From: Promethearchaeia archaeon
GTDB taxonomy: Archaea > Asgardarchaeota > Lokiarchaeia > Sigyniarchaeales > SOKP01
NCBI GenBank assembly: GCA_029856045.1
Contig: JAHQWG010000033.1
Coordinates: forward strand, 1 to 64,000
Direction of reading: 5' to 3'
Length of the DNA stretch: 64,000 nucleotides
The notes under the pieces: model-generated
Databases searched by the model: none
The model's input: the letters and a program-made list of their open reading frames with translations, nothing else
What the model was told of the DNA's origin: nothing
Part shown: positions 1-64,000 of the stretch, one piece after another
How positions within the stretch are numbered: position 1 is the stretch's first letter
Layout of the letters: the number at the start of each line of letters is the position of its first letter
Translations under genes and position numbers: made by a program

Positions 1-511
1 TACCTGTAGGTGTTGCACCGATTAATATAATCTCTGGTTTATGCTCAATAATTAATTCAGTTAAAGTTTTTACATATAAATCTGAATAATAATCTTTCAA
101 GATAGATGATTTGATGTATATAATTTCATCTGCTCCATATTGACTAAATTCTTCTAAATTATTATCGAAATTTGCCCCTAATATAACAAGGGATAAATTT
201 ACTTCTAATATATCTGCTAATTCCCGTCCTTTTCCTAATAATTGAAAAGCAACATTAAGGATTTTATTATTGAAATGTTCTGCTATAACCCACACTCCTC
301 TATATTGAGTTATATCCATTTTTTCAACTTTTAATTCTTCTCGTTCTAAAATTATTGCTTCAACGGGACATGCATCAACACAAGCTCCACATAAATTACA
401 TTCATCTGTTATCTGAGCTATATCGTCTATCATTTCGATCCCACTATATAGACAAATGTTAACACAACTTCCACAGCCAGTACAAAGTTCCTTATCTATT
501 CTTATACTCAT
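1..511 (-). CDS. etfA: Electron transfer flavoprotein alpha subunit with N-terminal 2x[4Fe-4S] ferredoxin domain (runs off the window edge)
   Basis: Manual translation from ATG 511: MSIRIDKELCTGCGSCVNIC...CNLCGACVDACP...GVWVIAEH...ELLGKGRELAD-like segment...IILIGATPTG; directly downstream of etfB. Confidence 0.9.
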   Translation of the reverse strand, partial: MSIRIDKELCTGCGSCVNICLYSGIEMIDDIAQITDECNLCGACVDACPVEAIILEREELKVEKMDITQYRGVWVIAEHFNNKILNVAFQLLGKGRELADILEVNLSLVILGANFDNNLEEFSQYGADEIIYIKSSILKDYYSDLYVKTLTELIIEHKPEIILIGATPTG

Positions 512-523
512 TTTCCCCCCCAA

Positions 524-1330
524 TCATAGGATTTTATCTTCTTTTAAATTTTCACATAAATTTTGGACCATTTCTTCTATTGTACCAGTCAATATGATGT
601 GTTCTCCTTTTCTTTCTGGAATAAAGATTTTCCAAACCTGCGTCATAGAGCCATCTAACCCTATTTTTACTTTATCTGCTTTCAATCTTTCTGCATCTAA
701 ATAATGAATTTCTCTTTTTTGATACGCATCCACAATTCCAGACATAGTTGGCTCTCGAGGTGTATTTATTTCGCTTAAAACGGAAATTAATACTGGTAAT
801 TCAGTTTCTATTACTACAACTTCTTCTTTTCTGAATACTCTTTCAGCAATAACTTTATCTCCTTTAATTTGGAATTTATACACATAAGTTATTTGGGGTA
901 TATCTAATTCTTCTGCTAATTCTGGTCCTACCTGGCCTGTATCTCCATCAATAGCTTGGGATCCACAGATAACGATATATTTTTCATCTTTTTTCAACTC
1001 TTTTAATATCTTTTTAATCGCGAGTGACAAAGTGTAAGACGTAGCTAATGTGTCTGCACCAGCAAAAGCTTTATCGGTTAAAAGGAAAGCCCTATCAACA
1101 CCCATAGCAAGTGCTTCCCGCAAAGCTTCTTCAGTCTGAGGTGGCCCCATTGAAATTGCCATGATTTCAGCTCCATGTTTTTCCTTTATTGACAAGGCTA
1201 ATTCAATGGCATTTTTATCATGAGGGTTTATAATTGATGGTATTCCTTCTCTTACCAAAGTATTTGCCTTTGGATCAATTTTTACCTCTGATACTCCAGG
1301 TACTTGCTTAATACAAACGAAAATTTTCAT
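524..1330 (-). CDS. etfB: Electron transfer flavoprotein beta subunit
   Basis: MKIFVCIKQVP, NPHD, ADTLATS, GSQAIDGDTGQVGP motifs. Confidence 0.95.
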   Translation of the reverse strand: MKIFVCIKQVPGVSEVKIDPKANTLVREGIPSIINPHDKNAIELALSIKEKHGAEIMAISMGPPQTEEALREALAMGVDRAFLLTDKAFAGADTLATSYTLSLAIKKILKELKKDEKYIVICGSQAIDGDTGQVGPELAEELDIPQITYVYKFQIKGDKVIAERVFRKEEVVVIETELPVLISVLSEINTPREPTMSGIVDAYQKREIHYLDAERLKADKVKIGLDGSMTQVWKIFIPERKGEHIILTGTIEEMVQNLCENLKEDKIL

Positions 1331-1659
1331 TTAAACACGTCTTCACAAAAAACTTTTTACAATTATTATTCTTGTAATATTAATTGTCTTAAAAATGTGA
1401 TTCTAATACTTTATGAAATTTAATAAAGTCGTAATAACGGTAAAGAAATTTAAACAAATGAAATTTGATGGAAAACATAGATAGGTTCTATTTCAAATTG
1501 TGTTTATAACATTTTTAATAAAGTGGGATTTTTTTGGGCAATTTTTTAATATTTTTCTTTCAATCTTTTAACTTAAAATTTACAAAAAAAGATAAAAATA
1601 AGATAAACCTAGTTAAGTTCATTAAAAATTAATATTTCTAATTTATAAAATACTCGTCT

Positions 1660-2814
1660 TTAAAAACCTTTCCTTAATATACGACTAGCTATAACTAATC
1701 TCTGTATTTCGCTTGTGCCCTCATATATTTCACCCATTTTTGCATCCCTAAAATATCTCTCTACTGGATAAGCCTTCATTAAACCATATCCCCCATGTAT
1801 TTGAACAGCATCATGGGTTGCCTGCATTGCGGCTTCAGAGGCAATAAGTTTTGCCATTGAGCTAGCTATCTCATAATCTTGGCCATTATCACATAAATAT
1901 GCAGCTTTATAAGTTAATAATCGACCAGATTCAATAGCACATGCCATATCAGCAATTTTCCACTGAATACCTTGAAACCTTCCGATTTTTTTTCCAAATT
2001 GTTCCCTTTCATTTGCATATTTAACTGAAGCTTCTAATGCTGCTTGCCCCAATCCAACGCACTGAGCTGCAATTGATATCCGCCCAAAATCCAGTATTTT
2101 TAAAGAGAGCCGAAGACCATCTCCAATTTTACCTAAGATATTTTCTTGAGGTACACGAACATCTTGAAATACAAGTTCGGAAGTATTTGAACCGCGAACT
2201 CCCAATTTATCTTCTTTTACACCCACTGAATAACCAGGAGTGTTTGTATCTACAATAAAAATTGTTAAATTCCTTTTTTCACCTTTTTCTCCTGTATTCG
2301 CAACAACAAGCAATATCTTTGCTATTCCACCATTTGTATTAAAAATTTTGCTACCATTTAAAATCCATTCATCTCCATCTAATACTGCGCTTAATTGGAC
2401 CCCTCCAACATCTGAGCCTGCATTGGCTTCAGTTAAAGCAAATGTCCCTAATTTTTCACCTTTTGCAAGTGGAATTAAAAATTTTTGTTTTTGTTCTTCC
2501 GTTCCATATCTATATATAGGAGCTGCAACCACACTACAATGAACACCTGTTGTTATGGACCAAGAAGCATCAATACGCCCAATCTCTTCTGTTATAATAC
2601 AAAAACTTAATGTATCATCATGTAATCCTGCTCCACCATATTCTTTTGGAATACAAGTACCAAAAAAATTCATTTCTTTCATCTTTTCGAAAACATCTTG
2701 ATTTAATTCTTGTTTTTGATCACTTTCTTCTGCTATAGGAGCAATATACTTTTCCGCAAATTCCCGGGTTGTTTTTTGGATCATTTTTTGTTTTTCAGTT
2801 AGTGAAAAATCCAT
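1660..2814 (-). CDS. Acyl-CoA dehydrogenase (short/branched-chain type)
   Basis: FALTEANAGSD, R-x-QFG, IYEGTSEIQR motifs; start ATG 2814 (MDFSL) preferred over 2823/2826. Confidence 0.93.
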   Translation of the reverse strand: MDFSLTEKQKMIQKTTREFAEKYIAPIAEESDQKQELNQDVFEKMKEMNFFGTCIPKEYGGAGLHDDTLSFCIITEEIGRIDASWSITTGVHCSVVAAPIYRYGTEEQKQKFLIPLAKGEKLGTFALTEANAGSDVGGVQLSAVLDGDEWILNGSKIFNTNGGIAKILLVVANTGEKGEKRNLTIFIVDTNTPGYSVGVKEDKLGVRGSNTSELVFQDVRVPQENILGKIGDGLRLSLKILDFGRISIAAQCVGLGQAALEASVKYANEREQFGKKIGRFQGIQWKIADMACAIESGRLLTYKAAYLCDNGQDYEIASSMAKLIASEAAMQATHDAVQIHGGYGLMKAYPVERYFRDAKMGEIYEGTSEIQRLVIASRILRKGF

Positions 2815-2967
2815 AATAATCATCAATTTTTTATTTTTTTAAATAATTCTTATTATTTATACTAATTTAAACAATTAAATAATTTAATAAATAATTCTAA
2901 TTAAATTTAGTAGGTTGATTTTTATGACCAAACTTATATATTCAGAAAATTCCATAATTCATTAATT

Positions 2968-3777
2968 ATGAGTGATGATAAACAGCATTTTAAGGTTTCG
3001 AAACATAAAGATTATTTGTATGTAATTAAAGAAAATATCTCTGTTGTTCATCCAGCTTATAGAAATGATCCTCTTAATATGTACTTACTTCTGGGAACTC
3101 ATACTGCTCTTTTACTTGATACCGGATGTGGATTATATCCTCTAAAACCAGTCGTAGATGAGCTAATAGGTGAAAGAAATTTATTAGTTTTCAATACTCA
3201 TGCCCATTGGGATCATGTTTTAGGAAATGAAGAATTTGGAGAAGTTTACATTCATACAAAAGAAGTTAATTTTATTTCTATACCTTACGATATGTCTTAT
3301 TTGAAAGATTCTCCATGCGAAATTGTAAAAAAGTATGAGGATAAACACTTTTTAATTTCTCCAGCACAAAATATCAATACATTAAAAGATGGAGACGTCT
3401 TTAACTTAGGAGAAATAAATGTTAAAATAATTCATACTCCAGGACATTCTCCCGGTTCAATATGTTTGCTTACAAGCACAGGAGAACTTTTTACGAGTGA
3501 TGTAGCTTATTATGGAGATCAATTTTTACCTAAAAGAAAATATTTACCAAAAGTTCTCATAACTCTTTCTAAATTGATAGAATTATGTGAAAAACAAAAA
3601 GATCTTGAACTCTATCCATCACATAGAAAAACTCCATGTGATAAGACACTTTTAACGGATCTTTACAATGGAATTAAAAATATAGAGAATCTATGGGATA
3701 CTAAGAAAGCTTTTGATTTTTTTTATGCATGGCAGATTGATGATAATAAATTTAGATATTATATCTCTAGATTGTAA
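2968..3777 (+). CDS. Metallo-beta-lactamase fold hydrolase
   Basis: THAHWDH, TPGHSPG motifs. Confidence 0.88.
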   Translation: MSDDKQHFKVSKHKDYLYVIKENISVVHPAYRNDPLNMYLLLGTHTALLLDTGCGLYPLKPVVDELIGERNLLVFNTHAHWDHVLGNEEFGEVYIHTKEVNFISIPYDMSYLKDSPCEIVKKYEDKHFLISPAQNINTLKDGDVFNLGEINVKIIHTPGHSPGSICLLTSTGELFTSDVAYYGDQFLPKRKYLPKVLITLSKLIELCEKQKDLELYPSHRKTPCDKTLLTDLYNGIKNIENLWDTKKAFDFFYAWQIDDNKFRYYISRL

Positions 3778-3946
3778 TAAATTCAGATACAACTACAAAT
3801 ATTTGATTGAAATCTTAGAATCCACTTTTACACAATTTTTGTCAAATAATTAAACTGAGTTTAAAAGATTAAATTTTTTAGTTGTTTATAATAATTATAT
3901 TTAGTTAGATAAAAATTAATTTATAATAAAATTTCGTGATTATTTA

Positions 3947-5620
3947 ATGTTTGATGAGAACTACCTTAAAAAGATTAAAGAAAGGAAGCAAGAATGGGAT
4001 AAAAAACTTGAAAATACAAAAGAACGTGATATAAAATTTATCACGGATTCAGGAATTCCAATTAAAAATTTATATACTCCATTAGATGTAAAGAGCAATT
4101 ATTTAGAGAATTTAGGTTTTCCTGGGAACACTCCTTATACCAGAGGAGTATATCCGAACATGTACAGAGGACGATTATGGACTATGAGATTGTTTTCAGG
4201 GCATGGGACACCTGAAGAGACTAATAAGAGATGGAAGTTTTTATATTCTCATGGAGAAACAGGATTTAGTGCAGCTGTTGATGCCTTAACATTTAATGGT
4301 ATAGATCCAACTAATCCTGACGGAGATGCAGAAGTTGGAACATCTGGAGTTCCATTATATTGTATTGACAGCATGTTTGCCCTTACAGAAGGATTACCAA
4401 TTGATAAAGTAAGTGTTGCATTAATAGTTGAACCCTTTACATCAGCACCTGTATGTGCAATGTATTATAATATGGCAAAAATGCGCGGACTTGATATTAA
4501 AACATTGATGGGAACAACACAAAATGATATCTTAACAATGACAGTTGGATATGTTCCTTATAAAAATGTAAATCCTTATCATATTCTTCGATTAGCTTGT
4601 GATTTAATTGAGTGGTGTGTACCACAAAAGAATGTCCCAAGGTGGCATCCTATTAATTTTACGGGATATAATTATAGGGAAGGTGGAATTGATGCAATTC
4701 AAGAATTAGGGTTTGTATTTGCAAGTGCATGTTCTCATATTGATAATTTAATTGAGAGAGGTTGGAAAGTTGATGATTTTGTTAACCGTCTTGCATTTCA
4801 TCTCTCAGCTCATAAGGATTTCTTTGAAGAAATAGCTAAATATCGGGCAGCTAGACGGATTTGGTATAAATTAATAAAAGATCGATACGAAGCAAAAAAT
4901 CCCAGATCCATGGAATTTAGGTTTCATGTTCAAACTGCTGGAAGTTCCTTAACTGCGCAATCCCCTAATGTAAATATAGTAAGAACAACAATTCAAGCTT
5001 TAGAAGCAGCATTAGGCGGAGTCCAATCACTCCACACAAATTCTTACGATGAAGCAATTTGCTTGCCTTCTAAAGAAGCAGTTTTACTTGCATTAAGAAC
5101 CCAACAAGTAATACAGGATGAAACAAGAGTTCCAAATACTATTGATCCATTAGCGGGTTCTTATTTTATCGAGTGGCTAACCGATGAACTCGAAGAAAGA
5201 GTGTGGTCTTATATAGATAAAATTGAAAAAGTTGGTAATATTGCGAAAGCATTAGATACAGGTTGGTTATATAAGGAAATGAGAGATGCTTTTATGCGTA
5301 GGCAAAATCGTATCGAAAAAGGAGAAGAAATTGTACTTGGAGTCAACAAATTTCCAGTTCCTTATGATCAAACAACAACTGTATTTAGGACCAATAAGGA
5401 AGCAGTAAAAATTGAACAAGAAAGGATTATAAACTTGCGAAAGCGGCGAGATAACGCTAAATTAGAAACCCTTTTTGATAAATTACGAAAAGTATGTGAA
5501 AAAGAAGAGAATGTAATGCCCATTATGATGGAAATAACAAAAGAAGGAGCAACAGTTGGTGAAATTTGCGATGTTTATCGCGAAGTTTGGGGAATCTGGG
5601 AGCCCCCAATTGCTATTTAA
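3947..5620 (+). CDS. B12-dependent acyl-CoA mutase large (substrate-binding) subunit, MCM/ICM family
   Basis: PYTRGVYPNMYRGRLWTMR, TQNDIL, FFEEIAKYRAARR, QSLHTNSYDEA motifs. Confidence 0.93.
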   Translation: MFDENYLKKIKERKQEWDKKLENTKERDIKFITDSGIPIKNLYTPLDVKSNYLENLGFPGNTPYTRGVYPNMYRGRLWTMRLFSGHGTPEETNKRWKFLYSHGETGFSAAVDALTFNGIDPTNPDGDAEVGTSGVPLYCIDSMFALTEGLPIDKVSVALIVEPFTSAPVCAMYYNMAKMRGLDIKTLMGTTQNDILTMTVGYVPYKNVNPYHILRLACDLIEWCVPQKNVPRWHPINFTGYNYREGGIDAIQELGFVFASACSHIDNLIERGWKVDDFVNRLAFHLSAHKDFFEEIAKYRAARRIWYKLIKDRYEAKNPRSMEFRFHVQTAGSSLTAQSPNVNIVRTTIQALEAALGGVQSLHTNSYDEAICLPSKEAVLLALRTQQVIQDETRVPNTIDPLAGSYFIEWLTDELEERVWSYIDKIEKVGNIAKALDTGWLYKEMRDAFMRRQNRIEKGEEIVLGVNKFPVPYDQTTTVFRTNKEAVKIEQERIINLRKRRDNAKLETLFDKLRKVCEKEENVMPIMMEITKEGATVGEICDVYREVWGIWEPPIAI

Positions 5621-5637
5621 ATAATGAGGTGTAAAGT

Positions 5638-6068
5638 GTGAATGAGAAGAAAATAAGAGTTTTAATGTCCAAGCCCGGCATAGATTTATTCTAAAGTTCT
5701 TAGGATAAAATGTTTACGGGCATTGGCGAGGTGGCGTGGTTGTTTCAAGAGGTTTAAGAGATGCTGGTATGGAAGTGATATTTGGAGGGTTTCAAAATGT
5801 CGAACAAATCGTTGAGTCTGCGATTAGTGAAGATGTTGATGTTATTGGTTTAAGTATGCATTCAGGGGCTCACTTAGCATATACTGAGAGAGTTATAAAT
5901 CTCCTAAAAGAAAAAGGTGTAAAAGACCACTTTTTAATACTTGTAGGTGGTGTAATTCCTGTGAAAGATTTTCTCGTATTAAAAGAAATGGGTGTAGCAA
6001 ATGTCTATGGTCCTGGAACTGTCGTAAGAGATATAGTCAAATTTATTGTAGAAAATATCAAAAAATAA
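5638..6068 (+). CDS. Acyl-CoA mutase small (cobalamin-binding) subunit, split by a 32-nt intron; join(5638..5683,5716..6068) gives 132 aa
   Basis: SD GAGGTG 5626-5631, GTG 5638; exon 1 MNEKKIRVLMSKPGI and exon 2 ...GHWRGGVVVSRGLRDAG; splicing restores I-D-G-H-W-R-G (DxHxxG); also GLSMHSG and VGGVIP motifs. Confidence 0.9.
5684..5715 (+). other. Bulge-helix-bulge (BHB) archaeal-type intron in mRNA
   Basis: Exon helix GCCCG(5673-77)/CGGGC(5717-21); central 4-bp helix GCAU(5678-81)/AUGU(5710-13); 3-nt bulges AGA(5682-84) and UUA(5714-16); 10-bp intron stem 5685-94/5700-09; cutting after the 2nd bulge nucleotide restores the frame and an Asp codon. Confidence 0.88.
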
Positions 6069-6143
6069 TGGTTAATGATTAAGAATAATTGATTCTTATT
6101 CTAATTAAAAAAGAATAAACGATATATTTGGTGTTATTTTTAT

Positions 6144-7118
6144 TTGAAGCGAAATTATGACATTGATGTTTTAATTGAGAAATTTAAAAAAAAGGATAAA
6201 ATTGCTTTAGCAAGGCTTATAACTCTTGTTGAAAATAATCCTGAAACCACTACCAACATATTTAATAACTTTAATGGTTCAGAAAAAGATTCTTATATTA
6301 TTGGGATAACTGGGTCTCCAGGTGTGGGAAAAAGCACTTTAGTTAATGCTCTTTCAAAGATTTTATTGGAAAGTGGAAAGTCAATCGGAATTATTTCTGT
6401 AGATCCAACCTCACCCTTTACTGGAGGAGCTTTTTTAGGAGATAGAGTAAGGATGACAGACGTTTCTTTACATCCAAATATATTTATACGGAGTCTTGCA
6501 TCGAGAGGTTATAAAGGTGGTATTTCAAGAGCTGTTTTTGACATAAGCTTATTGTATGAAGCTTTCGGAATGGATTTTATCATAATTGAAACAGTAGGTG
6601 TAGGTCAATCCGAATTTGACATATATAATTTGGCTTATACTACAGTTGTTATAATGGTTCCTGGGTATGGTGACTCAATTCAGATACAAAAAGCCGGAAT
6701 AATTGAAGTTGGAGATATTTATGTTGTAAATAAAAAAGATTTGGGGGGGGAAGATATTGTTGTGCAAATGGAAATGATGCTTGATGATGCAACTATCCAA
6801 AGTGGTTGGAGAGCACCGGTTGTAATGACAAATTCTATTACCGGAGAAGGAGTCAATTCTTTAATTGAAAAGATAATGGATCATAAAGAACACCTCGAGC
6901 TTTCTGAATTACTGAAAGAAAAGAAAAAACATAGATTTGCATATAAAATAGAAGAATTACTATCATCCAAAATAGGAAAGGTTCTAGAAAGTCTAATAAG
7001 TAAAGATGATCTAAATAAAATTTCTAATTCTGTTTTACAAGGTAAAAAGTTTAAAATTTATGATATGGTTCACCATTTATTTAGTAATGTAAAATTTGAA
7101 ATGAAAAAATCAGATTAA
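6144..7118 (+). CDS. meaB: MeaB/ArgK family G-protein chaperone of B12 mutases
   Basis: GITGSPGVGKST, VDPTSPFTGGAFLGDRVRM, IETVGVGQSE, NKKD; follows the mutase genes. Confidence 0.93.
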   Translation: MKRNYDIDVLIEKFKKKDKIALARLITLVENNPETTTNIFNNFNGSEKDSYIIGITGSPGVGKSTLVNALSKILLESGKSIGIISVDPTSPFTGGAFLGDRVRMTDVSLHPNIFIRSLASRGYKGGISRAVFDISLLYEAFGMDFIIIETVGVGQSEFDIYNLAYTTVVIMVPGYGDSIQIQKAGIIEVGDIYVVNKKDLGGEDIVVQMEMMLDDATIQSGWRAPVVMTNSITGEGVNSLIEKIMDHKEHLELSELLKEKKKHRFAYKIEELLSSKIGKVLESLISKDDLNKISNSVLQGKKFKIYDMVHHLFSNVKFEMKKSD

Positions 7119-7272
7119 AATATTCTAAATTCCTCCCTTATTCCGTTATTGACAACTCTGGAAATCTTTTTTCCATTGTTATTTGTGACTCGCATCCGCT
7201 TACTTTTTCCATCAATATCTAATTATGTTTTATTTATTTTATTGGATGTAAATATAAAATGTTATAAAAGTG

Positions 7273-7294
7273 CACCTTAAAACTTTATAAGGTG
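7273..7294. promoter_or_regulatory. Palindromic operator candidate overlapping a TATA-like box
   Basis: CACCTTAAAA-CT-TTATAAGGTG (arms match at 9 of 10 positions); contains TTTATAA; upstream of the 7348 gene. Confidence 0.45.
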
Positions 7295-7347
7295 AATCAA
7301 TTGTAGATTATCAAGGAATTTTCATAAGAAAAAATGGTGTGTTATAA

Positions 7348-7941
7348 TTGGAGGAAGAAAAATGTAATAAATTAACAAAAATAAAAGATTTCTTTTTGAA
7401 ATTCTCAGGTTATTTTATTCTACTCTTACAATATGTACCTACTACTTCAATTTGGTTTGGAATCATGAGTTTACCACTAATTGGATATTTGACATTTTTC
7501 TTCATAAATCCTAGTATAGCATGGAAAGATTTTCTCTTTTTTATTTCATCACCTGAATTCTACTTAACAATTTTTGGAATGATTGTTTTTCTTTATTCGT
7601 TGATTCATTTAATTCGAAATAGAAAAGATGGATTAATAAAAACGGGATTTTATAAATATATACGACATCCTCAATACCTTGGAATAATAATTATGACATT
7701 AGGACTTACTTTATTTTGCGTTCGAGCAACATCACCGGTTAGTATAATATCCGGAATCATGGTAGATTTTTCAGGGATATTATTTATATGGATTGCAGAG
7801 GTATTACTTTATATCATTTTAGGTAAGATTGAAGATCTATCGTTGAAAGCAAAATTTGGAGGAGAATTTTTAGAATATGCAGAAAAAGTTTCATTTATGC
7901 TCCCATTCATAAATGTATTTAAAGCAAGAACTGGAAAGTAA
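7348..7941 (+). CDS. Isoprenylcysteine carboxyl methyltransferase/PEMT-like membrane protein
   Basis: LIKTGFYKYIRHPQYLG motif, IEDxxLxxKFGxEFxxY, several TM helices. Confidence 0.75.
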   Translation: MEEEKCNKLTKIKDFFLKFSGYFILLLQYVPTTSIWFGIMSLPLIGYLTFFFINPSIAWKDFLFFISSPEFYLTIFGMIVFLYSLIHLIRNRKDGLIKTGFYKYIRHPQYLGIIIMTLGLTLFCVRATSPVSIISGIMVDFSGILFIWIAEVLLYIILGKIEDLSLKAKFGGEFLEYAEKVSFMLPFINVFKARTGK

Positions 7942-7986
7942 ACTCAACTAAACATAAAATATATTAAGATAAATAGATTTAAAGTT

Positions 7987-8760
7987 TTGAAATTTTTTCT
8001 TATTGAAGTTAAAAAAAAAGATATTTACTTAAAAAGTATGAAAGAATTAAATATAAAGGAAAATTCCCGCAAATTATACCTTTTAAAAATTATTGTAATA
8101 ATCTCAATAATAATTCTACTATCTCTCTTATTATCCATCAAAATTACATCAATTCTCGATGTATTTGGTATTGAAATAACTATTTTTGATTGGTTCTTTA
8201 TTATATTCTTATTAATTCCAATAATATTCTTAATTTCAATTTCTATCTCAATAACTTTTAATCAATTTAAAGATTATTTAAAAAGGAAAACAGTTCCATT
8301 ACAACTTAACTATTATCTTTCGTTTAATGATATATTTGAAAATGAAAATCGCAAAAAAATTATAAATCAAATCCTTGAAAAACCAGGTATTCATAATAAT
8401 GAACTTCTTCGACAATGTAATTTACAAAAAGGACAATTACAATGGCATTTACATGTATTAATGCGATACGGAATAATTAGAAAGGAAAAAATTGGCCAAT
8501 ATGTTGTTTTTTTTCCTAATATTGTAAATCTAAAAGAGAATGATGATTCCCATGTATTTCTTTTAAAATCAAAAACTTCTTTAAAAATTTTAGATATTAT
8601 CGAAAAGAATCCAGGAATTTTTTCTAGTAAAATTGCTCGTCAATTAAATTTAAAAAGGAGTTCTGTAAAATATCATATCGATAAATTATTTGAAAAAAAT
8701 TTAATTTCCCTTAAAAGAATAGGTCGTAAAATTTCCTTATTTCCAAATCAAAATAGTTAA
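7987..8760 (+). CDS. Membrane-anchored tandem winged-HTH transcriptional regulator (probable start ATG 8038)
   Basis: Two N-terminal TM segments, then two wHTH repeats (NRKKII...PGIH..EL; ILDIIEKNPGI...IARQL...VKYHI). Confidence 0.75.
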   Translation: MKFFLIEVKKKDIYLKSMKELNIKENSRKLYLLKIIVIISIIILLSLLLSIKITSILDVFGIEITIFDWFFIIFLLIPIIFLISISISITFNQFKDYLKRKTVPLQLNYYLSFNDIFENENRKKIINQILEKPGIHNNELLRQCNLQKGQLQWHLHVLMRYGIIRKEKIGQYVVFFPNIVNLKENDDSHVFLLKSKTSLKILDIIEKNPGIFSSKIARQLNLKRSSVKYHIDKLFEKNLISLKRIGRKISLFPNQNS

Positions 8761-9437
8761 GGTAATGGTTTCTCCTTTTCTATATCTGCAGGATCATGTC
8801 CTTTATCTAACTGCTCAAACCACCATTTATCAGTAGATATTATTTCTTTTGCCTTTTCTAATACAATTTCAATATTTTTTTGATTTACAATAACAACACC
8901 ATTAATATCTCCAAATATAAGATCTCCAAGATTAATCATTCTTCCACCACATTTAATGGGTTTCATTATAGAATCCATATCAATAATCATTCGACCACGA
9001 ATTGAAGAACAAATAACCCCTCTGGCAAATATAGGAAATTTTAGGGAAATTACCTGTGCCATATCACGTATAGGTCCATCAACAAGTCCTCCTTTAAACC
9101 CAAATCCTTGGAGAATTCTGCTAGTGCTCTGACCCAATCCTGCTGCAATCATTTGACCAGACATATCAACACACATGATGGGAAAATTCGGAATTTGTTT
9201 CATAAATTTAACCAATCGAGCAATGACATTTCTATCTAGTGGTTCATCAGACAAAACCATTTTCATTGTTCCTGCAAATCCAACAATCCTTGCACCAGGC
9301 CACATAGGTCTAATTCCTGCATCAAGAAAACCTGGCTCTAATCCTAATTCATCAATAGCGTCTGATACTGCGCAAGTATATAACTTTGAGTATTCATTTA
9401 TAATATATTCCATTTTTTCTTTATTCATGATTCTCAC
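8757..9437 (-). CDS. RraA/HMG-aldolase family protein
   Basis: AVSDAID, VDGPIRD, GDLIFGDINGVV motifs. Confidence 0.85.
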   Translation of the reverse strand: MRIMNKEKMEYIINEYSKLYTCAVSDAIDELGLEPGFLDAGIRPMWPGARIVGFAGTMKMVLSDEPLDRNVIARLVKFMKQIPNFPIMCVDMSGQMIAAGLGQSTSRILQGFGFKGGLVDGPIRDMAQVISLKFPIFARGVICSSIRGRMIIDMDSIMKPIKCGGRMINLGDLIFGDINGVVIVNQKNIEIVLEKAKEIISTDKWWFEQLDKGHDPADIEKEKPLP

Positions 9438-9579
9438 TCATTAAAGATTTATTTAATATATGTAAAAAAATATCCTAATAATGATATTATTTTGATTATA
9501 ATCCATATAAAATTAATATTTAATACAAAAAATAAAATTATATAATAAAATAAACATAATTTTTGAATGAAAATATGAA

Positions 9580-11256
9580 ATGAAAATGACTGAAAAAGAA
9601 ATAAATATTAAAAAAAGAAGCAACAGTATTTTTGAAGGTATAAAAGAAACTCCTTTTAAATATGTGCCATTGGGGATAATTAAAGGTTTGGGGTTCGAGG
9701 AAAAAGAGATAAATGAAAAACCTTTTATTGGTGTTGTTAATACGTGGAATGAATTAAATCCCGGACATAAACATTTAGGAAATCTAGCAGAAGCCGTGAA
9801 ATATGGTATTATTGAAGCAGGAGGAATCCCCTTCGAATTTTGCACAGTTGGACCTTGTGATGGATGGGCTAATGGTAATGAAGGAATGCGGTACATATTA
9901 CCACAAAGAGAAGTTATTGCAGATTCAATAGAATTGATGATTCAAGCACATAGATTGGATGCAATGGTAACGTTATCTAGTTGCGATAAGATAAATCCAG
10001 CCGTTTTAATGGCTGCAATCAGATTAGATATCCCAACGATTTGCGTTCCTGGAGGACCAAACATGTATGAAATAAGGTTTATGCCGGATTATAAGGGAAT
10101 TGAACAAAGTAATTATGGGGATTTTATTCACAAATTAGGTTGTATATCATGTGCCACATACGGAGCTTGTGAATTAATGGGTACGGCTAATACAATTCAA
10201 TGTTTAATGGAAGCATTTGGAATGACTTTACCAAATGCTGCTACAACCCCAGCAATGACTAGAATGAAATATATAATTGCAAAAAACTCTGGAAAAAAAA
10301 TAATTGATTTATTAAAAAAAGGAATAACTCCTTCCCAAATTATGACAAAAAAATCATTAGAGAATGCTCTAATGGTTGATCTAGCAATAGGAGGTTCAAC
10401 AAATTCAGCTTTACATCTTCCAGCAATAGCAAATGAAATGGATATTGAATTTGACTTAGAAATTTTTAATGAATATAGTAAAAAAATTCCAACTATAGTG
10501 AATGTATCTCCATCAGGGGATTATGGGATTATAGATTTATATAAAGCAGGAGGTATCCCAGCAGTTTTAAGGAGATTAAAGGATTTTATTCATTTAGATT
10601 GCTTAACAGTTTCGGGAACTACTATTGGAAAAACAATTGGGAGAGTAAAAATATTAGATGAAAATGTAATCAGACCATTAAACAATCCCGTTTATCCAGA
10701 GGGGGGAACTGTAATCTTAAAAGGAAATTTAGCACCAGAAGGAGCTGTTGTAAAACAATCTGCAGTCAAGAATCAAACTATGTTGAAATTTGAGAGCCCT
10801 GCTGTATGTTTCAATTCAGAACAGGAAGTTATCGATGCATTAATTTCAAATAAAATATCAAATAACTCCATTTTAATAATTAGATATGAGGGTCCAAAAG
10901 GAGGGCCTGGTATGCCAGAACTATTAGCTGTGACAGCAACTCTAATGTTAAGGCGTAATTTAGATAGAGTTGCTTTAATTACTGATGGACGCTTTTCAGG
11001 TGCTACTTCTGGACCTTGCATTGGTCATGTGAGCCCTGAAGCTTATTTAGGGGGGCCAATCGCAATTATAAAAGATGGAGATACCATCAATATTGATATC
11101 CCAAATAAAAAACTTGAAGTCAATCTTTCTGATGAGGAAATTCAGGGACGCTTAAGCAATTGGAAACCAATTGAAAGAGTGATTAAAAGTAAAGCTTTAC
11201 AAAAATATAAAAGCCTTGTATCTTCTGCTACTAAAGGAGCAATTTTAAATTTTTAA
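9580..11256 (+). CDS. ilvD: IlvD/Edd family dehydratase (dihydroxy-acid or sugar-acid dehydratase)
   Basis: PCDG, CDKINP, GAC..MGTANT, GGSTN, RYEGPKGGPGMPE, TDGRFSG, GHVSPEA. Confidence 0.88.
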   Translation: MKMTEKEINIKKRSNSIFEGIKETPFKYVPLGIIKGLGFEEKEINEKPFIGVVNTWNELNPGHKHLGNLAEAVKYGIIEAGGIPFEFCTVGPCDGWANGNEGMRYILPQREVIADSIELMIQAHRLDAMVTLSSCDKINPAVLMAAIRLDIPTICVPGGPNMYEIRFMPDYKGIEQSNYGDFIHKLGCISCATYGACELMGTANTIQCLMEAFGMTLPNAATTPAMTRMKYIIAKNSGKKIIDLLKKGITPSQIMTKKSLENALMVDLAIGGSTNSALHLPAIANEMDIEFDLEIFNEYSKKIPTIVNVSPSGDYGIIDLYKAGGIPAVLRRLKDFIHLDCLTVSGTTIGKTIGRVKILDENVIRPLNNPVYPEGGTVILKGNLAPEGAVVKQSAVKNQTMLKFESPAVCFNSEQEVIDALISNKISNNSILIIRYEGPKGGPGMPELLAVTATLMLRRNLDRVALITDGRFSGATSGPCIGHVSPEAYLGGPIAIIKDGDTINIDIPNKKLEVNLSDEEIQGRLSNWKPIERVIKSKALQKYKSLVSSATKGAILNF

Positions 11257-11326
11257 ATTATTTTTTTTCTAAAACCTTTTGTTGGTTGAAACAAGTCAAA
11301 TTAATAAGGAAAATAAGAAATTTATT

Positions 11327-11449
11327 TTATTTTTCAATTATTGACTTCTTTTGTTCGTGGATTTCTTTCAAATTTTCCTGAATTTCTGCTAAATATAGAC
11401 CATGTAAAGGGTACTTATCTCTTATTCTAATTTTGTTTGATTTTGGCAT
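11327..11449 (-). CDS. Possible 40-aa small protein (MPKSNKIRIRDKYPLHGLYLAEIQENLKEIHEQKKSIIEK)
   Basis: ATG-to-TAA ORF below the track threshold, co-oriented about 50 nt downstream of the larA-like gene. Confidence 0.35.
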   Translation of the reverse strand: MPKSNKIRIRDKYPLHGLYLAEIQENLKEIHEQKKSIIEK

Positions 11450-11500
11450 AATATCTAATATATATTTTAATTTTTTTAAAAATATCATTTACCATTTTTT

Positions 11501-12730
11501 TTAAGGTAATTGAATGCTACAAGGAAAAATTCCTGCCTTAAGAGATTTTCCATAGATATTTTCGAGTTTCTTTATCATACCATTAAAATCTTTTCGAAAA
11601 ATGGTTTTCTCAGGATAATAATGAAAAACATCTGCTTTATTTATATTTGGCGAAAAGATTCCAAATTTCATGTTCTTTAAAACTCCTTTGAATATTATTG
11701 TTTCTCCCCAATTTTGATAAAGTTTTCCACCTGTTTCTCCTTGCAATGAATGAAAACCTCTTCCTTCACTAGCTGCTGTTAATAGAATAATTGCTCCCCC
11801 CCGCTTAATAAATCTTTTAGAACTTAGAAAAAAGTTAAGTCCTTTAAAAGCTTGGGAAAACTCAGTATCTTCTGGATAAAGATTGAAAAACCCAATATCC
11901 AAATTCAAATTGGGAGGTAATTCAGCATCATATATTATTTTTGCCAATTCCATTGCTTTTCTGTGAGCTTTAATGTAATGACCTGCAAAGACTCCCGCGA
12001 AACCTCTTTTAATTGTAGATACAATATTGACAGTAAAATCTAACCCTGCCTTTTCGCATACATCTTCGATGTCTTTTCTTAAATCCGTTACAAATCCTAA
12101 ACCGATACCTATACCTCTAACTCCTGCTTTATGATTTGCCTCAAGAGTTTGAATCCCACATATTCCAGGTAATATAATTTTAGCTCCTCCTCCAAACCCA
12201 GCCAATGGATGTGGTAATACGGATCCAATTGCAATCTTTACTTCCGCATCATGATATGTTTTATTTAAATAAATTGGTGTTCGCTTGTTAGAATCTCCAA
12301 TATAAACCAAGTTTTCGTAAGGATGATGATTTTCAATTTTAACTCTATCCACAATGCTAAGCCCTACTTTTTTAATAGAGTCTTGTCTATTCATTGGACG
12401 GTGAGCACCAAGAGCATATATTAAAACAATTTTTTCATCTTTTATACCTGCTGCATTTAACTGATTTATTATAATATTTAAAATAGATTCTAATCGAGAG
12501 GGTCGAGAAATATCTTCGACAACAATAACAGCATTGCGTTTTCCACCAGCAATTTTTTTAAGAGGTGGTGTTCCTATAGGTTTATCAATAGCATTCTCAA
12601 TTTCTTTCTGTGAGAGTTCTTTTGCATCTTTCATACTAAAAGATTTAATATCCCATGAATCTGGAAATTCAAGGTTAAAATCTCCATCTCCATACCAAGC
12701 AGCCCAAGGAATCTTGAATATCTGTACCAT
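11501..12730 (-). CDS. LarA superfamily nickel-pincer racemase/epimerase
   Basis: DISRP, GAHR, PHPLAGFGGGAKIILPG, NH and QAFKG motifs. Confidence 0.88.
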   Translation of the reverse strand: MVQIFKIPWAAWYGDGDFNLEFPDSWDIKSFSMKDAKELSQKEIENAIDKPIGTPPLKKIAGGKRNAVIVVEDISRPSRLESILNIIINQLNAAGIKDEKIVLIYALGAHRPMNRQDSIKKVGLSIVDRVKIENHHPYENLVYIGDSNKRTPIYLNKTYHDAEVKIAIGSVLPHPLAGFGGGAKIILPGICGIQTLEANHKAGVRGIGIGLGFVTDLRKDIEDVCEKAGLDFTVNIVSTIKRGFAGVFAGHYIKAHRKAMELAKIIYDAELPPNLNLDIGFFNLYPEDTEFSQAFKGLNFFLSSKRFIKRGGAIILLTAASEGRGFHSLQGETGGKLYQNWGETIIFKGVLKNMKFGIFSPNINKADVFHYYPEKTIFRKDFNGMIKKLENIYGKSLKAGIFPCSIQLP

Positions 12731-12783
12731 ATAAAATTCTCGCGTGAAAGCTCTTTAATTAAAAAATGAAATTCACAAAAAGC

Positions 12784-14652
12784 TTATATATATTCTTCTA
12801 ATTTTAAAGATTTTAACTTTTCCTTCGTAGGTATACCCATTTCATCCCATCCTCTGAACTTATAATATTCTTTTAACATTAAATCAATGTTTAAAACTTT
12901 ATTTCGTGCTCTTCCATTCGATAAAGGTGTCCTTAACTTTATTGGGATTCTATCATCTTTTTTTGTAATTCCACACTGAACATTAAATAATCTCTTCAAA
13001 TTGAAAATTCTTTCTCCTATTTCTATTAATTCTGATAAGGTTATTGATATACCTGTTAAATTATAAATTGCTTTAATTAACAAATCAAAAAGATTTTCAA
13101 CTATTTGGGTACCTGAAGAAATAGTTTGACGGCAAATCCCTAATGAATTATTTATTTCTGAAAGATTTTGACTAATCGCAATATCATGGGCAAATTTTGG
13201 ATCGTCAATAGTTCTTAATTTAATTGGGACCCCTTCGTTCATATTTAATAATTTATTAAAACCAGTAAATCCAGAATAAATATCATTACCGAATCCTCTT
13301 AAATGACACGCACCTCTATTAGAAGTAGCATATTGTAGACCAAGGGGAAAATTAGCTCTAGGTTCATGCATAGGAAGATCCAATCCTTTAATCTCTGCTG
13401 TTAATTGGTCAGAACCTTTTCCAATTATTTCAGAAGCTTTTCTAGTTCCACGACTTAAAATTTTACCTATTCCTTCATTATTGCAAATTAATTTAGTTAA
13501 TTTTACAATTGCGTCTGAATTACCCCATTCTAAGGAAAATCCAATATCATCTCTTGTCAATATTCCATTTTCATAACAATTCAATGCAAAAGCAACAGTG
13601 CAACCAGTAGAAATTGTATCAACTCCCATATTATTACAATAATCATTAATAAATGCTATAGATTCTATATTTGAATTCAAACACATTGATCCAAATGCTG
13701 CAGTAGTTTCATACTCTGGTCCTGCAGCATTTTCAATTTTATAGGGACCTTCTTTTATCTCAACTTCCCGACCACAACTAAATGGACATAAATAACAAGG
13801 TTTTAATTTTACAAGCATTTTTTCAGCTACGACTGCTCCAGATATTTCATTAACACCTTTCCATTTTCCTAAGGCTCCCCAATTTTGGTGTGGGACATCT
13901 GCAAAAATTTCGAAATATTCAATAGCATTTGTTCCAATTAATCTCAAAGTTTTTGCCATAGCTGAATTATTAAATTCTTTCATCAGCTTTCGAGTTATTT
14001 CTTTGAATTTACTCTCATTATAGTATTCTATTTTTTTAGTACTTCTTACTGCTATAGCTTTTAATTTCTTTGATCCCATAATCGCACCCATACCCCCTCT
14101 TCCCACCGCTCTGCCATGATCATTTATTATTGATGCCATTGGTATCTCTTTCTCTCCAGAGGGACCAATACAAGCAACTTTAAATTGTTTACCTAATTTA
14201 GATTGAAGTTCTCGGATTGTAGTTTTAGTATCTAAACCCCATAGTTCAGAAGCATCTTTTAATTCGAAGCTATTATCATCAATTATTAAATAAACGGGTA
14301 GTTCAGCTTTATTCCTAAAAATTATCCCATTGAATAATGGTCTTAATTCAGCTCCAAAAAATCCACCAGAAACGCCTTCTCCATGAATATTAGTCAAAGG
14401 TGATCTAGCAGATACAGAGAAAAACCCAGAACAAGGATAAGAAGTTCCTGTTAATAAACCAGTCATAAGAATTAATGGGTTTTTTTCACTATAAGGATCA
14501 TTTTTATAGACTTTTTCTTTCATTAGATAGTCAATGGCAAACCCTGGTCCACCCAAAAATGTTTTAACTAAATTCTCTTCATAAAAAATTTCTTTAAACG
14601 TATTATTCTTTAAATCTACTTCCAAAATCTTGCCATCTTTTTCTTTTTCCAT
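12784..14652 (-). CDS. aor: Tungsten aldehyde:ferredoxin oxidoreductase family protein
   Basis: SPLT, GRGGMGAIMGSKKLKAI, CxxCxxxC, PEYET, DTIS, NRGACH motifs. Confidence 0.92.
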   Translation of the reverse strand: MEKEKDGKILEVDLKNNTFKEIFYEENLVKTFLGGPGFAIDYLMKEKVYKNDPYSEKNPLILMTGLLTGTSYPCSGFFSVSARSPLTNIHGEGVSGGFFGAELRPLFNGIIFRNKAELPVYLIIDDNSFELKDASELWGLDTKTTIRELQSKLGKQFKVACIGPSGEKEIPMASIINDHGRAVGRGGMGAIMGSKKLKAIAVRSTKKIEYYNESKFKEITRKLMKEFNNSAMAKTLRLIGTNAIEYFEIFADVPHQNWGALGKWKGVNEISGAVVAEKMLVKLKPCYLCPFSCGREVEIKEGPYKIENAAGPEYETTAAFGSMCLNSNIESIAFINDYCNNMGVDTISTGCTVAFALNCYENGILTRDDIGFSLEWGNSDAIVKLTKLICNNEGIGKILSRGTRKASEIIGKGSDQLTAEIKGLDLPMHEPRANFPLGLQYATSNRGACHLRGFGNDIYSGFTGFNKLLNMNEGVPIKLRTIDDPKFAHDIAISQNLSEINNSLGICRQTISSGTQIVENLFDLLIKAIYNLTGISITLSELIEIGERIFNLKRLFNVQCGITKKDDRIPIKLRTPLSNGRARNKVLNIDLMLKEYYKFRGWDEMGIPTKEKLKSLKLEEYI

Positions 14653-14771
14653 GAATAATTAACCTTTTAAGACTTCTAATAACCTTTATTCATATTTGTT
14701 TTAAGACTTATTAAAATCTAATAAGTAAGATATAAGGAATGAATAAATTTTATTTCTTTATTTTTATATAT

Positions 14772-15656
14772 TTAATTATAATGTAAAAGTTTTGGAAATC
14801 TGTTTTCCATTTCTAATTCCTTTTCAATTATTTCATCCAATAATTCTTCTCGTTCCTTACCTGAGAGGATTTCTAACTTCCTTATGCCTAATGGATCTAC
14901 TTTTTCTCTTAAAAGTTTTATTTCTTTTGCAGTAGGCGGTTTTGTTTCTTTTATATTATCAGGGATAATTAAATCAAAACCAGTGGAATTTTTAACAGTT
15001 TCAATGTTTATACCAGGATGAATAGATGCAACCTTCATCCGTTTACTTTTCTCATCAAAATCTAAATATGCTAAATTAGTTATTATGCATTGTGGGCCAA
15101 CACCACCACAAATACTCGGCTTTCCATTAGGAAAACCTACTCCTGAGATAAAGTAAAGTTTCTCTATTGGAACGAAAGTTCGTGTATCATGTCTTGGTGT
15201 ATAAAGGAAAGAACCACGGGAATAAAACATGCTAAAATCTGCTATACCTGCGCAGCCTGGAAGTCTAATCTTTGGTTTATTCCAATCACCAATGCAAATG
15301 TTGTTTGTATTTCCATATTGGTCAATTTGAGCAGGTCTAAAGAACTCTATTGTAGTTAGTTTATCAGAAGGTAAGCTTTCCAGAGTACATTCACCTGTAT
15401 TTTGAAATCTATATGCTCTTGCTGTATTCATCTCCAAATAAAGCAATGAAACCTGACGAGGTTCAAAAACAAAAGTATTTCCCATGATATAATGATAAAT
15501 CGCATTTGGTGCATGAGTTAATTTTGCTAATGTGAACGCAGCCCAGACACAAGGAGTTGCGACCCCCACAATCATTATGTCTGTATCTTTTACCTCTCTA
15601 GCCATTAAAACAGTCATCATCTCACCAATCGTATAATCTTTTGAATATTCACTCAT
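14772..15656 (-). CDS. Family I CoA-transferase beta-like subunit (GctB/IpdB-like)
   Basis: AQIDQYGNTN, RLPGCAG, SIHPG...TGF, PPT..EI..LR..VDP. Confidence 0.85.
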   Translation of the reverse strand: MSEYSKDYTIGEMMTVLMAREVKDTDIMIVGVATPCVWAAFTLAKLTHAPNAIYHYIMGNTFVFEPRQVSLLYLEMNTARAYRFQNTGECTLESLPSDKLTTIEFFRPAQIDQYGNTNNICIGDWNKPKIRLPGCAGIADFSMFYSRGSFLYTPRHDTRTFVPIEKLYFISGVGFPNGKPSICGGVGPQCIITNLAYLDFDEKSKRMKVASIHPGINIETVKNSTGFDLIIPDNIKETKPPTAKEIKLLREKVDPLGIRKLEILSGKEREELLDEIIEKELEMENRFPKLLHYN

Positions 15657-15697
15657 TCTTTTATCCCACTTTTATTAAATATTTTCAGTAATTTAAT

Positions 15698-16495
15698 TTA
15701 TAAATTATTATTTTTCATACTCCAATCGTTAATAGCTACTTTAACTGATCGTCGCATTTCCATAGAATAATCCGCAGCTAATTTTGCAAAATAAAATTTT
15801 TGTCCTAAATTCTTAGCTTGTTTTACATCGTAACTTCTCTTCACATTTTGAAACATTTCAGTAAAATCTTGCTCATTTAATCTATTGTATTTGTTGGTAA
15901 AATGGATAAATTTTTGAGAAAATCTGGGCGATAAAGGAATCTTTTCCTTATTGCTTTTTGGGTACCCAAAACAAACCATTATTATAGGAAATACCCATCG
16001 AGTAAGATTAAACATTTTACGATGAATTTCAATATTTTCAACAATATCACCAATATAACATGAACCGATTCCTAAAGCCTCCGCCGTTATAACAGCATTT
16101 TGAGCTGCTATTAGTGCATCACAACAGGCAAGTAGTAAATCAGATTCCTGTGGAGTTTGAAAATCTATACCAATTTCATCGCATAATTCTCTTGTTTTAC
16201 AGATTTTGAAATAATCCCACCATCTTTGCATATCTGCTAGAAAAATCAAAACCAAGGGAGCTTTTGCGATATGGGGCTGATTATCACATGTTATTGCCAG
16301 CTTATCTTTCAATTTTTGATCAGTTACTTGAATAATGGAATAGAACATCATATTACCTGCTGTGGGAGCTCTCATTGCTCCATATAAAACCATATTAATT
16401 TCTTCTTTAGTAAGTGGTTTAGGATCATATGTTCGAATAGTCCTTCTGTTCTTAATCAATTCTAAAGTTTTATTATTTTTACCAGTTTTACTCAA
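15698..16495 (-). CDS. Nitroreductase family flavoprotein (NfsA/Frp-like)
   Basis: RRTIR, APTAGN, DALIAAQN..AEALGIGSCYIG, GYP. Confidence 0.9.
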   Translation of the reverse strand: MSKTGKNNKTLELIKNRRTIRTYDPKPLTKEEINMVLYGAMRAPTAGNMMFYSIIQVTDQKLKDKLAITCDNQPHIAKAPLVLIFLADMQRWWDYFKICKTRELCDEIGIDFQTPQESDLLLACCDALIAAQNAVITAEALGIGSCYIGDIVENIEIHRKMFNLTRWVFPIIMVCFGYPKSNKEKIPLSPRFSQKFIHFTNKYNRLNEQDFTEMFQNVKRSYDVKQAKNLGQKFYFAKLAADYSMEMRRSVKVAINDWSMKNNNL

Positions 16496-16527
16496 TCATA
16501 TACACCCTTTATTTTATTTTTATTTTA

Positions 16528-17388
16528 TTATAATAATATATTTAAAATCATTTGAGCTCCACCTGCCTCTTCTAAATATTGAGCATTAGTCTTATTTAAA
16601 ATGTAATTTTTTCGATATTCTTCAAAATCTGTTTTCAAATACTCTTTTATGTGAAGTGGATCAAACGTGTAAATTGGATAACAACTTGTTGGATGAGCGC
16701 CAAATGGAATCTTCACTACAGCATCTGTTGTTTGCATGGGTAATTGGGCTTTTCCGGGGAGATATCGAATATCCTCGGTTTCGACCATTTTCTCACATAT
16801 TATGATTGTTTTTTTAGCTGTTTTTGCCATATCATCATCAAGCCAAACAGCCCCAGCAATATTTCCATTTCCAAATTCATCAGCATATGGCACATGTAAA
16901 ATAGCAACGTCTAGATCGATTTTAGGTAATGCCATTAATTGGGTGCCTGAACCTAATGGGTCTTCGAATTGTTTTATGTCTTTTCTTACTTTAGGAAAAT
17001 CCGTTCCAATTATCCCTTTTAAGGGCATAAAGGGTACCTTTAAATAAGAGCATTTAAGCCCTAGGGCGAGTGAGGCTTCACTTTCTTCGGAAATATTAAC
17101 TTTTCCCGTCTCAACAGCCTTTCTATAATGAGGAGCCATTCCAAAAACTTCCATTCCTACAAATGAGGCTCTAACCTCAGAAATGCATCCGGCACCAATA
17201 AGCATATCAACTTCAATCCCTCCAACAAAAGTGCAAATTGAAAGATCTTTTTTCTCTTGTCTAATTATTTCTCTACAAGCACTTGCTGGTTTCCTCCAAA
17301 AAGAAAGTCCTCCAATACCTATAAGGTCACCATTTTGAACATAGGTTGAAATAGCTTCTTCTAAAGACATTAGTTTACTTGATCTGAT
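16528..17388 (-). CDS. Family I CoA-transferase alpha-like subunit (GctA/IpdA-like)
   Basis: GIGG..RKP, DMLIGAG, PFMP, DVAILH..ADEFGN, GAHPTSC; probable ATC start at 17388 (ATG at 17370 is the alternative). Confidence 0.87.
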   Translation of the reverse strand: MRSSKLMSLEEAISTYVQNGDLIGIGGLSFWRKPASACREIIRQEKKDLSICTFVGGIEVDMLIGAGCISEVRASFVGMEVFGMAPHYRKAVETGKVNISEESEASLALGLKCSYLKVPFMPLKGIIGTDFPKVRKDIKQFEDPLGSGTQLMALPKIDLDVAILHVPYADEFGNGNIAGAVWLDDDMAKTAKKTIIICEKMVETEDIRYLPGKAQLPMQTTDAVVKIPFGAHPTSCYPIYTFDPLHIKEYLKTDFEEYRKNYILNKTNAQYLEEAGGAQMILNILL

Positions 17389-17522
17389 TTAAAATCCCCT
17401 TATTATATCTATTAGTACTATTATTTCTCAAATATTATTTAGAAATTATATTTGATTAATTAAAAATATACTACTATTTGCAGATTAGAGAAAATCAAAG
17501 TTAAAAAATTTTTTTTAAGAAC

Positions 17523-17921
17523 TTATTTTTGTGCTCTTAATTCTATCACAACATTTTTTGACCAAATCGAAATTCGCTCAAATATATCTTCAAGCGATCT
17601 TCCATGCTTAGTTAAAGAATATTCAACCCTAATTGGTATTTCATTAAATACTTTTCTATCAATTAAACCATATTTTTTTAGTTCCTTTAGACGTTCAGTA
17701 ATAGTTTTAGGACTTGCAGATAATTTTTTCAATATCTCATTAAATCGCAATTTCTCATGAATTAATAACAATCGAATAACGCTTAATGTATGCTTTTTTC
17801 CAAATAAAGTTAATGCAGTTTGAAAATAACACTCATCTTGACAATTATGTGTATCTTTATGCTGAAGACAATGCCAACGGAGTGGCTCTTCCTGTGTTTC
17901 ATCATTAATATCTTGTTCCAT
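17523..17921 (-). CDS. HxlR-family winged-HTH regulator
   Basis: LRFNEI, SPKTITERLKEL, RKVFNEIPIRVEYSLT; N-terminal Cys residues. Confidence 0.9.
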   Translation of the reverse strand: MEQDINDETQEEPLRWHCLQHKDTHNCQDECYFQTALTLFGKKHTLSVIRLLLIHEKLRFNEILKKLSASPKTITERLKELKKYGLIDRKVFNEIPIRVEYSLTKHGRSLEDIFERISIWSKNVVIELRAQK

Positions 17922-17962
17922 TATAATATAACTCTTTTCTTTCTAACACTTTATTTTTAGAT

Positions 17963-18023
17963 AGTTACTTCCGTAATTAACATTTACTTCAATACTTCAC
18001 TCTTTGAAGTTTAAATACTTCAA
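17963..18023. promoter_or_regulatory. Operator array (TACTTC repeats plus inverted repeats) between hxlR and the divergent operon
   Basis: Four TACTTC copies; TTGAAGT-N6-ACTTCAA (18004-18023) flanks the TTTAAATA TATA-like box; ACTTCA-N5-TGAAGT (17994-18010). Confidence 0.5.
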
Positions 18024-18070
18024 TTAATATAGCATAGATAATCTTAAAAAATTTTTGGAGAAAATAAAAA

Positions 18071-18229
18071 ATGGTTGATAAATTAGAAAAATTACATGCT
18101 GAAGATTGTGAATGTGATAAACCTGAAATTCGGGATGGCTTCGAAGACGGACTATGCTCAAAAGATCAAATAATAAAGTGTCATGGAGAAGAATTCTTTG
18201 AGAAATTGAAGAAAGAAGGGAAGATATAG
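18071..18229 (+). CDS. 52-aa Cys/His-rich small protein (MVDKLEKLHAEDCECDKPEIRDGFEDGLCSKDQIIKCHGEEFFEKLKKEGKI)
   Basis: GGAG upstream, ATG 18071 to TAG 18229; CxC...C-x7-CH pattern; first gene ahead of the ABC transporter. Confidence 0.7.
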   Translation: MVDKLEKLHAEDCECDKPEIRDGFEDGLCSKDQIIKCHGEEFFEKLKKEGKI

Positions 18230-18309
18230 ATTCTTTTTATAATTTTTAGAAAAATTTAAAGCATAAATTATATAAAAAATTATAAGAATTTAAGAGGAGA
18301 ACCTATAGA

Positions 18310-19233
18310 ATGAATGTTATTGAAATTGAAAATCTTTCGAAATATTTTGATCAAGTCCATGCTGTAGATCAAGTAAATTTTCACGTAAATGAAGGTGAAA
18401 TTTTTGGTTTTTTAGGTCCAAATGGAGCAGGCAAAACAACTACAATTAGAATGATGACTGGAGTATTAAAACCAACAAATGGGCAAATTCAAATATTTAA
18501 AAAAAATATATGGAAAAATCCTATTCCTATTAAGCAAATTATTGGAAATGTTCCTGAAATGGCAAATGTTTATCCAGATCTTACAGGTATGCAAAATTTA
18601 ACGTTAATAGGTGAATTGTATGGTGTACCTAAAAAAATCAATAAAGAACGCGCTGAGAAATTGTTAAAACAATTTGAACTATTTGAAAATCGAAATTTCA
18701 AAACGAGAAAATATTCAAAAGGCATGAAACAACGATTGTTATTATGTATGGCGCTAATGAATGACCCTATAATATTATTTCTTGATGAACCCACTTCTGG
18801 ATTAGATGTTCAAAGTGCTAAAATAATAAAGCAATTAATAAAAGAATATAACCGAAATGGCACAACGATTTTTTTAACAACTCATGATATGGAAGTTGCC
18901 AATGAATTATGTGATCGAATCGCTATAATAAATAAAGGAAAAATTGTAAGTTTAGATACACCAGAGAATCTCAAGAAATTATTTCAAGAATTTCAAGAAA
19001 TTGATATCTCTTTCAATCAAGATGTTAATAGTGAAGAATTGGAAAAATTAAGTTCTATAAAAAAAGTACAGAAAGTTAAGGATGGTTTTTCCGTTATTGT
19101 TCATGAAGTGAATCAAGCTATTACACAAATTGCAGATTTTGCAAAAACAAATAAATTGGAAATAAAAAGATTAATTACTCATCAACCTCGTTTAGAAGAA
19201 GTATTTTTAAAGATAATTGAAAGAGGTGTTTAA
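18310..19233 (+). CDS. ABC-2 type exporter ATP-binding protein
   Basis: GPNGAGKT, YSKGMKQR, LDEPT, TTH. Confidence 0.93.
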   Translation: MNVIEIENLSKYFDQVHAVDQVNFHVNEGEIFGFLGPNGAGKTTTIRMMTGVLKPTNGQIQIFKKNIWKNPIPIKQIIGNVPEMANVYPDLTGMQNLTLIGELYGVPKKINKERAEKLLKQFELFENRNFKTRKYSKGMKQRLLLCMALMNDPIILFLDEPTSGLDVQSAKIIKQLIKEYNRNGTTIFLTTHDMEVANELCDRIAIINKGKIVSLDTPENLKKLFQEFQEIDISFNQDVNSEELEKLSSIKKVQKVKDGFSVIVHEVNQAITQIADFAKTNKLEIKRLITHQPRLEEVFLKIIERGV

Positions 19234-19234
19234 A

Positions 19235-20023
19235 ATTAAAGAAGAATTAATATTTCCCAAAAAATCAAAAATTGAACAATTTAGTTCCCAAATAAAAAGA
19301 TCTATTGCTATTGCAAAAAAAAATTTAAGGATTTATTATAATAAAGGACCAGTAGTAATTCAAGGATTTTTATTTCCAGTGATTTTATTTTTTGCAATGA
19401 CAATTGGACGAGAGATTCTTCCTATTTATATTATTTCAGGATTAATGGCGATGGTTCTCTTTTTATCTGCAACATCTATTGGACCTATAGCTTTTCCATG
19501 GGAAACAAGACAAAAAACCCTTGAAAGATTAATAACTTGTCCAATTTCAATAAAAACAATTATATTAGGAGATGTTTGGGCTTCATTTATATTTGGTTCG
19601 ATTATTTCAATTGTTCCTTTAGTATTAGGTCTTCTAATTTTTTCATTTTGGAGTTCATTAAATTTGGTAATTATTATAATTGGGGTTCTTGTGTCATCAT
19701 TTTCATTTTCCTGTATTAGCATCATTTTATCAGTCCCGCCATCAGACACACCTGCGAATACTATGATTTTAACAGTAATAATCAAGTTTCCTCTGATCTT
19801 TATAAGCCCACTTTTTATGCCAATTGAATCTGTGCCTGGTGCAATAATATCTCCACTGACTTATTTTATTGACATCATAAATTTTGGGTTGTCAGGAAAT
19901 AGTGCGTTCGGATCATTTGGATTACTACTTGATTTTGGCATTTTGTTACTTTTTGGTTTTGGCTTTCTATTTTTATCATTCAAATTGCATGGAAAAACAT
20001 TGCAAAAAAGATTTCGAGGATAA
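19235..20023 (+). CDS. ABC-2 type permease
   Basis: Six TM segments, WETRQKTLERLITCP, SPLTY; probable ATT start after GAGGTG. Confidence 0.87.
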   Translation: MKEELIFPKKSKIEQFSSQIKRSIAIAKKNLRIYYNKGPVVIQGFLFPVILFFAMTIGREILPIYIISGLMAMVLFLSATSIGPIAFPWETRQKTLERLITCPISIKTIILGDVWASFIFGSIISIVPLVLGLLIFSFWSSLNLVIIIIGVLVSSFSFSCISIILSVPPSDTPANTMILTVIIKFPLIFISPLFMPIESVPGAIISPLTYFIDIINFGLSGNSAFGSFGLLLDFGILLLFGFGFLFLSFKLHGKTLQKRFRG

Positions 20024-20090
20024 AAAATAAAAAGCTAGTCTTTAATTAAAAAATTTAATATTTCATTTTTTTTTTCTATTTTTTTCCACC

Positions 20091-20399
20091 TTAGGGAAGA
20101 AAAATCCAAAGCAATATAAATAATGCGAAAAAGGCAAGTGCAATTAGACCAAAAATCTTAATCCATTTGGCAATCCCAATATCTCCCGTTTTAGCGTTAT
20201 AGAAGCACCTTCCCATTGCTGCTACAAAAATAAGTCCAACTAATATTGCAATAACATAAAATAAGATTGAAAATAATGTTAATGCTACATCCACTTCAAT
20301 ACTAGGCCATAAAAAAACAAGAAGCCATGTAGATACGATAAAAAAAAACGCTGCTGCAAATAAAAAAACGATACCCCATAATATTGCCATAATCTTCAT
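20091..20399 (-). CDS. Small membrane protein (3 TM)
   Basis: 102-aa hydrophobic ORF filling the intergenic space. Confidence 0.65.
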   Translation of the reverse strand: MKIMAILWGIVFLFAAAFFFIVSTWLLVFLWPSIEVDVALTLFSILFYVIAILVGLIFVAAMGRCFYNAKTGDIGIAKWIKIFGLIALAFFALFILLWIFLP

Positions 20400-20577
20400 A
20401 TTTTTATCCCTTAAAGCAATTAATTTCTCTTATTTTTTATTCTAATTTACTATTATTTAAATTATTTTTTTCTAATTTCTATAAATTCAAACTCTTTTTA
20501 TTAATTAGTAAATGAAGTTGATAAATCTTAACAAAAATTATAAATTCTAAATAATTGTTTTTATAATTAAAATTAAG

Positions 20578-21990
20578 ATGATAAAAATGGAAAAACCAAT
20601 TACTGCCATAGTTTGTGGTGCTGGACAGCGTGGACGTGATGCTTATGGAAGATATGCGGAAATAAATAAGGATAAATTGCAAATCATTGGAGTTGCAGAA
20701 CCAAATGAAGTAAAGCGTAAAAATTTTGTAAAAATCCATAATATTCCAGAAGAAAGAAGTTTTAACTCATGGGAAGAGATTTTAGCGAAGGATAAATTTG
20801 CGGATGCTGCAATTATTACTACACAGGATAATATGCATACCCAACCGGCATTACTCGCTATGGAACAAGGATATGATGTTTTATTAGAAAAACCTATGGC
20901 AAATAATTTAGAGGAGTGTATTCAACTTATTAATAAAGCTCAAGAAACCGGTAAGCACCTCCAAATCTGTCATGTGTTGAGATATACCGATTTTTATTCT
21001 ACAATTTATGATACTATACAAAGTGGAAAATTAGGCAAAGTAATTAATATTGAATGTAAAGAAAATGTATCTTATTTTCATTATAGTCACTCTTATATAC
21101 GAGGAAACTGGAGAAATTCTGAGAAATCTTCCCCAATGATCCTTGCTAAATGCTGTCATGATTTGGATTTATTGTATTGGATGGTTGGAATCCCACCAAA
21201 ACAAATTAGTTCATTTGGAAATTTATTATATTATAAAAAAGAAAATGCTCCTGAAGGTGCACCCAAACGTTGTCTTGACGGATGCCCTCACGCAAATGAA
21301 TGTATTTATTATGCTCCCTTTATTTATATAGATAATACGCCTTTATTTCGGGTGGGTTTGGATTGTGACATTAAAATCATAAAATTTTTTGCATGGCTTG
21401 CAATTAAACACAGAACTACAGCAAAAATCTTAAGCAAAATAATCCCACCGCTTAAAGATGCCGTTGAATGGAAAAGCTGGCCGGTAAGTGTGATTACAGA
21501 TGATTTAACCTATGAGGGAAAAATGAAAGCACTTAAAGAAGGTCCTTATGGGAGATGTGTGTATCATTGCGATAATAATGTAGTTGATCACCAAACAGTT
21601 AATATTGAATTTGAAAATGGTGTTACAGCAAATCTCACTGTTCATGGTCATTCAGCATTCGAAGGAAGAAGTATCCGAATTGATGGGACTAAAGCAACAT
21701 TAATCGGAGAATTTTTATTTTCAGGAGAACAAATCTGGCTTTATGATAAATTATCTGGAAAGAAAGAAAAAATATTTGAAGGGCATTTAGAATTAACAGG
21801 ACACGGAGGTGGAGATACTGGGCTTATGAATGCATTCGTGGACTTAATGAGACAAAATATTTCAAAACCATTAACAGATGCCCAAGCTTCCCTTGAAAGC
21901 CATATAATGGCATTTGCAGCTGAAAAGTCAAGACTTGAAGGAGAAGTTATTGATATGGCAGAATATCGACGAGAAGTTATGAATCTTTAA
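20578..21990 (+). CDS. Gfo/Idh/MocA family oxidoreductase
   Basis: GAGQRG, LLEKPM, KCCHDLD, GHGGGD. Confidence 0.9.
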   Translation: MIKMEKPITAIVCGAGQRGRDAYGRYAEINKDKLQIIGVAEPNEVKRKNFVKIHNIPEERSFNSWEEILAKDKFADAAIITTQDNMHTQPALLAMEQGYDVLLEKPMANNLEECIQLINKAQETGKHLQICHVLRYTDFYSTIYDTIQSGKLGKVINIECKENVSYFHYSHSYIRGNWRNSEKSSPMILAKCCHDLDLLYWMVGIPPKQISSFGNLLYYKKENAPEGAPKRCLDGCPHANECIYYAPFIYIDNTPLFRVGLDCDIKIIKFFAWLAIKHRTTAKILSKIIPPLKDAVEWKSWPVSVITDDLTYEGKMKALKEGPYGRCVYHCDNNVVDHQTVNIEFENGVTANLTVHGHSAFEGRSIRIDGTKATLIGEFLFSGEQIWLYDKLSGKKEKIFEGHLELTGHGGGDTGLMNAFVDLMRQNISKPLTDAQASLESHIMAFAAEKSRLEGEVIDMAEYRREVMNL

Positions 21991-22039
21991 AAAAAAGAAA
22001 AGAGTAATAAAAAATTTATTTAAATGTTTTTAATTTGTT

Positions 22040-22429
22040 TTACCATGTTGTCTGGAAATAGGAGAATATAAATAATCCTAAAAATGCAGCACTTATAAAA
22101 ACAAATAACAAGCCTGCCAATCCTGTGCCCGCTAGAATTACACTTAAAAGCATAACCACAAAAGCCACAGCTAGCCAAACTATTTCCATTACTACTACAA
22201 TCTTAACTTTTTCCCAATCAGATTCCCTTGATCCCAATAATGAACTGATTCCAAGCCCTAGAAAAGCTGCACCAAGCAACCTAAGAGTTACTGGATCCGT
22301 ATAAGGCCAACTAAACAAAGCCACAAATTCATCTGGTAAAAACAAGTAGAAAAAACCCAAGATAACAGCTACAACAAAATGGATGAGGAATGTTATTTTT
22401 AATACTTTAGATACTATTTTTTCTGCCAT
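22040..22429 (-). CDS. Four-TM membrane protein of unknown function
   Basis: 129-aa hydrophobic ORF, WP..DP...RLLGAA. Confidence 0.7.
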   Translation of the reverse strand: MAEKIVSKVLKITFLIHFVVAVILGFFYLFLPDEFVALFSWPYTDPVTLRLLGAAFLGLGISSLLGSRESDWEKVKIVVVMEIVWLAVAFVVMLLSVILAGTGLAGLLFVFISAAFLGLFIFSYFQTTW

Positions 22430-22697
22430 ATAATTTCACATCTATTAACATTTCGATTTTTTATTTATTGAAATTAAGTTATTGTAATATTAAGTTTAAC
22501 TTATATATATACTTAAAAACCTAATTAATATATTGCCTTGTAAAAATATGCTATTAATAATCTCCTTAATCATCATTTCATATTCTTGAGTATCAATATA
22601 AAAGAAAATTCTACTATTTTTAATAGACTCATAGTAAAATTAATTAAATATAAAATTTAAAAAAGAAAAAATAAAAAGAAAAGAAATTAGATATTTT

Positions 22698-23699
22698 CTA
22701 TAATTTATTTACGATTAAATCAACACATCTCTTGCTATAGCCCCATTCGTTGTCATACCATGAAAATATTTTAACAGTTTTACCAATAACTTTAGTCATC
22801 ATAGCGCTAAAGACAGAACTGTGAGGATTACCAATAACATCACTTGAAACAATTGGATCTTCAGTATATTCGAGAATATCTTTTAGTGGACCTTCTGCTG
22901 CCGCTTTCATAGCAGAATTTACAGCATCTACGCTCACATCCTTCTCAACAACAGCTACTAAATCTACGACACTACCATCTGGAGTAGGAACGCGAACTGC
23001 GACCCCGTCTAACTTCCCTTGTAGATCAGGTATTACTACACCAATAGCTTTTGCTGCCCCCGTACTGGTAGGTATCATATTCGCAGCCGCACCTCTTCCA
23101 CGAGTCATTTTAATTGGAGCATCTTTTCGAGCTGTGTCTACTGTTCTTTGATCTCCAGTATAGGAGTGAATGGTTGTCATAAATCCGCTATTAATAATAA
23201 AATTATCATGTAATACTTTAGCAACTGGACCTAAACAATTGGTAGTACAACTCGCATTGCTGATAATTTTATGCTCATCTTTTATTATATGATCATTTAC
23301 TCCGATGACTACTGTGACATCAGGATCAGTGGCAGGAGCACTAATGAGGACTCTTTTTGCTCCAGCAGCAAGATGTTTTGCAGCTCCATCTCGCTTAGTG
23401 AAAAAACCCGTAGATTCTAACACGACGTCAATATTATTACTTGCGTGAGGAAGATTTGCAGGATCTCGTTCTGCTGTTATGGGTATCTCGCGTCCATCAA
23501 CTATTAGGCTATTTTCAGTGTGTTTGATATCTCCTTTAAATCGGCCAAATACAGAGTCATATTTTAACACATACGCTAAATACTCCGGGGCAAATAGATC
23601 GTTAATACTAATAATCTCGAGACCGGGATTTCCCCAAGCAGCTCTGAAAAAATTTCTTCCGATTCGTCCGAAACCATTAATAGCTACACGTTTTACCAT
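22698..23699 (-). CDS. gap: Class I (bacterial/eukaryotic-type) glyceraldehyde-3-phosphate dehydrogenase
   Basis: INGFGRIGR, ASCTTNCL, STGAAKA, RVPT, WYDNEWGYS. Confidence 0.96.
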   Translation of the reverse strand: MVKRVAINGFGRIGRNFFRAAWGNPGLEIISINDLFAPEYLAYVLKYDSVFGRFKGDIKHTENSLIVDGREIPITAERDPANLPHASNNIDVVLESTGFFTKRDGAAKHLAAGAKRVLISAPATDPDVTVVIGVNDHIIKDEHKIISNASCTTNCLGPVAKVLHDNFIINSGFMTTIHSYTGDQRTVDTARKDAPIKMTRGRGAAANMIPTSTGAAKAIGVVIPDLQGKLDGVAVRVPTPDGSVVDLVAVVEKDVSVDAVNSAMKAAAEGPLKDILEYTEDPIVSSDVIGNPHSSVFSAMMTKVIGKTVKIFSWYDNEWGYSKRCVDLIVNKL

Positions 23700-23867
23700 A
23701 TTCTTTCAACCTATTAAATTTTAAATAATTTTTATCTGCTTATTTTAATTTATTTTAAAGTAAGATAGTTGTATTTAATTTGACTTAATATTTAATCTTT
23801 TTAAAAAAAGATCTTAATTATTTATGATTAAAATTGAAAAAAGTTTGGAAAAGAGTTAATTTAAAAC

Positions 23868-24596
23868 TTATTTTGCTTGTTTTCCTAATAAATTAAGCAC
23901 TTGTTCAACCATTTTCTTTTTAGTTGGACCTTGAAGATCCGTAATTGCTGCTGGTAAGCCCAGTAATGCTTCGGTAATTCTTTTCCATACGGATGAGACT
24001 TCACCTTCATTTGGGATACGAGCACGAGTGACATCCACATTTATTTTTGGATAATTCTTTTCTGCTGCCTTCTGGCATTTATAACAGTTAATACACTGAT
24101 CTTTGTCTACGATAATTTCGGTTTCTTTATTTGAGAGCGCTCCAACTACGCATTCTTTTACAAAATCCTCAATGTTTTTAACCTTCTTTTCTGTACTTTC
24201 AATCTTCGTAGTTCCTTCTACCAATTTTTGAATTTTCTGACCTGTTTCCTTAATTTTAAGTTCTTTTGGTTTTAATTCTGGAAGTGATCCATTTTCTATA
24301 AGAAGAAGTTTGGGCTCACCATTAATTCGTAAATTTAATGCAAATCCAGAACACGTAAAAGAACAAATTCCACAGAATATACATTTATCAATATCGACAT
24401 ATCTTTTTAAATCTGATTCAACTCCCATATCTTCTGGAGAGCCAATGCATTCTTTAGGACAGACTTTTGCACAAAAATCACATTCAATGCATTTATCATT
24501 ATTAAAGATTAATTCACTCACGTGATTCAGCATTTTGAACTCGTGAGAGTAAACATTATCTTGAATTTCAATAATTTTCTTGGATGGTAAAGACAT
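23868..24596 (-). CDS. Polyferredoxin-like 4Fe-4S protein (FwdF-like, short)
   Basis: CIECDFCAKVCP, CIFCGICSFTC, CINCYKC. Confidence 0.75.
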   Translation of the reverse strand: MSLPSKKIIEIQDNVYSHEFKMLNHVSELIFNNDKCIECDFCAKVCPKECIGSPEDMGVESDLKRYVDIDKCIFCGICSFTCSGFALNLRINGEPKLLLIENGSLPELKPKELKIKETGQKIQKLVEGTTKIESTEKKVKNIEDFVKECVVGALSNKETEIIVDKDQCINCYKCQKAAEKNYPKINVDVTRARIPNEGEVSSVWKRITEALLGLPAAITDLQGPTKKKMVEQVLNLLGKQAK

Positions 24597-24742
24597 TTTC
24601 TTTCTTACCTTGATATTTTTTAATATTAATCTGGTTTAAGATAGTTATTAAAATTAAACTCAATTAAATAATATTACTCATCAATAATTAATAATATAAA
24701 TAAATTAAATGGAATTCAGATAAAAAGGATAAAATAAATATA

Positions 24743-26035
24743 ATGTCCATAAAAAACAATTTTAAATATATAAGAGAAAATTTAAGTCTAAGAACAATAA
24801 TTATTTTCATCAGAAATTTTTTTTTAACCATCCTTTTATTATCTCCGCTTCTCATTTATTTAGGAGGTAGTAGTTTGTATGAAATTTCCTTATCTAAAGA
24901 AAATCACCCCTTTACAATTTGGAACGGTAAAGACCCTAAAACAGAAATAATTATAACTTGGGAAACAGCTCAGTCAGAATCTTCTGCTGTTTGGTTGGGA
25001 AAAGAATCTAATCTTTTATCTTTAGTTTATAATGGAGATGGAGCTGGTGTAAAAGTACATCGAGTAGAATTAACTAGCTTAGAACTGGGAACAAAATATT
25101 ATTATCGAGTAGGAGTAAATTCGGAGCCTCCTCTGTTCCATGGACCGTTGAGCTCCTTCACAACAGCTCCAGATGATGAAAATACAGAATTCAAATTTGC
25201 TCTTTATTCAGATTCGCAACAATTATTTGGAATTGGGTCGCATGATCGAATTGCAAAAGCTCTAGAGGGGTATAATGATTTAGCGTTTGTAGGAAACATT
25301 GGAGATCTTTGCCAAGAATGGGACCATCAAGGAGATTGGAATTTATACTTATTAGAATCAAGATCTTTTATGAGCCAAACTATTTTTGTACCAGTATTAG
25401 GGAATCATGATGGTTGGTACGGAGAGAGTGAAGGACATGAAAATAAGTATAAAAAGTATTTTGGAATTGCTACGGATTCAAATTTTGCTGATGAGAATCA
25501 CACTCTTTTTAATTACACATTCAGTTATTCTAATACACAATTTATAGTAGCTGAAATATCTAAAACAGAAGATGAGGATCCAAATGAAATAAGGAATATA
25601 AATCATGATATCTGGTTGAATTCAACATTAGCAAATTGCCAAGATAAAACTTTTCGAATTTTAATGTTTCACAGACAAGTTTTCTCCTCTAATGGGATGA
25701 ATACTCGTCTAATAAACCGAATTGTTCCTATTGTGGAAAAATATAATATCTCTATGGTTATTTATGGTCATACTCATCATTATGAACGATTTTTATATAA
25801 TGGAGTAACTTATCTTTTATTAGCATCAGGCGGGGTAATGCCAACAGATACGGGAATTAATCCTTCTACTCCTTATACAAAATCTTTTAATATGGGTACG
25901 AGTTTTACATTTTTCTCCGTCTCACCTAATAACTTGACAGTGAAAACAATAACTCCTGATAATGATATAATTGATTCTTTCGTATTAAAAGCCGAAAATT
26001 CAAAAGCTGTGCTCTTAGCAGGAGGTGTTGGGTAA
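24743..26035 (+). CDS. Membrane-anchored purple acid phosphatase-like metallophosphoesterase
   Basis: N-terminal TM, FN3-like YYYRVG, D-x-Q, GD, GNHD, H, GHTH motifs. Confidence 0.85.
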   Translation: MSIKNNFKYIRENLSLRTIIIFIRNFFLTILLLSPLLIYLGGSSLYEISLSKENHPFTIWNGKDPKTEIIITWETAQSESSAVWLGKESNLLSLVYNGDGAGVKVHRVELTSLELGTKYYYRVGVNSEPPLFHGPLSSFTTAPDDENTEFKFALYSDSQQLFGIGSHDRIAKALEGYNDLAFVGNIGDLCQEWDHQGDWNLYLLESRSFMSQTIFVPVLGNHDGWYGESEGHENKYKKYFGIATDSNFADENHTLFNYTFSYSNTQFIVAEISKTEDEDPNEIRNINHDIWLNSTLANCQDKTFRILMFHRQVFSSNGMNTRLINRIVPIVEKYNISMVIYGHTHHYERFLYNGVTYLLLASGGVMPTDTGINPSTPYTKSFNMGTSFTFFSVSPNNLTVKTITPDNDIIDSFVLKAENSKAVLLAGGVG

Positions 26036-26038
26036 AAT

Positions 26039-26689
26039 ATGACCTTTATTAATAATTACTTTGCAATGATATATGCAATCATATTTCAATCTGTGCTATT
26101 ATCAGGTTATTTTTTCTGGGCACCAAAAGCTAGAAACCCTGAAAAATTATATAATTGTTGGTTAGTTCTGGGGTTACGAGGCGTATTTTTTGTGATTGGA
26201 TGTTATTTAGGTTTCATTTTTCTTGATACCTCAATTAAGATCTTATTTTTAGGTGTTTATGGCTATGGCAACATTTCTTTTCATATTACTTCATGTATCC
26301 TTTTATTAGTTTTAGGAATAGAATTGATAATTGGTGCCGTGTTTGTTGCTCCTACCTTGAAATCGATTACAACATTTATAGTCATGCTAACACTTTTTAT
26401 TTATTATTTTGAAATTAATCAGGTTGTCGTTCATGAAGATTTGGATAAGATATTTATCCCAATGTTTTATGCAATAGCTTTCTTAATAATTATTACTTTG
26501 ATTTATGAAATCTATCGGAAATTAAAAACCAAAGGATTCGAAGATAAAGAATTGTGGAATTTTGAGAGAAAGTTTAAGAGAATCTTTAATTGGAAATTTA
26601 ATCTAATTTTATGGATCCTATTATCTATTGAGATAATATTGATGATAGAAGGATATTCACTATTTTTTTGGCTCTCATATATTTTTTAA
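26039..26689 (+). CDS. Multi-pass membrane protein of unknown function
   Basis: About 6 TM segments; starts 3 nt after the phosphatase stop with SD GGAGGTG. Confidence 0.7.
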   Translation: MTFINNYFAMIYAIIFQSVLLSGYFFWAPKARNPEKLYNCWLVLGLRGVFFVIGCYLGFIFLDTSIKILFLGVYGYGNISFHITSCILLLVLGIELIIGAVFVAPTLKSITTFIVMLTLFIYYFEINQVVVHEDLDKIFIPMFYAIAFLIIITLIYEIYRKLKTKGFEDKELWNFERKFKRIFNWKFNLILWILLSIEIILMIEGYSLFFWLSYIF

Positions 26690-26710
26690 GGATCAATAAT
26701 ACCTATATTT

Positions 26711-26771
26711 GGGAAATGATGACAAAAAGAGTATGACATAGAGGATGATTCTCGACGGACGGTCTGATCCC
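26711..26771 (+). ncRNA. Box C/D methylation-guide sRNA
   Basis: Terminal stem GGGA/TCCC; box C ATGATGA 26716-22; D' ATGA 26733-36; C' AGGATGA 26742-48; box D CTGA 26764-67; D guide CTCGACGGACGGT. Confidence 0.8.
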
Positions 26772-26955
26772 ACCTAATTCTTGAAGTGTTACTAAAAAAT
26801 ATTGAAATATCCCAGGTATATATAATAAAGTTAAAAATTAATTTACTCAATTATTAATCGCTAAATTTTTTTATGTCATCTAATTTTTTAAAATAATTAG
26901 TTTTAATAATCCACTCTGGTTTTTATTAAGTAAAAATACACAACGGTGATAAAAC

Positions 26956-27417
26956 ATAAAAAATATAAAATTTACAATCTTTGCTCCGATAAAGGGATTA
27001 AATAATGGTAGAATATATCAAGTTAAAGTAAAAGATGATGCTAACTTTATTGAATCTTTAGCTATGGTTGATAAAATTGTTCTTGAAGATCCAAAAAATT
27101 CTCCGTTTCCGTTGTATGATGGTTATATCAAAACTTATCTTCAATTATTTTGGAATCCACAGAAAAACGAGATTTATGATGACTGTGCCGTGAATGCTTA
27201 TGGGCCTAATAAGCAGTTTATGCCACTTCGGGATGATTTAGATTTCAATTTATATCCAGATAGTGAGATAAAAATACATCCCGACGCTGGATGTTGATGA
27301 GAAAAGGTAAAACAACGATTAGATATGGGGTCACTTAGAAAAATAATTATTGAAAAATTTGGAAAAGAAAATGAATCTTTTGCCCATTATTTTAAAAGAA
27401 AAAATAGAATAGAATAA
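26956..27417 (+). CDS. Candidate selenoprotein with ubiquitin/MoaD-like fold and C-terminal G-C-U-U plus a 38-aa extension (153 aa if both UGA are read through)
   Basis: SD GGTGA 26945-49, ATA start; frame open to TGA TGA (27295-27300) and again to TAA 27415-17; SECIS immediately downstream on the same strand. Confidence 0.65.
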
Positions 27418-27461
27418 TTTGAATGAAATCTTTCAGAAAATGTTAGTGAAAGATTGACAAA
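27418..27461 (+). promoter_or_regulatory. SECIS element (eukaryote-like, AUGA/GA core)
   Basis: ATGA-AATCTTTCA-GAAAATGTTAG-TGAAAGATT-GA: perfect 9-bp stem and 11-nt loop differing at one base from the mvhD SECIS; lower stem TTTG/CAAA. Confidence 0.8.
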
Positions 27462-27476
27462 AGGGTTGCGCCCTTT
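27460..27476. terminator. Short GC hairpin between convergent genes (possible terminator or 3' stabiliser)
   Basis: AAAGGG-TTGCG-CCCTTT directly after the SECIS. Confidence 0.35.
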
Positions 27477-27522
27477 AATTATTCAAAAAAATTAAGTAAG
27501 AATTTAATAAAAAATTATATTT

Positions 27523-28671
27523 TTAAGCGGTTTTTTCTAATTCCATTTCCCTTATTGCTTTACCAGAGCGGAACGGAATATCATCAATTGATTCTCCAGC
27601 AGTATAATTAAATTTCTCTTTAAATGTATCAATTAATGATTGGAAGTATTCAGATAATGGTAAGTTCATTGGACAATTATTGGCACAATTACCGCATTCT
27701 ATACATCTATCAGCGACATGTGCAACACGGGTTAATTGATATACATTATTATTAATTGATTTTTCTTTTCGTTTTTGCATTAAAATACAATCGATACAGT
27801 AACATACCGGGCAACCACGAATGCAGAGACCACACATAGTGCATTTGTTTAACATTTCCAATTTTTCGTCTTGATTCATAGTTTTCCATTCTTCCAAATC
27901 TTTAGTACGTTTTTCTTCAGCATTTTTTAAAATAGACGACACTCTTTCAGTATTGTGTTTTTTTAGGTCATCGGGAATTTTTCTGGTTTTAATTCCAGCT
28001 TTCTCAACAGCAGACTTTCCCTTCTCTGAATAGATACGTAATATCAAATCATCTGATTTTACAGAGATTCCGATATCACTTATAGATAAATCACCTATAA
28101 CAGGAACTTTTCTTAGGCATCTCAAACAGTTCTCTGCTATTTTTAAATTTTCATTAAACTCTAAAACCTCTAAATTCCCACCATCTAGGATGAGAGTAAG
28201 ATTTTCAGCGGTTAATTTATCCCGAATTATTTTGCTTTGATCAAACTCCTTTCTTTTGTTAAATATTTTTGTAATCATTGAAGATGGGATTAGTCCCATA
28301 TCTTCAATTGCAATAATAAATAAATTATCAGGATTGATTTGATGTAATTTAATAAGTTCAATTATCGCTCTTGTATCACAAGGACGAGCAATAAGTCCTA
28401 TTTTTTCATCCAATGCGCCATTTGCATTTTTATGTAAATATTTAGATGCACTATCGGTTCGAGCATAACCATAAGTAATAAGTTGAGAAAGCGGTAAATC
28501 CTCTAATTCTTCTGGTTTTGATACCAATTTTGGAGATACTGCAAAATGACCTTTTTTGATCTCGCCACTAATTATCTTCGACACTGCCTTTTCTTTTAGT
28601 AGGGATGATAAAATATTTTTAACATCTTCATATTTTATTAAGAATTCTTCCATTGGCTCCATGAATATCAC
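27523..28671 (-). CDS. FdhB/FrhB-like Fe-S subunit associated with HdrA-MvhD
   Basis: ARPCDTRAIIEL, CxxC, CTMCGLCIRGCPVCYCIDC, CIECGNCANNCP. Confidence 0.82.
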   Translation of the reverse strand: MIFMEPMEEFLIKYEDVKNILSSLLKEKAVSKIISGEIKKGHFAVSPKLVSKPEELEDLPLSQLITYGYARTDSASKYLHKNANGALDEKIGLIARPCDTRAIIELIKLHQINPDNLFIIAIEDMGLIPSSMITKIFNKRKEFDQSKIIRDKLTAENLTLILDGGNLEVLEFNENLKIAENCLRCLRKVPVIGDLSISDIGISVKSDDLILRIYSEKGKSAVEKAGIKTRKIPDDLKKHNTERVSSILKNAEEKRTKDLEEWKTMNQDEKLEMLNKCTMCGLCIRGCPVCYCIDCILMQKRKEKSINNNVYQLTRVAHVADRCIECGNCANNCPMNLPLSEYFQSLIDTFKEKFNYTAGESIDDIPFRSGKAIREMELEKTA

Positions 28672-28792
28672 GAATTTTATATTTCTTTAAATTAATATTA
28701 ATCTAACTTTTGATTTTATGAATCTATTAACGTTATTTTTTCCAATTTAATTTTTGAATAAATTTCTATATGTTTTTTAAAAAACTTTTTAT

Positions 28793-28862
28793 TTCCGACA
28801 CCTCTGCAATAGGTAGTCATAACACGACTAAAATTTTCTCGTATTATTCATTCTTGTCGGAA
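28793..28862 (-). promoter_or_regulatory. SECIS element overlapping the mvhD stop codon
   Basis: Minus strand ATGA-ATAATACGA-GAAAATTTTAG-TCGTGTTAT-GA (core 28853-28816); lower stem TTCCGACA/TGTCGGAA. Confidence 0.85.
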
Positions 28863-29272
28863 CTTTTCTTATTGAGGGGATTTTTCCCAAGATTTCGTAT
28901 AAGCTTGTCGTAATTAATAGCTACTTGCTGAAATTTTTGTCCTTCTGCAGAACTACAATATTCCATCTTTACTCTTTTATCTGAGAGACCAATTACATTT
29001 AAAATTTGATTAATATATTCAACTTCTCTGTATGCTAATTTATTACCGATTTCATAGTCACATTCACCTGGATGTCATCCAACTACTAAAATACCATCCG
29101 CACCCTGACCAATAGCTCTCATTATTAATTCAGAACCAACTCTTCCTGCACAAGGTACTAAGATTGCTCTTATTGTCGTTGGATATTGCGCTCGAATTGT
29201 ACCCGCCATATCCCCTGCCCCATACCCTCATTTCCAACACATAAAAGAAGCAATTTTTATATCAGAACTCAT
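28844..29272 (-). CDS. mvhD: MvhD/VhuD [2Fe-2S] subunit, selenoprotein with 2 Sec (142 aa; absent from the ORF track)
   Basis: MSSDIKIASFMCWK-U-GYGAGD...VPCAGRV...GADGILVVG-U-HPGECDY...YCSSAEGQKF; TGA at 29228-30 and 29075-77 fall at conserved Cys positions. Confidence 0.92.
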
Positions 29273-29291
29273 TTTTTTTACCTCTTTATAT

Positions 29292-31220
29292 TTACGCTTC
29301 AAATAATGTATCAATAATTGCATTATATTGATAATCTCTATAATAACGTAATTCTATAGCAAGTGATGGACAAATTGCTGCACACATACCGCACCCTTTA
29401 CAATTAATAAGGTCAACAACAATTTTTCCTGATTCATCAACTGATATAGCGCTATAAGGACATGTTTCAATACATTTATAACATTTTGCACAACGTTCAT
29501 CATTTGGTTGAGCACGAATTAATTCTATTGTATATTCTCCAGCAGTCATTGGGATTGAGGCAGCTTGTGCTGCACCTCTTGCTTGATTAACAGTTGCACC
29601 GATTGCTTTTTGCCCTTGACAAGAACCACAAATATAAATCCCAGCAATTTTTGTCTGAATTGGGTCAAGTCTAGAATGGAACTCCTTCAAAAATCCACTT
29701 GGACTTTTTTCTACTTTTAGAATTTGTGCAATTTCGTCTGTTCCTGCTGAAGGCAATGAAGCCGAAGATAATATTACTAATTCAGCTTCAAATTCAATAA
29801 TACCCCCAGTCCCTATTGATTCCATAGTAGCAATAAGATTTTTTGTTTCTGGATCTTCTTTTAATGCTCCTACTTTTCCATTTATAAACATAATTCCAGC
29901 TTCTCTAGAGCGTTTATAATATTCTTCATATGCTTTTCCGGCACATCTCATATCGATATATGAAACCACAATATTTGAATCCGGGTATTCTGACTTTATT
30001 AATTTTGAATTTTTAACTGAAAGAAGACAACAAACATTACTGCACCATGGATGCTCTTCATTTCTAGACCCAACACAATTTATAAACAAAATATTTTTTG
30101 GTCTCTTTCCATCAGATGGTCGCTTTAAGTGTCCAAGAGTTGGACCATTCGGAGCGATAGTTCTTTCAAGTTGAATTTGTGTAATAACATTGTCATATTC
30201 TCCGTAGCCATAATCATCTCCTTGATACATGTCCCAACCAGTAGCAATAATTATTGTTCCTACTTCAAATTCAACAATTTCGGGTTCTTGACTTAAATCA
30301 ATACAATGAACATCACAAGAATCAACACACGCGTAACATTCTACGCACCAATCCATCTGAAGATCCCAAACTGCAGGAACCGCTTGCGCAAAGGCTACAT
30401 CTATACATTTCCTAGCCGAGAGATTTTCATCAAAATAATTTGGCATATATATAGGACATACATCCGAACATGCACCACAACCAGTACAGATATCTTCATA
30501 AACATATCTTGGATTCTTACGTACTTTAACGGAAAAATTTCCAATATAGCCATCTACTTCTATAACTTCAGCCATTGTCATTGTTGTAATATTTGGATGT
30601 CTATTAGCTGCTAACATTTTAGGTCCGAGAATTCATATAGAACAATCATCGGTTGGAAAGGTTCGATCCAATTGAGCCATTCTTCCACCAGTTGTGGATT
30701 TTTTCTCAACAAGGTAAACCTTGAATCCTTCATTTGCTAAATCAACACTAGCTGTTAATCCTGCTATTCCTCCACCAACTACTAATGCTGCTTTTGTAAC
30801 TGGAACCGTTTTTGTTGGTATATCTTCTAAAACCTTAGCTCTTGCAATACCTGCTTTAATTAATTCAATCGCTTTTTCCGTTGCAATTTCTGGTTCTTGT
30901 TGATGGACATAGCTGCAATGTTCTCTAATATTAACAAATTGAAGAAATCGTGGTGGTAAATCTGCATCCTCCAAGACACTATGAAAAACCGGTTGATGTG
31001 TTATTGGTGTTCAAGCTGAAACTACAACTCGATCTAACTCGAGATCCTTAATTTTTTCTATAATAAAATCCGCTCCCGGGTCCGTACACATATTTAAGTA
31101 TTCCCAAGACCAAACATTCTCCATTTTACCGATTTCATAGACAATTTTTGGAACATCTAATATCCCCGCAATATTTATTCCTCATCTGCAAACAAATACT
31201 CCAATGCGAATTTCAGACAT
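29292..31220 (-). CDS. hdrA: Heterodisulfide reductase subunit A, selenoprotein with 3 Sec (642 aa)
   Basis: Single frame from ATG 31220: GVFVCR-U-GINIAG (31182-84), VVSA-U-TP (31011-13), TFPTDDCSI-U-ILGPK (30633-35); GGGIAG FAD motif; CVGSR, CSNVCC; joins the two track ORFs. Confidence 0.93.
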
Positions 31221-31435
31221 TTTTTACACCTTTTTGTAAAATACCTCCATTATTCTCTATAATCATTTTAATTTAATAATTTCTAATTAGCTTTCAGATT
31301 TAAATAATAAATTATTATTTGTTATGGATTAAAAAGGTATATTGTTTAAAAGTTTTTAAAAATTTAATGGATAATAAAAGTACTGAATTCGATCGATATC
31401 AATTAATTATTAAACGTGAAAATATTAAAAAAAAT

Positions 31436-32857
31436 ATGGAGAAGGAAATTAAACATAATAACGATAATTCAGAACGTAATAATTTAAATTTTTTTTTTGC
31501 TCCCAACTCGATTGCAATAATTGGAGCTTCAGATTCTCCAAGATTTGGATTTTGGAATACAAAATATCTATTAAATTCAAAATTTAAGACATACCCAGTT
31601 CATTTATACAAAGATAAAATTTTTGGGCATAAAGCATATAAAACAATAAAGAATATTCCTGATAATATTGATTTAGCAATAGTTATAGTAGGAAATGAGA
31701 GTGTGGTTCAAGTTGTAAAAGAGTGTATCGATAAAGATGTAAAAGGAATAATAATAGAAACAGCCGGTTTTGCAGAGACAGGTATTAAGAAATATATTAA
31801 ATATCAAGATGAATTAGAGAAAATCTTGAAAAGTTCTAATGTTCGTATAATTGGTCCTAATTGCGTAGGTGTTACGAATTTTTATAATGAATTCACTAGT
31901 TCTGATGTAGATTTTTCAAAAACGGTGAAAGGTAATATTGCTATCATTGCTCAATCTGGTGTTTTAGGAAATGTATTTATAGATTGGGCTAGTGTTGGCC
32001 AGAAAATCGGTTTCTCAAAGATTGTAACGCTAGGGAACAAGATTGATGTCGATGAAATTGACATGATAGAATATTTTGAAAATGATCCAGATACTAAAGT
32101 GATAACAATATACTTAGAAGGAGTAAAGAGAGGCAATGATTTTATCAAAGCCTTAAAAAAAATAACGAAACCAATCATAATTCTTAAAAACGGGAGAAGT
32201 GAACTAGGATCTAACGCAATTAAAAGTCATACTGGGTCATTGGCTGGTAATGATCGGATATTCGACGCTATCTTTAAGCAATATCCATGTATTTTTCGAG
32301 TAGAAAATTTTTATGAAATGTTTAATATTGCCCAAGTTTTTGCAACACAACCTTTACCTAGGGGAAATAATGTAGCCATTATAACCGGCTCTGGTAGTAT
32401 CGGGATTTTGGCATGCGATGAGATAGAAAGACAGGGACTTATTCTAGCTAAACTTAGGGAAGATTCAATTCAATCGATGAAATCAGTGGCTCCTGATTGG
32501 GTGTCATTAAAAAATCCGGTAGATTTAGGACCATCTCAAATGATTACTCTTAATCCTGTATTAAAGGCAATTTTCAACGATAATAATGTTGATAGTGTAT
32601 TGTTCCTTTTTACTGTACCAAGATTACCCTTAGAATTTCTAGGTGTAAGCATTATGCCATCATTAAGACTTATAAAAAATCTTTCCTCTAAACTCAAAAA
32701 GCCTTGCATTATTTGTGTTTTTGGTTCTCGGTGGGTTTTTGATTTTATATTAAAACCAGCATTGAGATTTCAAATTCCAGTAATGAACCGAGTAAAAGAA
32801 GCTATATTGGCTTTAAAAATGATGTATGAATATAATCAATTTATTTCATCTCAATAA
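31436..32857 (+). CDS. acdA: ADP-forming acyl-CoA synthetase alpha subunit
   Basis: PNSIAIIGAS, RIIGPNC, QSG, SHTGSLAG (phospho-His), NPVDL; ATG 31436 preferred over TTG 31319. Confidence 0.88.
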   Translation: MEKEIKHNNDNSERNNLNFFFAPNSIAIIGASDSPRFGFWNTKYLLNSKFKTYPVHLYKDKIFGHKAYKTIKNIPDNIDLAIVIVGNESVVQVVKECIDKDVKGIIIETAGFAETGIKKYIKYQDELEKILKSSNVRIIGPNCVGVTNFYNEFTSSDVDFSKTVKGNIAIIAQSGVLGNVFIDWASVGQKIGFSKIVTLGNKIDVDEIDMIEYFENDPDTKVITIYLEGVKRGNDFIKALKKITKPIIILKNGRSELGSNAIKSHTGSLAGNDRIFDAIFKQYPCIFRVENFYEMFNIAQVFATQPLPRGNNVAIITGSGSIGILACDEIERQGLILAKLREDSIQSMKSVAPDWVSLKNPVDLGPSQMITLNPVLKAIFNDNNVDSVLFLFTVPRLPLEFLGVSIMPSLRLIKNLSSKLKKPCIICVFGSRWVFDFILKPALRFQIPVMNRVKEAILALKMMYEYNQFISSQ

Positions 32858-32888
32858 CTTAAAAAATTCTCGTTGATTTAGAAAAATT

Positions 32889-33974
32889 ATGATAATTACA
32901 GATGTTCAAACACATGTATTGCAATTAGATTTTAAGATTAAAATTGGTGCGATGCCATCCCTAAAAGCTACTGGTTTATATGTAAATATAAAAACCGATG
33001 AAGGTATTGATGGATGGGGGTTATCTCATTGGAATTTATCAAATAGTGCCCAAAAGCGCTTTATTGATGAGGCTTTAAAACCTCTATTATTAAAAAAAGA
33101 TCCTTTTATGATTGAGGATATCTTTCATACAATTTACCATACAAGTAATAGAATTTTATTTGGTATTCCTATGGCTACATCGGTCATACAAGTAGCTCTC
33201 TGGGATTTGGTAGGAAAAGCTGTAAAGACTCCTATTTATCGTCTTTTAGGAGGGATGAAGAAAAAGGTAAGGGCTTATGCATCATTGTTTAGACCATACA
33301 AAAATCCTAGGGCTGCTGTAGGCGCAGTTCAAGCTGCATTAGATTTGGGGGGGTTTAATGCAGTCAAGTTAAGGATTGGAAAAACTCCTGAAAAGGATGA
33401 GGCACTCATAAAGACGGTAAGAGATGTTTTTCCAGATATTGAAATAATGGTTGATGCGAATTCAGGTTATGAAACTGTTAATGAAGCTCTAAAAATCACA
33501 AAGATTTGTGAAAAATATAATATTACATGGCTTGAAGAACCATTAACCTCTGATAATCTTAATGGACTTGCCGAATTAAGGAGGAAATCACCAGTAGAGA
33601 TTGCTGGTGGAGAAAATGATTTCGGGATGTATCGATTTGATGAAATTCTTACTAAAGGAGCGTATGATATAATTCAACCTGATGTAACTCGTAGTGGAGG
33701 TTATTTACAGATGAAAAAGATTGATGCGATGGCGGAAGTAAAAGGAGTCCGTTGTATCCCCCATGTTTTTGGTATGGGGCACATTTTGGCAGCCAATATT
33801 CATTTCGTAATGGCATCAAGATGTCCATGGTTAGAATATCCATTTATTCCTGATGAATATCAAATACTTGAAGAACCAATTAAGGTTGAAAAAGGAATCG
33901 TAAAAGCGTTGGAAAGACCAGGTCTAGGCGTCGAGATAAATCATAAAATGTTCGAGGAAAATGTAATTGAATAA
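32889..33974 (+). CDS. Mandelate racemase/muconate lactonizing enolase-superfamily enzyme
   Basis: ALWDLVGK, KLR, MVDAN, WLEEP, AGGEN, IQPD, PH, PGLGVE. Confidence 0.9.
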   Translation: MIITDVQTHVLQLDFKIKIGAMPSLKATGLYVNIKTDEGIDGWGLSHWNLSNSAQKRFIDEALKPLLLKKDPFMIEDIFHTIYHTSNRILFGIPMATSVIQVALWDLVGKAVKTPIYRLLGGMKKKVRAYASLFRPYKNPRAAVGAVQAALDLGGFNAVKLRIGKTPEKDEALIKTVRDVFPDIEIMVDANSGYETVNEALKITKICEKYNITWLEEPLTSDNLNGLAELRRKSPVEIAGGENDFGMYRFDEILTKGAYDIIQPDVTRSGGYLQMKKIDAMAEVKGVRCIPHVFGMGHILAANIHFVMASRCPWLEYPFIPDEYQILEEPIKVEKGIVKALERPGLGVEINHKMFEENVIE

Positions 33975-34026
33975 TCTTATTTAAAAATCAAAAAGATGAT
34001 ATTAAATTAATATTAAAAAATCTTAA

Positions 34027-34872
34027 ATGAAAAATGGTGTTTCCAAAGTGAAAATTGAAGATTTTAGAGATATTATATATGAAAAAGAAGAAAATGGTAT
34101 TTGTACACTTACTTTCAACAGACCTGAAAGAAAGAACGCATTATCTTTTTTAACCTTCTTAGAAATTTACACTGTGTTGGATGATATGGAAAAAGATAGC
34201 AATGCAAAAGTCTTAATAATGACTGGATGTAAAGAAGCAAATGCTTACTCCTCGGGTGGCTATTTCAATTTGAAATTTCTAGATGAAATTCCTCCCGAAA
34301 TTAAAAAGGAACTTAATTTGATGGATATTGCCCAAAAAAAAGTGTGCATGAAATTTTGGAATTTTACTAAGCCAGTTATTGCAGCTATTAATGGTTTAGC
34401 TGTGGGGGCAGGCATAACAATGTCATTAGTTGGAGCAGATTTGATTTATATGTCGGAAGATGCTTGGTTAGGGTTTTATTTTGTAAAAAGAGCTGCTATA
34501 CCCGAATTTGGAATGAATTTTATTTTACCTTTTTATTTGGGATTTCAAAAGACTAAAGAAATTATCTTTTTTGGAGATAAAATAACAGCTCAACAAGCAT
34601 ATGAAATGGGTTTAGGTATTAATAAAGTTCTTCCGCCGGTTGAATTAATGCCATACACTAGAGACATTGCTTTGAGATTGATACCTCCGAAAGGTCCAAG
34701 TTTATCAATAAAATTGATGAAAAAAACTATGCATTCTTATTTTAAAGATATATTAGAAAAAACTTTGGATTTAGAAAATAGAGGATTGAGAAAAGCCATG
34801 ACTTCTTATGATCTTAAAGAATCAATGCAAGCATTAAAAGAAAAACGAGATCCAGTATTTGAAGGACATTGA
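34027..34872 (+). CDS. Crotonase (enoyl-CoA hydratase/isomerase) family protein
   Basis: NRPERKNAL, KPVIAAINGLAVGAG, KEKRDPVF. Confidence 0.88.
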   Translation: MKNGVSKVKIEDFRDIIYEKEENGICTLTFNRPERKNALSFLTFLEIYTVLDDMEKDSNAKVLIMTGCKEANAYSSGGYFNLKFLDEIPPEIKKELNLMDIAQKKVCMKFWNFTKPVIAAINGLAVGAGITMSLVGADLIYMSEDAWLGFYFVKRAAIPEFGMNFILPFYLGFQKTKEIIFFGDKITAQQAYEMGLGINKVLPPVELMPYTRDIALRLIPPKGPSLSIKLMKKTMHSYFKDILEKTLDLENRGLRKAMTSYDLKESMQALKEKRDPVFEGH

Positions 34873-34960
34873 ATAATTTAATAAAAAATGAGTTTAAATT
34901 CTATACTAATTTTAACTTATTCTTTTTTAATTAAAATAAAATTGTTTAGGAGGAGATTGT

Positions 34961-35677
34961 ATTTTTTGTAAAATTGATGGAGAAGATATTCCACTTGTTA
35001 TGACGGGAACTTCTCCATTTATAGGTGCTGGTCAATTCGGATCTAATGCCACGGTATGGCGCAGAAAATTCTTAAATCACACAGATGCTATGCTTGAAAT
35101 TTTAGAAGCATGTTATAAAGCTGGAGGTCGTGGTATTGAAGCAATACCCGCTGGAAAAATTTGTGAAGTTGCTAAAATAATGAAAGAAACATACAATGAT
35201 TATGTAATTACCGGTTCTACATTTCCAGGGACTGATCCCTTAATTGAAGATTTAATTGATATTGGTGTAAGGCTGATTTTTGTTCATGGAATGGTTGCAG
35301 ATAATAAAAATAGCAAATTAATTAACCTATTAGATGAGATCTCCTCCCGAGGTGTAATTCCAGGAATAGCTGCTCATAACCCCATTTCCACTCTAACATA
35401 TGCTTTTGAAAATTCATTAAATGTTAAAGCATTTTTAATTCCCTTTAACACAAATGGGATGTTCATGGATGATCAAAAAAAGCTAGAAGCACTTATTAAT
35501 CAAAATAAAAATTACTCTTTTTTAGGAATGAAAACTTTAGCGGCAGGAAAAATAGAACCACAAAAAGCTTTTGAATATATTTCTAAACATAATATTTGTT
35601 CTGTAGCAATAGGTATGGTTAGTGTTGAGCAAGCAAAAATTTCTACAAAAATTGCTTTAAATGCATTACAAAAATGA
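34961..35677 (+). CDS. Aldo/keto-reductase-like TIM-barrel protein of unknown function
   Basis: GTSPF.GAGQFG, GIAAH, PFN..G, MKTLAAG, AIGM; probable ATT start 7 nt after GGAGG. Confidence 0.65.
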   Translation: MFCKIDGEDIPLVMTGTSPFIGAGQFGSNATVWRRKFLNHTDAMLEILEACYKAGGRGIEAIPAGKICEVAKIMKETYNDYVITGSTFPGTDPLIEDLIDIGVRLIFVHGMVADNKNSKLINLLDEISSRGVIPGIAAHNPISTLTYAFENSLNVKAFLIPFNTNGMFMDDQKKLEALINQNKNYSFLGMKTLAAGKIEPQKAFEYISKHNICSVAIGMVSVEQAKISTKIALNALQK

Positions 35678-35836
35678 TGTGAAATCCAGTTTTTAAACCA
35701 AAATTATTAATAATCATGCAAAAGGAAAGTCAGTAAAAGATCTCTTTGAAAATTTATATTTTATAAAGTAAAAATATTAAAAATGAAATAAATCTTTATT
35801 ACTTAGAGTTTGAATTTCAGACATACGTGAAATATC

Positions 35837-36124
35837 TTGAGTGTTACTTTAATATTTGCAGATCCATTTACTACAATTATGCAACGATGGGATATGGAGA
35901 TCAAATTAGATAAACCCATTACTCTAAGAGAATTACTTCTAGATTTGATAGAAAAAAACGGAGAACCTTTAAGAGAAATACTTTTTAAAGAAAATATGGA
36001 AGAAATGGTAGAAGACTTAGTTTTAACAATTAATGGTATCCATTTTAGGTTCCAGGGAGGGCTTGATGCTGAATTGAAAGACGGTGACCGCCTGAACTTT
36101 ATGTGGAACTATTATGGTGGTTAG
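35837..36124 (+). CDS. MoaD/ThiS/SAMP ubiquitin-like sulfur carrier
   Basis: TLRELL, ING, LKDGD and C-terminal GG. Confidence 0.85.
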   Translation: MSVTLIFADPFTTIMQRWDMEIKLDKPITLRELLLDLIEKNGEPLREILFKENMEEMVEDLVLTINGIHFRFQGGLDAELKDGDRLNFMWNYYGG

Positions 36125-37490
36125 GTTTTCTTATTTTTTCATAAATTTGTTGTGTTTTTTCTTTCCATTCTTCAAATTTTTCCATTATTTTTGGAAATTT
36201 TTTATAATGATTTGAGATCTTATTCATATTAATTCTCACATAATTTAAATCTAATAACAACTTAGGTTGAGAGATACCTTTAATCGCCTTAGAGATTAAA
36301 TCAAACAGAGATAACTCAACCTTTCCCGTTGAGGCTATCTCTAATATTTCGTTCCCAGTTAATAAATCACGTTCTAAACCAAAATTTAAATCTTCATTAG
36401 AAAGATTTTGTAAAATAATTCTTAACAGGTCAAGAGCGGCAAATTCTGCACCAAAAGTTGTCATTACATTATAATTATAATTCCATAATGCATTTATAGA
36501 ATAGTCTTCGCTTTCAATTGCATCTTTTGCACTAACTGCAGAATAATATCCTCCTCGCATTGAAGGGTCAATCCCTCCTCCATGAAGTGGACTGACTTGA
36601 CATGCAGCATCTCCAATAAACATAATGCCATTGTCTGCACAAGACCAAATTGGCCTTCTTACAGGAGCAACACCACCTCCCGAAGAGATTATCTTATATT
36701 CAGAAGTTTTAATGAAATTTTCAAATACATTTTTTCGGTATAATTCTTTAACTTTACCTTTAAAATCCATAAATACCCCTAATCCTATATTAACTGAGTG
36801 TTCATTTTTCGGGAAATACCAGATATAACCTCCAGGTGCCTTTTCTTGGTCTAAAATAATTGAAATATATTCTGGATCATTTACTTTTGGGTTTTCAGGA
36901 CCGAAATCAACAATCTCTCTATAACATAAAATTGAATCCTTCTTAGAAATTTCCTTTTCAATTATTAAACTTTCTATATTTCTTCTCAAGGGAGAATAGA
37001 ATCCGCTCGCATCAATTATTATTTTTGAGTGTAGATCGGTTTTTTCTCCATTGCTCAATTTAACTTTTATTCCATTTACGGTTCCATTTTCATATAGTAA
37101 ATCTAATGCCATAGTATTATCTAAAAATTGCTTCACTCCTGCATCAATTGCCTCATTTAATAATCGTTGACCGAATTCTAATCGATTAACAACATAACCT
37201 GCTAGCTTTGGGTCTTGCATTATTATGCATTTTTTTAAATTTGGAGAATATAATTTAGCGCCTTTTATATGGCATGCTAATTCTTTTCCTTCTGGTGGAT
37301 TAATATTCAGGAATTCAAAAATTTGAGTTCCAATTCCATCCCCACAGATCTTATCTCCAATTTTATCCTTTTTTTTGCTGTCAATCAAACACACATCGAG
37401 TCCGTATTGAGCTGCAAATCGAGCTGCAGTACTTCCTCCGGTTCCTGCTCCGACGACTATTACATCATATGATTTAGGTAAACTTTCCAT
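36099..37490 (-). CDS. Digeranylgeranylglycerophospholipid (geranylgeranyl) reductase
   Basis: GAGTGG, KICGDG, PGGYIWYFP, GDAA...PLHGGGI; divergent from GGGP synthase. Confidence 0.9.
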   Translation of the reverse strand: MESLPKSYDVIVVGAGTGGSTAARFAAQYGLDVCLIDSKKKDKIGDKICGDGIGTQIFEFLNINPPEGKELACHIKGAKLYSPNLKKCIIMQDPKLAGYVVNRLEFGQRLLNEAIDAGVKQFLDNTMALDLLYENGTVNGIKVKLSNGEKTDLHSKIIIDASGFYSPLRRNIESLIIEKEISKKDSILCYREIVDFGPENPKVNDPEYISIILDQEKAPGGYIWYFPKNEHSVNIGLGVFMDFKGKVKELYRKNVFENFIKTSEYKIISSGGGVAPVRRPIWSCADNGIMFIGDAACQVSPLHGGGIDPSMRGGYYSAVSAKDAIESEDYSINALWNYNYNVMTTFGAEFAALDLLRIILQNLSNEDLNFGLERDLLTGNEILEIASTGKVELSLFDLISKAIKGISQPKLLLDLNYVRINMNKISNHYKKFPKIMEKFEEWKEKTQQIYEKIRKPNHHNSST

Positions 37491-37621
37491 TACTACATCA
37501 ATTAAAAGTAATTATATTTGTTAAAATATAAATTACATCAATCCTCTTAATATATTTCACAAAAATAATATTCGTATTGATTTTAAAAGCTTTTAAAATC
37601 TTTAATTGTTTTACAATATGA

Positions 37622-38443
37622 TTGATAATGGATACAGTTGTAAAAGAATCTGAAAAGCAAACGACATATGGATATATCATTAATAAAATTAATGATGATG
37701 GGGCTCTTCACTTTTCTCTTATAGATCCTGACCCTCTACGTCAAACTCCTTCACGGGCAGCAAAGATGGCTAAATATGCTGAAGATGCTGGAACCGATGC
37801 AATTTTAGTGGGTGGGAGCACTGCATTTGACCAAGTATTTATAGATAAAACAATTGAATCAATAAAGAGTAAAGTAGATATACCTGTTATCATCTTTCCA
37901 GGAGGAATAAGTAATATTTCTCCTAAAGCGGATGCGATTTTATTTATGTCTTTATTGAATTCAAAAGATCCTTATTTTATTGTTGGTCAACAGGCTCTCG
38001 CATGTTTGCCAATTAAATTAGCTAAAATTGAAAGCATATCTATGGCATATTTAATAATAGAACCAGGTTCAACAGCAGGGTGGATTGGAAATGCAAAATT
38101 ATTACCAAGGAATAAGCCAGAATTAACTACAGCTTATGCATTAGCAGCAGAATTGTTTGGATTCAAATTAATCTATTTGGAATCTGGTTCTGGTTCTGAA
38201 AAAATACCTGTAAAGATTATCAAAATGGCATCAAATCATTTAAAAATTCCCATAATCGTTGGTGGGGGAATTAATAATAAAGAAGATGCAAGAAATTTTA
38301 TTGAAAATGGTGCAGATATAATCGTTATGGGCACTTTTCTTGAAAATAATACTTTTAATGATAAAGGAACCTCACTGAAAGAAATTATTGATGAGATTAA
38401 AACTTGTGGTAAGCTTTACGAAAAAAATTATGAAAAAAATTAG
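37622..38443 (+). CDS. Geranylgeranylglyceryl phosphate (GGGP) synthase
   Basis: LIDPD, ILVGGS, FPG, SLLNS, YLESGSG, VGGGI. Confidence 0.93.
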   Translation: MIMDTVVKESEKQTTYGYIINKINDDGALHFSLIDPDPLRQTPSRAAKMAKYAEDAGTDAILVGGSTAFDQVFIDKTIESIKSKVDIPVIIFPGGISNISPKADAILFMSLLNSKDPYFIVGQQALACLPIKLAKIESISMAYLIIEPGSTAGWIGNAKLLPRNKPELTTAYALAAELFGFKLIYLESGSGSEKIPVKIIKMASNHLKIPIIVGGGINNKEDARNFIENGADIIVMGTFLENNTFNDKGTSLKEIIDEIKTCGKLYEKNYEKN

Positions 38444-38459
38444 TTAAAACAAACATAGA

Positions 38460-39341
38460 GTGATAGTCATGAAATTCAAGGATGCCATCGAAATATTAAG
38501 ACCCATAAATTGTATTATGGGAACACTTACAGTAATAATAGGTATTTTAAACACCCGAACAGGAATATCAATCGATATAATACTTATAAATTTAATATTA
38601 GGTATATTGACCTATTTCTTTATTGCAGGTTCAGGGATGGTAATTAATGACATATATGATATCGAAATTGATAAAATTAATCGCCCAGAACGTCCTATTC
38701 CAAGAGGATCAATAACTCTAAGCCAAGCAAAAATATTTTTTTTTGTAGTATTGACTATTGGAGTAGTACTATCTATCATTCATAGTATAATTTTTAACTT
38801 AGGTTTTCTCAATATATTTTTTGCTATTTTTTTCGGCTTTTTAGGATGGGTGTATGCTAAATGGGGTAAAAAACAAGGTTTTCTAGGAAATTTAGTTGTT
38901 AGTTTATCATTTTCAATAGGATTAATATATGGTGCGATTTTGAATAGTTCAATAATTCCACTATACATTTATTATTTCTTTTTAACCTGTTTTTTTCTTT
39001 TACTTTCTCGCGAGATTATAAAAGGATGTGAAGATATTGAAGGAGATAAACAATATGGAATAAAGACTTTAGCAATTCAGATTGGAATTGAAAAAACCGC
39101 TAAATTCTCTGTAGTCTGTGATATTTTGGCTATAATCTTTTTTATTTTACCTATATTTACACCAATTTTAAATCCCATTTTGTTTTTTATTTCAATGATT
39201 TTTGGTATAATTATCGTTATTTATGCGTTAATATTATCTATTAAAAGTGATCTACAGACCGCTGATTTTAAAAAAATAAGCTTATTCTTAAAATTAGGGG
39301 CTTTTCTCGGCTTAATTGCTTTTATATTTGCGAGTATATAA
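38460..39341 (+). CDS. Digeranylgeranylglyceryl phosphate (DGGGP) synthase, UbiA family
   Basis: LRPIN, NDIYDIEIDKINRPERPIPRG, REIIKGCEDIEGD. Confidence 0.92.
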   Translation: MIVMKFKDAIEILRPINCIMGTLTVIIGILNTRTGISIDIILINLILGILTYFFIAGSGMVINDIYDIEIDKINRPERPIPRGSITLSQAKIFFFVVLTIGVVLSIIHSIIFNLGFLNIFFAIFFGFLGWVYAKWGKKQGFLGNLVVSLSFSIGLIYGAILNSSIIPLYIYYFFLTCFFLLLSREIIKGCEDIEGDKQYGIKTLAIQIGIEKTAKFSVVCDILAIIFFILPIFTPILNPILFFISMIFGIIIVIYALILSIKSDLQTADFKKISLFLKLGAFLGLIAFIFASI

Positions 39342-39490
39342 CTTTTTATTATAATTTCTATAAGAGAAATTCGAATAAATTATAATTTTTAATATTATGA
39401 AACTTCGGAAAACCTTTTTAATAAAATAATAACGAGAATTTAATAATCAGAAAATAACCCTCTTAATTTTCTTGAATGAAATTTTAGTTA

Positions 39491-40504
39491 TTGACTAAAA
39501 TGACTAATATCTTAATAACTGGTGGCACTGGATTTATTGGTGTTCATTTGGTTAAACGTTTATATGAATTAGGACAAAATTTAAAACTTCTTATAAGAGA
39601 AAATAGCAATATTGAACCATTTAAAGATCTAAAAAATATTGAATATATTATTGGGGATGTTCGGGATATCGATAGCCTTTATCAATCTATAGAAAATGTT
39701 GATTTAATTTATCATCTCGCAGCATATACTGAAATATGGGCTAAAAATAAATCTATTTACGAAGAAATTAATATCAATGGCTCCGAAAACATTGCGAAAG
39801 TAGTACTAGAAAAAAAAAAAAAACTAATTTACGTTAGTTCATTTTTTGCTATTGGACCTTATCTTGTTGGCAATGAAGTTCCTAATTTCGAAACTTATGA
39901 ACGTAATAATGATTTTTTTATAGATTATGAGAGATCAAAATATTATAGTACAAAAAAAATCAAAGAATATAAAGAACAAGGACTTAAAACAATCATATTT
40001 TATCCAGGATTTGTTTACGGTCCTGGTGATTTCAATTTTTATGGAAAACTAACAATAGATGTTATTTTAGGAAAACTTCTAGGAATTCCTAAGACATCAG
40101 TTTCTCAATTTAGTATGGCTTATGTAAAGGATATTATTGAACCAATGGTAAATGTTATTGACAGAGATGATTTAATTGGTGAAGAATTTTTTATTGGCGG
40201 TGAATTTATCTCAACTAAAGATTATCTTAATTTAATTGCAGAAATAGCCGAAGTAAAAAAACCACGGCAATTTCCAATGTGGCTGGCTATGTTTTATGGA
40301 TGGTTATGCGAAATTAAAGCAAAAATGACTAAAAAAATACCCTATATGACTCGAGCACTAATGAGAATGGCAACATATAATTGGGCATATTCATCACAAA
40401 AAGCTATTGATAAATTAGGATATAAAATTACTCCTTTTGATAAAGGTTTGGGAGAAACTGTCACATGGTATAAAGAATATTTAGAAAAAAATAAAGAAAA
40501 TTAA
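39491..40504 (+). CDS. Extended SDR, NAD-dependent epimerase/dehydratase (HpnA/3-beta-HSD-like)
   Basis: TGGTGFIG, HLAA, YERSK, VYGPGD. Confidence 0.87.
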   Translation: MTKMTNILITGGTGFIGVHLVKRLYELGQNLKLLIRENSNIEPFKDLKNIEYIIGDVRDIDSLYQSIENVDLIYHLAAYTEIWAKNKSIYEEININGSENIAKVVLEKKKKLIYVSSFFAIGPYLVGNEVPNFETYERNNDFFIDYERSKYYSTKKIKEYKEQGLKTIIFYPGFVYGPGDFNFYGKLTIDVILGKLLGIPKTSVSQFSMAYVKDIIEPMVNVIDRDDLIGEEFFIGGEFISTKDYLNLIAEIAEVKKPRQFPMWLAMFYGWLCEIKAKMTKKIPYMTRALMRMATYNWAYSSQKAIDKLGYKITPFDKGLGETVTWYKEYLEKNKEN

Positions 40505-40534
40505 CTGGTTAATAAAAATAAATGAGGTTTTTAT

Positions 40535-42055
40535 ATGAAATTAGATGTTTTAAATAAATATACAGGGGAGGTAATAGAATCTATTGAAGCAGATACTGAA
40601 GATACAATTCACAATAAGATTAGAAGAACAGTTCAGTGGGAAAAAAGACTTTTAAACACCACATTAGAAGAAAGAATTGATGTAATCAAAGATATTGCTA
40701 ATGTATTACTTAAAGAAAAGAAAAAAATTAAAGATATCATAGTTGCTGAAGGAGGATTACCCATTCGCTATTCAGAATGGGAATTTGCTATGATTGAAAA
40801 GGGATATTCTTATGTTGATTGGTTTATCGATCTAATAAAAGACAGAACACAACGTGATCTTGAAAGTGGACAAGTTTCACTCATAAAATATCAACCTATG
40901 GGATTAACTATAGGTATAACTCCCCGTAATACTCCTATGAGTTTGCCAATGTACTTTTGGGGATCAAGCTTCATGGCAGGAAACCCTGCTATTATAAAGC
41001 CTTCCACAGCTTGCCCCTTGACAATGAAATATTGTATAGAAAGAATTAATGAGAGTGATTTTCCATTTAATGAAGCATATGATTTAGTCATTAGTCCTGG
41101 CAACTATGCAACCAAAATTTTTATTGAATCAAAATTAATTAAAAATATTATTTGTGTAGCCGCTTCTCATACAGCAAAACAGATTCTGATGGATTACGCT
41201 GAAGTTTTAAAAAAACATACCCAGAAGTTTCTTGGAGTTAATATGATCAATTTTCCATTCAAAAATTTTGTATTCGAAAGTGCCGGAAATGATGCAGGAA
41301 TCGTAATGCCCGGAGTAAATTTAGAATTAGTAGCTAAATGGAATATAATTGCTTCCTATACAAATTCAGGACAACAATGTTTTTCAATGAAGCGAATAAT
41401 TGTACATCAGGATATATATGATGAGTATATTGAATTATTGCTTAAAGAGATTGAAAAATTAAAGATAGGAGACCCCAGAGATATGTCCACAGATATTGGA
41501 CCTCTTGGATCTCGGAGAATATTAATGATGATGGAAGTAATGGTTGGTGAAGCCACAAAACATAAGGGTGTAAAAATATTATGTGGTGCTGAAAAAATAG
41601 ATACCGGGAAAAGCTATGGCCTTTTTTATCAACCAACGTTAGTAGAGATTCCTCGCGAAAATATACTTGATTTTGATAAAGCTCCTTTTCTGTGGCGTGA
41701 AGAAGCTTTTGGTCCTGTAAGAAGTGTAACTAAAGCCAAAAATATTGATGATGCTATTTTTCTCGCAAATCATTCTAACTATGGAATGCGTGCTGTTGTC
41801 TACACACCTCCAGAAAATATTGAAAGATTTGTTAACGAATTGCAGGCAGGAAGCATATATATTAATAATGAACCGATGCAGGCTAATATTAGTACAGCTT
41901 TAGGGGGTTGGAAAGATAGTTCATATCCTCCTGGAATAAAATATTATCCTTCTGAGATGGTGATCTCTAAGATTATATACAATGGTTCACTTAATACTTC
42001 CAAACATCTTTTTATTGAAGCAACTCAACCTGTTTTGAAAGATGTAGTTGATTAG
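40535..42055 (+). CDS. Divergent aldehyde dehydrogenase family protein
   Basis: PRNTP, IKPS, ESAGND, GQQC, EEAFGP, GGWKDS. Confidence 0.85.
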   Translation: MKLDVLNKYTGEVIESIEADTEDTIHNKIRRTVQWEKRLLNTTLEERIDVIKDIANVLLKEKKKIKDIIVAEGGLPIRYSEWEFAMIEKGYSYVDWFIDLIKDRTQRDLESGQVSLIKYQPMGLTIGITPRNTPMSLPMYFWGSSFMAGNPAIIKPSTACPLTMKYCIERINESDFPFNEAYDLVISPGNYATKIFIESKLIKNIICVAASHTAKQILMDYAEVLKKHTQKFLGVNMINFPFKNFVFESAGNDAGIVMPGVNLELVAKWNIIASYTNSGQQCFSMKRIIVHQDIYDEYIELLLKEIEKLKIGDPRDMSTDIGPLGSRRILMMMEVMVGEATKHKGVKILCGAEKIDTGKSYGLFYQPTLVEIPRENILDFDKAPFLWREEAFGPVRSVTKAKNIDDAIFLANHSNYGMRAVVYTPPENIERFVNELQAGSIYINNEPMQANISTALGGWKDSSYPPGIKYYPSEMVISKIIYNGSLNTSKHLFIEATQPVLKDVVD

Positions 42056-42140
42056 TAAAATTTAAAACAATTTTAATTCTTTTTCTTTTGAACTCTTTTA
42101 TTAAAGAAAATCTAATTATCTTTTAACAATCATAATTATT

Positions 42141-43427
42141 GTGATAAGAATGAAAGTTGAAATTTCAAATGATGATTCCGAATATATGTATAATGTTATA
42201 AAAGATATTATAGAAAAATTTGGACCAAGAATGCCATGTAGTCCTGCAGAAGCACAAACAGCTGAATATATTAAAAAAAAACTTGAAAAGACATGTAATG
42301 AAGTTATTGTTGAACCATTTAAGTGTCACCCACGGGCTTTTTTGGGGTGGATAAGGATTGACATTTTATTAATTAGCATCTCAATTTTAAACTTTTTATT
42401 AATGCCATTTATTGCACCAAATTTGCTCTCACGTATATTAGTAATTACTATCGCTGTGATTCTTAATATTTTTGCATTCTTGATACTTTGGAACGAATTT
42501 TTTAATTATAGAGAGTTTATAGATAAATTATTTAAAGAAAGGAATTCGCAAAACGTCGTAGGAAAGATTAAAGCAAAAGAAGAATTGAAAAAAATTATTG
42601 TTTTTTCAGGACACCATGATAGTGCTCTACAATTTAACCTTTTACGATATTTAAAGTTTGGGTATGTGATTATTATTTTTCTGGGATTAAGTGTATTGTT
42701 TATATGGATAATAGGTTCAATAATTATATTTATCATAATATTTTTTAACTTGGAATATGCGTTATTGTATAATTTTACTGTTATTCTCTTTATAATCGGC
42801 ATCCCTGCTTTTATTGGGTTATTTTTTTTCGTATCAAGTGGCGAAAAAGCGAATAAAGTCCCAGGAGCTATTGATAATCTTAGTGCTGTTGCTGTTATAT
42901 TAGGTCTCGGAAAATATCTTAAAACTCATAAACAAATTATTCCAAATAACACAGAAATTCGTTTAATCTCATTTGGATGCGAGGAAGCTGGCTTAAGAGG
43001 TGCTTATCGATATGTTGCACGTCATTTTGAAGAATTAAAAAAAAAAGATGCAGAAATAATAAATATGGATGGCATTCAGAGTGATGAAAAATTTTATATA
43101 ATAGAATATGAACCTACGACAAGAACGAGACATTCACCAGAAATAGTGCAAAAAATAAATAAATCCGCAGATCTGGTTGATCTTAATATTAAACCATTTG
43201 GTTCTGGTTTTATAGAGAAACTTATAGGACAAATTAGTGGGGGAACTGACGCAACTGCATTTTCAAAAGTTAAAATTAAGGCAGCAACTTTTGCGTCAAT
43301 GAATTTCAGCAAATTTTTGTCTTTCTATCATCAACCCACAGATAATATAGAAATAGTAAATAAGATTGCACTCACAAATGCACTAAAGATTTGTATCGGT
43401 TATTTGATTAATGAATCGAATTATTAA
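42141..43427 (+). CDS. M28 family metallopeptidase with internal TM hairpins
   Basis: GHHDS, GAIDNLSAV, CEEAGLRG, NMD, GTD, YHQPTD. Confidence 0.85.
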   Translation: MIRMKVEISNDDSEYMYNVIKDIIEKFGPRMPCSPAEAQTAEYIKKKLEKTCNEVIVEPFKCHPRAFLGWIRIDILLISISILNFLLMPFIAPNLLSRILVITIAVILNIFAFLILWNEFFNYREFIDKLFKERNSQNVVGKIKAKEELKKIIVFSGHHDSALQFNLLRYLKFGYVIIIFLGLSVLFIWIIGSIIIFIIIFFNLEYALLYNFTVILFIIGIPAFIGLFFFVSSGEKANKVPGAIDNLSAVAVILGLGKYLKTHKQIIPNNTEIRLISFGCEEAGLRGAYRYVARHFEELKKKDAEIINMDGIQSDEKFYIIEYEPTTRTRHSPEIVQKINKSADLVDLNIKPFGSGFIEKLIGQISGGTDATAFSKVKIKAATFASMNFSKFLSFYHQPTDNIEIVNKIALTNALKICIGYLINESNY

Positions 43428-43732
43428 TTTATTAAAATTTTTCTTTATATATTTTCATCAATTTTGGGAAATCTATCTACTTAACAAATGATAATTAATA
43501 TTGGGAATTTAGTGGGATTTCTACCATAAAATTGATCAATCTCCTAAATACCTCTGAATTTTTATAAAAATTTAATTAGAAATTTTTATATCCCCATAAA
43601 TGGTAAAAATTTTTAATGAATTTCAGATAAAAATATTGATTTTTGATTAAAATGTGATAATATTTAAATAGAGATAAAATGAATATTAAATCGATATAAC
43701 AATAAAAAATTTTTTAAAAAGTGATATGAAAA

Positions 43733-45118
43733 ATGGAAACAAAAACTAGAAATATAATTATTGTCGTTGTAATAATTGCTATAATCGCTGGTGTAGGTAT
43801 TCCACTTGGAATGGTGTTTTTAGGACCTAAATATGGAGCAGTTCAACCAGGCGTCCTTCTTACTCCAGGAGCCCCAGCTGATGTTGCAAGCAATCGAATA
43901 ATTAAAATCGGAGTATTGGGTTCATTAACTGATATACAAGGTGAAGGTCAATGGAATGGAGTATATATGGCAGCAGATGAGATAAACACCGATGGTGGAG
44001 TTGATATCGGAGGAGTAACGTATTATTTTGGAATTGTAGGTGAGGATACCTTTGAATCCGATGCCCAGCTCGATATAACCAAGGGAACGACTGCCGCAAC
44101 GAAAATGATGACACAACATGAACCCAACTTTTGCATTGGTGGATTCAGAACGGAATCGTTATTAGCATACCAAGAAATTGTAATGGATGAAAAAATTGTC
44201 TTTATTAATACAGGTGCGTCTACAGATTGTTTCGCCCAACAGGTTCTTGATGACTACGATACATATAAATATATGTTCAGAACGATGCCTATCAACTCAT
44301 CGGCCTTAGGAGCACAAATTATTACTCTTTTTGGAGCATTTGCAGCGGTTTTGCCAGCAACCTTAGGTAAACCAGTTAATAAAGTTGTGATTGTAAGAGA
44401 GGATCTTGACTGGACACTTCCAATGGACGCTGCTCTAAACTATTACTTACCTTTATTCGGTTATACGATCTTGGATGATATAGCTTATCCAATCACTGCT
44501 ACATCCGAAGATTTCGCCACAATATGGCAAAGCATTCAAGATCAAGGAGCCCAATTAGTTATTCCCGTAATATCTGGAACGACAGGGATTACTTTTACCA
44601 CTCAATATGCACAAATTCAACCAAAATGTCTTATTGCTGGTATTGATGTTCAAGCACAGTTGGATTCTTACTGGGCTGATACGAATGGAGGTTGCGAACA
44701 CGAAATTATAATGCAAACATTATGTCGTACGAATAAAACACCAACTTCACTTGCATTTTGGGATAGATGGCTAGCTAATTTCGGTGAATCACCTCTTTAT
44801 ACGGCTGTAGGTTCCTATGACAGCGTATATATGATGAAAGACGTGATTGAAGCATGTGATTCCATTGATTCTGATGACCTTGTGGCTGAAATGGAGAAAA
44901 TCACTCCTGAAAATCCGAGTCTTATTTCAGTAGCGACATTAGAATTTGGATGGACAAAATCTCATGATGTAATGGCAGGTTGGCCATATGGAACCACCTT
45001 ATTCGTTCAATGGCAAGCGGGCGGAGCAAAAGAGTGCATAACAACTGGTGGTGCTCTTTATCCAGACTCTATTGTAACAGCACCTATGACGTTCCCATCT
45101 TGGGGTATAAACGATTAA
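43733..45118 (+). CDS. Liv/HAAT-type ABC transporter substrate-binding protein (N-terminal TM anchor)
   Basis: IKIGVLG, ADEIN..GG, GGFRTE, YMFRT, YDSV; upstream of livHMGF-like genes. Confidence 0.88.
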   Translation: METKTRNIIIVVVIIAIIAGVGIPLGMVFLGPKYGAVQPGVLLTPGAPADVASNRIIKIGVLGSLTDIQGEGQWNGVYMAADEINTDGGVDIGGVTYYFGIVGEDTFESDAQLDITKGTTAATKMMTQHEPNFCIGGFRTESLLAYQEIVMDEKIVFINTGASTDCFAQQVLDDYDTYKYMFRTMPINSSALGAQIITLFGAFAAVLPATLGKPVNKVVIVREDLDWTLPMDAALNYYLPLFGYTILDDIAYPITATSEDFATIWQSIQDQGAQLVIPVISGTTGITFTTQYAQIQPKCLIAGIDVQAQLDSYWADTNGGCEHEIIMQTLCRTNKTPTSLAFWDRWLANFGESPLYTAVGSYDSVYMMKDVIEACDSIDSDDLVAEMEKITPENPSLISVATLEFGWTKSHDVMAGWPYGTTLFVQWQAGGAKECITTGGALYPDSIVTAPMTFPSWGIND

Positions 45119-45539
45119 ATTTAACAAGAAAAACAAATTTAACTCTATTTTTTTTTTTAAAATTAATAATATCAACTATTCTTTTTACCCATTTTTATTA
45201 ATTTATCTATCTTAAAATCAGAATTTAGGTTCAAAAATTTAAAAAAATTAGATGATCTCAAAAGAGATGAAATTTTATTATCTATTACAATTTATTGTTT
45301 AACTTTTTTATATCCTTAAAATTATTTATTTAACGATTAAAAATAATTTTTATGAAAAGTAAGAGTGTTATTAGTAAATATAAACGAATTTGTAAAAGAA
45401 TTATTTTATAATCTCAATGAATTATAATAAATTCTTGAATTAGAAAAAGAAACGTTTTTAAAGAATTAAGTTTAATAAAAAATAATAAAAATAATATCAG
45501 ATTTTACTCTAAATAATGTTTAAATGAGCATGAATTGAT

Positions 45540-46403
45540 ATGATATTTCAAATTGAGAATGTATTAATTTTTGGAACAGTGCAAGGGTCAGTTTTAGCGC
45601 TGCTTGCTTTAGGTTTTTCTCTGGTTTTTGGGGTAGGGGGTGTTTTGAATTTAGGTCACGGTGCTTTTTATTTAATTACTTGTTATGTATTTTATTTAAT
45701 CTGGAGGGTTTTATTTTTTGATCTCATAATTAGTATAATACTCTCATTAATTATTGCAATAATTGTAGGAGGTGTTGTATATCTAGCTTTGATAAAACCT
45801 TTACAAGATTCTCACATAGGAATTGTGATTGTTACATTTGCATTTGCCGTTTTCATGCAGGAGTTTGTAAAAGTAATAGCTGGAATTAAACCACATTATA
45901 TTTCTCCTTTTATTTTCGGTAGCGTAGAGTTTTTAGGAGTTACATTCCCAATTCAGTTCGTTTTTGTAATAATTGGATCTTTAATTCTTGTATTTCTAGT
46001 TGGATTATTTATTAGCAAAACAAAGATAGGAAAATCAATTCGTGCAGTTTCCCAAGATCGTGAGGCAGCGTTGCTTATGGGTATTAATGCAGATAGAATC
46101 CTTATGATAACTGTTATGATCTCTGCTTTTCTAGCGGGTATGGCTGCAATTTTATATGCTCCCACTTCTGCTATAACAATTGATATGGGATGGAGTTTTC
46201 TATTAAGCGCTTTTGCAGTTTCTGTTTTTGGAGGTATGGGAAGTACCTCAGGATGTGTCCTTGGAGCCTTTATTATGGGTTATGCAAAAACTTTTTGTAG
46301 TGTTTTTATTAGTCCAACTTTAGCTACAGTATTTCCACTTTTAGTTATAGTAGTCATGCTTTTAGTTAGACCTCAAGGTTTGCTAGGAAAGAAGGAGGTG
46401 TAA
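45540..46403 (+). CDS. livH: Branched-chain-type ABC permease
   Basis: LLALGFSLVFG..GVLNLGHG, RAVSQDREAA.LMGIN, GGMGS, RPQGL. Confidence 0.9.
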   Translation: MIFQIENVLIFGTVQGSVLALLALGFSLVFGVGGVLNLGHGAFYLITCYVFYLIWRVLFFDLIISIILSLIIAIIVGGVVYLALIKPLQDSHIGIVIVTFAFAVFMQEFVKVIAGIKPHYISPFIFGSVEFLGVTFPIQFVFVIIGSLILVFLVGLFISKTKIGKSIRAVSQDREAALLMGINADRILMITVMISAFLAGMAAILYAPTSAITIDMGWSFLLSAFAVSVFGGMGSTSGCVLGAFIMGYAKTFCSVFISPTLATVFPLLVIVVMLLVRPQGLLGKKEV

Positions 46404-46410
46404 TAAAAAA

Positions 46411-47508
46411 TTGCCTAAAAAAATTAGAAGCAAAGTTTCTAATACTGTATCGGGTACTAAAAATTTTTTTCTAGGAATACCAAGAGCAACTAGAAATTTA
46501 TATAAAGAAATTCCTCATCAAGTAAAAAGTTTTAAAGAGTGGATATTTACTTTCAGAGGAAGCTTGACTATATTATGTTTAATTGGTACGATTCTTGTTC
46601 CACTGATTACTATGGATGATTATATAATGACTATTTTAATTTCTTTTTTGGTTTTTTCAATTTTTGCTGCCAGTTGGGATCTCTTAGCGGGATATACAGG
46701 ACAAGTCAGTTTTGGGCATTCCGTTTTTTTCGGAATAGGGGCTTATGTCGCAGCAGCTTTTGTTAAAATGGCTGGATTACCTTGGTTTTTTTCTATGATC
46801 ATTGGGGCTGTTGCGGCTATATTAGTTGGTTTGATTATAGGCATTCCCTGTCTTAGGTTAAAAGGACCATATTTAGCATTAGGAACCCAAGCATTTAGTT
46901 TAATTTTGTTTAATTTATTTATGTCGGGGGAATTAAAGGACATTCTTGGAAGCACCGAAGGAATCTCAGCACTTCCTGCAATGTCAGAAGCCCATATTGT
47001 GACTTTCTTCTTTATTTTGATTATTATGGTAATATCCTTTATCATTTTGACTATTATAGTTAAATCAAATATTGGAACTATATTTAAAGCAATCCGTGAT
47101 GATGAAACCGCAGCGGATGCCTCAGGTATCAATACCACGAAATATAAATTAATCGCATTTATGATTAGTGGTTTTTTTGCTGGGATTGCTGGTGGACTTT
47201 TTGCGTTGAATTCAAGGGCTGTAAATCCTTCTGTTTTTCTAGCCCTCTACTCATTTTACGCAATTGTTATGGTAGCATTAGGTGGAATCGCTACAATCTC
47301 TGGTTCTGTTGTGGGAGCTTTTATCTATTGGGTTATACTTACTGAATTATTTAAACCTATGGGAGCCTTGGGGACAATTTTTCTGTATTTTCCAACATTA
47401 ATTTCTGCTCTCATCTTAATAATTATGATCCGTTTTGCTGATCAAGGAATATTAAAACCAGCCTTGGAGCATATTAGAGAATTTTATGATTTCTTATTAG
47501 GAAGATAA
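46411..47508 (+). CDS. livM: Branched-chain-type ABC permease
   Basis: WDLLAGYTGQVSFGH, LRLKGPYLAL, AIRDDE.AA..GIN. Confidence 0.9.
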   Translation: MPKKIRSKVSNTVSGTKNFFLGIPRATRNLYKEIPHQVKSFKEWIFTFRGSLTILCLIGTILVPLITMDDYIMTILISFLVFSIFAASWDLLAGYTGQVSFGHSVFFGIGAYVAAAFVKMAGLPWFFSMIIGAVAAILVGLIIGIPCLRLKGPYLALGTQAFSLILFNLFMSGELKDILGSTEGISALPAMSEAHIVTFFFILIIMVISFIILTIIVKSNIGTIFKAIRDDETAADASGINTTKYKLIAFMISGFFAGIAGGLFALNSRAVNPSVFLALYSFYAIVMVALGGIATISGSVVGAFIYWVILTELFKPMGALGTIFLYFPTLISALILIIMIRFADQGILKPALEHIREFYDFLLGR

Positions 47509-47553
47509 AAAGTTATTTAAATTAAAAAAATATAAACAATGTTGATTTAGAAA

Positions 47554-48294
47554 ATGGGAGTAATTTTGGAAGTTAAAAATTTAACGAAAAAGTTTGGAGG
47601 ATTAACAGCGGTTAACGACTTCAGTTTTGAAATAAAACGAGGAGAATTTGTAGGACTTATTGGTCCAAATGGTGCAGGCAAAACTACTGTTTTCAATTTA
47701 ATTTCTGGATTTGAAAAACCAAACTCGGGCTCAATCAGATTTGATGGGATGGATATTACTGGGTTAAAACCTTACCAAATTGTAAATTTGGGTCTTGTGA
47801 GAACATTTCAGTTAGTTAGATCATTTCATTATATGTCAGTGCTTGATAATGTTTCTGTTGCATGTCTTTCACCAAGAGGTAAGAAGGCTTCCGAAAAAGT
47901 AGGACTCGACAAGTATGCAAGTAGAATTCTTTCCGAAGTGGGACTTATAGATAAAGCTAGGTTCCCCCCAGTTATATTACCTCATGGTGATTTAAGAAGA
48001 CTTGAGATTGGTAAAGCTGCTGGTACTAACCCTCAGATACTTCTTCTTGATGAGCCATTTAGTGGTCTCTCTTATGAAGAACAGGAACATATACATGCGT
48101 TAATAAGACGATTAAGTAATGAAGGTGTTACAATTTTTATTACAGGGCATGTATTACGCGAATTAATGAATTTAGTTCCAAGAGTGATTGCTATGCATCA
48201 AGGTAAATTCATTACTGATGGTTCCCCTCAGGAGGTTGCCAATCATAAACTTGTACTGGAAGCATATTTAGGTAGAGGTGGTGGAATTGCTTGA
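47554..48294 (+). CDS. livG: Branched-chain-type ABC ATPase
   Basis: FGGLTAVND, GPNGAGKT, RTFQ, LDEP, EAYLG. Confidence 0.9.
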   Translation: MGVILEVKNLTKKFGGLTAVNDFSFEIKRGEFVGLIGPNGAGKTTVFNLISGFEKPNSGSIRFDGMDITGLKPYQIVNLGLVRTFQLVRSFHYMSVLDNVSVACLSPRGKKASEKVGLDKYASRILSEVGLIDKARFPPVILPHGDLRRLEIGKAAGTNPQILLLDEPFSGLSYEEQEHIHALIRRLSNEGVTIFITGHVLRELMNLVPRVIAMHQGKFITDGSPQEVANHKLVLEAYLGRGGGIA

Positions 48295-48991
48295 GATTAG
48301 AAAAATTTACCATTATTATGATAAAGCAAAAGCCCTTGAAGAGATTAACTTAACAGTTGAAGAAGGATCATTAGATGCTGTTATTGGTCCAAATGGTGCA
48401 GGTAAATCAACTCTACTCCGAGTAATATCCCGTTTAGAGGAACCTGATAGAGGGAAAGTTATGTTTATGGGTGAAAGGATCGATGAATTGGAAGCTTATC
48501 AGATTGCTAGAAAGGGCATAGCACATTGCCCAGAGCGTCGAAAACTATTTTATGATATGTCCGTTCTTGAAAACCTTGAAATGGGAGCTTATTCACTTAA
48601 AGATAAGAAAAAATTTCATGAACTACTAAACTTTATATTCGAAATATTCCCACGTCTTAAAGAACGCAAAAAACAGCGATCAGGAACCCTCAGTGGGGGT
48701 GAGCAACAAATGCTTGCAATAGGTCGCGCATTGATGGCTAATCCAAAGCTTCTTTTAATGGATGAACCTTCTTTAGGATTGGCTCCAAAAGTAAAAACAA
48801 AGATTTTCGAAGCTATTGAAAAAATAAAACATGAAGGTACAACCACTTTATTAGTTGAACAAGACGCAGTATTAGCTATGGCTGTAGCCGAGAATATTTA
48901 TGTTCTTGAAGAAGGAAAAATCGAAATTAGAGGTACTAAAGAAGAACTTGAAAGAGAACCACGAATAAAAAAGGTTTATTTAGGAATATAA
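48278..48991 (+). CDS. livF: Branched-chain-type ABC ATPase
   Basis: GPNGAGKST, FPRLKER, LSGGEQQMLAIGRAL, DEPSLGLAP, VEQ. Confidence 0.92.
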   Translation: MVELLEIRKIYHYYDKAKALEEINLTVEEGSLDAVIGPNGAGKSTLLRVISRLEEPDRGKVMFMGERIDELEAYQIARKGIAHCPERRKLFYDMSVLENLEMGAYSLKDKKKFHELLNFIFEIFPRLKERKKQRSGTLSGGEQQMLAIGRALMANPKLLLMDEPSLGLAPKVKTKIFEAIEKIKHEGTTTLLVEQDAVLAMAVAENIYVLEEGKIEIRGTKEELEREPRIKKVYLGI

Positions 48992-49002
48992 GGAGGTTAA
49001 AA

Positions 49003-50343
49003 ATGTCAGCACCTATAGAAAAATTGTTAAGAGATGCTAAAGTTGATTTAGTGGTTGCACGGGTTGAAAAAGATCCATCGGTTATAAATGATATAATCGG
49101 ATATTTAAAAAGTGAGATTAGATCAATTCGATTTAATGCTGTATTAGCACTAGGTAAAGTTGGTCAAAAAGCCACCGTGGGAGTATCCAATCTAGCGGAA
49201 TGTTTAGCAGATGACGATTGGAGTATATGTCGTGAAGTTGCGCGATCATTAGGAAAAATAGGAGCTCCGGCAAAAGATACCATCCCCGAGTTATGTAGGT
49301 ATATTAATAATAAAGAAATGTCGATTCGAAAAGAAGTTGTGATTTCTCTTGGGAAAATCGGTTTCGCAAGTCAAGAATCAATATCTAATTTAATTAATAG
49401 TCTAAATGATGAAAATGAAGAAATTCAAACAGAAGCCGCTAAATCACTTGGAATGATAGGTCCTGATGCCTATAATGCTATTCCCCACCTAATGAATAGC
49501 CTTAAAGATATAGGTTGGACTGTTAGAAATGCATCTGCTCAAGCAATAAGTAGAATTGGCGAAGGTTCTACAAGAGCAATTCCATCTCTTATAACGGCAC
49601 TTGAAGATCAAGATTGGAGAGTGCGATATCGAGTTATTGATACCCTTGCAGTGATGGGGCAAGAATCAGTTCCAGCCATTTTGGAAGTTATAAATTCTAA
49701 AAACCCTATCGTTAGAAAGGGAGCAATTGAGGCTTTAGGAGAATTAAAACTTGCTAATCCTGAAATCCTTGAAAAATTATCATTTTTACTGCATGACAAG
49801 GTTGAATATGTTCATGGAAAAGCTGCTGATGCACTTCGTAGTATAGGTAAAGAAGCAATTCCTGCTTTAATCAAAGAACTTAAAGTAGCAAATAAGGAAA
49901 TGAGAATTCTTATTATTTCTGCAATTGGGGGAATAGGTATTGATGCAACAGCTGCAATTCCAAGTTTGATTGAATCATTAAAGGATTCAAAAAGTTCAGT
50001 TCGGGTAGAAGCTTCAAGAGCATTAGGAAGAATAGGTCTAAATTCAGAAGATGCTATAATTGCTCTACAAGAAGCTCTAAATGATTCAAAAAGTATAGTA
50101 AAACGAGAAGCGGCACTTTCTCTGGGGAATATTGGTCTATTTGCTGCTAAAACAGTTCCTGCTTTAATTGAGTCATTAAAAGATAAGAAACCTGACGTTA
50201 GATGGAGAGTTTCTGAAGCCTTAGGAAAAATAGGAATTGATAATCCGAAAGTTATCGCAGCTCTAAAAAGTTTAGAACATGATAAATACGACTATGTGAG
50301 TGAATCTGCTTTAAATGCGCTTGATAATATCACAGAAAAATAA
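49003..50343 (+). CDS. HEAT/PBS-lyase-like repeat protein
   Basis: More than ten ~31-34 aa repeats of type L.D....VR..AA.ALG.IG. Confidence 0.9.
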   Translation: MSAPIEKLLRDAKVDLVVARVEKDPSVINDIIGYLKSEIRSIRFNAVLALGKVGQKATVGVSNLAECLADDDWSICREVARSLGKIGAPAKDTIPELCRYINNKEMSIRKEVVISLGKIGFASQESISNLINSLNDENEEIQTEAAKSLGMIGPDAYNAIPHLMNSLKDIGWTVRNASAQAISRIGEGSTRAIPSLITALEDQDWRVRYRVIDTLAVMGQESVPAILEVINSKNPIVRKGAIEALGELKLANPEILEKLSFLLHDKVEYVHGKAADALRSIGKEAIPALIKELKVANKEMRILIISAIGGIGIDATAAIPSLIESLKDSKSSVRVEASRALGRIGLNSEDAIIALQEALNDSKSIVKREAALSLGNIGLFAAKTVPALIESLKDKKPDVRWRVSEALGKIGIDNPKVIAALKSLEHDKYDYVSESALNALDNITEK

Positions 50344-50454
50344 TAAAAATATTTAATTATTGATATAAAGAAAACTATTTATGTGCCTTTAATTAAATAA
50401 AATTAATGTTTATTATTTAAGAAGATGTAAAATGTTAGAGGTAAATATTGAAAA

Positions 50455-52146
50455 ATGAGTGAAAACCCTTATGCTAAGAAACCCTGGTTAAAATCATATG
50501 ATAAAGAAGTACCTCCACATATAGATTACCCAGAACATAATATTTATAAATTTCTTGATGATAATGCTAAAGATTTTGGACGAAGAACTGCGATTTGGTT
50601 CATGAAGAGGAAAATAACATATAATGAGTTTAAAGATGTCGCTGACAGGCTCGCTACAGCTCTTGTAGATTTAGGTGTAAAAAAAGGAGATGTCGTAGCT
50701 ATTATGATTCCAAATTTTCCTCAATTTCTTTTTAGTTTTTATGGTATCCAAAAAGCAGGTGGGATCGTTACAGCATGCAGTGTTCTTCAGACAGAACCTG
50801 AATTAGCATACCAATTAAATGATTCTGGTACAGAAATAATTATTGCGTGGGATGGACAGCTTGATAAAATTAATAAAATAAGAGACAAAACAAGACTTAG
50901 GCATGTAATTATTACAAATGCAATGGATTATATTCCAAACGCTTCTAGGGATCCTCCAGAAATAGCTGGAACTATACAATTTGTAAAATTAGTAAATAAT
51001 ACAAAACCAAACCCTCCAAAATTTGAGACTAATGCTAAAGAAGATATTTGTGTGCTCCAATATACTGGAGGAACAACCGGTCTACCAAAAGGAGCAATGC
51101 TTACACATTATAACCTTGTATCGAATTCTATTGTTGTTAATAAATGGGTAGGTTCAGAAGTAGAGAGGGGGAAAGATACGGGATTAACCAATTTACCGTT
51201 ATTCCATATTTATGGTATGACTGTTTGTATGAATTCACTGATTTTTAATGCTTCTACTCTCGCATTAAATCCAGACCCTCGAGATGAGAAATCATTATTT
51301 GAAATAATAAAAGCAACAAAACCTGCTCTGTTTCCTGGAGTGCCTACTATGTTTATGCATCTATTAGAGAGGGATGACCTTGAAGATTATGCTAAAGATC
51401 TAAGGTCCATCAGAATTTGCAATACAGGTGCCGCTGCTATGCCGCCTGAAGTTCTTAAAGAGTTTGAAAAAAGAACAGGTGGAAAAATAATTGAAGGATA
51501 TGGACTAACTGAAACATCCCCTGTTGCCACCACAAACCCAATAAATGGAATAAGAAAAATTGGTTCTATTGGTATACCAATTCCAGATACCGAGTTAAAA
51601 ATTGTTGATGTCGATGATTATACAAAGATTATGCCCTTAGGAGAAGAAGGAGAGATAATGATAAAAGGTCCTCAAGTCATGAAAGGATATTGGAATAAAC
51701 CTGAGGAAACGGCTAATCAAAAAAAGGGTGATTGGCTTTTAACAGGAGATATAGCCAAAATGGACGAAGATGGATATTTTTATATAGTTGATAGAAAAAA
51801 AGATATGATCGATGTTAGTGGATTTAAAGTCTATCCACGAGAAGTTGAAGATATCTTATTTGAGCACGAAGCCATCGCAAATGCAGCTACAATAGGAATT
51901 CCTAATCCTGACCTTCCTGGTAGTGAAAAGGTAAAATCATATGTTGTGTTAAAAGATGGTTATAAGGAAAGCGATGAATTAATAAGGGAAATAAGAGAAT
52001 TCTGCCGCAAAAGTCTTTCTCCATATAAAGTCCCCAAAATCATTGAATTTCGAAAGGAACTCCCAGAATCTTTAGTAGGTAAAGTACTCAGAAAAGAACT
52101 AAAGGATATAGAAGCTAAAAAAAGAGGAGAAGATGAAATTTATTAA
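50455..52146 (+). CDS. fadD: Long-chain fatty acid--CoA ligase
   Basis: YTGGTTGLPKG, LPLFH, EGYGLTE, TGD, DRKKD, VGKVLR. Confidence 0.92.
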   Translation: MSENPYAKKPWLKSYDKEVPPHIDYPEHNIYKFLDDNAKDFGRRTAIWFMKRKITYNEFKDVADRLATALVDLGVKKGDVVAIMIPNFPQFLFSFYGIQKAGGIVTACSVLQTEPELAYQLNDSGTEIIIAWDGQLDKINKIRDKTRLRHVIITNAMDYIPNASRDPPEIAGTIQFVKLVNNTKPNPPKFETNAKEDICVLQYTGGTTGLPKGAMLTHYNLVSNSIVVNKWVGSEVERGKDTGLTNLPLFHIYGMTVCMNSLIFNASTLALNPDPRDEKSLFEIIKATKPALFPGVPTMFMHLLERDDLEDYAKDLRSIRICNTGAAAMPPEVLKEFEKRTGGKIIEGYGLTETSPVATTNPINGIRKIGSIGIPIPDTELKIVDVDDYTKIMPLGEEGEIMIKGPQVMKGYWNKPEETANQKKGDWLLTGDIAKMDEDGYFYIVDRKKDMIDVSGFKVYPREVEDILFEHEAIANAATIGIPNPDLPGSEKVKSYVVLKDGYKESDELIREIREFCRKSLSPYKVPKIIEFRKELPESLVGKVLRKELKDIEAKKRGEDEIY

Positions 52147-52339
52147 ATTTTCTCAAAAAACATTCTTATAAGTCTTTTTTTTAAAATCTCTTATTTTTTA
52201 ATCAGATTCAAAATCGTTTAATTTACTTTAATTTTTAAAATACAATAAGATTTTGATGTTGACTTCTTACCTAAAATAATACTTATCTAAATATATTCAA
52301 AATAAAAAAATAAGAAAAAAATAAAAATAAAAGAAAAAA

Positions 52340-52837
52340 TTATTTTGACTCTTCCAACATTTCAGATAATAGCCTCTTGACTGCGTCTATCCGGTTCTCA
52401 TCCCCAATTTGATCGACTGATTTTAGTGAAATAGCTTCTCTTGGGCATAATTCTATGCACTGAGGTTCATCGTATTCTGTAGATTCGCATAAATCGCAAA
52501 TTAAAACAATTCCTGATTCAGTACTTAAAGATATTGCTCCAAATGGACATGCACGAATACAAAAAGCACACCCAGTACATTTATCTTCATTTACTTTAAT
52601 TGAACCTGTTTTTTCATCTTTTTCTAATGCTTTTTGTGGGCACGCATTTACGCAATCAGGATCTTCACATTTTTGACATGATAAGGCAATATTTACTATC
52701 GGCTCAATACGAACTCTTTTTATCCTAGATAGAAGAGGGTTAAAAACTCCTTCATGAACAAAACTACACACGCTTTCGCATATTTCACACCCAATACACA
52801 AATCTGGGTCAACTACAATAAATTCATGTCTTGGCAT
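52340..52837 (-). CDS. 4x[4Fe-4S] electron-transfer subunit (AorA/HydN/DmsB-like), partner of AOR
   Basis: CIGCEICESVC, CQKCEDPDC..CP, CTGCAFCIRACP, CDLC..C..CP; TAATG overlap with aor. Confidence 0.9.
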   Translation of the reverse strand: MPRHEFIVVDPDLCIGCEICESVCSFVHEGVFNPLLSRIKRVRIEPIVNIALSCQKCEDPDCVNACPQKALEKDEKTGSIKVNEDKCTGCAFCIRACPFGAISLSTESGIVLICDLCESTEYDEPQCIELCPREAISLKSVDQIGDENRIDAVKRLLSEMLEESK

Positions 52838-54708
52838 TATTTCTTGCCTCCTGGTAGTTTTCCAATTACGAAATCTAATCCTAATCTTTTGAGTGTTTCG
52901 TCAGTTGGAATACCTTCTTTAGTCCACCCTCTTGCTTCATAATAGCCTTCTAAGATTGATGTATAACCCTTTTTATCAAGTGTAACTCCTTTAGCGGGTC
53001 CTATCGTAGGCGGTTCAGTAAAAAACCTTTCTGGTGGATAGTCATCTGCTTTTGTTGCACCTTCTCTTATGTTAAAGCATTTTGCTAGATTATGTATTGC
53101 TTCACCATTGTTTAAAAATTGTTCTGTTGTCATTTCATATCCGGATACATATTTATACATATCACAGTATTCTTGATTATTCTCATAAATTCCCCTTGTA
53201 AATTTACAAACAATAAGTGAATCAATTAAACAATACTCATCTTCTGTTTTTTTAATTGCTTTCCCTCTTTCTAAAGGTTTCTCATACCCAAAACGATCAA
53301 ATTTACCTTTAGCGTCCAGTCCATATGCTCCATTTCTCAAATGGCATGCACCTCTTATAGAAACGCTTGCTCCAACGGCAAAACTAGACATGCCATGAAT
53401 TTCATACATTGGGAACTCAAGCCCTTTAACTTGCATAGAATATTTCATTGCATCTCCACCCAATTTTTCGGCTGCTGCTCTACTCCCATCTGCTAGAATA
53501 TCTCCAATTTTTGAACTTCTATTTCCCATTTCTTCTAAAATTCGTATCATTGATTTGTAATTACCAAAAGATAAATCATATCCTAAATCTTTTTTTGTGA
53601 TGATTCCTTTCTCAAAGCACTCCATAGCAAAGGCTACAGTTGCTCCAGCTGAAATACCGTCCATTCCTAAGGTGTCACAAATTTCGATACCTTTCATAAT
53701 TGCAGGCCAATCAGAATGACCGCAATCACAACCCATGGAATAAATATTTTCAATATCCATGCTTGCAACGGTTCCAGCCCAATCAGGGTGATCATTTGGT
53801 ACTCTTGCTAAATGATCGCACGCTATCGTACATTGACTACAACCACACGTTTTCACAACATAATGATCATTTAAATATTGTCCGTTAAGAATATCTATGT
53901 CTTTCCAATATCCCTCTCTAAAATTATAATTTGCAAGCATTCCCATATCATTATATGAAGCAAGACCATTTGGTGTCCCATTTTCTCTATATTTTGTTGT
54001 AGCTGTACCGATTGAGCGCTTAATTAATTCTTTTGCTTTTTCATAGAATTCTTTTGGGTATGCAATTTTGACGCTTTTAGTCCCTCTAAAGCATAAAGCC
54101 TTTAAATTCTTTGAGCCCATTACACCACCCATACCGGTTCTTCCTGCTTGCCTATTCCTGTCATTAGTAACACATCCCATTCTCGAAAGTTTTTCTCCTG
54201 CAGGACCAATTGCAGCAACAGAAAGCCTTGAATCATTATAATGCTCTTTCAAGATCTCATCTGCTTCCCAACATCCTTTTCCCCACAAATCTAATTCTTT
54301 ACAAGGTATAATATTGATATCATCGTCATCAAACATGATGAAAACGGGTTCTTCCGCTTTGCCATAAAACACAATCATATTATGACCTGCTCTTCTGGCT
54401 TGCTGTGCGATACTACCTGAAGATATAGACATTCCAAATAGTCCAGTTTGCGGTGATTTTGCAAAAAGTCCATATTTTGAACTTGTGGGTATAATCGTGG
54501 TGGGATATGGTCCTATTGCCCATACTAAAATATTATCAGGACTAAAAGGATCAATATCGAGTTTTAATTCATCCCACAGCACTTTAGCACCAAAACCATA
54601 GCCTCCAATCCATTTAGTGCAAAAATCCTCATGAATGGTACTAATATCGATTTTTTCAGTATCTAAATGAATATTTACTCTTTGTTGTGTGTATCCTTCT
54701 AAAGTCAT
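52837..54708 (-). CDS. aor: Tungsten aldehyde:ferredoxin oxidoreductase family protein
   Basis: KSPQTG, GRTGMGGVMGSKNLKA, CSQCTIAC, DGIS, RGACH. Confidence 0.92.
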   Translation of the reverse strand: MTLEGYTQQRVNIHLDTEKIDISTIHEDFCTKWIGGYGFGAKVLWDELKLDIDPFSPDNILVWAIGPYPTTIIPTSSKYGLFAKSPQTGLFGMSISSGSIAQQARRAGHNMIVFYGKAEEPVFIMFDDDDINIIPCKELDLWGKGCWEADEILKEHYNDSRLSVAAIGPAGEKLSRMGCVTNDRNRQAGRTGMGGVMGSKNLKALCFRGTKSVKIAYPKEFYEKAKELIKRSIGTATTKYRENGTPNGLASYNDMGMLANYNFREGYWKDIDILNGQYLNDHYVVKTCGCSQCTIACDHLARVPNDHPDWAGTVASMDIENIYSMGCDCGHSDWPAIMKGIEICDTLGMDGISAGATVAFAMECFEKGIITKKDLGYDLSFGNYKSMIRILEEMGNRSSKIGDILADGSRAAAEKLGGDAMKYSMQVKGLEFPMYEIHGMSSFAVGASVSIRGACHLRNGAYGLDAKGKFDRFGYEKPLERGKAIKKTEDEYCLIDSLIVCKFTRGIYENNQEYCDMYKYVSGYEMTTEQFLNNGEAIHNLAKCFNIREGATKADDYPPERFFTEPPTIGPAKGVTLDKKGYTSILEGYYEARGWTKEGIPTDETLKRLGLDFVIGKLPGGKK

Positions 54709-54950
54709 ATTTCTACACTTTTTTTATTTTCTTAACAAATGTTATTAACTTAGACATTTCTCTATAAAAGAATGTCGTATGATAATAATTTACATTTGAA
54801 ATATATAATAATTAAGATTTATTGTTAATCATTATTAAATTAAATTAATTTTTACAAAAGACTAATTTGTTAATTATATGGTAAAATAAGGTTTTTCCTT
54901 GCAAATTTTTGATTAATAGGAAATATTAAGAAAGGAAAATAGAGAAATAA

Positions 54951-57716
54951 TTAATAACGGTATACCATACCAAGGAAAGTGATTAAACACATTAATTTAA
55001 GGTCTATTGCAGGGTTTTCATGTAAATAGCAATTAAAGTGAGTTAAACATTTTGGGCAATTAAAAATCATATATTTTGCTCCCGTTTCAATAGCTTGATT
55101 AATTCTCTCGCCTTGTATTTTTTTTGAGTAAATATTGCAAGACAAATTAGCAGCGACACCACAACAAAGAGCATCCTCTTTATTGTTTTTCATTTCTATT
55201 AATTCGACAAATGGAATTTTATTCAATATTTCACGGGGAGCATCATATACTTTACTCATTCTGCCAAGTCTACAAGGATCATGGTAAGTAACTAAAATTT
55301 TATCAGAATTAGAGAGTTTTAAATTATCTAATAATCCTTCTTTTAGAATATATTCACTAATATGATAGACTTCAAAATTAAAATCATTATTTTCTTTAAA
55401 AAGATTTTTATATACAAATTTCCACATATAATATCCTTCTGCGCAATTGCAAATTATAGTTTTTACTCCAGCATTTTTAAATAATTGAACATTATGTTTT
55501 GCAAGTTTTTCGAAAGTATCCATATCACCTGTCCAATAATTATCATGTCCACAACATTTTTCATCCTCTAAAACTACAGGAATTATTCCATTTTGATTTA
55601 AAATACCTATTAAGGTTTTTGGAACTCTTAAATAATCTATTTTATCAGAAGAATGATAAAATGATTGTTTCCCATAAACACATTTAAATTTCTGCCCCTT
55701 TTCAATTGATTCTTGTAATAATTCATGAGGTAAATCACAATTAGAACACATATTACATAAAACACATCTATGAGCTTCTTGAATTGCGTCTTCTTCCGAA
55801 AGTCCAATTTCACATTCATTAAAAGATTTTATTCTTTCTTCTACTGGAATTATTGGCATCTCTCTTCTTTGGGTGATTTCAATTTGCTTTTTAGGCATTG
55901 CAGCAGGTCTTAAATCTTCCCTAAAGAACCTATCTTCTTTTAGATCAACATCTCTGAGATATCGATCGATTGAAATTGCTGCTTCGTATCCATTCGCTAT
56001 TGCTCTAATGACTATTCCCTCACCACCTATTATATCTCCTCCAGCAAAAACACCAGGAATATTTGTCTGTAAAATTAATTTATCGGTTCGAACACTACCT
56101 CTTTTATCAATTGCTATTTTATGTTCAGCAGCTAATAAAGGTTCATGGTCAGCTGCCTGACCTATTGCAAGTATTAAAACATTAACTTTCATTTTGATTT
56201 CAGAACCTTCAATAGGAATAGGTCTTCTCCTACCTGAACTATCTGGTTCTCCAAGTTTCATCCGGATGCATCCAACTTCAGAAAGATTACCATTTTTATC
56301 ACCTAAAATTCTTATTGGATTAGTTAAAAATTGAAATTCAATATTTTCTTCTTTTGCCATCTCAATCTCTTCTTTTGATGCGGGCATTTCTTTTTCAGAT
56401 CGACGATAAATTAGGATTACTTGTTTTGCACCTAATCTTACAGATGTTCTTGCAGCATCCATAGCGACATTTCCGCCACCTACAACTCCAACTATTTTAT
56501 CTTTAACTTTCACTTCAAATTTTTTTGTGGTTTTATCTGATAATTTATAATTTTTAAGATATTCTATACCTCCGATAACATTTTTAAGATCATCTCCCTC
56601 TATTCTCATTCTTCTGCTATGTTGAAGTCCTATTGATATAAAAATTGCTTTATAACCCATTTTTTTTAAGTCGTTAAACGTTAAGTCTGGTCCTATAGGT
56701 GTATTTGTTTTAATTTCAACACCATTTTTTTCGATATATTCAATTTCATAATCTAAGATTCTTTGAGGTAAACGATATTCAGGAATACCAAATCTTAACA
56801 TTCCACCTTTAAATGGTGATGATTCAAATACTGTAGGTTTATATCCCTTCTTTGCGAGATAATATGCAGCGGTCATACCAGATGGCCCTGAGCCAATAAT
56901 TGCAACTTTTTCTTTAGTCTGTTTAGGTGGGATAATATTCTTTAAAGGGGCATTTTTTATTTCCCAATCAGCAACAAATCTTTTTAGTGCTTTAATGGCA
57001 ACAGGTTTATCTATATTCCCACGATTACAAACATCTTCACAAAGAGCAGGGCAAATTCGCCCACATACACCCGGAAAGGGAATTCTCTTTCTTATTAGAC
57101 AAAGCGCTTCTTGAAATTTACCTTCTCTAATAAATGAGATATAACCTTGTATGTCTACACCTGCTGGACACGCTCTTCTACATGGAGATATTTTATCAAT
57201 ATATGGAATACAACCAACGAAATATGCAATATCTCCCTTATCAGCAATTTTTAAATCTGTATCATCCAAATAACCGAGTTTATTCTCGAATTCTATTTGA
57301 TTATTTGCCATTAAATAAGGTAAATTTGCATATAACCTACCATGTGTTGTATAGTCCAATTTTTCCTCTTTCAATTTTTCTGATTCCGTAGCGATCTTCC
57401 GAAGATTCAAAATAATATCAAAAAAATTGACGCCAATATTATCTTTTGTCATTGGACAATATTCGATACATTGCCCACAAGTTAAACAACTCCAAATATT
57501 AGAATTATTAATTACATCTTCAACTGAGTAAGTAGAAAAGTCGCTGACTAATTGTCTTGGATAAAAAAGCCCAAATTTTGAAACAGGACAAACATTCACG
57601 CACCTATTACAATCATAACAGTAATTAGCCGATCTCACCAATTCTGCGATTCTTTCAAGATCTTTTTTTTCAATTTTTAAACTAATTTCTGGTGAAATTT
57701 CCTCTTTTGCTTTCAT
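54951..57716 (-). CDS. HdrC/HdrD-like (CCG) Fe-S oxidoreductase with an inserted GltD/NfnB-like FAD/NAD(P) module
   Basis: N-terminal CYDCNRC..CP and CLTCGQC..CP; YFVGC; then PCRRACP...GRICP, GSGPSG, GGGNVAMD, FAGGD, EAHRC; then CCGH..CNCAEG, YHDPC..CCG..CPKC. Confidence 0.85.
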   Translation of the reverse strand: MKAKEEISPEISLKIEKKDLERIAELVRSANYCYDCNRCVNVCPVSKFGLFYPRQLVSDFSTYSVEDVINNSNIWSCLTCGQCIEYCPMTKDNIGVNFFDIILNLRKIATESEKLKEEKLDYTTHGRLYANLPYLMANNQIEFENKLGYLDDTDLKIADKGDIAYFVGCIPYIDKISPCRRACPAGVDIQGYISFIREGKFQEALCLIRKRIPFPGVCGRICPALCEDVCNRGNIDKPVAIKALKRFVADWEIKNAPLKNIIPPKQTKEKVAIIGSGPSGMTAAYYLAKKGYKPTVFESSPFKGGMLRFGIPEYRLPQRILDYEIEYIEKNGVEIKTNTPIGPDLTFNDLKKMGYKAIFISIGLQHSRRMRIEGDDLKNVIGGIEYLKNYKLSDKTTKKFEVKVKDKIVGVVGGGNVAMDAARTSVRLGAKQVILIYRRSEKEMPASKEEIEMAKEENIEFQFLTNPIRILGDKNGNLSEVGCIRMKLGEPDSSGRRRPIPIEGSEIKMKVNVLILAIGQAADHEPLLAAEHKIAIDKRGSVRTDKLILQTNIPGVFAGGDIIGGEGIVIRAIANGYEAAISIDRYLRDVDLKEDRFFREDLRPAAMPKKQIEITQRREMPIIPVEERIKSFNECEIGLSEEDAIQEAHRCVLCNMCSNCDLPHELLQESIEKGQKFKCVYGKQSFYHSSDKIDYLRVPKTLIGILNQNGIIPVVLEDEKCCGHDNYWTGDMDTFEKLAKHNVQLFKNAGVKTIICNCAEGYYMWKFVYKNLFKENNDFNFEVYHISEYILKEGLLDNLKLSNSDKILVTYHDPCRLGRMSKVYDAPREILNKIPFVELIEMKNNKEDALCCGVAANLSCNIYSKKIQGERINQAIETGAKYMIFNCPKCLTHFNCYLHENPAIDLKLMCLITFLGMVYRY

Positions 57717-57927
57717 TTTAAAGTACTTTTTAAATTTTAATTAAAATTAAATTTAAGCAGATTATTTACTGATTCGTGTTAATCAATATTGTAAATGATT
57801 TTTCAATTTTTAATGTTTATTATTATTTTGTATAACCATTTAGTTGTTTTTGCTGAATAAATAAAATGAGTTAAAAAATTAATTTTGATATTGAAATCTA
57901 AGAATATTATTGTTTTTCCTTACTTAT

Positions 57928-59415
57928 TTAATGAAATTCATCACACCATGATTTAAAGAAATTTCTCCATTTTTGATTTTGAATTTTATTGTATAGTTTA
58001 CCCCCTCTCTCATTCAAATATAGAATTTTATTATACTCAGTAAAATAATCAAAAATCATATCTTCTTTGGAGTAACCTCTTGAAGGTCTTATTACTGAAC
58101 TTTTTAATGGATTTAAATTGTCAATTTTCCAGTATTCATCTATAAATTCTATTCCATAATTTGTAACATATTTATCTTTATGTTGATATACAAATGAGTT
58201 TGGGTATATTGAATAAAGCGTTGGGCCTATATCAATCAAATTATGAATTGAATCATTATTTATATAATCTACAGTTTCAAATAATGTCTCTTTTGTCTCT
58301 CCTGGATAACCTATTAATAAATTTAATCTGCATCTTACCTTAGCGTGCTGTTTGTAAAATTCTATTATCTCATGAGTTTTTTTTATGTAAGAATCTACTT
58401 CTTTTATGGATATTTTATTCATTCTAACCAACATTTCTTTGGAAATAGACTCAAGTCCATATCCTACAACCATATTTGCTTCCTGAAATTCTTTTAACAT
58501 CTTTTTACTAAAATAATCGATTCTCGCTTGACAAGAGAACTCCATTTCCTCATTTAATTTATTCTCTTTTATTAATTCAAGCCATTTATATTTATCCTTT
58601 AGTGCATTAAAGCATTGATCTGAGAAATTAAATCTTTTAACACCATTTTTTTGAGCAATATTATATAATTCTGCAAAAAATAATCTAGCTTTGTTATATT
58701 CTAGATTTCTGAATCTAAAATTACTACCACAGAAATAACAATTACCTGGGCATCCTCTTGATACAAAAAGTTCAAAACTCATTTTTGAGCTAAAATCGGG
58801 ATACATATCTAAATATCCAAGATAGTCTGGGAATGGTAAGGAGTTTATATCTATTGGTTCAGGTATTACAACTCTCGTCTTTGGAGTTTTAATTATATTA
58901 CCATTCCTTAATAAATCTAAAAAAAATCTCTCTCCTTCGTCTCTTATCACAAAATCAAACGGTGAATTTTGGAATAAAAAGTCATTTGGAACTGCAGAAG
59001 GATGATATCCACCAACAACTATTTTTAAATCAGGTTTTAATTCTTTTAAAATAGAAGCAATTAATTTAGTTTGTAAATATGCGGCAGAAGTATAGCAACT
59101 TAATGCAATTATTTCATTTTCGAGTAGATTATATTTATCAATAATTTTTTTAAAAAACTTTTCAAATTCTTCTTTTTTATATTCGGAAATTTTATATCCG
59201 TCGGGATTTAATTCTTCCTCACGTCGGATGTCAATAATTAATGGTATATTTTCTTTTATTAATTTTCTCTCTACTAATAGAGATATTATTTGTAATGGTC
59301 CGATTGGAAAATTATAATAATAAATAGGTTTTTGATAATCTTCATCAATATTGAAGAAACTTGGAATTACCATTACAAACTTAATTGGAGTTTTTTCATA
59401 TTGATTAGCGTTCAT
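57928..59415 (-). CDS. B12-binding radical SAM protein
   Basis: VVGGYHPS, SRGCPGNCYFC, GLES, GYPGET. Confidence 0.9.
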   Translation of the reverse strand: MNANQYEKTPIKFVMVIPSFFNIDEDYQKPIYYYNFPIGPLQIISLLVERKLIKENIPLIIDIRREEELNPDGYKISEYKKEEFEKFFKKIIDKYNLLENEIIALSCYTSAAYLQTKLIASILKELKPDLKIVVGGYHPSAVPNDFLFQNSPFDFVIRDEGERFFLDLLRNGNIIKTPKTRVVIPEPIDINSLPFPDYLGYLDMYPDFSSKMSFELFVSRGCPGNCYFCGSNFRFRNLEYNKARLFFAELYNIAQKNGVKRFNFSDQCFNALKDKYKWLELIKENKLNEEMEFSCQARIDYFSKKMLKEFQEANMVVGYGLESISKEMLVRMNKISIKEVDSYIKKTHEIIEFYKQHAKVRCRLNLLIGYPGETKETLFETVDYINNDSIHNLIDIGPTLYSIYPNSFVYQHKDKYVTNYGIEFIDEYWKIDNLNPLKSSVIRPSRGYSKEDMIFDYFTEYNKILYLNERGGKLYNKIQNQKWRNFFKSWCDEFH

Positions 59416-59635
59416 TAAATGATCTTCCTAAAATTATATTCTTTATTTTCTATCTTATTTTGCATATATAAAATGCTTTTTTTCCGATTTATTTTTTTTT
59501 AATAAAGTGATTAGTAAATACTCCCAGATCAAAATAATTTTATATAAATTATTCAATAAATTCCTTAATCACAACATTTTAATATAAATTATAAAATGTA
59601 ATATTTTTAAAATTAAAAATATAGGCTAGAATTAT

Positions 59636-60046
59636 ATGTCAATAGAGGAGTTAAGAACCAAAATAGCAGAAAGAGAAAGTGAGAAAGGTAAAGTTGAAGC
59701 TGAGGCACTAACTAAGACTACAGCTACAGAGTCTGAAATCAATTCTACTTTTGATCCAAAAATCTCAGAATTAAAGGGGCAAATGAGTATAGCACAAGAA
59801 GAGGTTGAAAATGCTCAAAAACTTTTGAATGAGGTAAGAACTAAACTTGGAAATGCTAAAGATAATGTAAAAAAAACATCTAATGACATAAAAATGAATG
59901 AAAGAAAAAAAGCCACTGCATTAAGAGATAAAATCAGAGAAATTCAAGTTAATAAAAAAGCAAAATTAAAATATCTAAATACAAAAATAAAGGAACTTTA
60001 TTCTCAAATTAGAGAAATTGAAAAAGAACAAGCTGTTGCCCGGTAA
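59636..60046 (+). CDS. Coiled-coil protein of unknown function
   Basis: 136 aa, E/K-rich heptad pattern, almost no Pro or Gly. Confidence 0.7.
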   Translation: MSIEELRTKIAERESEKGKVEAEALTKTTATESEINSTFDPKISELKGQMSIAQEEVENAQKLLNEVRTKLGNAKDNVKKTSNDIKMNERKKATALRDKIREIQVNKKAKLKYLNTKIKELYSQIREIEKEQAVAR

Positions 60047-60207
60047 TTCTTTTATGGAAACGATTTAATATTTCGGTAATCGTTATTTTTTTTTATTTAA
60101 TTTTCAAATCTTTAATAATTCTATTAGGATTTGCACTTTTTTATTTTGAGAAAAATTAGGTAAGATTTTCTTGAAAGATAAAAAAGAAAAAGTAAAAATT
60201 AATTTTA

Positions 60208-61062
60208 TTAAAGAACAGGAATTTTCTCTGAATTGTATATTTTGAGAGCTTCTTCTATTGATTTTCCTTTAAAAATAGCTTTATATCCCAGAGCTTTGTT
60301 TATTGGTTTAGGATCTTGAAAAATATTCCTACCTATTGCCATTCCATCCAGAACGTGAACAATTTCACTTGCAGTTTTATATGCTTGTTCAACAGTATCT
60401 AATTTAGCACCTCCTGCGATTAAGCAATACATCCCTTGAGCATATTCTTTTATTTTTTTAAGACCATTCTCTCCTCTTGGATAATAAAGTTTTACCATAT
60501 CTGCTCCAAGTTCAAATGCAACTCTTGCACCATATCTTACATTTTCCCAATAACCTTCCTCATCTTTTTTCCGGGGATGTTGCCTTATATATGACCACAC
60601 AATTACTGGAACTTGAAATATCCTTGCCTCTCTTATAATATCCGCAAGTTCAGTTAATTGGGAAGTCTCATCCTGTCCTCCTACATAAAGACTGTATCCT
60701 ACAGCACATAACGTTGGACATAATGCCAAAGCTTCATCAACAGAACAATCAAGTCCTCCTCTTGGACTACGATTATCACTATATAATTCAGTCTTGCCAT
60801 TGAGTTTTATTACCATTGGGAGATTTGGATGACGATCAGCATATCTAATATATAATCCTTTATGTAAGATGAGTGGAATTCCAGCTTTATCTGCAACTGT
60901 CATAACATAATCTGGATTTGCCGCTTCTGGAATGGTAAAATCTGAGCGATGTTCAAACCCTTGATCGACTGCAAGAAATAAAGCTTTTTCTCCTAATTCT
61001 CCTTTAAATAGCATTTTTTCCATTCGAATTTTAAAACCGGTAAATGGATTTTTTAGACTCAT
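60208..61062 (-). CDS. Archaeal-type class I fructose-bisphosphate aldolase (DhnA/FbaB family)
   Basis: LAVDQGFEH, KLNGKT, WSY, ELGADMVK (Schiff-base Lys), AGG, GRNIFQ. Confidence 0.88.
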   Translation of the reverse strand: MSLKNPFTGFKIRMEKMLFKGELGEKALFLAVDQGFEHRSDFTIPEAANPDYVMTVADKAGIPLILHKGLYIRYADRHPNLPMVIKLNGKTELYSDNRSPRGGLDCSVDEALALCPTLCAVGYSLYVGGQDETSQLTELADIIREARIFQVPVIVWSYIRQHPRKKDEEGYWENVRYGARVAFELGADMVKLYYPRGENGLKKIKEYAQGMYCLIAGGAKLDTVEQAYKTASEIVHVLDGMAIGRNIFQDPKPINKALGYKAIFKGKSIEEALKIYNSEKIPVL

Positions 61063-61243
61063 AATAAATCACAAAAGGATAATAATATAATTAATATTTA
61101 TTATTTTTGCTTATTACCTTTAATTTATATTTATTTTTTGTTAGAATAATGAACATATTATTAAATAATAGTTAAGTTAAATTAAAATTAATAAAAATTC
61201 AAAATGAAAATTATAATAACTGAAAAGTAGCGTGATTTAGGAA

Positions 61244-62266
61244 ATGTTAGAAGGAGATAAATGTAAAAGTTGTGAAACACAGAGTTGTTTAATGAAGTGT
61301 CAATTTATTGATATAAGTAAGGAAGATGCTAAAGTTGAGATTATGAAAATGGTTAATGGAGAGAATTCACGGATTTTAAGTGAATGTGTAACATGTTTTG
61401 CGTGTCAAGAATACTGTGAATTAAACGCAAGGCCATTTGATAGGATTGTAGAATTACAAGAAAAATATAATTCATTAAATATTCCTTCCGATATGATTGA
61501 AAGGGGAGTAAATCAATATGCTCCTCACTCTGAATTAAGAATGAAAGAAATCGACCCAGAGAAGCCAGTTTTAGACAAATGTACCTTTAGGAATATGAGT
61601 AAAAACGAGATGCAAGGACAAATGTTCGATAATCTTCAATACTTAAGCGGTACTGACTTTTTCTGTAATTTATTGTTTCATCATATGGCAAGAGATTCCG
61701 TAGTTAAAGAGAGAGCTCCTCTTATTATTAATAATTTCAAAAGACACGGAGTAAAAGAATTAATTTGTTGGCATGATGAATGTTATGGGTTTTTTGCATC
61801 GTATTGTCCAAGAAATGGTATTGAAGTACCATTTAAAGCAATTCATCTTTTTGAATATCTCCATAATTATCTAAAGGACCATGAGTCAGAAATAAATAAA
61901 TTAAATATGAAAATTGCTTACCTGCGTAATTGTTCAAATAGATTCATACCTAAAACTGATCAATGGGTTGATAAAATATGCGAATTAATTGGTGTTGAGA
62001 GGGTTGCAAGAAAATACGACAGAGAAAACGCTTTATGTTGTGGAGGTGGCATGGAGGCGATACCAGGCAAGAAAAATTTACGTAGAGAAACTCAAAAGAA
62101 AAATGTTCAAGATATGGTAGATCATGAAGCAGAAGCTTGTGTATTTAATTGCCCCATGTGTAAAAATATGATTGGCTCATTAGCTGAGAGAAATGGTTTG
62201 AAATTATATCTATTAAGTGATTTATGTCGGCTTGCCTTAGGAGAAACATTAGATTACATTAAATAA
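61244..62266 (+). CDS. Fe-S/CCG-domain oxidoreductase (HdrD/HdrB-like)
   Basis: CKSC...C..C, CVTCFAC..C, HDEC, CCGG, NCPMC. Confidence 0.8.
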   Translation: MLEGDKCKSCETQSCLMKCQFIDISKEDAKVEIMKMVNGENSRILSECVTCFACQEYCELNARPFDRIVELQEKYNSLNIPSDMIERGVNQYAPHSELRMKEIDPEKPVLDKCTFRNMSKNEMQGQMFDNLQYLSGTDFFCNLLFHHMARDSVVKERAPLIINNFKRHGVKELICWHDECYGFFASYCPRNGIEVPFKAIHLFEYLHNYLKDHESEINKLNMKIAYLRNCSNRFIPKTDQWVDKICELIGVERVARKYDRENALCCGGGMEAIPGKKNLRRETQKKNVQDMVDHEAEACVFNCPMCKNMIGSLAERNGLKLYLLSDLCRLALGETLDYIK

Positions 62267-62373
62267 GAAATTTCAAAATTTTTATTCTCTTTTTCTTATT
62301 TTTTATATCATTCAAGAGATCTCATGCATGTTAAGTAAATATTATATAAATAAAATACTATATTTTTATGTAA

Positions 62374-62793
62374 ATGGAAAATAATATTTCGAAAAAAATC
62401 AAAGTAATTCTTTCTAAAATTAAAAATATTAATAATCAATATTCTGATTTTTTTGATTCTTTGGATGAATTAGAAATTCCTTCTAAGGATGCGTTGATTG
62501 AAGATATCTACAATAATAATCTTCTAAAAAATGAATTCTTTTCAGAGTTTACTCAAATCAGTAGTAAGACAATAATGAAACTTGAAAAAGAACAAATTTT
62601 TGAAAGAATCATTTCTCAAATTAATAATAATCCTAACCAAAAAGACATTTATATCCAACAATTTTTAGAATTGTTTAAAGATATTTCCCCTCAAGATAAA
62701 AAGGTGATGATACAATCCTTTTTAAAATTAGATGAACAAGGGCTTAGAGATCAAATGACTAGTTTGATGTCTATTTTAAAATTTAAAACATAA
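62374..62793 (+). CDS. Hypothetical helical protein
   Basis: 139-aa ORF, no recognised motif. Confidence 0.55.
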   Translation: MENNISKKIKVILSKIKNINNQYSDFFDSLDELEIPSKDALIEDIYNNNLLKNEFFSEFTQISSKTIMKLEKEQIFERIISQINNNPNQKDIYIQQFLELFKDISPQDKKVMIQSFLKLDEQGLRDQMTSLMSILKFKT

Positions 62794-62855
62794 CTTCTAA
62801 TTAAAAAATAAAAAGAATTTTTATTAAAAGATATTAATTAATTAAAATTTTATTT

Positions 62856-63239
62856 CTATAGTGCCATAAGTTTCCCAAATATTGTCAATTTTTTCAATCC
62901 ACGCAACTTTATTTTCCTTGTGATCCATTTTTTCAATAAAGTGCCTGTAGATAACCCCTCCTCAAAAACCTTAGCTAATAGATTAAAGGGGCCTTCAAAT
63001 AAGCCATCATATTTTAAACTTTTCAAGGTTTCTTTGTCGTTTTTAACATCTTCAACATCTATAGTACCTTTATCAATTTTTATTAGAGCAGCACGTTTTT
63101 GATCTTTAGGATTAACTAATATCTTAACTTCAACTTCTGCAAATTCTTCTATAAATTCTTCCATGGTATTCAAGGGCTCAACCAGCTTCCATACAATACC
63201 TGCAAATCCTTTCATTCTTTTAGGTTTTTCTTCAGACAT
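62856..63239 (-). CDS. SCP2 sterol-carrier-like lipid-binding protein (tentative)
   Basis: IKIDKGTIDV...WITRKIKLRG C-terminal pattern resembling SCP2 G-K-I-K-x-x-G. Confidence 0.55.
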   Translation of the reverse strand: MSEEKPKRMKGFAGIVWKLVEPLNTMEEFIEEFAEVEVKILVNPKDQKRAALIKIDKGTIDVEDVKNDKETLKSLKYDGLFEGPFNLLAKVFEEGLSTGTLLKKWITRKIKLRGLKKLTIFGKLMAL

Positions 63240-63395
63240 TTAAAATCGTTAAAATAATTAATTTAAATAAATATTCATTATTTTGAATTAAACTTTTTAA
63301 TTTAAATAATCTTTTTATTTCAGATTGAAATAAAATTATGCTAAATAAATGAAGAAGAAGTTAACTATTAATAATCTTCAACCTAGAGACATGAA

Positions 63396-63659
63396 TTAGT
63401 ATGTCGGATTCTCAGTTTTACCAAAAAATTCTTCAAAAGCTTTTCTATCATCTTCAGAGATTTTTTTACGTCGTTCAGATTCCTCCACGATAATAGGGGC
63501 CTTTTCACTCTCTGAATGTTGAATTTTTTTAATTATTTTATATTCATCTTTGCTTGTAAATTTATATTCACAATCACATGCTCTACAGTATAGAATCTTT
63601 TTCCCCTTTTTTGGAATCAAAATATTATTGCATTTTGGGCAAAATTGCACTTGTACCAC
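63396..63659 (-). CDS. TFS/RpoM (Rpb9-like) paralogue with only the N-terminal zinc ribbon
   Basis: QFCPKCNNILIP...LYCRACD.EY; lacks the C-terminal ribbon with the acidic DE hairpin. Confidence 0.7.
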   Translation of the reverse strand: MVQVQFCPKCNNILIPKKGKKILYCRACDCEYKFTSKDEYKIIKKIQHSESEKAPIIVEESERRKKISEDDRKAFEEFFGKTENPTY

Positions 63660-63905
63660 CTAATTTTTGTAATATTGTTTTCTTTTTTTCATCCACAATA
63701 ATTATTTCAACAAATTTACTTAACTTACTTTTTATATAAATAATTGTTTTTAAATTTATCTACTACAAACCATAAAATTTTTAACCTAAAAAATTTTTAT
63801 AATAAATCCGGTATATAAAATTTGCTATTTTTTATTAATTACTGATTGACTATATTCTAATTTGAATTAATAAAATTTTTAATAATCATTTCTTTATTTT
63901 TATAT

Positions 63906-64000
63906 ATGTTAGTTATGGCACATAGAGGTGCAAGTTCTGAAGCTCCAGAAAATACATTAATTGCTTTTTCTAAAGCTGTAGAAATTGGGGCTGATTATAT
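63906..64000 (+). CDS. Glycerophosphodiester phosphodiesterase (5' part, truncated by the window)
   Basis: MLVMAHRGASSEAPENTLIAFSKAVEIGADY. Confidence 0.88.
   Translation, partial: MLVMAHRGASSEAPENTLIAFSKAVEIGADY

What the first reader, a model, noticed from the sequence alone, without database searches (positions are those of the whole stretch)
5638..5738. Canonical bulge-helix-bulge intron inside the B12-binding motif of a protein-coding gene
Seen: the mutase small-subunit gene is broken by a 32-nt insert containing an in-frame TAA (5692-94) inside the DxHxxG motif. The pre-mRNA folds into a textbook BHB: exon-exon helix GCCCG/CGGGC (extendable by CCAA/UUGG), central helix GCAU/AUGU, bulges AGA and UUA, and a 10-bp intron hairpin with an AGUUC loop. 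Cutting after the second nucleotide of each bulge removes 5684-5715 and gives ATA-GAC-GGG-CAT-TGG-CGA-GGT (I-D-G-H-W-R-G), a 132-aa protein in frame. Established: EndA cleaves BHB motifs at that position, mainly in tRNA/rRNA precursors; crenarchaeal cbf5 is the classic mRNA example. Inference: this is EndA/RtcB-type mRNA splicing of a metabolic gene in a probable Asgard archaeon, conceptually like HAC1/XBP1 non-spliceosomal splicing. It may act as an on/off switch for the B12 mutase, and gene callers would report it as a truncated gene.
Basis: partly seen in the sequence, partly recalled or inferred. Interest (0 to 1): 0.92.

Follow-up and report, generated by a model that had tools for sequence, protein, structure and literature searches.

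The report
tRNA-type mini-intron in Asgard mutase gene
A 32-base insert shaped exactly like an archaeal tRNA intron splits the vitamin-B12-binding motif of a mutase gene in a Loki-type Asgard archaeon, so its mRNA almost certainly has to be cut and rejoined by the tRNA-splicing enzymes, which papers document for only one other archaeal coding sequence (cbf5).

Summary
Window 5684-5715 is a 32-nt insert with an in-frame TAA in the Asp codon of the DxHxxG motif of the B12-binding small subunit of an acyl-CoA mutase. The minimum-energy fold is a canonical bulge-helix-bulge (BHB). Cutting after the second base of each bulge gives a 132-aa protein reading KPGIDGHWRGG, as about 110 intronless orthologues do, without a gap.

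The genome is a Promethearchaeota (Loki-type Asgard) MAG. It has a catalytic and a structural EndA subunit and an intact RtcB. The same intron occurs in 3 of 113 orthologues, in two genera, and on 23 further metagenome contigs from many studies, so it is not an assembly artefact. Intron-bearing genes stay under purifying selection (dN/dS 0.19).

A genome 99.5% identical in the flanks lacks the intron and differs by 7% over about 1 kb around it. The alleles are therefore exchanged by recombination.

I obtained no RNA evidence; the only RNA run covers meaB alone. The proposed on/off switch has no support; the intron looks like a tolerated passenger.

This scan noted the same intron earlier in another genome, and similar mRNA mini-introns in many Asgard genomes. 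I verified one of these, in dnaG of this genome. It is a new member of the cbf5-type kind.

The parts
3947..5620 (+). Acyl-CoA (methylmalonyl-CoA-type) mutase large subunit, 557 aa, first gene of the cluster
   Evidence: ORF. Pfam PF01642 MM_CoA_mutase, E 2e-167.
5626..5631 (+). GAGGTG Shine-Dalgarno-like motif, 6 nt before the start of the small-subunit gene
   Evidence: Read. The same motif and spacing precede the ATG of the G004 orthologue.
5638..5683 (+). Exon 1 of the B12-binding small subunit. GTG start; 15 codons plus the first base (G) of the Asp codon of DxHxxG.
   Evidence: It aligns with the N-termini of intronless orthologues.
5669..5677 (+). 5' strand of the outer (exon-exon) helix, CCAA+GCCCG. 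It pairs with 5717-5721 and 5723-5726.
   Evidence: Minimum-energy fold. All cells are paired in 5 distinct alleles.
5678..5681 (+). 5' strand of the central 4-bp helix (GCAU). It pairs with AUGU at 5710-5713.
   Evidence: G5678-U5713 is G-C in all other alleles.
5682..5684 (+). 5' bulge AGA. The predicted cut lies between 5683 and 5684.
   Evidence: The rule of cutting after the second bulge base is stated for cbf5 in PMC2738675.
5684..5715 (+). 32-nt BHB intron. It contains the in-frame TAA (5692-5694) and a 10-bp hairpin (5685-5694 with 5700-5709, loop AGUUC).
   Evidence: It is absent, precisely, from intronless orthologues. It is present on 23 further contigs.
5714..5716 (+). 3' bulge UUA. 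The predicted cut lies between 5715 and 5716.
5716..6068 (+). Exon 2: the last two bases of the Asp codon, then GHWRGG... to the stop. This is the B12-binding domain.
   Evidence: Pfam PF02310 B12-binding, E 2e-17, with the match starting at profile position 12 of 121.
5717..5726 (+). 3' strand of the outer helix, CGGGC(A)UUGG.
6144..7118 (+). MeaB-type mutase-associated GTPase, third gene of the cluster
   Evidence: Pfam PF03308, E 4e-79.
4852..5877 (+). Tract of about 1 kb around the intron. This genome differs here by 7.1% from an intronless genome that is 99.5% identical on both sides; I read it as a recombination tract that carries the intron state.

Best explanation
The insert is a genuine archaeal bulge-helix-bulge (BHB) intron inside a protein-coding gene. 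I infer the following mechanism.
1. The mutase operon (large subunit, small subunit, meaB) is transcribed.
2. Bases 5667-5727 of the transcript fold into an hBHBh' motif.
3. The heterotetrameric (alpha-beta)2 splicing endonuclease EndA cuts after the second base of each 3-nt bulge, at 5683|5684 and 5715|5716.
4. RtcB joins the exons and probably circularises the 32-nt intron.
5. The mature mRNA encodes a 132-aa B12-binding subunit with an intact Asp-x-His-x-x-Gly motif.

Unspliced RNA would give only an 18-aa peptide, or a 110-aa fragment without the cobalt-binding histidine.

The intron is most likely a tolerated, selfish or neutral passenger. It moves between lineages together with flanking DNA by homologous recombination. 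It is probably not a dedicated regulator.

Shown here: the structure, the exact restoration of the protein, the presence of the enzymes' genes, purifying selection, and recurrence of the insert in DNA. Inferred: cleavage and ligation in vivo.
For: Structure.
- The minimum-energy fold is a canonical BHB.
- It is the only site in the genome, real or reversed control, where all three helices are at least this strong.

Product.
- Excision yields KPGIDGHWRGG. About 110 intronless orthologues in 161 genomes of the class read KPG[IV]DGHW with no gap.

Machinery.
- One EndA homologue keeps the Tyr/His/Lys catalytic pattern and the other lacks the His.
- This matches the (alpha-beta)2 type with the broad-specificity loop reported for Asgard archaea (PMC5829648).
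- RtcB is intact at 495 aa.

Selection.
- dN/dS between the two intron-bearing species G000 and G004 is 0.185 at dS 0.25. That equals the value against intronless G001.
- There are no further lesions.

Recurrence in DNA.
- DNA contigs of three studies hold the insert unchanged.
- 23 more contigs from many runs and assemblies hold it at the same site.

Variation fits the fold.
- U5713 to C turns a G-U pair into G-C.
- C5717 to U is synonymous (GAC to GAT) and keeps the pair.
- Other changes fall in a bulge or the loop.
- 99.1% of cells are paired.

Exon flanks.
- All six third-codon positions of K-P-G-I-D-G differ between the intron-bearing genomes G000/G004 and the intronless G001/G002, and all of them lie in helix-forming stretches.

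Precedent.
- dnaG of this genome has a 32-nt insert between AIFGQ and TEGLL that obeys the same rule, with central helix GGGC/GCCU and AAA bulges.
Against: There is no RNA evidence at this locus. The one metatranscriptome run that shares words with the stretch covers only meaB (6123-6300), and at about 97% identity.

No base pair shows a two-sided compensatory change, so covariation is uninformative. The intron differs at 2 of 32 bases between G000 and G004, which is only weakly below the neutral expectation of about 5-6.

The genome has a second, canonical small-subunit paralogue (C44:86264-86611, 49% identity). Loss of this copy might therefore be tolerated.

Translating ribosomes could compete with folding of a BHB that starts 31 nt after the start codon.
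Confidence: 0.82

Rival explanations
1. The gene is dead. A 32-nt insertion with a stop codon inactivated the small subunit, the BHB-like fold is coincidental, and no splicing occurs. The canonical paralogue or another mutase covers the function.
For: A paralogous small subunit exists at C44:86264-86611. Loose BHB-like motifs are very common by chance in this 29% GC genome. No spliced RNA was seen.
Against: - dN/dS is 0.185 between two intron-bearing species, the same as against intronless ones, and there are no extra frameshifts or stops.
- The insert persists in at least 5 distinct alleles, in two genera whose genes differ at dS 1.4, and on more than 20 contigs.
- The cut sites predicted from the structure alone restore the exact conserved motif.
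- A motif this strong occurs nowhere else in the genome or in the control.
Confidence: 0.07
2. The intron is real, and its removal is conditional. Splicing would then act as a switch that sets how much functional B12 subunit is made.
For: The intron sits in the cobalamin-binding motif, so the unspliced message is strictly non-functional. The Haloferax HVO_1309 5'-UTR intron seems to matter for expression of that gene (PMC7714728).
Against: - Only 3 of 113 orthologues have the intron.
- A genome 99.5% identical in the flanks lacks it.
- No Rfam family, and so no cobalamin riboswitch, was found in the window.
- dnaG of the same genome has a like intron, and other genera carry a different insert seven codons downstream in the same gene.

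This pattern is that of sporadic passengers.
Confidence: 0.06
3. Translational recoding. The ribosome bypasses or hops over the 32 nt, as in phage T4 gene 60, and no RNA processing takes place.
For: A stop codon and a stable hairpin lie directly after the break. That resembles the gene-60 take-off site in outline (the comparison is from my own knowledge).
Against: - There is no matching take-off and landing codon pair in the right frame. The only GAU inside the insert (5704-5706) lands out of frame (read).
- The Asp codon is itself split as G|AC, which hopping cannot rejoin.
- The bulge geometry and the 4-bp helix have no role in hopping, yet they are kept in all alleles.
Confidence: 0.02
4. 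Assembly or sequencing artefact.
For: None found.
Against: Contigs from three studies carry the insert without a single difference. 23 contigs from independent runs, ENA assemblies and NCBI assemblies carry it as well.
Confidence: 0

Closest known systems
BHB intron in the cbf5 (pseudouridine synthase) pre-mRNA of Crenarchaeota (Watanabe 2002; Yokobori 2009, PMC2738675)
   Same: - A short BHB intron lies inside a coding sequence.
- It is predicted to be cut after the second base of each bulge by the heteromeric splicing endonuclease.
- It sits between the first and second base of the codon for a key Asp of a conserved motif.
- Its distribution among relatives is patchy, with gain and loss.
   Different: - The phylum differs: Asgard/Promethearchaeota, not Thermoproteota.
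- The gene differs: a metabolic B12 mutase subunit, not an RNA-modification enzyme.
- Here the motif is fully canonical, whereas most cbf5 introns have relaxed BHBs.
- cbf5 splicing was shown by cDNA and in vitro cleavage. Here it is inferred.
Archaeal tRNA and rRNA BHB introns, including the heavily interrupted tRNA genes of Asgard archaea (bioRxiv 10.64898/2026.10.13.758758)
   Same: The hBHBh' geometry is the same, the size range is similar (about 15-50 nt), and the EndA/RtcB machinery is the same. That preprint's title and abstract describe repeated, apparently independent gains.
   Different: The host is an mRNA. Removal must therefore be exact to the base to keep the reading frame, and it must compete with translation. 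That preprint does not deal with mRNA introns; its text contains no 'mRNA' or 'cbf5'.
BHB intron in the 5' UTR of Haloferax volcanii HVO_1309 (PMC7714728)
   Same: It is an mRNA substrate of the archaeal splicing endonuclease. It was confirmed by circular-RNA sequencing and in vitro cleavage.
   Different: It lies in the untranslated leader (46 nt removed), so it does not interrupt a reading frame.
HAC1/XBP1 unconventional mRNA splicing in eukaryotes
   Same: Splicing is non-spliceosomal and protein-catalysed. It removes a short intron from a coding sequence and changes the frame. RtcB is the ligase in metazoa (my own knowledge; PMC8718801 abstract).
   Different: The nuclease is IRE1, acting on twin stem-loops, not EndA acting on a BHB. 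That system is a regulated stress switch, and nothing here shows regulation.

Membership tests
Archaeal BHB (EndA-cleaved) intron | Two 3-nt bulges on opposite strands, separated by a 4-bp helix | tested here: met
   The minimum-energy fold gives bulges AGA and UUA with central helix GCAU/AUGU. The arrangement is kept in 5 distinct alleles.
Archaeal BHB (EndA-cleaved) intron | Flanking helices on both sides (the strict hBHBh' form) | tested here: met
   The outer helix has 5+4 bp and the inner helix 10 bp. No other site in the genome or the control has all three helices at least this strong.
Archaeal BHB (EndA-cleaved) intron | Cutting after the second bulge base gives a functional, colinear product | tested here: met
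   The spliced ORF has 132 codons and reads KPGIDGHWRGG, as in intronless orthologues, without a gap.
Archaeal BHB (EndA-cleaved) intron | The host encodes the splicing endonuclease and an RtcB-type ligase | tested here: met
   PF01974 hits at C15:85544-85777 and C14:9060-9308. These are an alpha-like ORF with Y/H/K and a beta-like ORF lacking the His. RtcB lies at C27:296343-297650.
Archaeal BHB (EndA-cleaved) intron | Spliced RNA, a circular intron, or cleavage by EndA is observed | tested here: inconclusive
   The only RNA run sharing words with the stretch covers 6123-6300 and not the junction. In vitro cleavage cannot be tested with these tools.
Archaeal BHB (EndA-cleaved) intron | Structure supported by compensatory change | tested here: inconclusive
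   There are no two-sided changes. Two one-sided GC/GU changes keep pairing, and one mismatch occurs in G078.
B12-binding small subunit of a methylmalonyl-CoA-mutase-type enzyme | B12-binding Rossmann-like domain with a DxHxxG motif, encoded beside a mutase large subunit and MeaB | tested here: met
   PF02310, E 2e-17, for exon 2. D-G-H-W-R-G is restored by splicing. The neighbours are PF01642 and PF03308.
Mobile (homing-type) intron | An intron-encoded or dedicated mobility function, or demonstrated directional spread | tested here: not met
   A 32-nt intron cannot encode a protein. There is no second copy in the genome. Allele exchange by recombination is seen, but its direction and any intron-driven mechanism are not shown.

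The most novel reading that the evidence does not exclude
The mutase intron is one of a population of BHB mini-introns that spread laterally among Lokiarchaeia protein-coding genes.
- A near-identical copy (27 of 32 bases), with 19 and 13 nt of identical exon flank, sits at the same codon in a genus whose gene is otherwise at dS 1.4.
- Within one species, intron-bearing and intronless alleles differ by a recombination tract of about 1 kb.
- A second, unrelated insert occupies a site seven codons downstream in two other genera.

If this holds, Asgard archaea would carry an active cycle of intron gain and loss in mRNAs, run by the tRNA-splicing machinery. That would be a prokaryotic model for how coding sequences come to tolerate introns.
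Probability: 0.35. Interest if true: 0.85.

Novelty: new member of a known kind. Interest (0 to 1): 0.64.

Why it matters
The papers I could search describe only one archaeal coding sequence interrupted by an endonuclease-spliced intron, cbf5 in Crenarchaeota, plus one 5'-UTR case in Haloferax. I found none in Asgard archaea.

A textbook BHB intron in a metabolic gene of a Loki-type archaeon, kept under selection and shared by several lineages, has three consequences.
- mRNA splicing by the tRNA machinery is part of normal gene expression in the closest known archaeal relatives of eukaryotes.
- Current annotation truncates such genes. Here the public protein is a 110-aa fragment without its cofactor-binding histidine.
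- Intron gain and loss can be studied at population level, because intron-plus and intron-minus alleles differ inside a 1-kb recombination tract between genomes that are otherwise near-identical over the 3.3 kb compared.

This scan had already noted the same intron on another genome, and many similar cases. This report adds an independent check, a wider survey and the recombination evidence. It is not a first sighting.

Tried and rejected
RNA evidence.
- One run search and one read-laying run were available.
- The single RNA run (X20) covers only 6123-6300. Nothing can be said about splicing or expression of the small-subunit gene.

Genome-wide BHB scan to list further mRNA introns.
- The loose motif is as frequent in a reversed-genome control as in the real genome.
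- A test for merging of reading frames gave the same counts with deliberately wrong intron lengths.
- Structure alone therefore cannot find them in this AT-rich genome. It also missed the dnaG intron, whose outer helix is weak.

Search for other copies of the intron.
- There are none in the own genome.
- Short hits to the intron part in other genomes (G143, G018, G016, G124, G011) lie in uninterrupted ORFs or AT-rich spacers without a BHB. I rejected them as chance matches.

Open-frame length as a proxy for intron presence.
- It is unreliable. G078 has the intron but keeps an open frame of 136 aa. I repeated the survey with a DNA query.

Covariation test. There is too little variation; the result equals the shuffled controls.

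Ribosomal hopping. I considered it and rejected it on the codon geometry (see rivals).

GHMP-kinase loci. My strict scanner found nothing convincing there, and I did not pursue it.

Full report
**What is in the sequence.**
The window carries a three-gene mutase cluster on the + strand:
- a 557-aa large subunit at 3947-5620 (PF01642, E 2e-167)
- a B12-binding small subunit
- a MeaB GTPase at 6144-7118 (PF03308)

The small-subunit gene starts at GTG 5638, six bases after a GAGGTG motif. It reads VNEKKIRVLMSKPGIDLF and stops at TAA 5692-5694. From 5718 a different frame reads GHWRGGVVVSRGLRDAG... to the stop at 6066-6068, and matches PF02310 from profile position 12 onward.

**The fold.**
RNAfold on 5664-5732 returns the proposed structure as its minimum-energy fold:
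- an outer helix of 4+5 bp (CCAA, GCCCG with CGGGC, UUGG)
- a central 4-bp helix GCAU/AUGU
- 3-nt bulges AGA and UUA on opposite strands, each 3' of its central-helix strand as in pre-tRNA
- a 10-bp inner hairpin with loop AGUUC

The energy is -22 kcal/mol, and 1 of 200 dinucleotide shuffles folds as well. I wrote a scanner for this geometry and ran it on the whole 3.34-Mb genome (29.4% GC) and on a reversed control.
- The loose motif is not enriched: 19,757 real against 19,655 control.
- A motif in which each helix scores at least as high as here occurs once, at this site, and never in the control.
- Among compact hairpin-closed candidates it ranks first.

That such a motif falls at the one place where its rule-predicted cuts restore a conserved motif is far beyond chance.

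**Who it is, and the machinery.**
The closest public records are named Promethearchaeota or Promethearchaeia MAGs, that is, Loki-type Asgard archaea.

The genome has two PF01974 genes. One 197-aa ORF keeps the Tyr...His...Lys catalytic pattern. The other, of 203 aa, lacks the His. This reading uses my own knowledge of the EndA catalytic triad. It fits the (alpha-beta)2 EndA with the broad-specificity L1 loop reported for Asgard archaea (PMC5829648). RtcB is intact.

**Comparison with orthologues.**
In 161 genomes of the class, 113 have an orthologue. Intronless ones read KPG[IV]DGHW with no gap at the junction.

A DNA search with the BHB region finds the intron in three genomes:
- G000, the window's own genome
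- G004 (same genus; JAUWGH01)
- G078 (another genus; isolate ABR05)

G001 and G002 are in the same genus, with proteins 95-96% identical, and they lack it.

Truncated 110-aa gene calls in the protein database led to 23 more contigs, from many sequencing runs and from ENA and NCBI assemblies. All carry the insert at the same site. DNA contigs of three studies cover it without a difference. It is therefore real DNA, and gene callers do truncate the gene.

**Is the gene alive?**
dN/dS between the intron-bearing G000 and G004 is 0.185 at dS 0.246. That is indistinguishable from comparisons with intronless G001/G002, which give 0.17-0.19. There are no further lesions. A gene that needs its DxHxxG histidine and stays under purifying selection must have the insert removed.

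**Variation and the structure.**
Across five distinct alleles, 99.1% of the pair cells are paired.
- U5713 in G000 is C in every other allele, turning a G-U pair into G-C in the central helix.
- C5717 to U on two contigs keeps the pair with G5677 and is synonymous (GAC to GAT).
- The other changes lie in the 3' bulge, in the loop, or, once in G078, make a stem mismatch.
- No pair changes on both sides, so the covariation test has no power.

On the exon side, all six third-codon positions of K-P-G-I-D-G differ between intron-bearing G000/G004 (AAG CCC GGC ATA GAC GGG) and intronless G001/G002 (AAA CCA GGT ATT GAT GGT). These positions form the outer and central helices.

**Movement.**
G078's gene belongs to its own genus. 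Its product is nearly identical to that of G090, and it stands at dS 1.37 from G000. Yet its intron is 27 of 32 identical to that of G000, and 19 nt upstream and 13 nt downstream of the intron are identical.

A 123-aa protein (P0134) differs by one residue from the G000 product and led to an intronless lineage (for example the 344-kb JGI contig Ga0315547_1000007). Differences from G000 run as follows:

| Window stretch | Differences from G000 |
|---|---|
| 4218-4851 | 3 of 634 |
| 4852-5877 (coding only, intron region left out) | 64 of 905 (7.1%) |
| 5878-7100 | 6 of 1223 |

Inside the tract, 25 sites group G000 with G004 and the intronless lineage with G001. Only 3 sites support the opposite grouping. 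So intron-plus and intron-minus alleles are swapped by homologous recombination between lineages. Distances weakly suggest that the intronless tract is the imported one, but the direction is not settled.

**Other inserts.**
Seven codons downstream, after GHWRGG, G016 has a 29-nt insert and G090 a 30-nt insert. Their first ten bases are identical, and their removal restores GHWRGGIVVSR. Their BHB is relaxed, with central helix GGGG/CUCU or GGGG/CGCC and a weak outer helix. No other genome of the class has this insert.

In the window's own genome, dnaG (C43, minus strand, near 19,900) is broken between AIFGQ and TEGLL by 32 nt. The insert has central helix GGGC/GCCU, two AAA bulges and cuts that fit the same rule.

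**What is missing.**
I found no RNA evidence for this junction. The one metatranscriptome run sharing words with the stretch covers only meaB. Splicing is thus inferred, with strong indirect support.

The switch idea has nothing in its favour:
- The intron is sporadic: 3 of 113 orthologues, and absent from a genome 99.5% identical in the flanks.
- The window holds no Rfam family and no tRNA gene.
- Similar inserts sit in unrelated genes.

**Known or new.**
Full-text searches gave three published cases:
- cbf5 of Crenarchaeota as the only coding-region case
- predictions for other genes that remained unconfirmed as of 2009
- the Haloferax HVO_1309 5'-UTR intron

A 2026 preprint on Asgard tRNA introns does not treat mRNAs.

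Earlier notes of this scan report the same mutase intron on another genome (e1-5453881), a dnaG intron in this genome (e1-5583151) and many Asgard mRNA mini-introns. I re-derived the mutase and dnaG geometry myself. I did not re-check the RNA claims in those notes.

**Verdict.**
This is a new member of the cbf5-type kind, in a new phylum and gene. It comes with population-level evidence of allele exchange.

Noticed in passing
L022:1476-1505 (G016) and L113:537-566, minus strand (G090): The same mutase gene carries a different insert, of 29 and 30 nt, seven codons downstream, after GHWRGG. It occurs in two other genera. The first 10 nt are identical in both, the BHB is relaxed, and removal restores GHWRGGIVVSR. 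G090 is a close relative of G078, which carries the site-1 intron instead.
   Followed up: partly
G000:C43, minus strand, about 19,870-19,990 (outside the window): dnaG is broken between AIFGQ and TEGLL by a 32-nt insert with central helix GGGC/GCCU and two AAA bulges. The cut rule fits and the outer helix is weak.
   Followed up: partly
window 4852-5877, compared with L137: An intronless lineage is 99.5% identical on both sides but 7.1% different across about 1 kb around the intron. This looks like a recombination tract. Synteny with that lineage also ends just after meaB, at about 7160.
   Followed up: yes
window 5718-5735 and G000:C44:86264-86611: This orthologue group has DGHWRGG where canonical small subunits, including the genome's own paralogue group (49% identity), have DGHDRGAK. 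With the MeaB neighbour, this suggests a distinct acyl-CoA mutase subfamily. It is also present in Jordarchaeia, Syntrophoarchaeum and some bacteria.
   Followed up: no
L014 (G018:C137:3602-3949): The orthologue in G018 has one in-frame TGA without any insertion. This could be a sequencing error, a pseudogene or recoding.
   Followed up: no
window 5721-5792, DNA run X1, record 2: A low-depth DNA contig from the same sample holds an intronless relative, about 92% identical, that reads I-D-C-H-W. It has Cys instead of Gly at the x position of DxHxxG.
   Followed up: no
window 5736-6068: Public protein collections hold this gene only as 110-aa (start at 5736) or 99-aa fragments for the intron-bearing alleles (P0003, P0135, P0122-P0125, P0123). 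Annotation thus systematically loses the cofactor-binding motif.
   Followed up: yes
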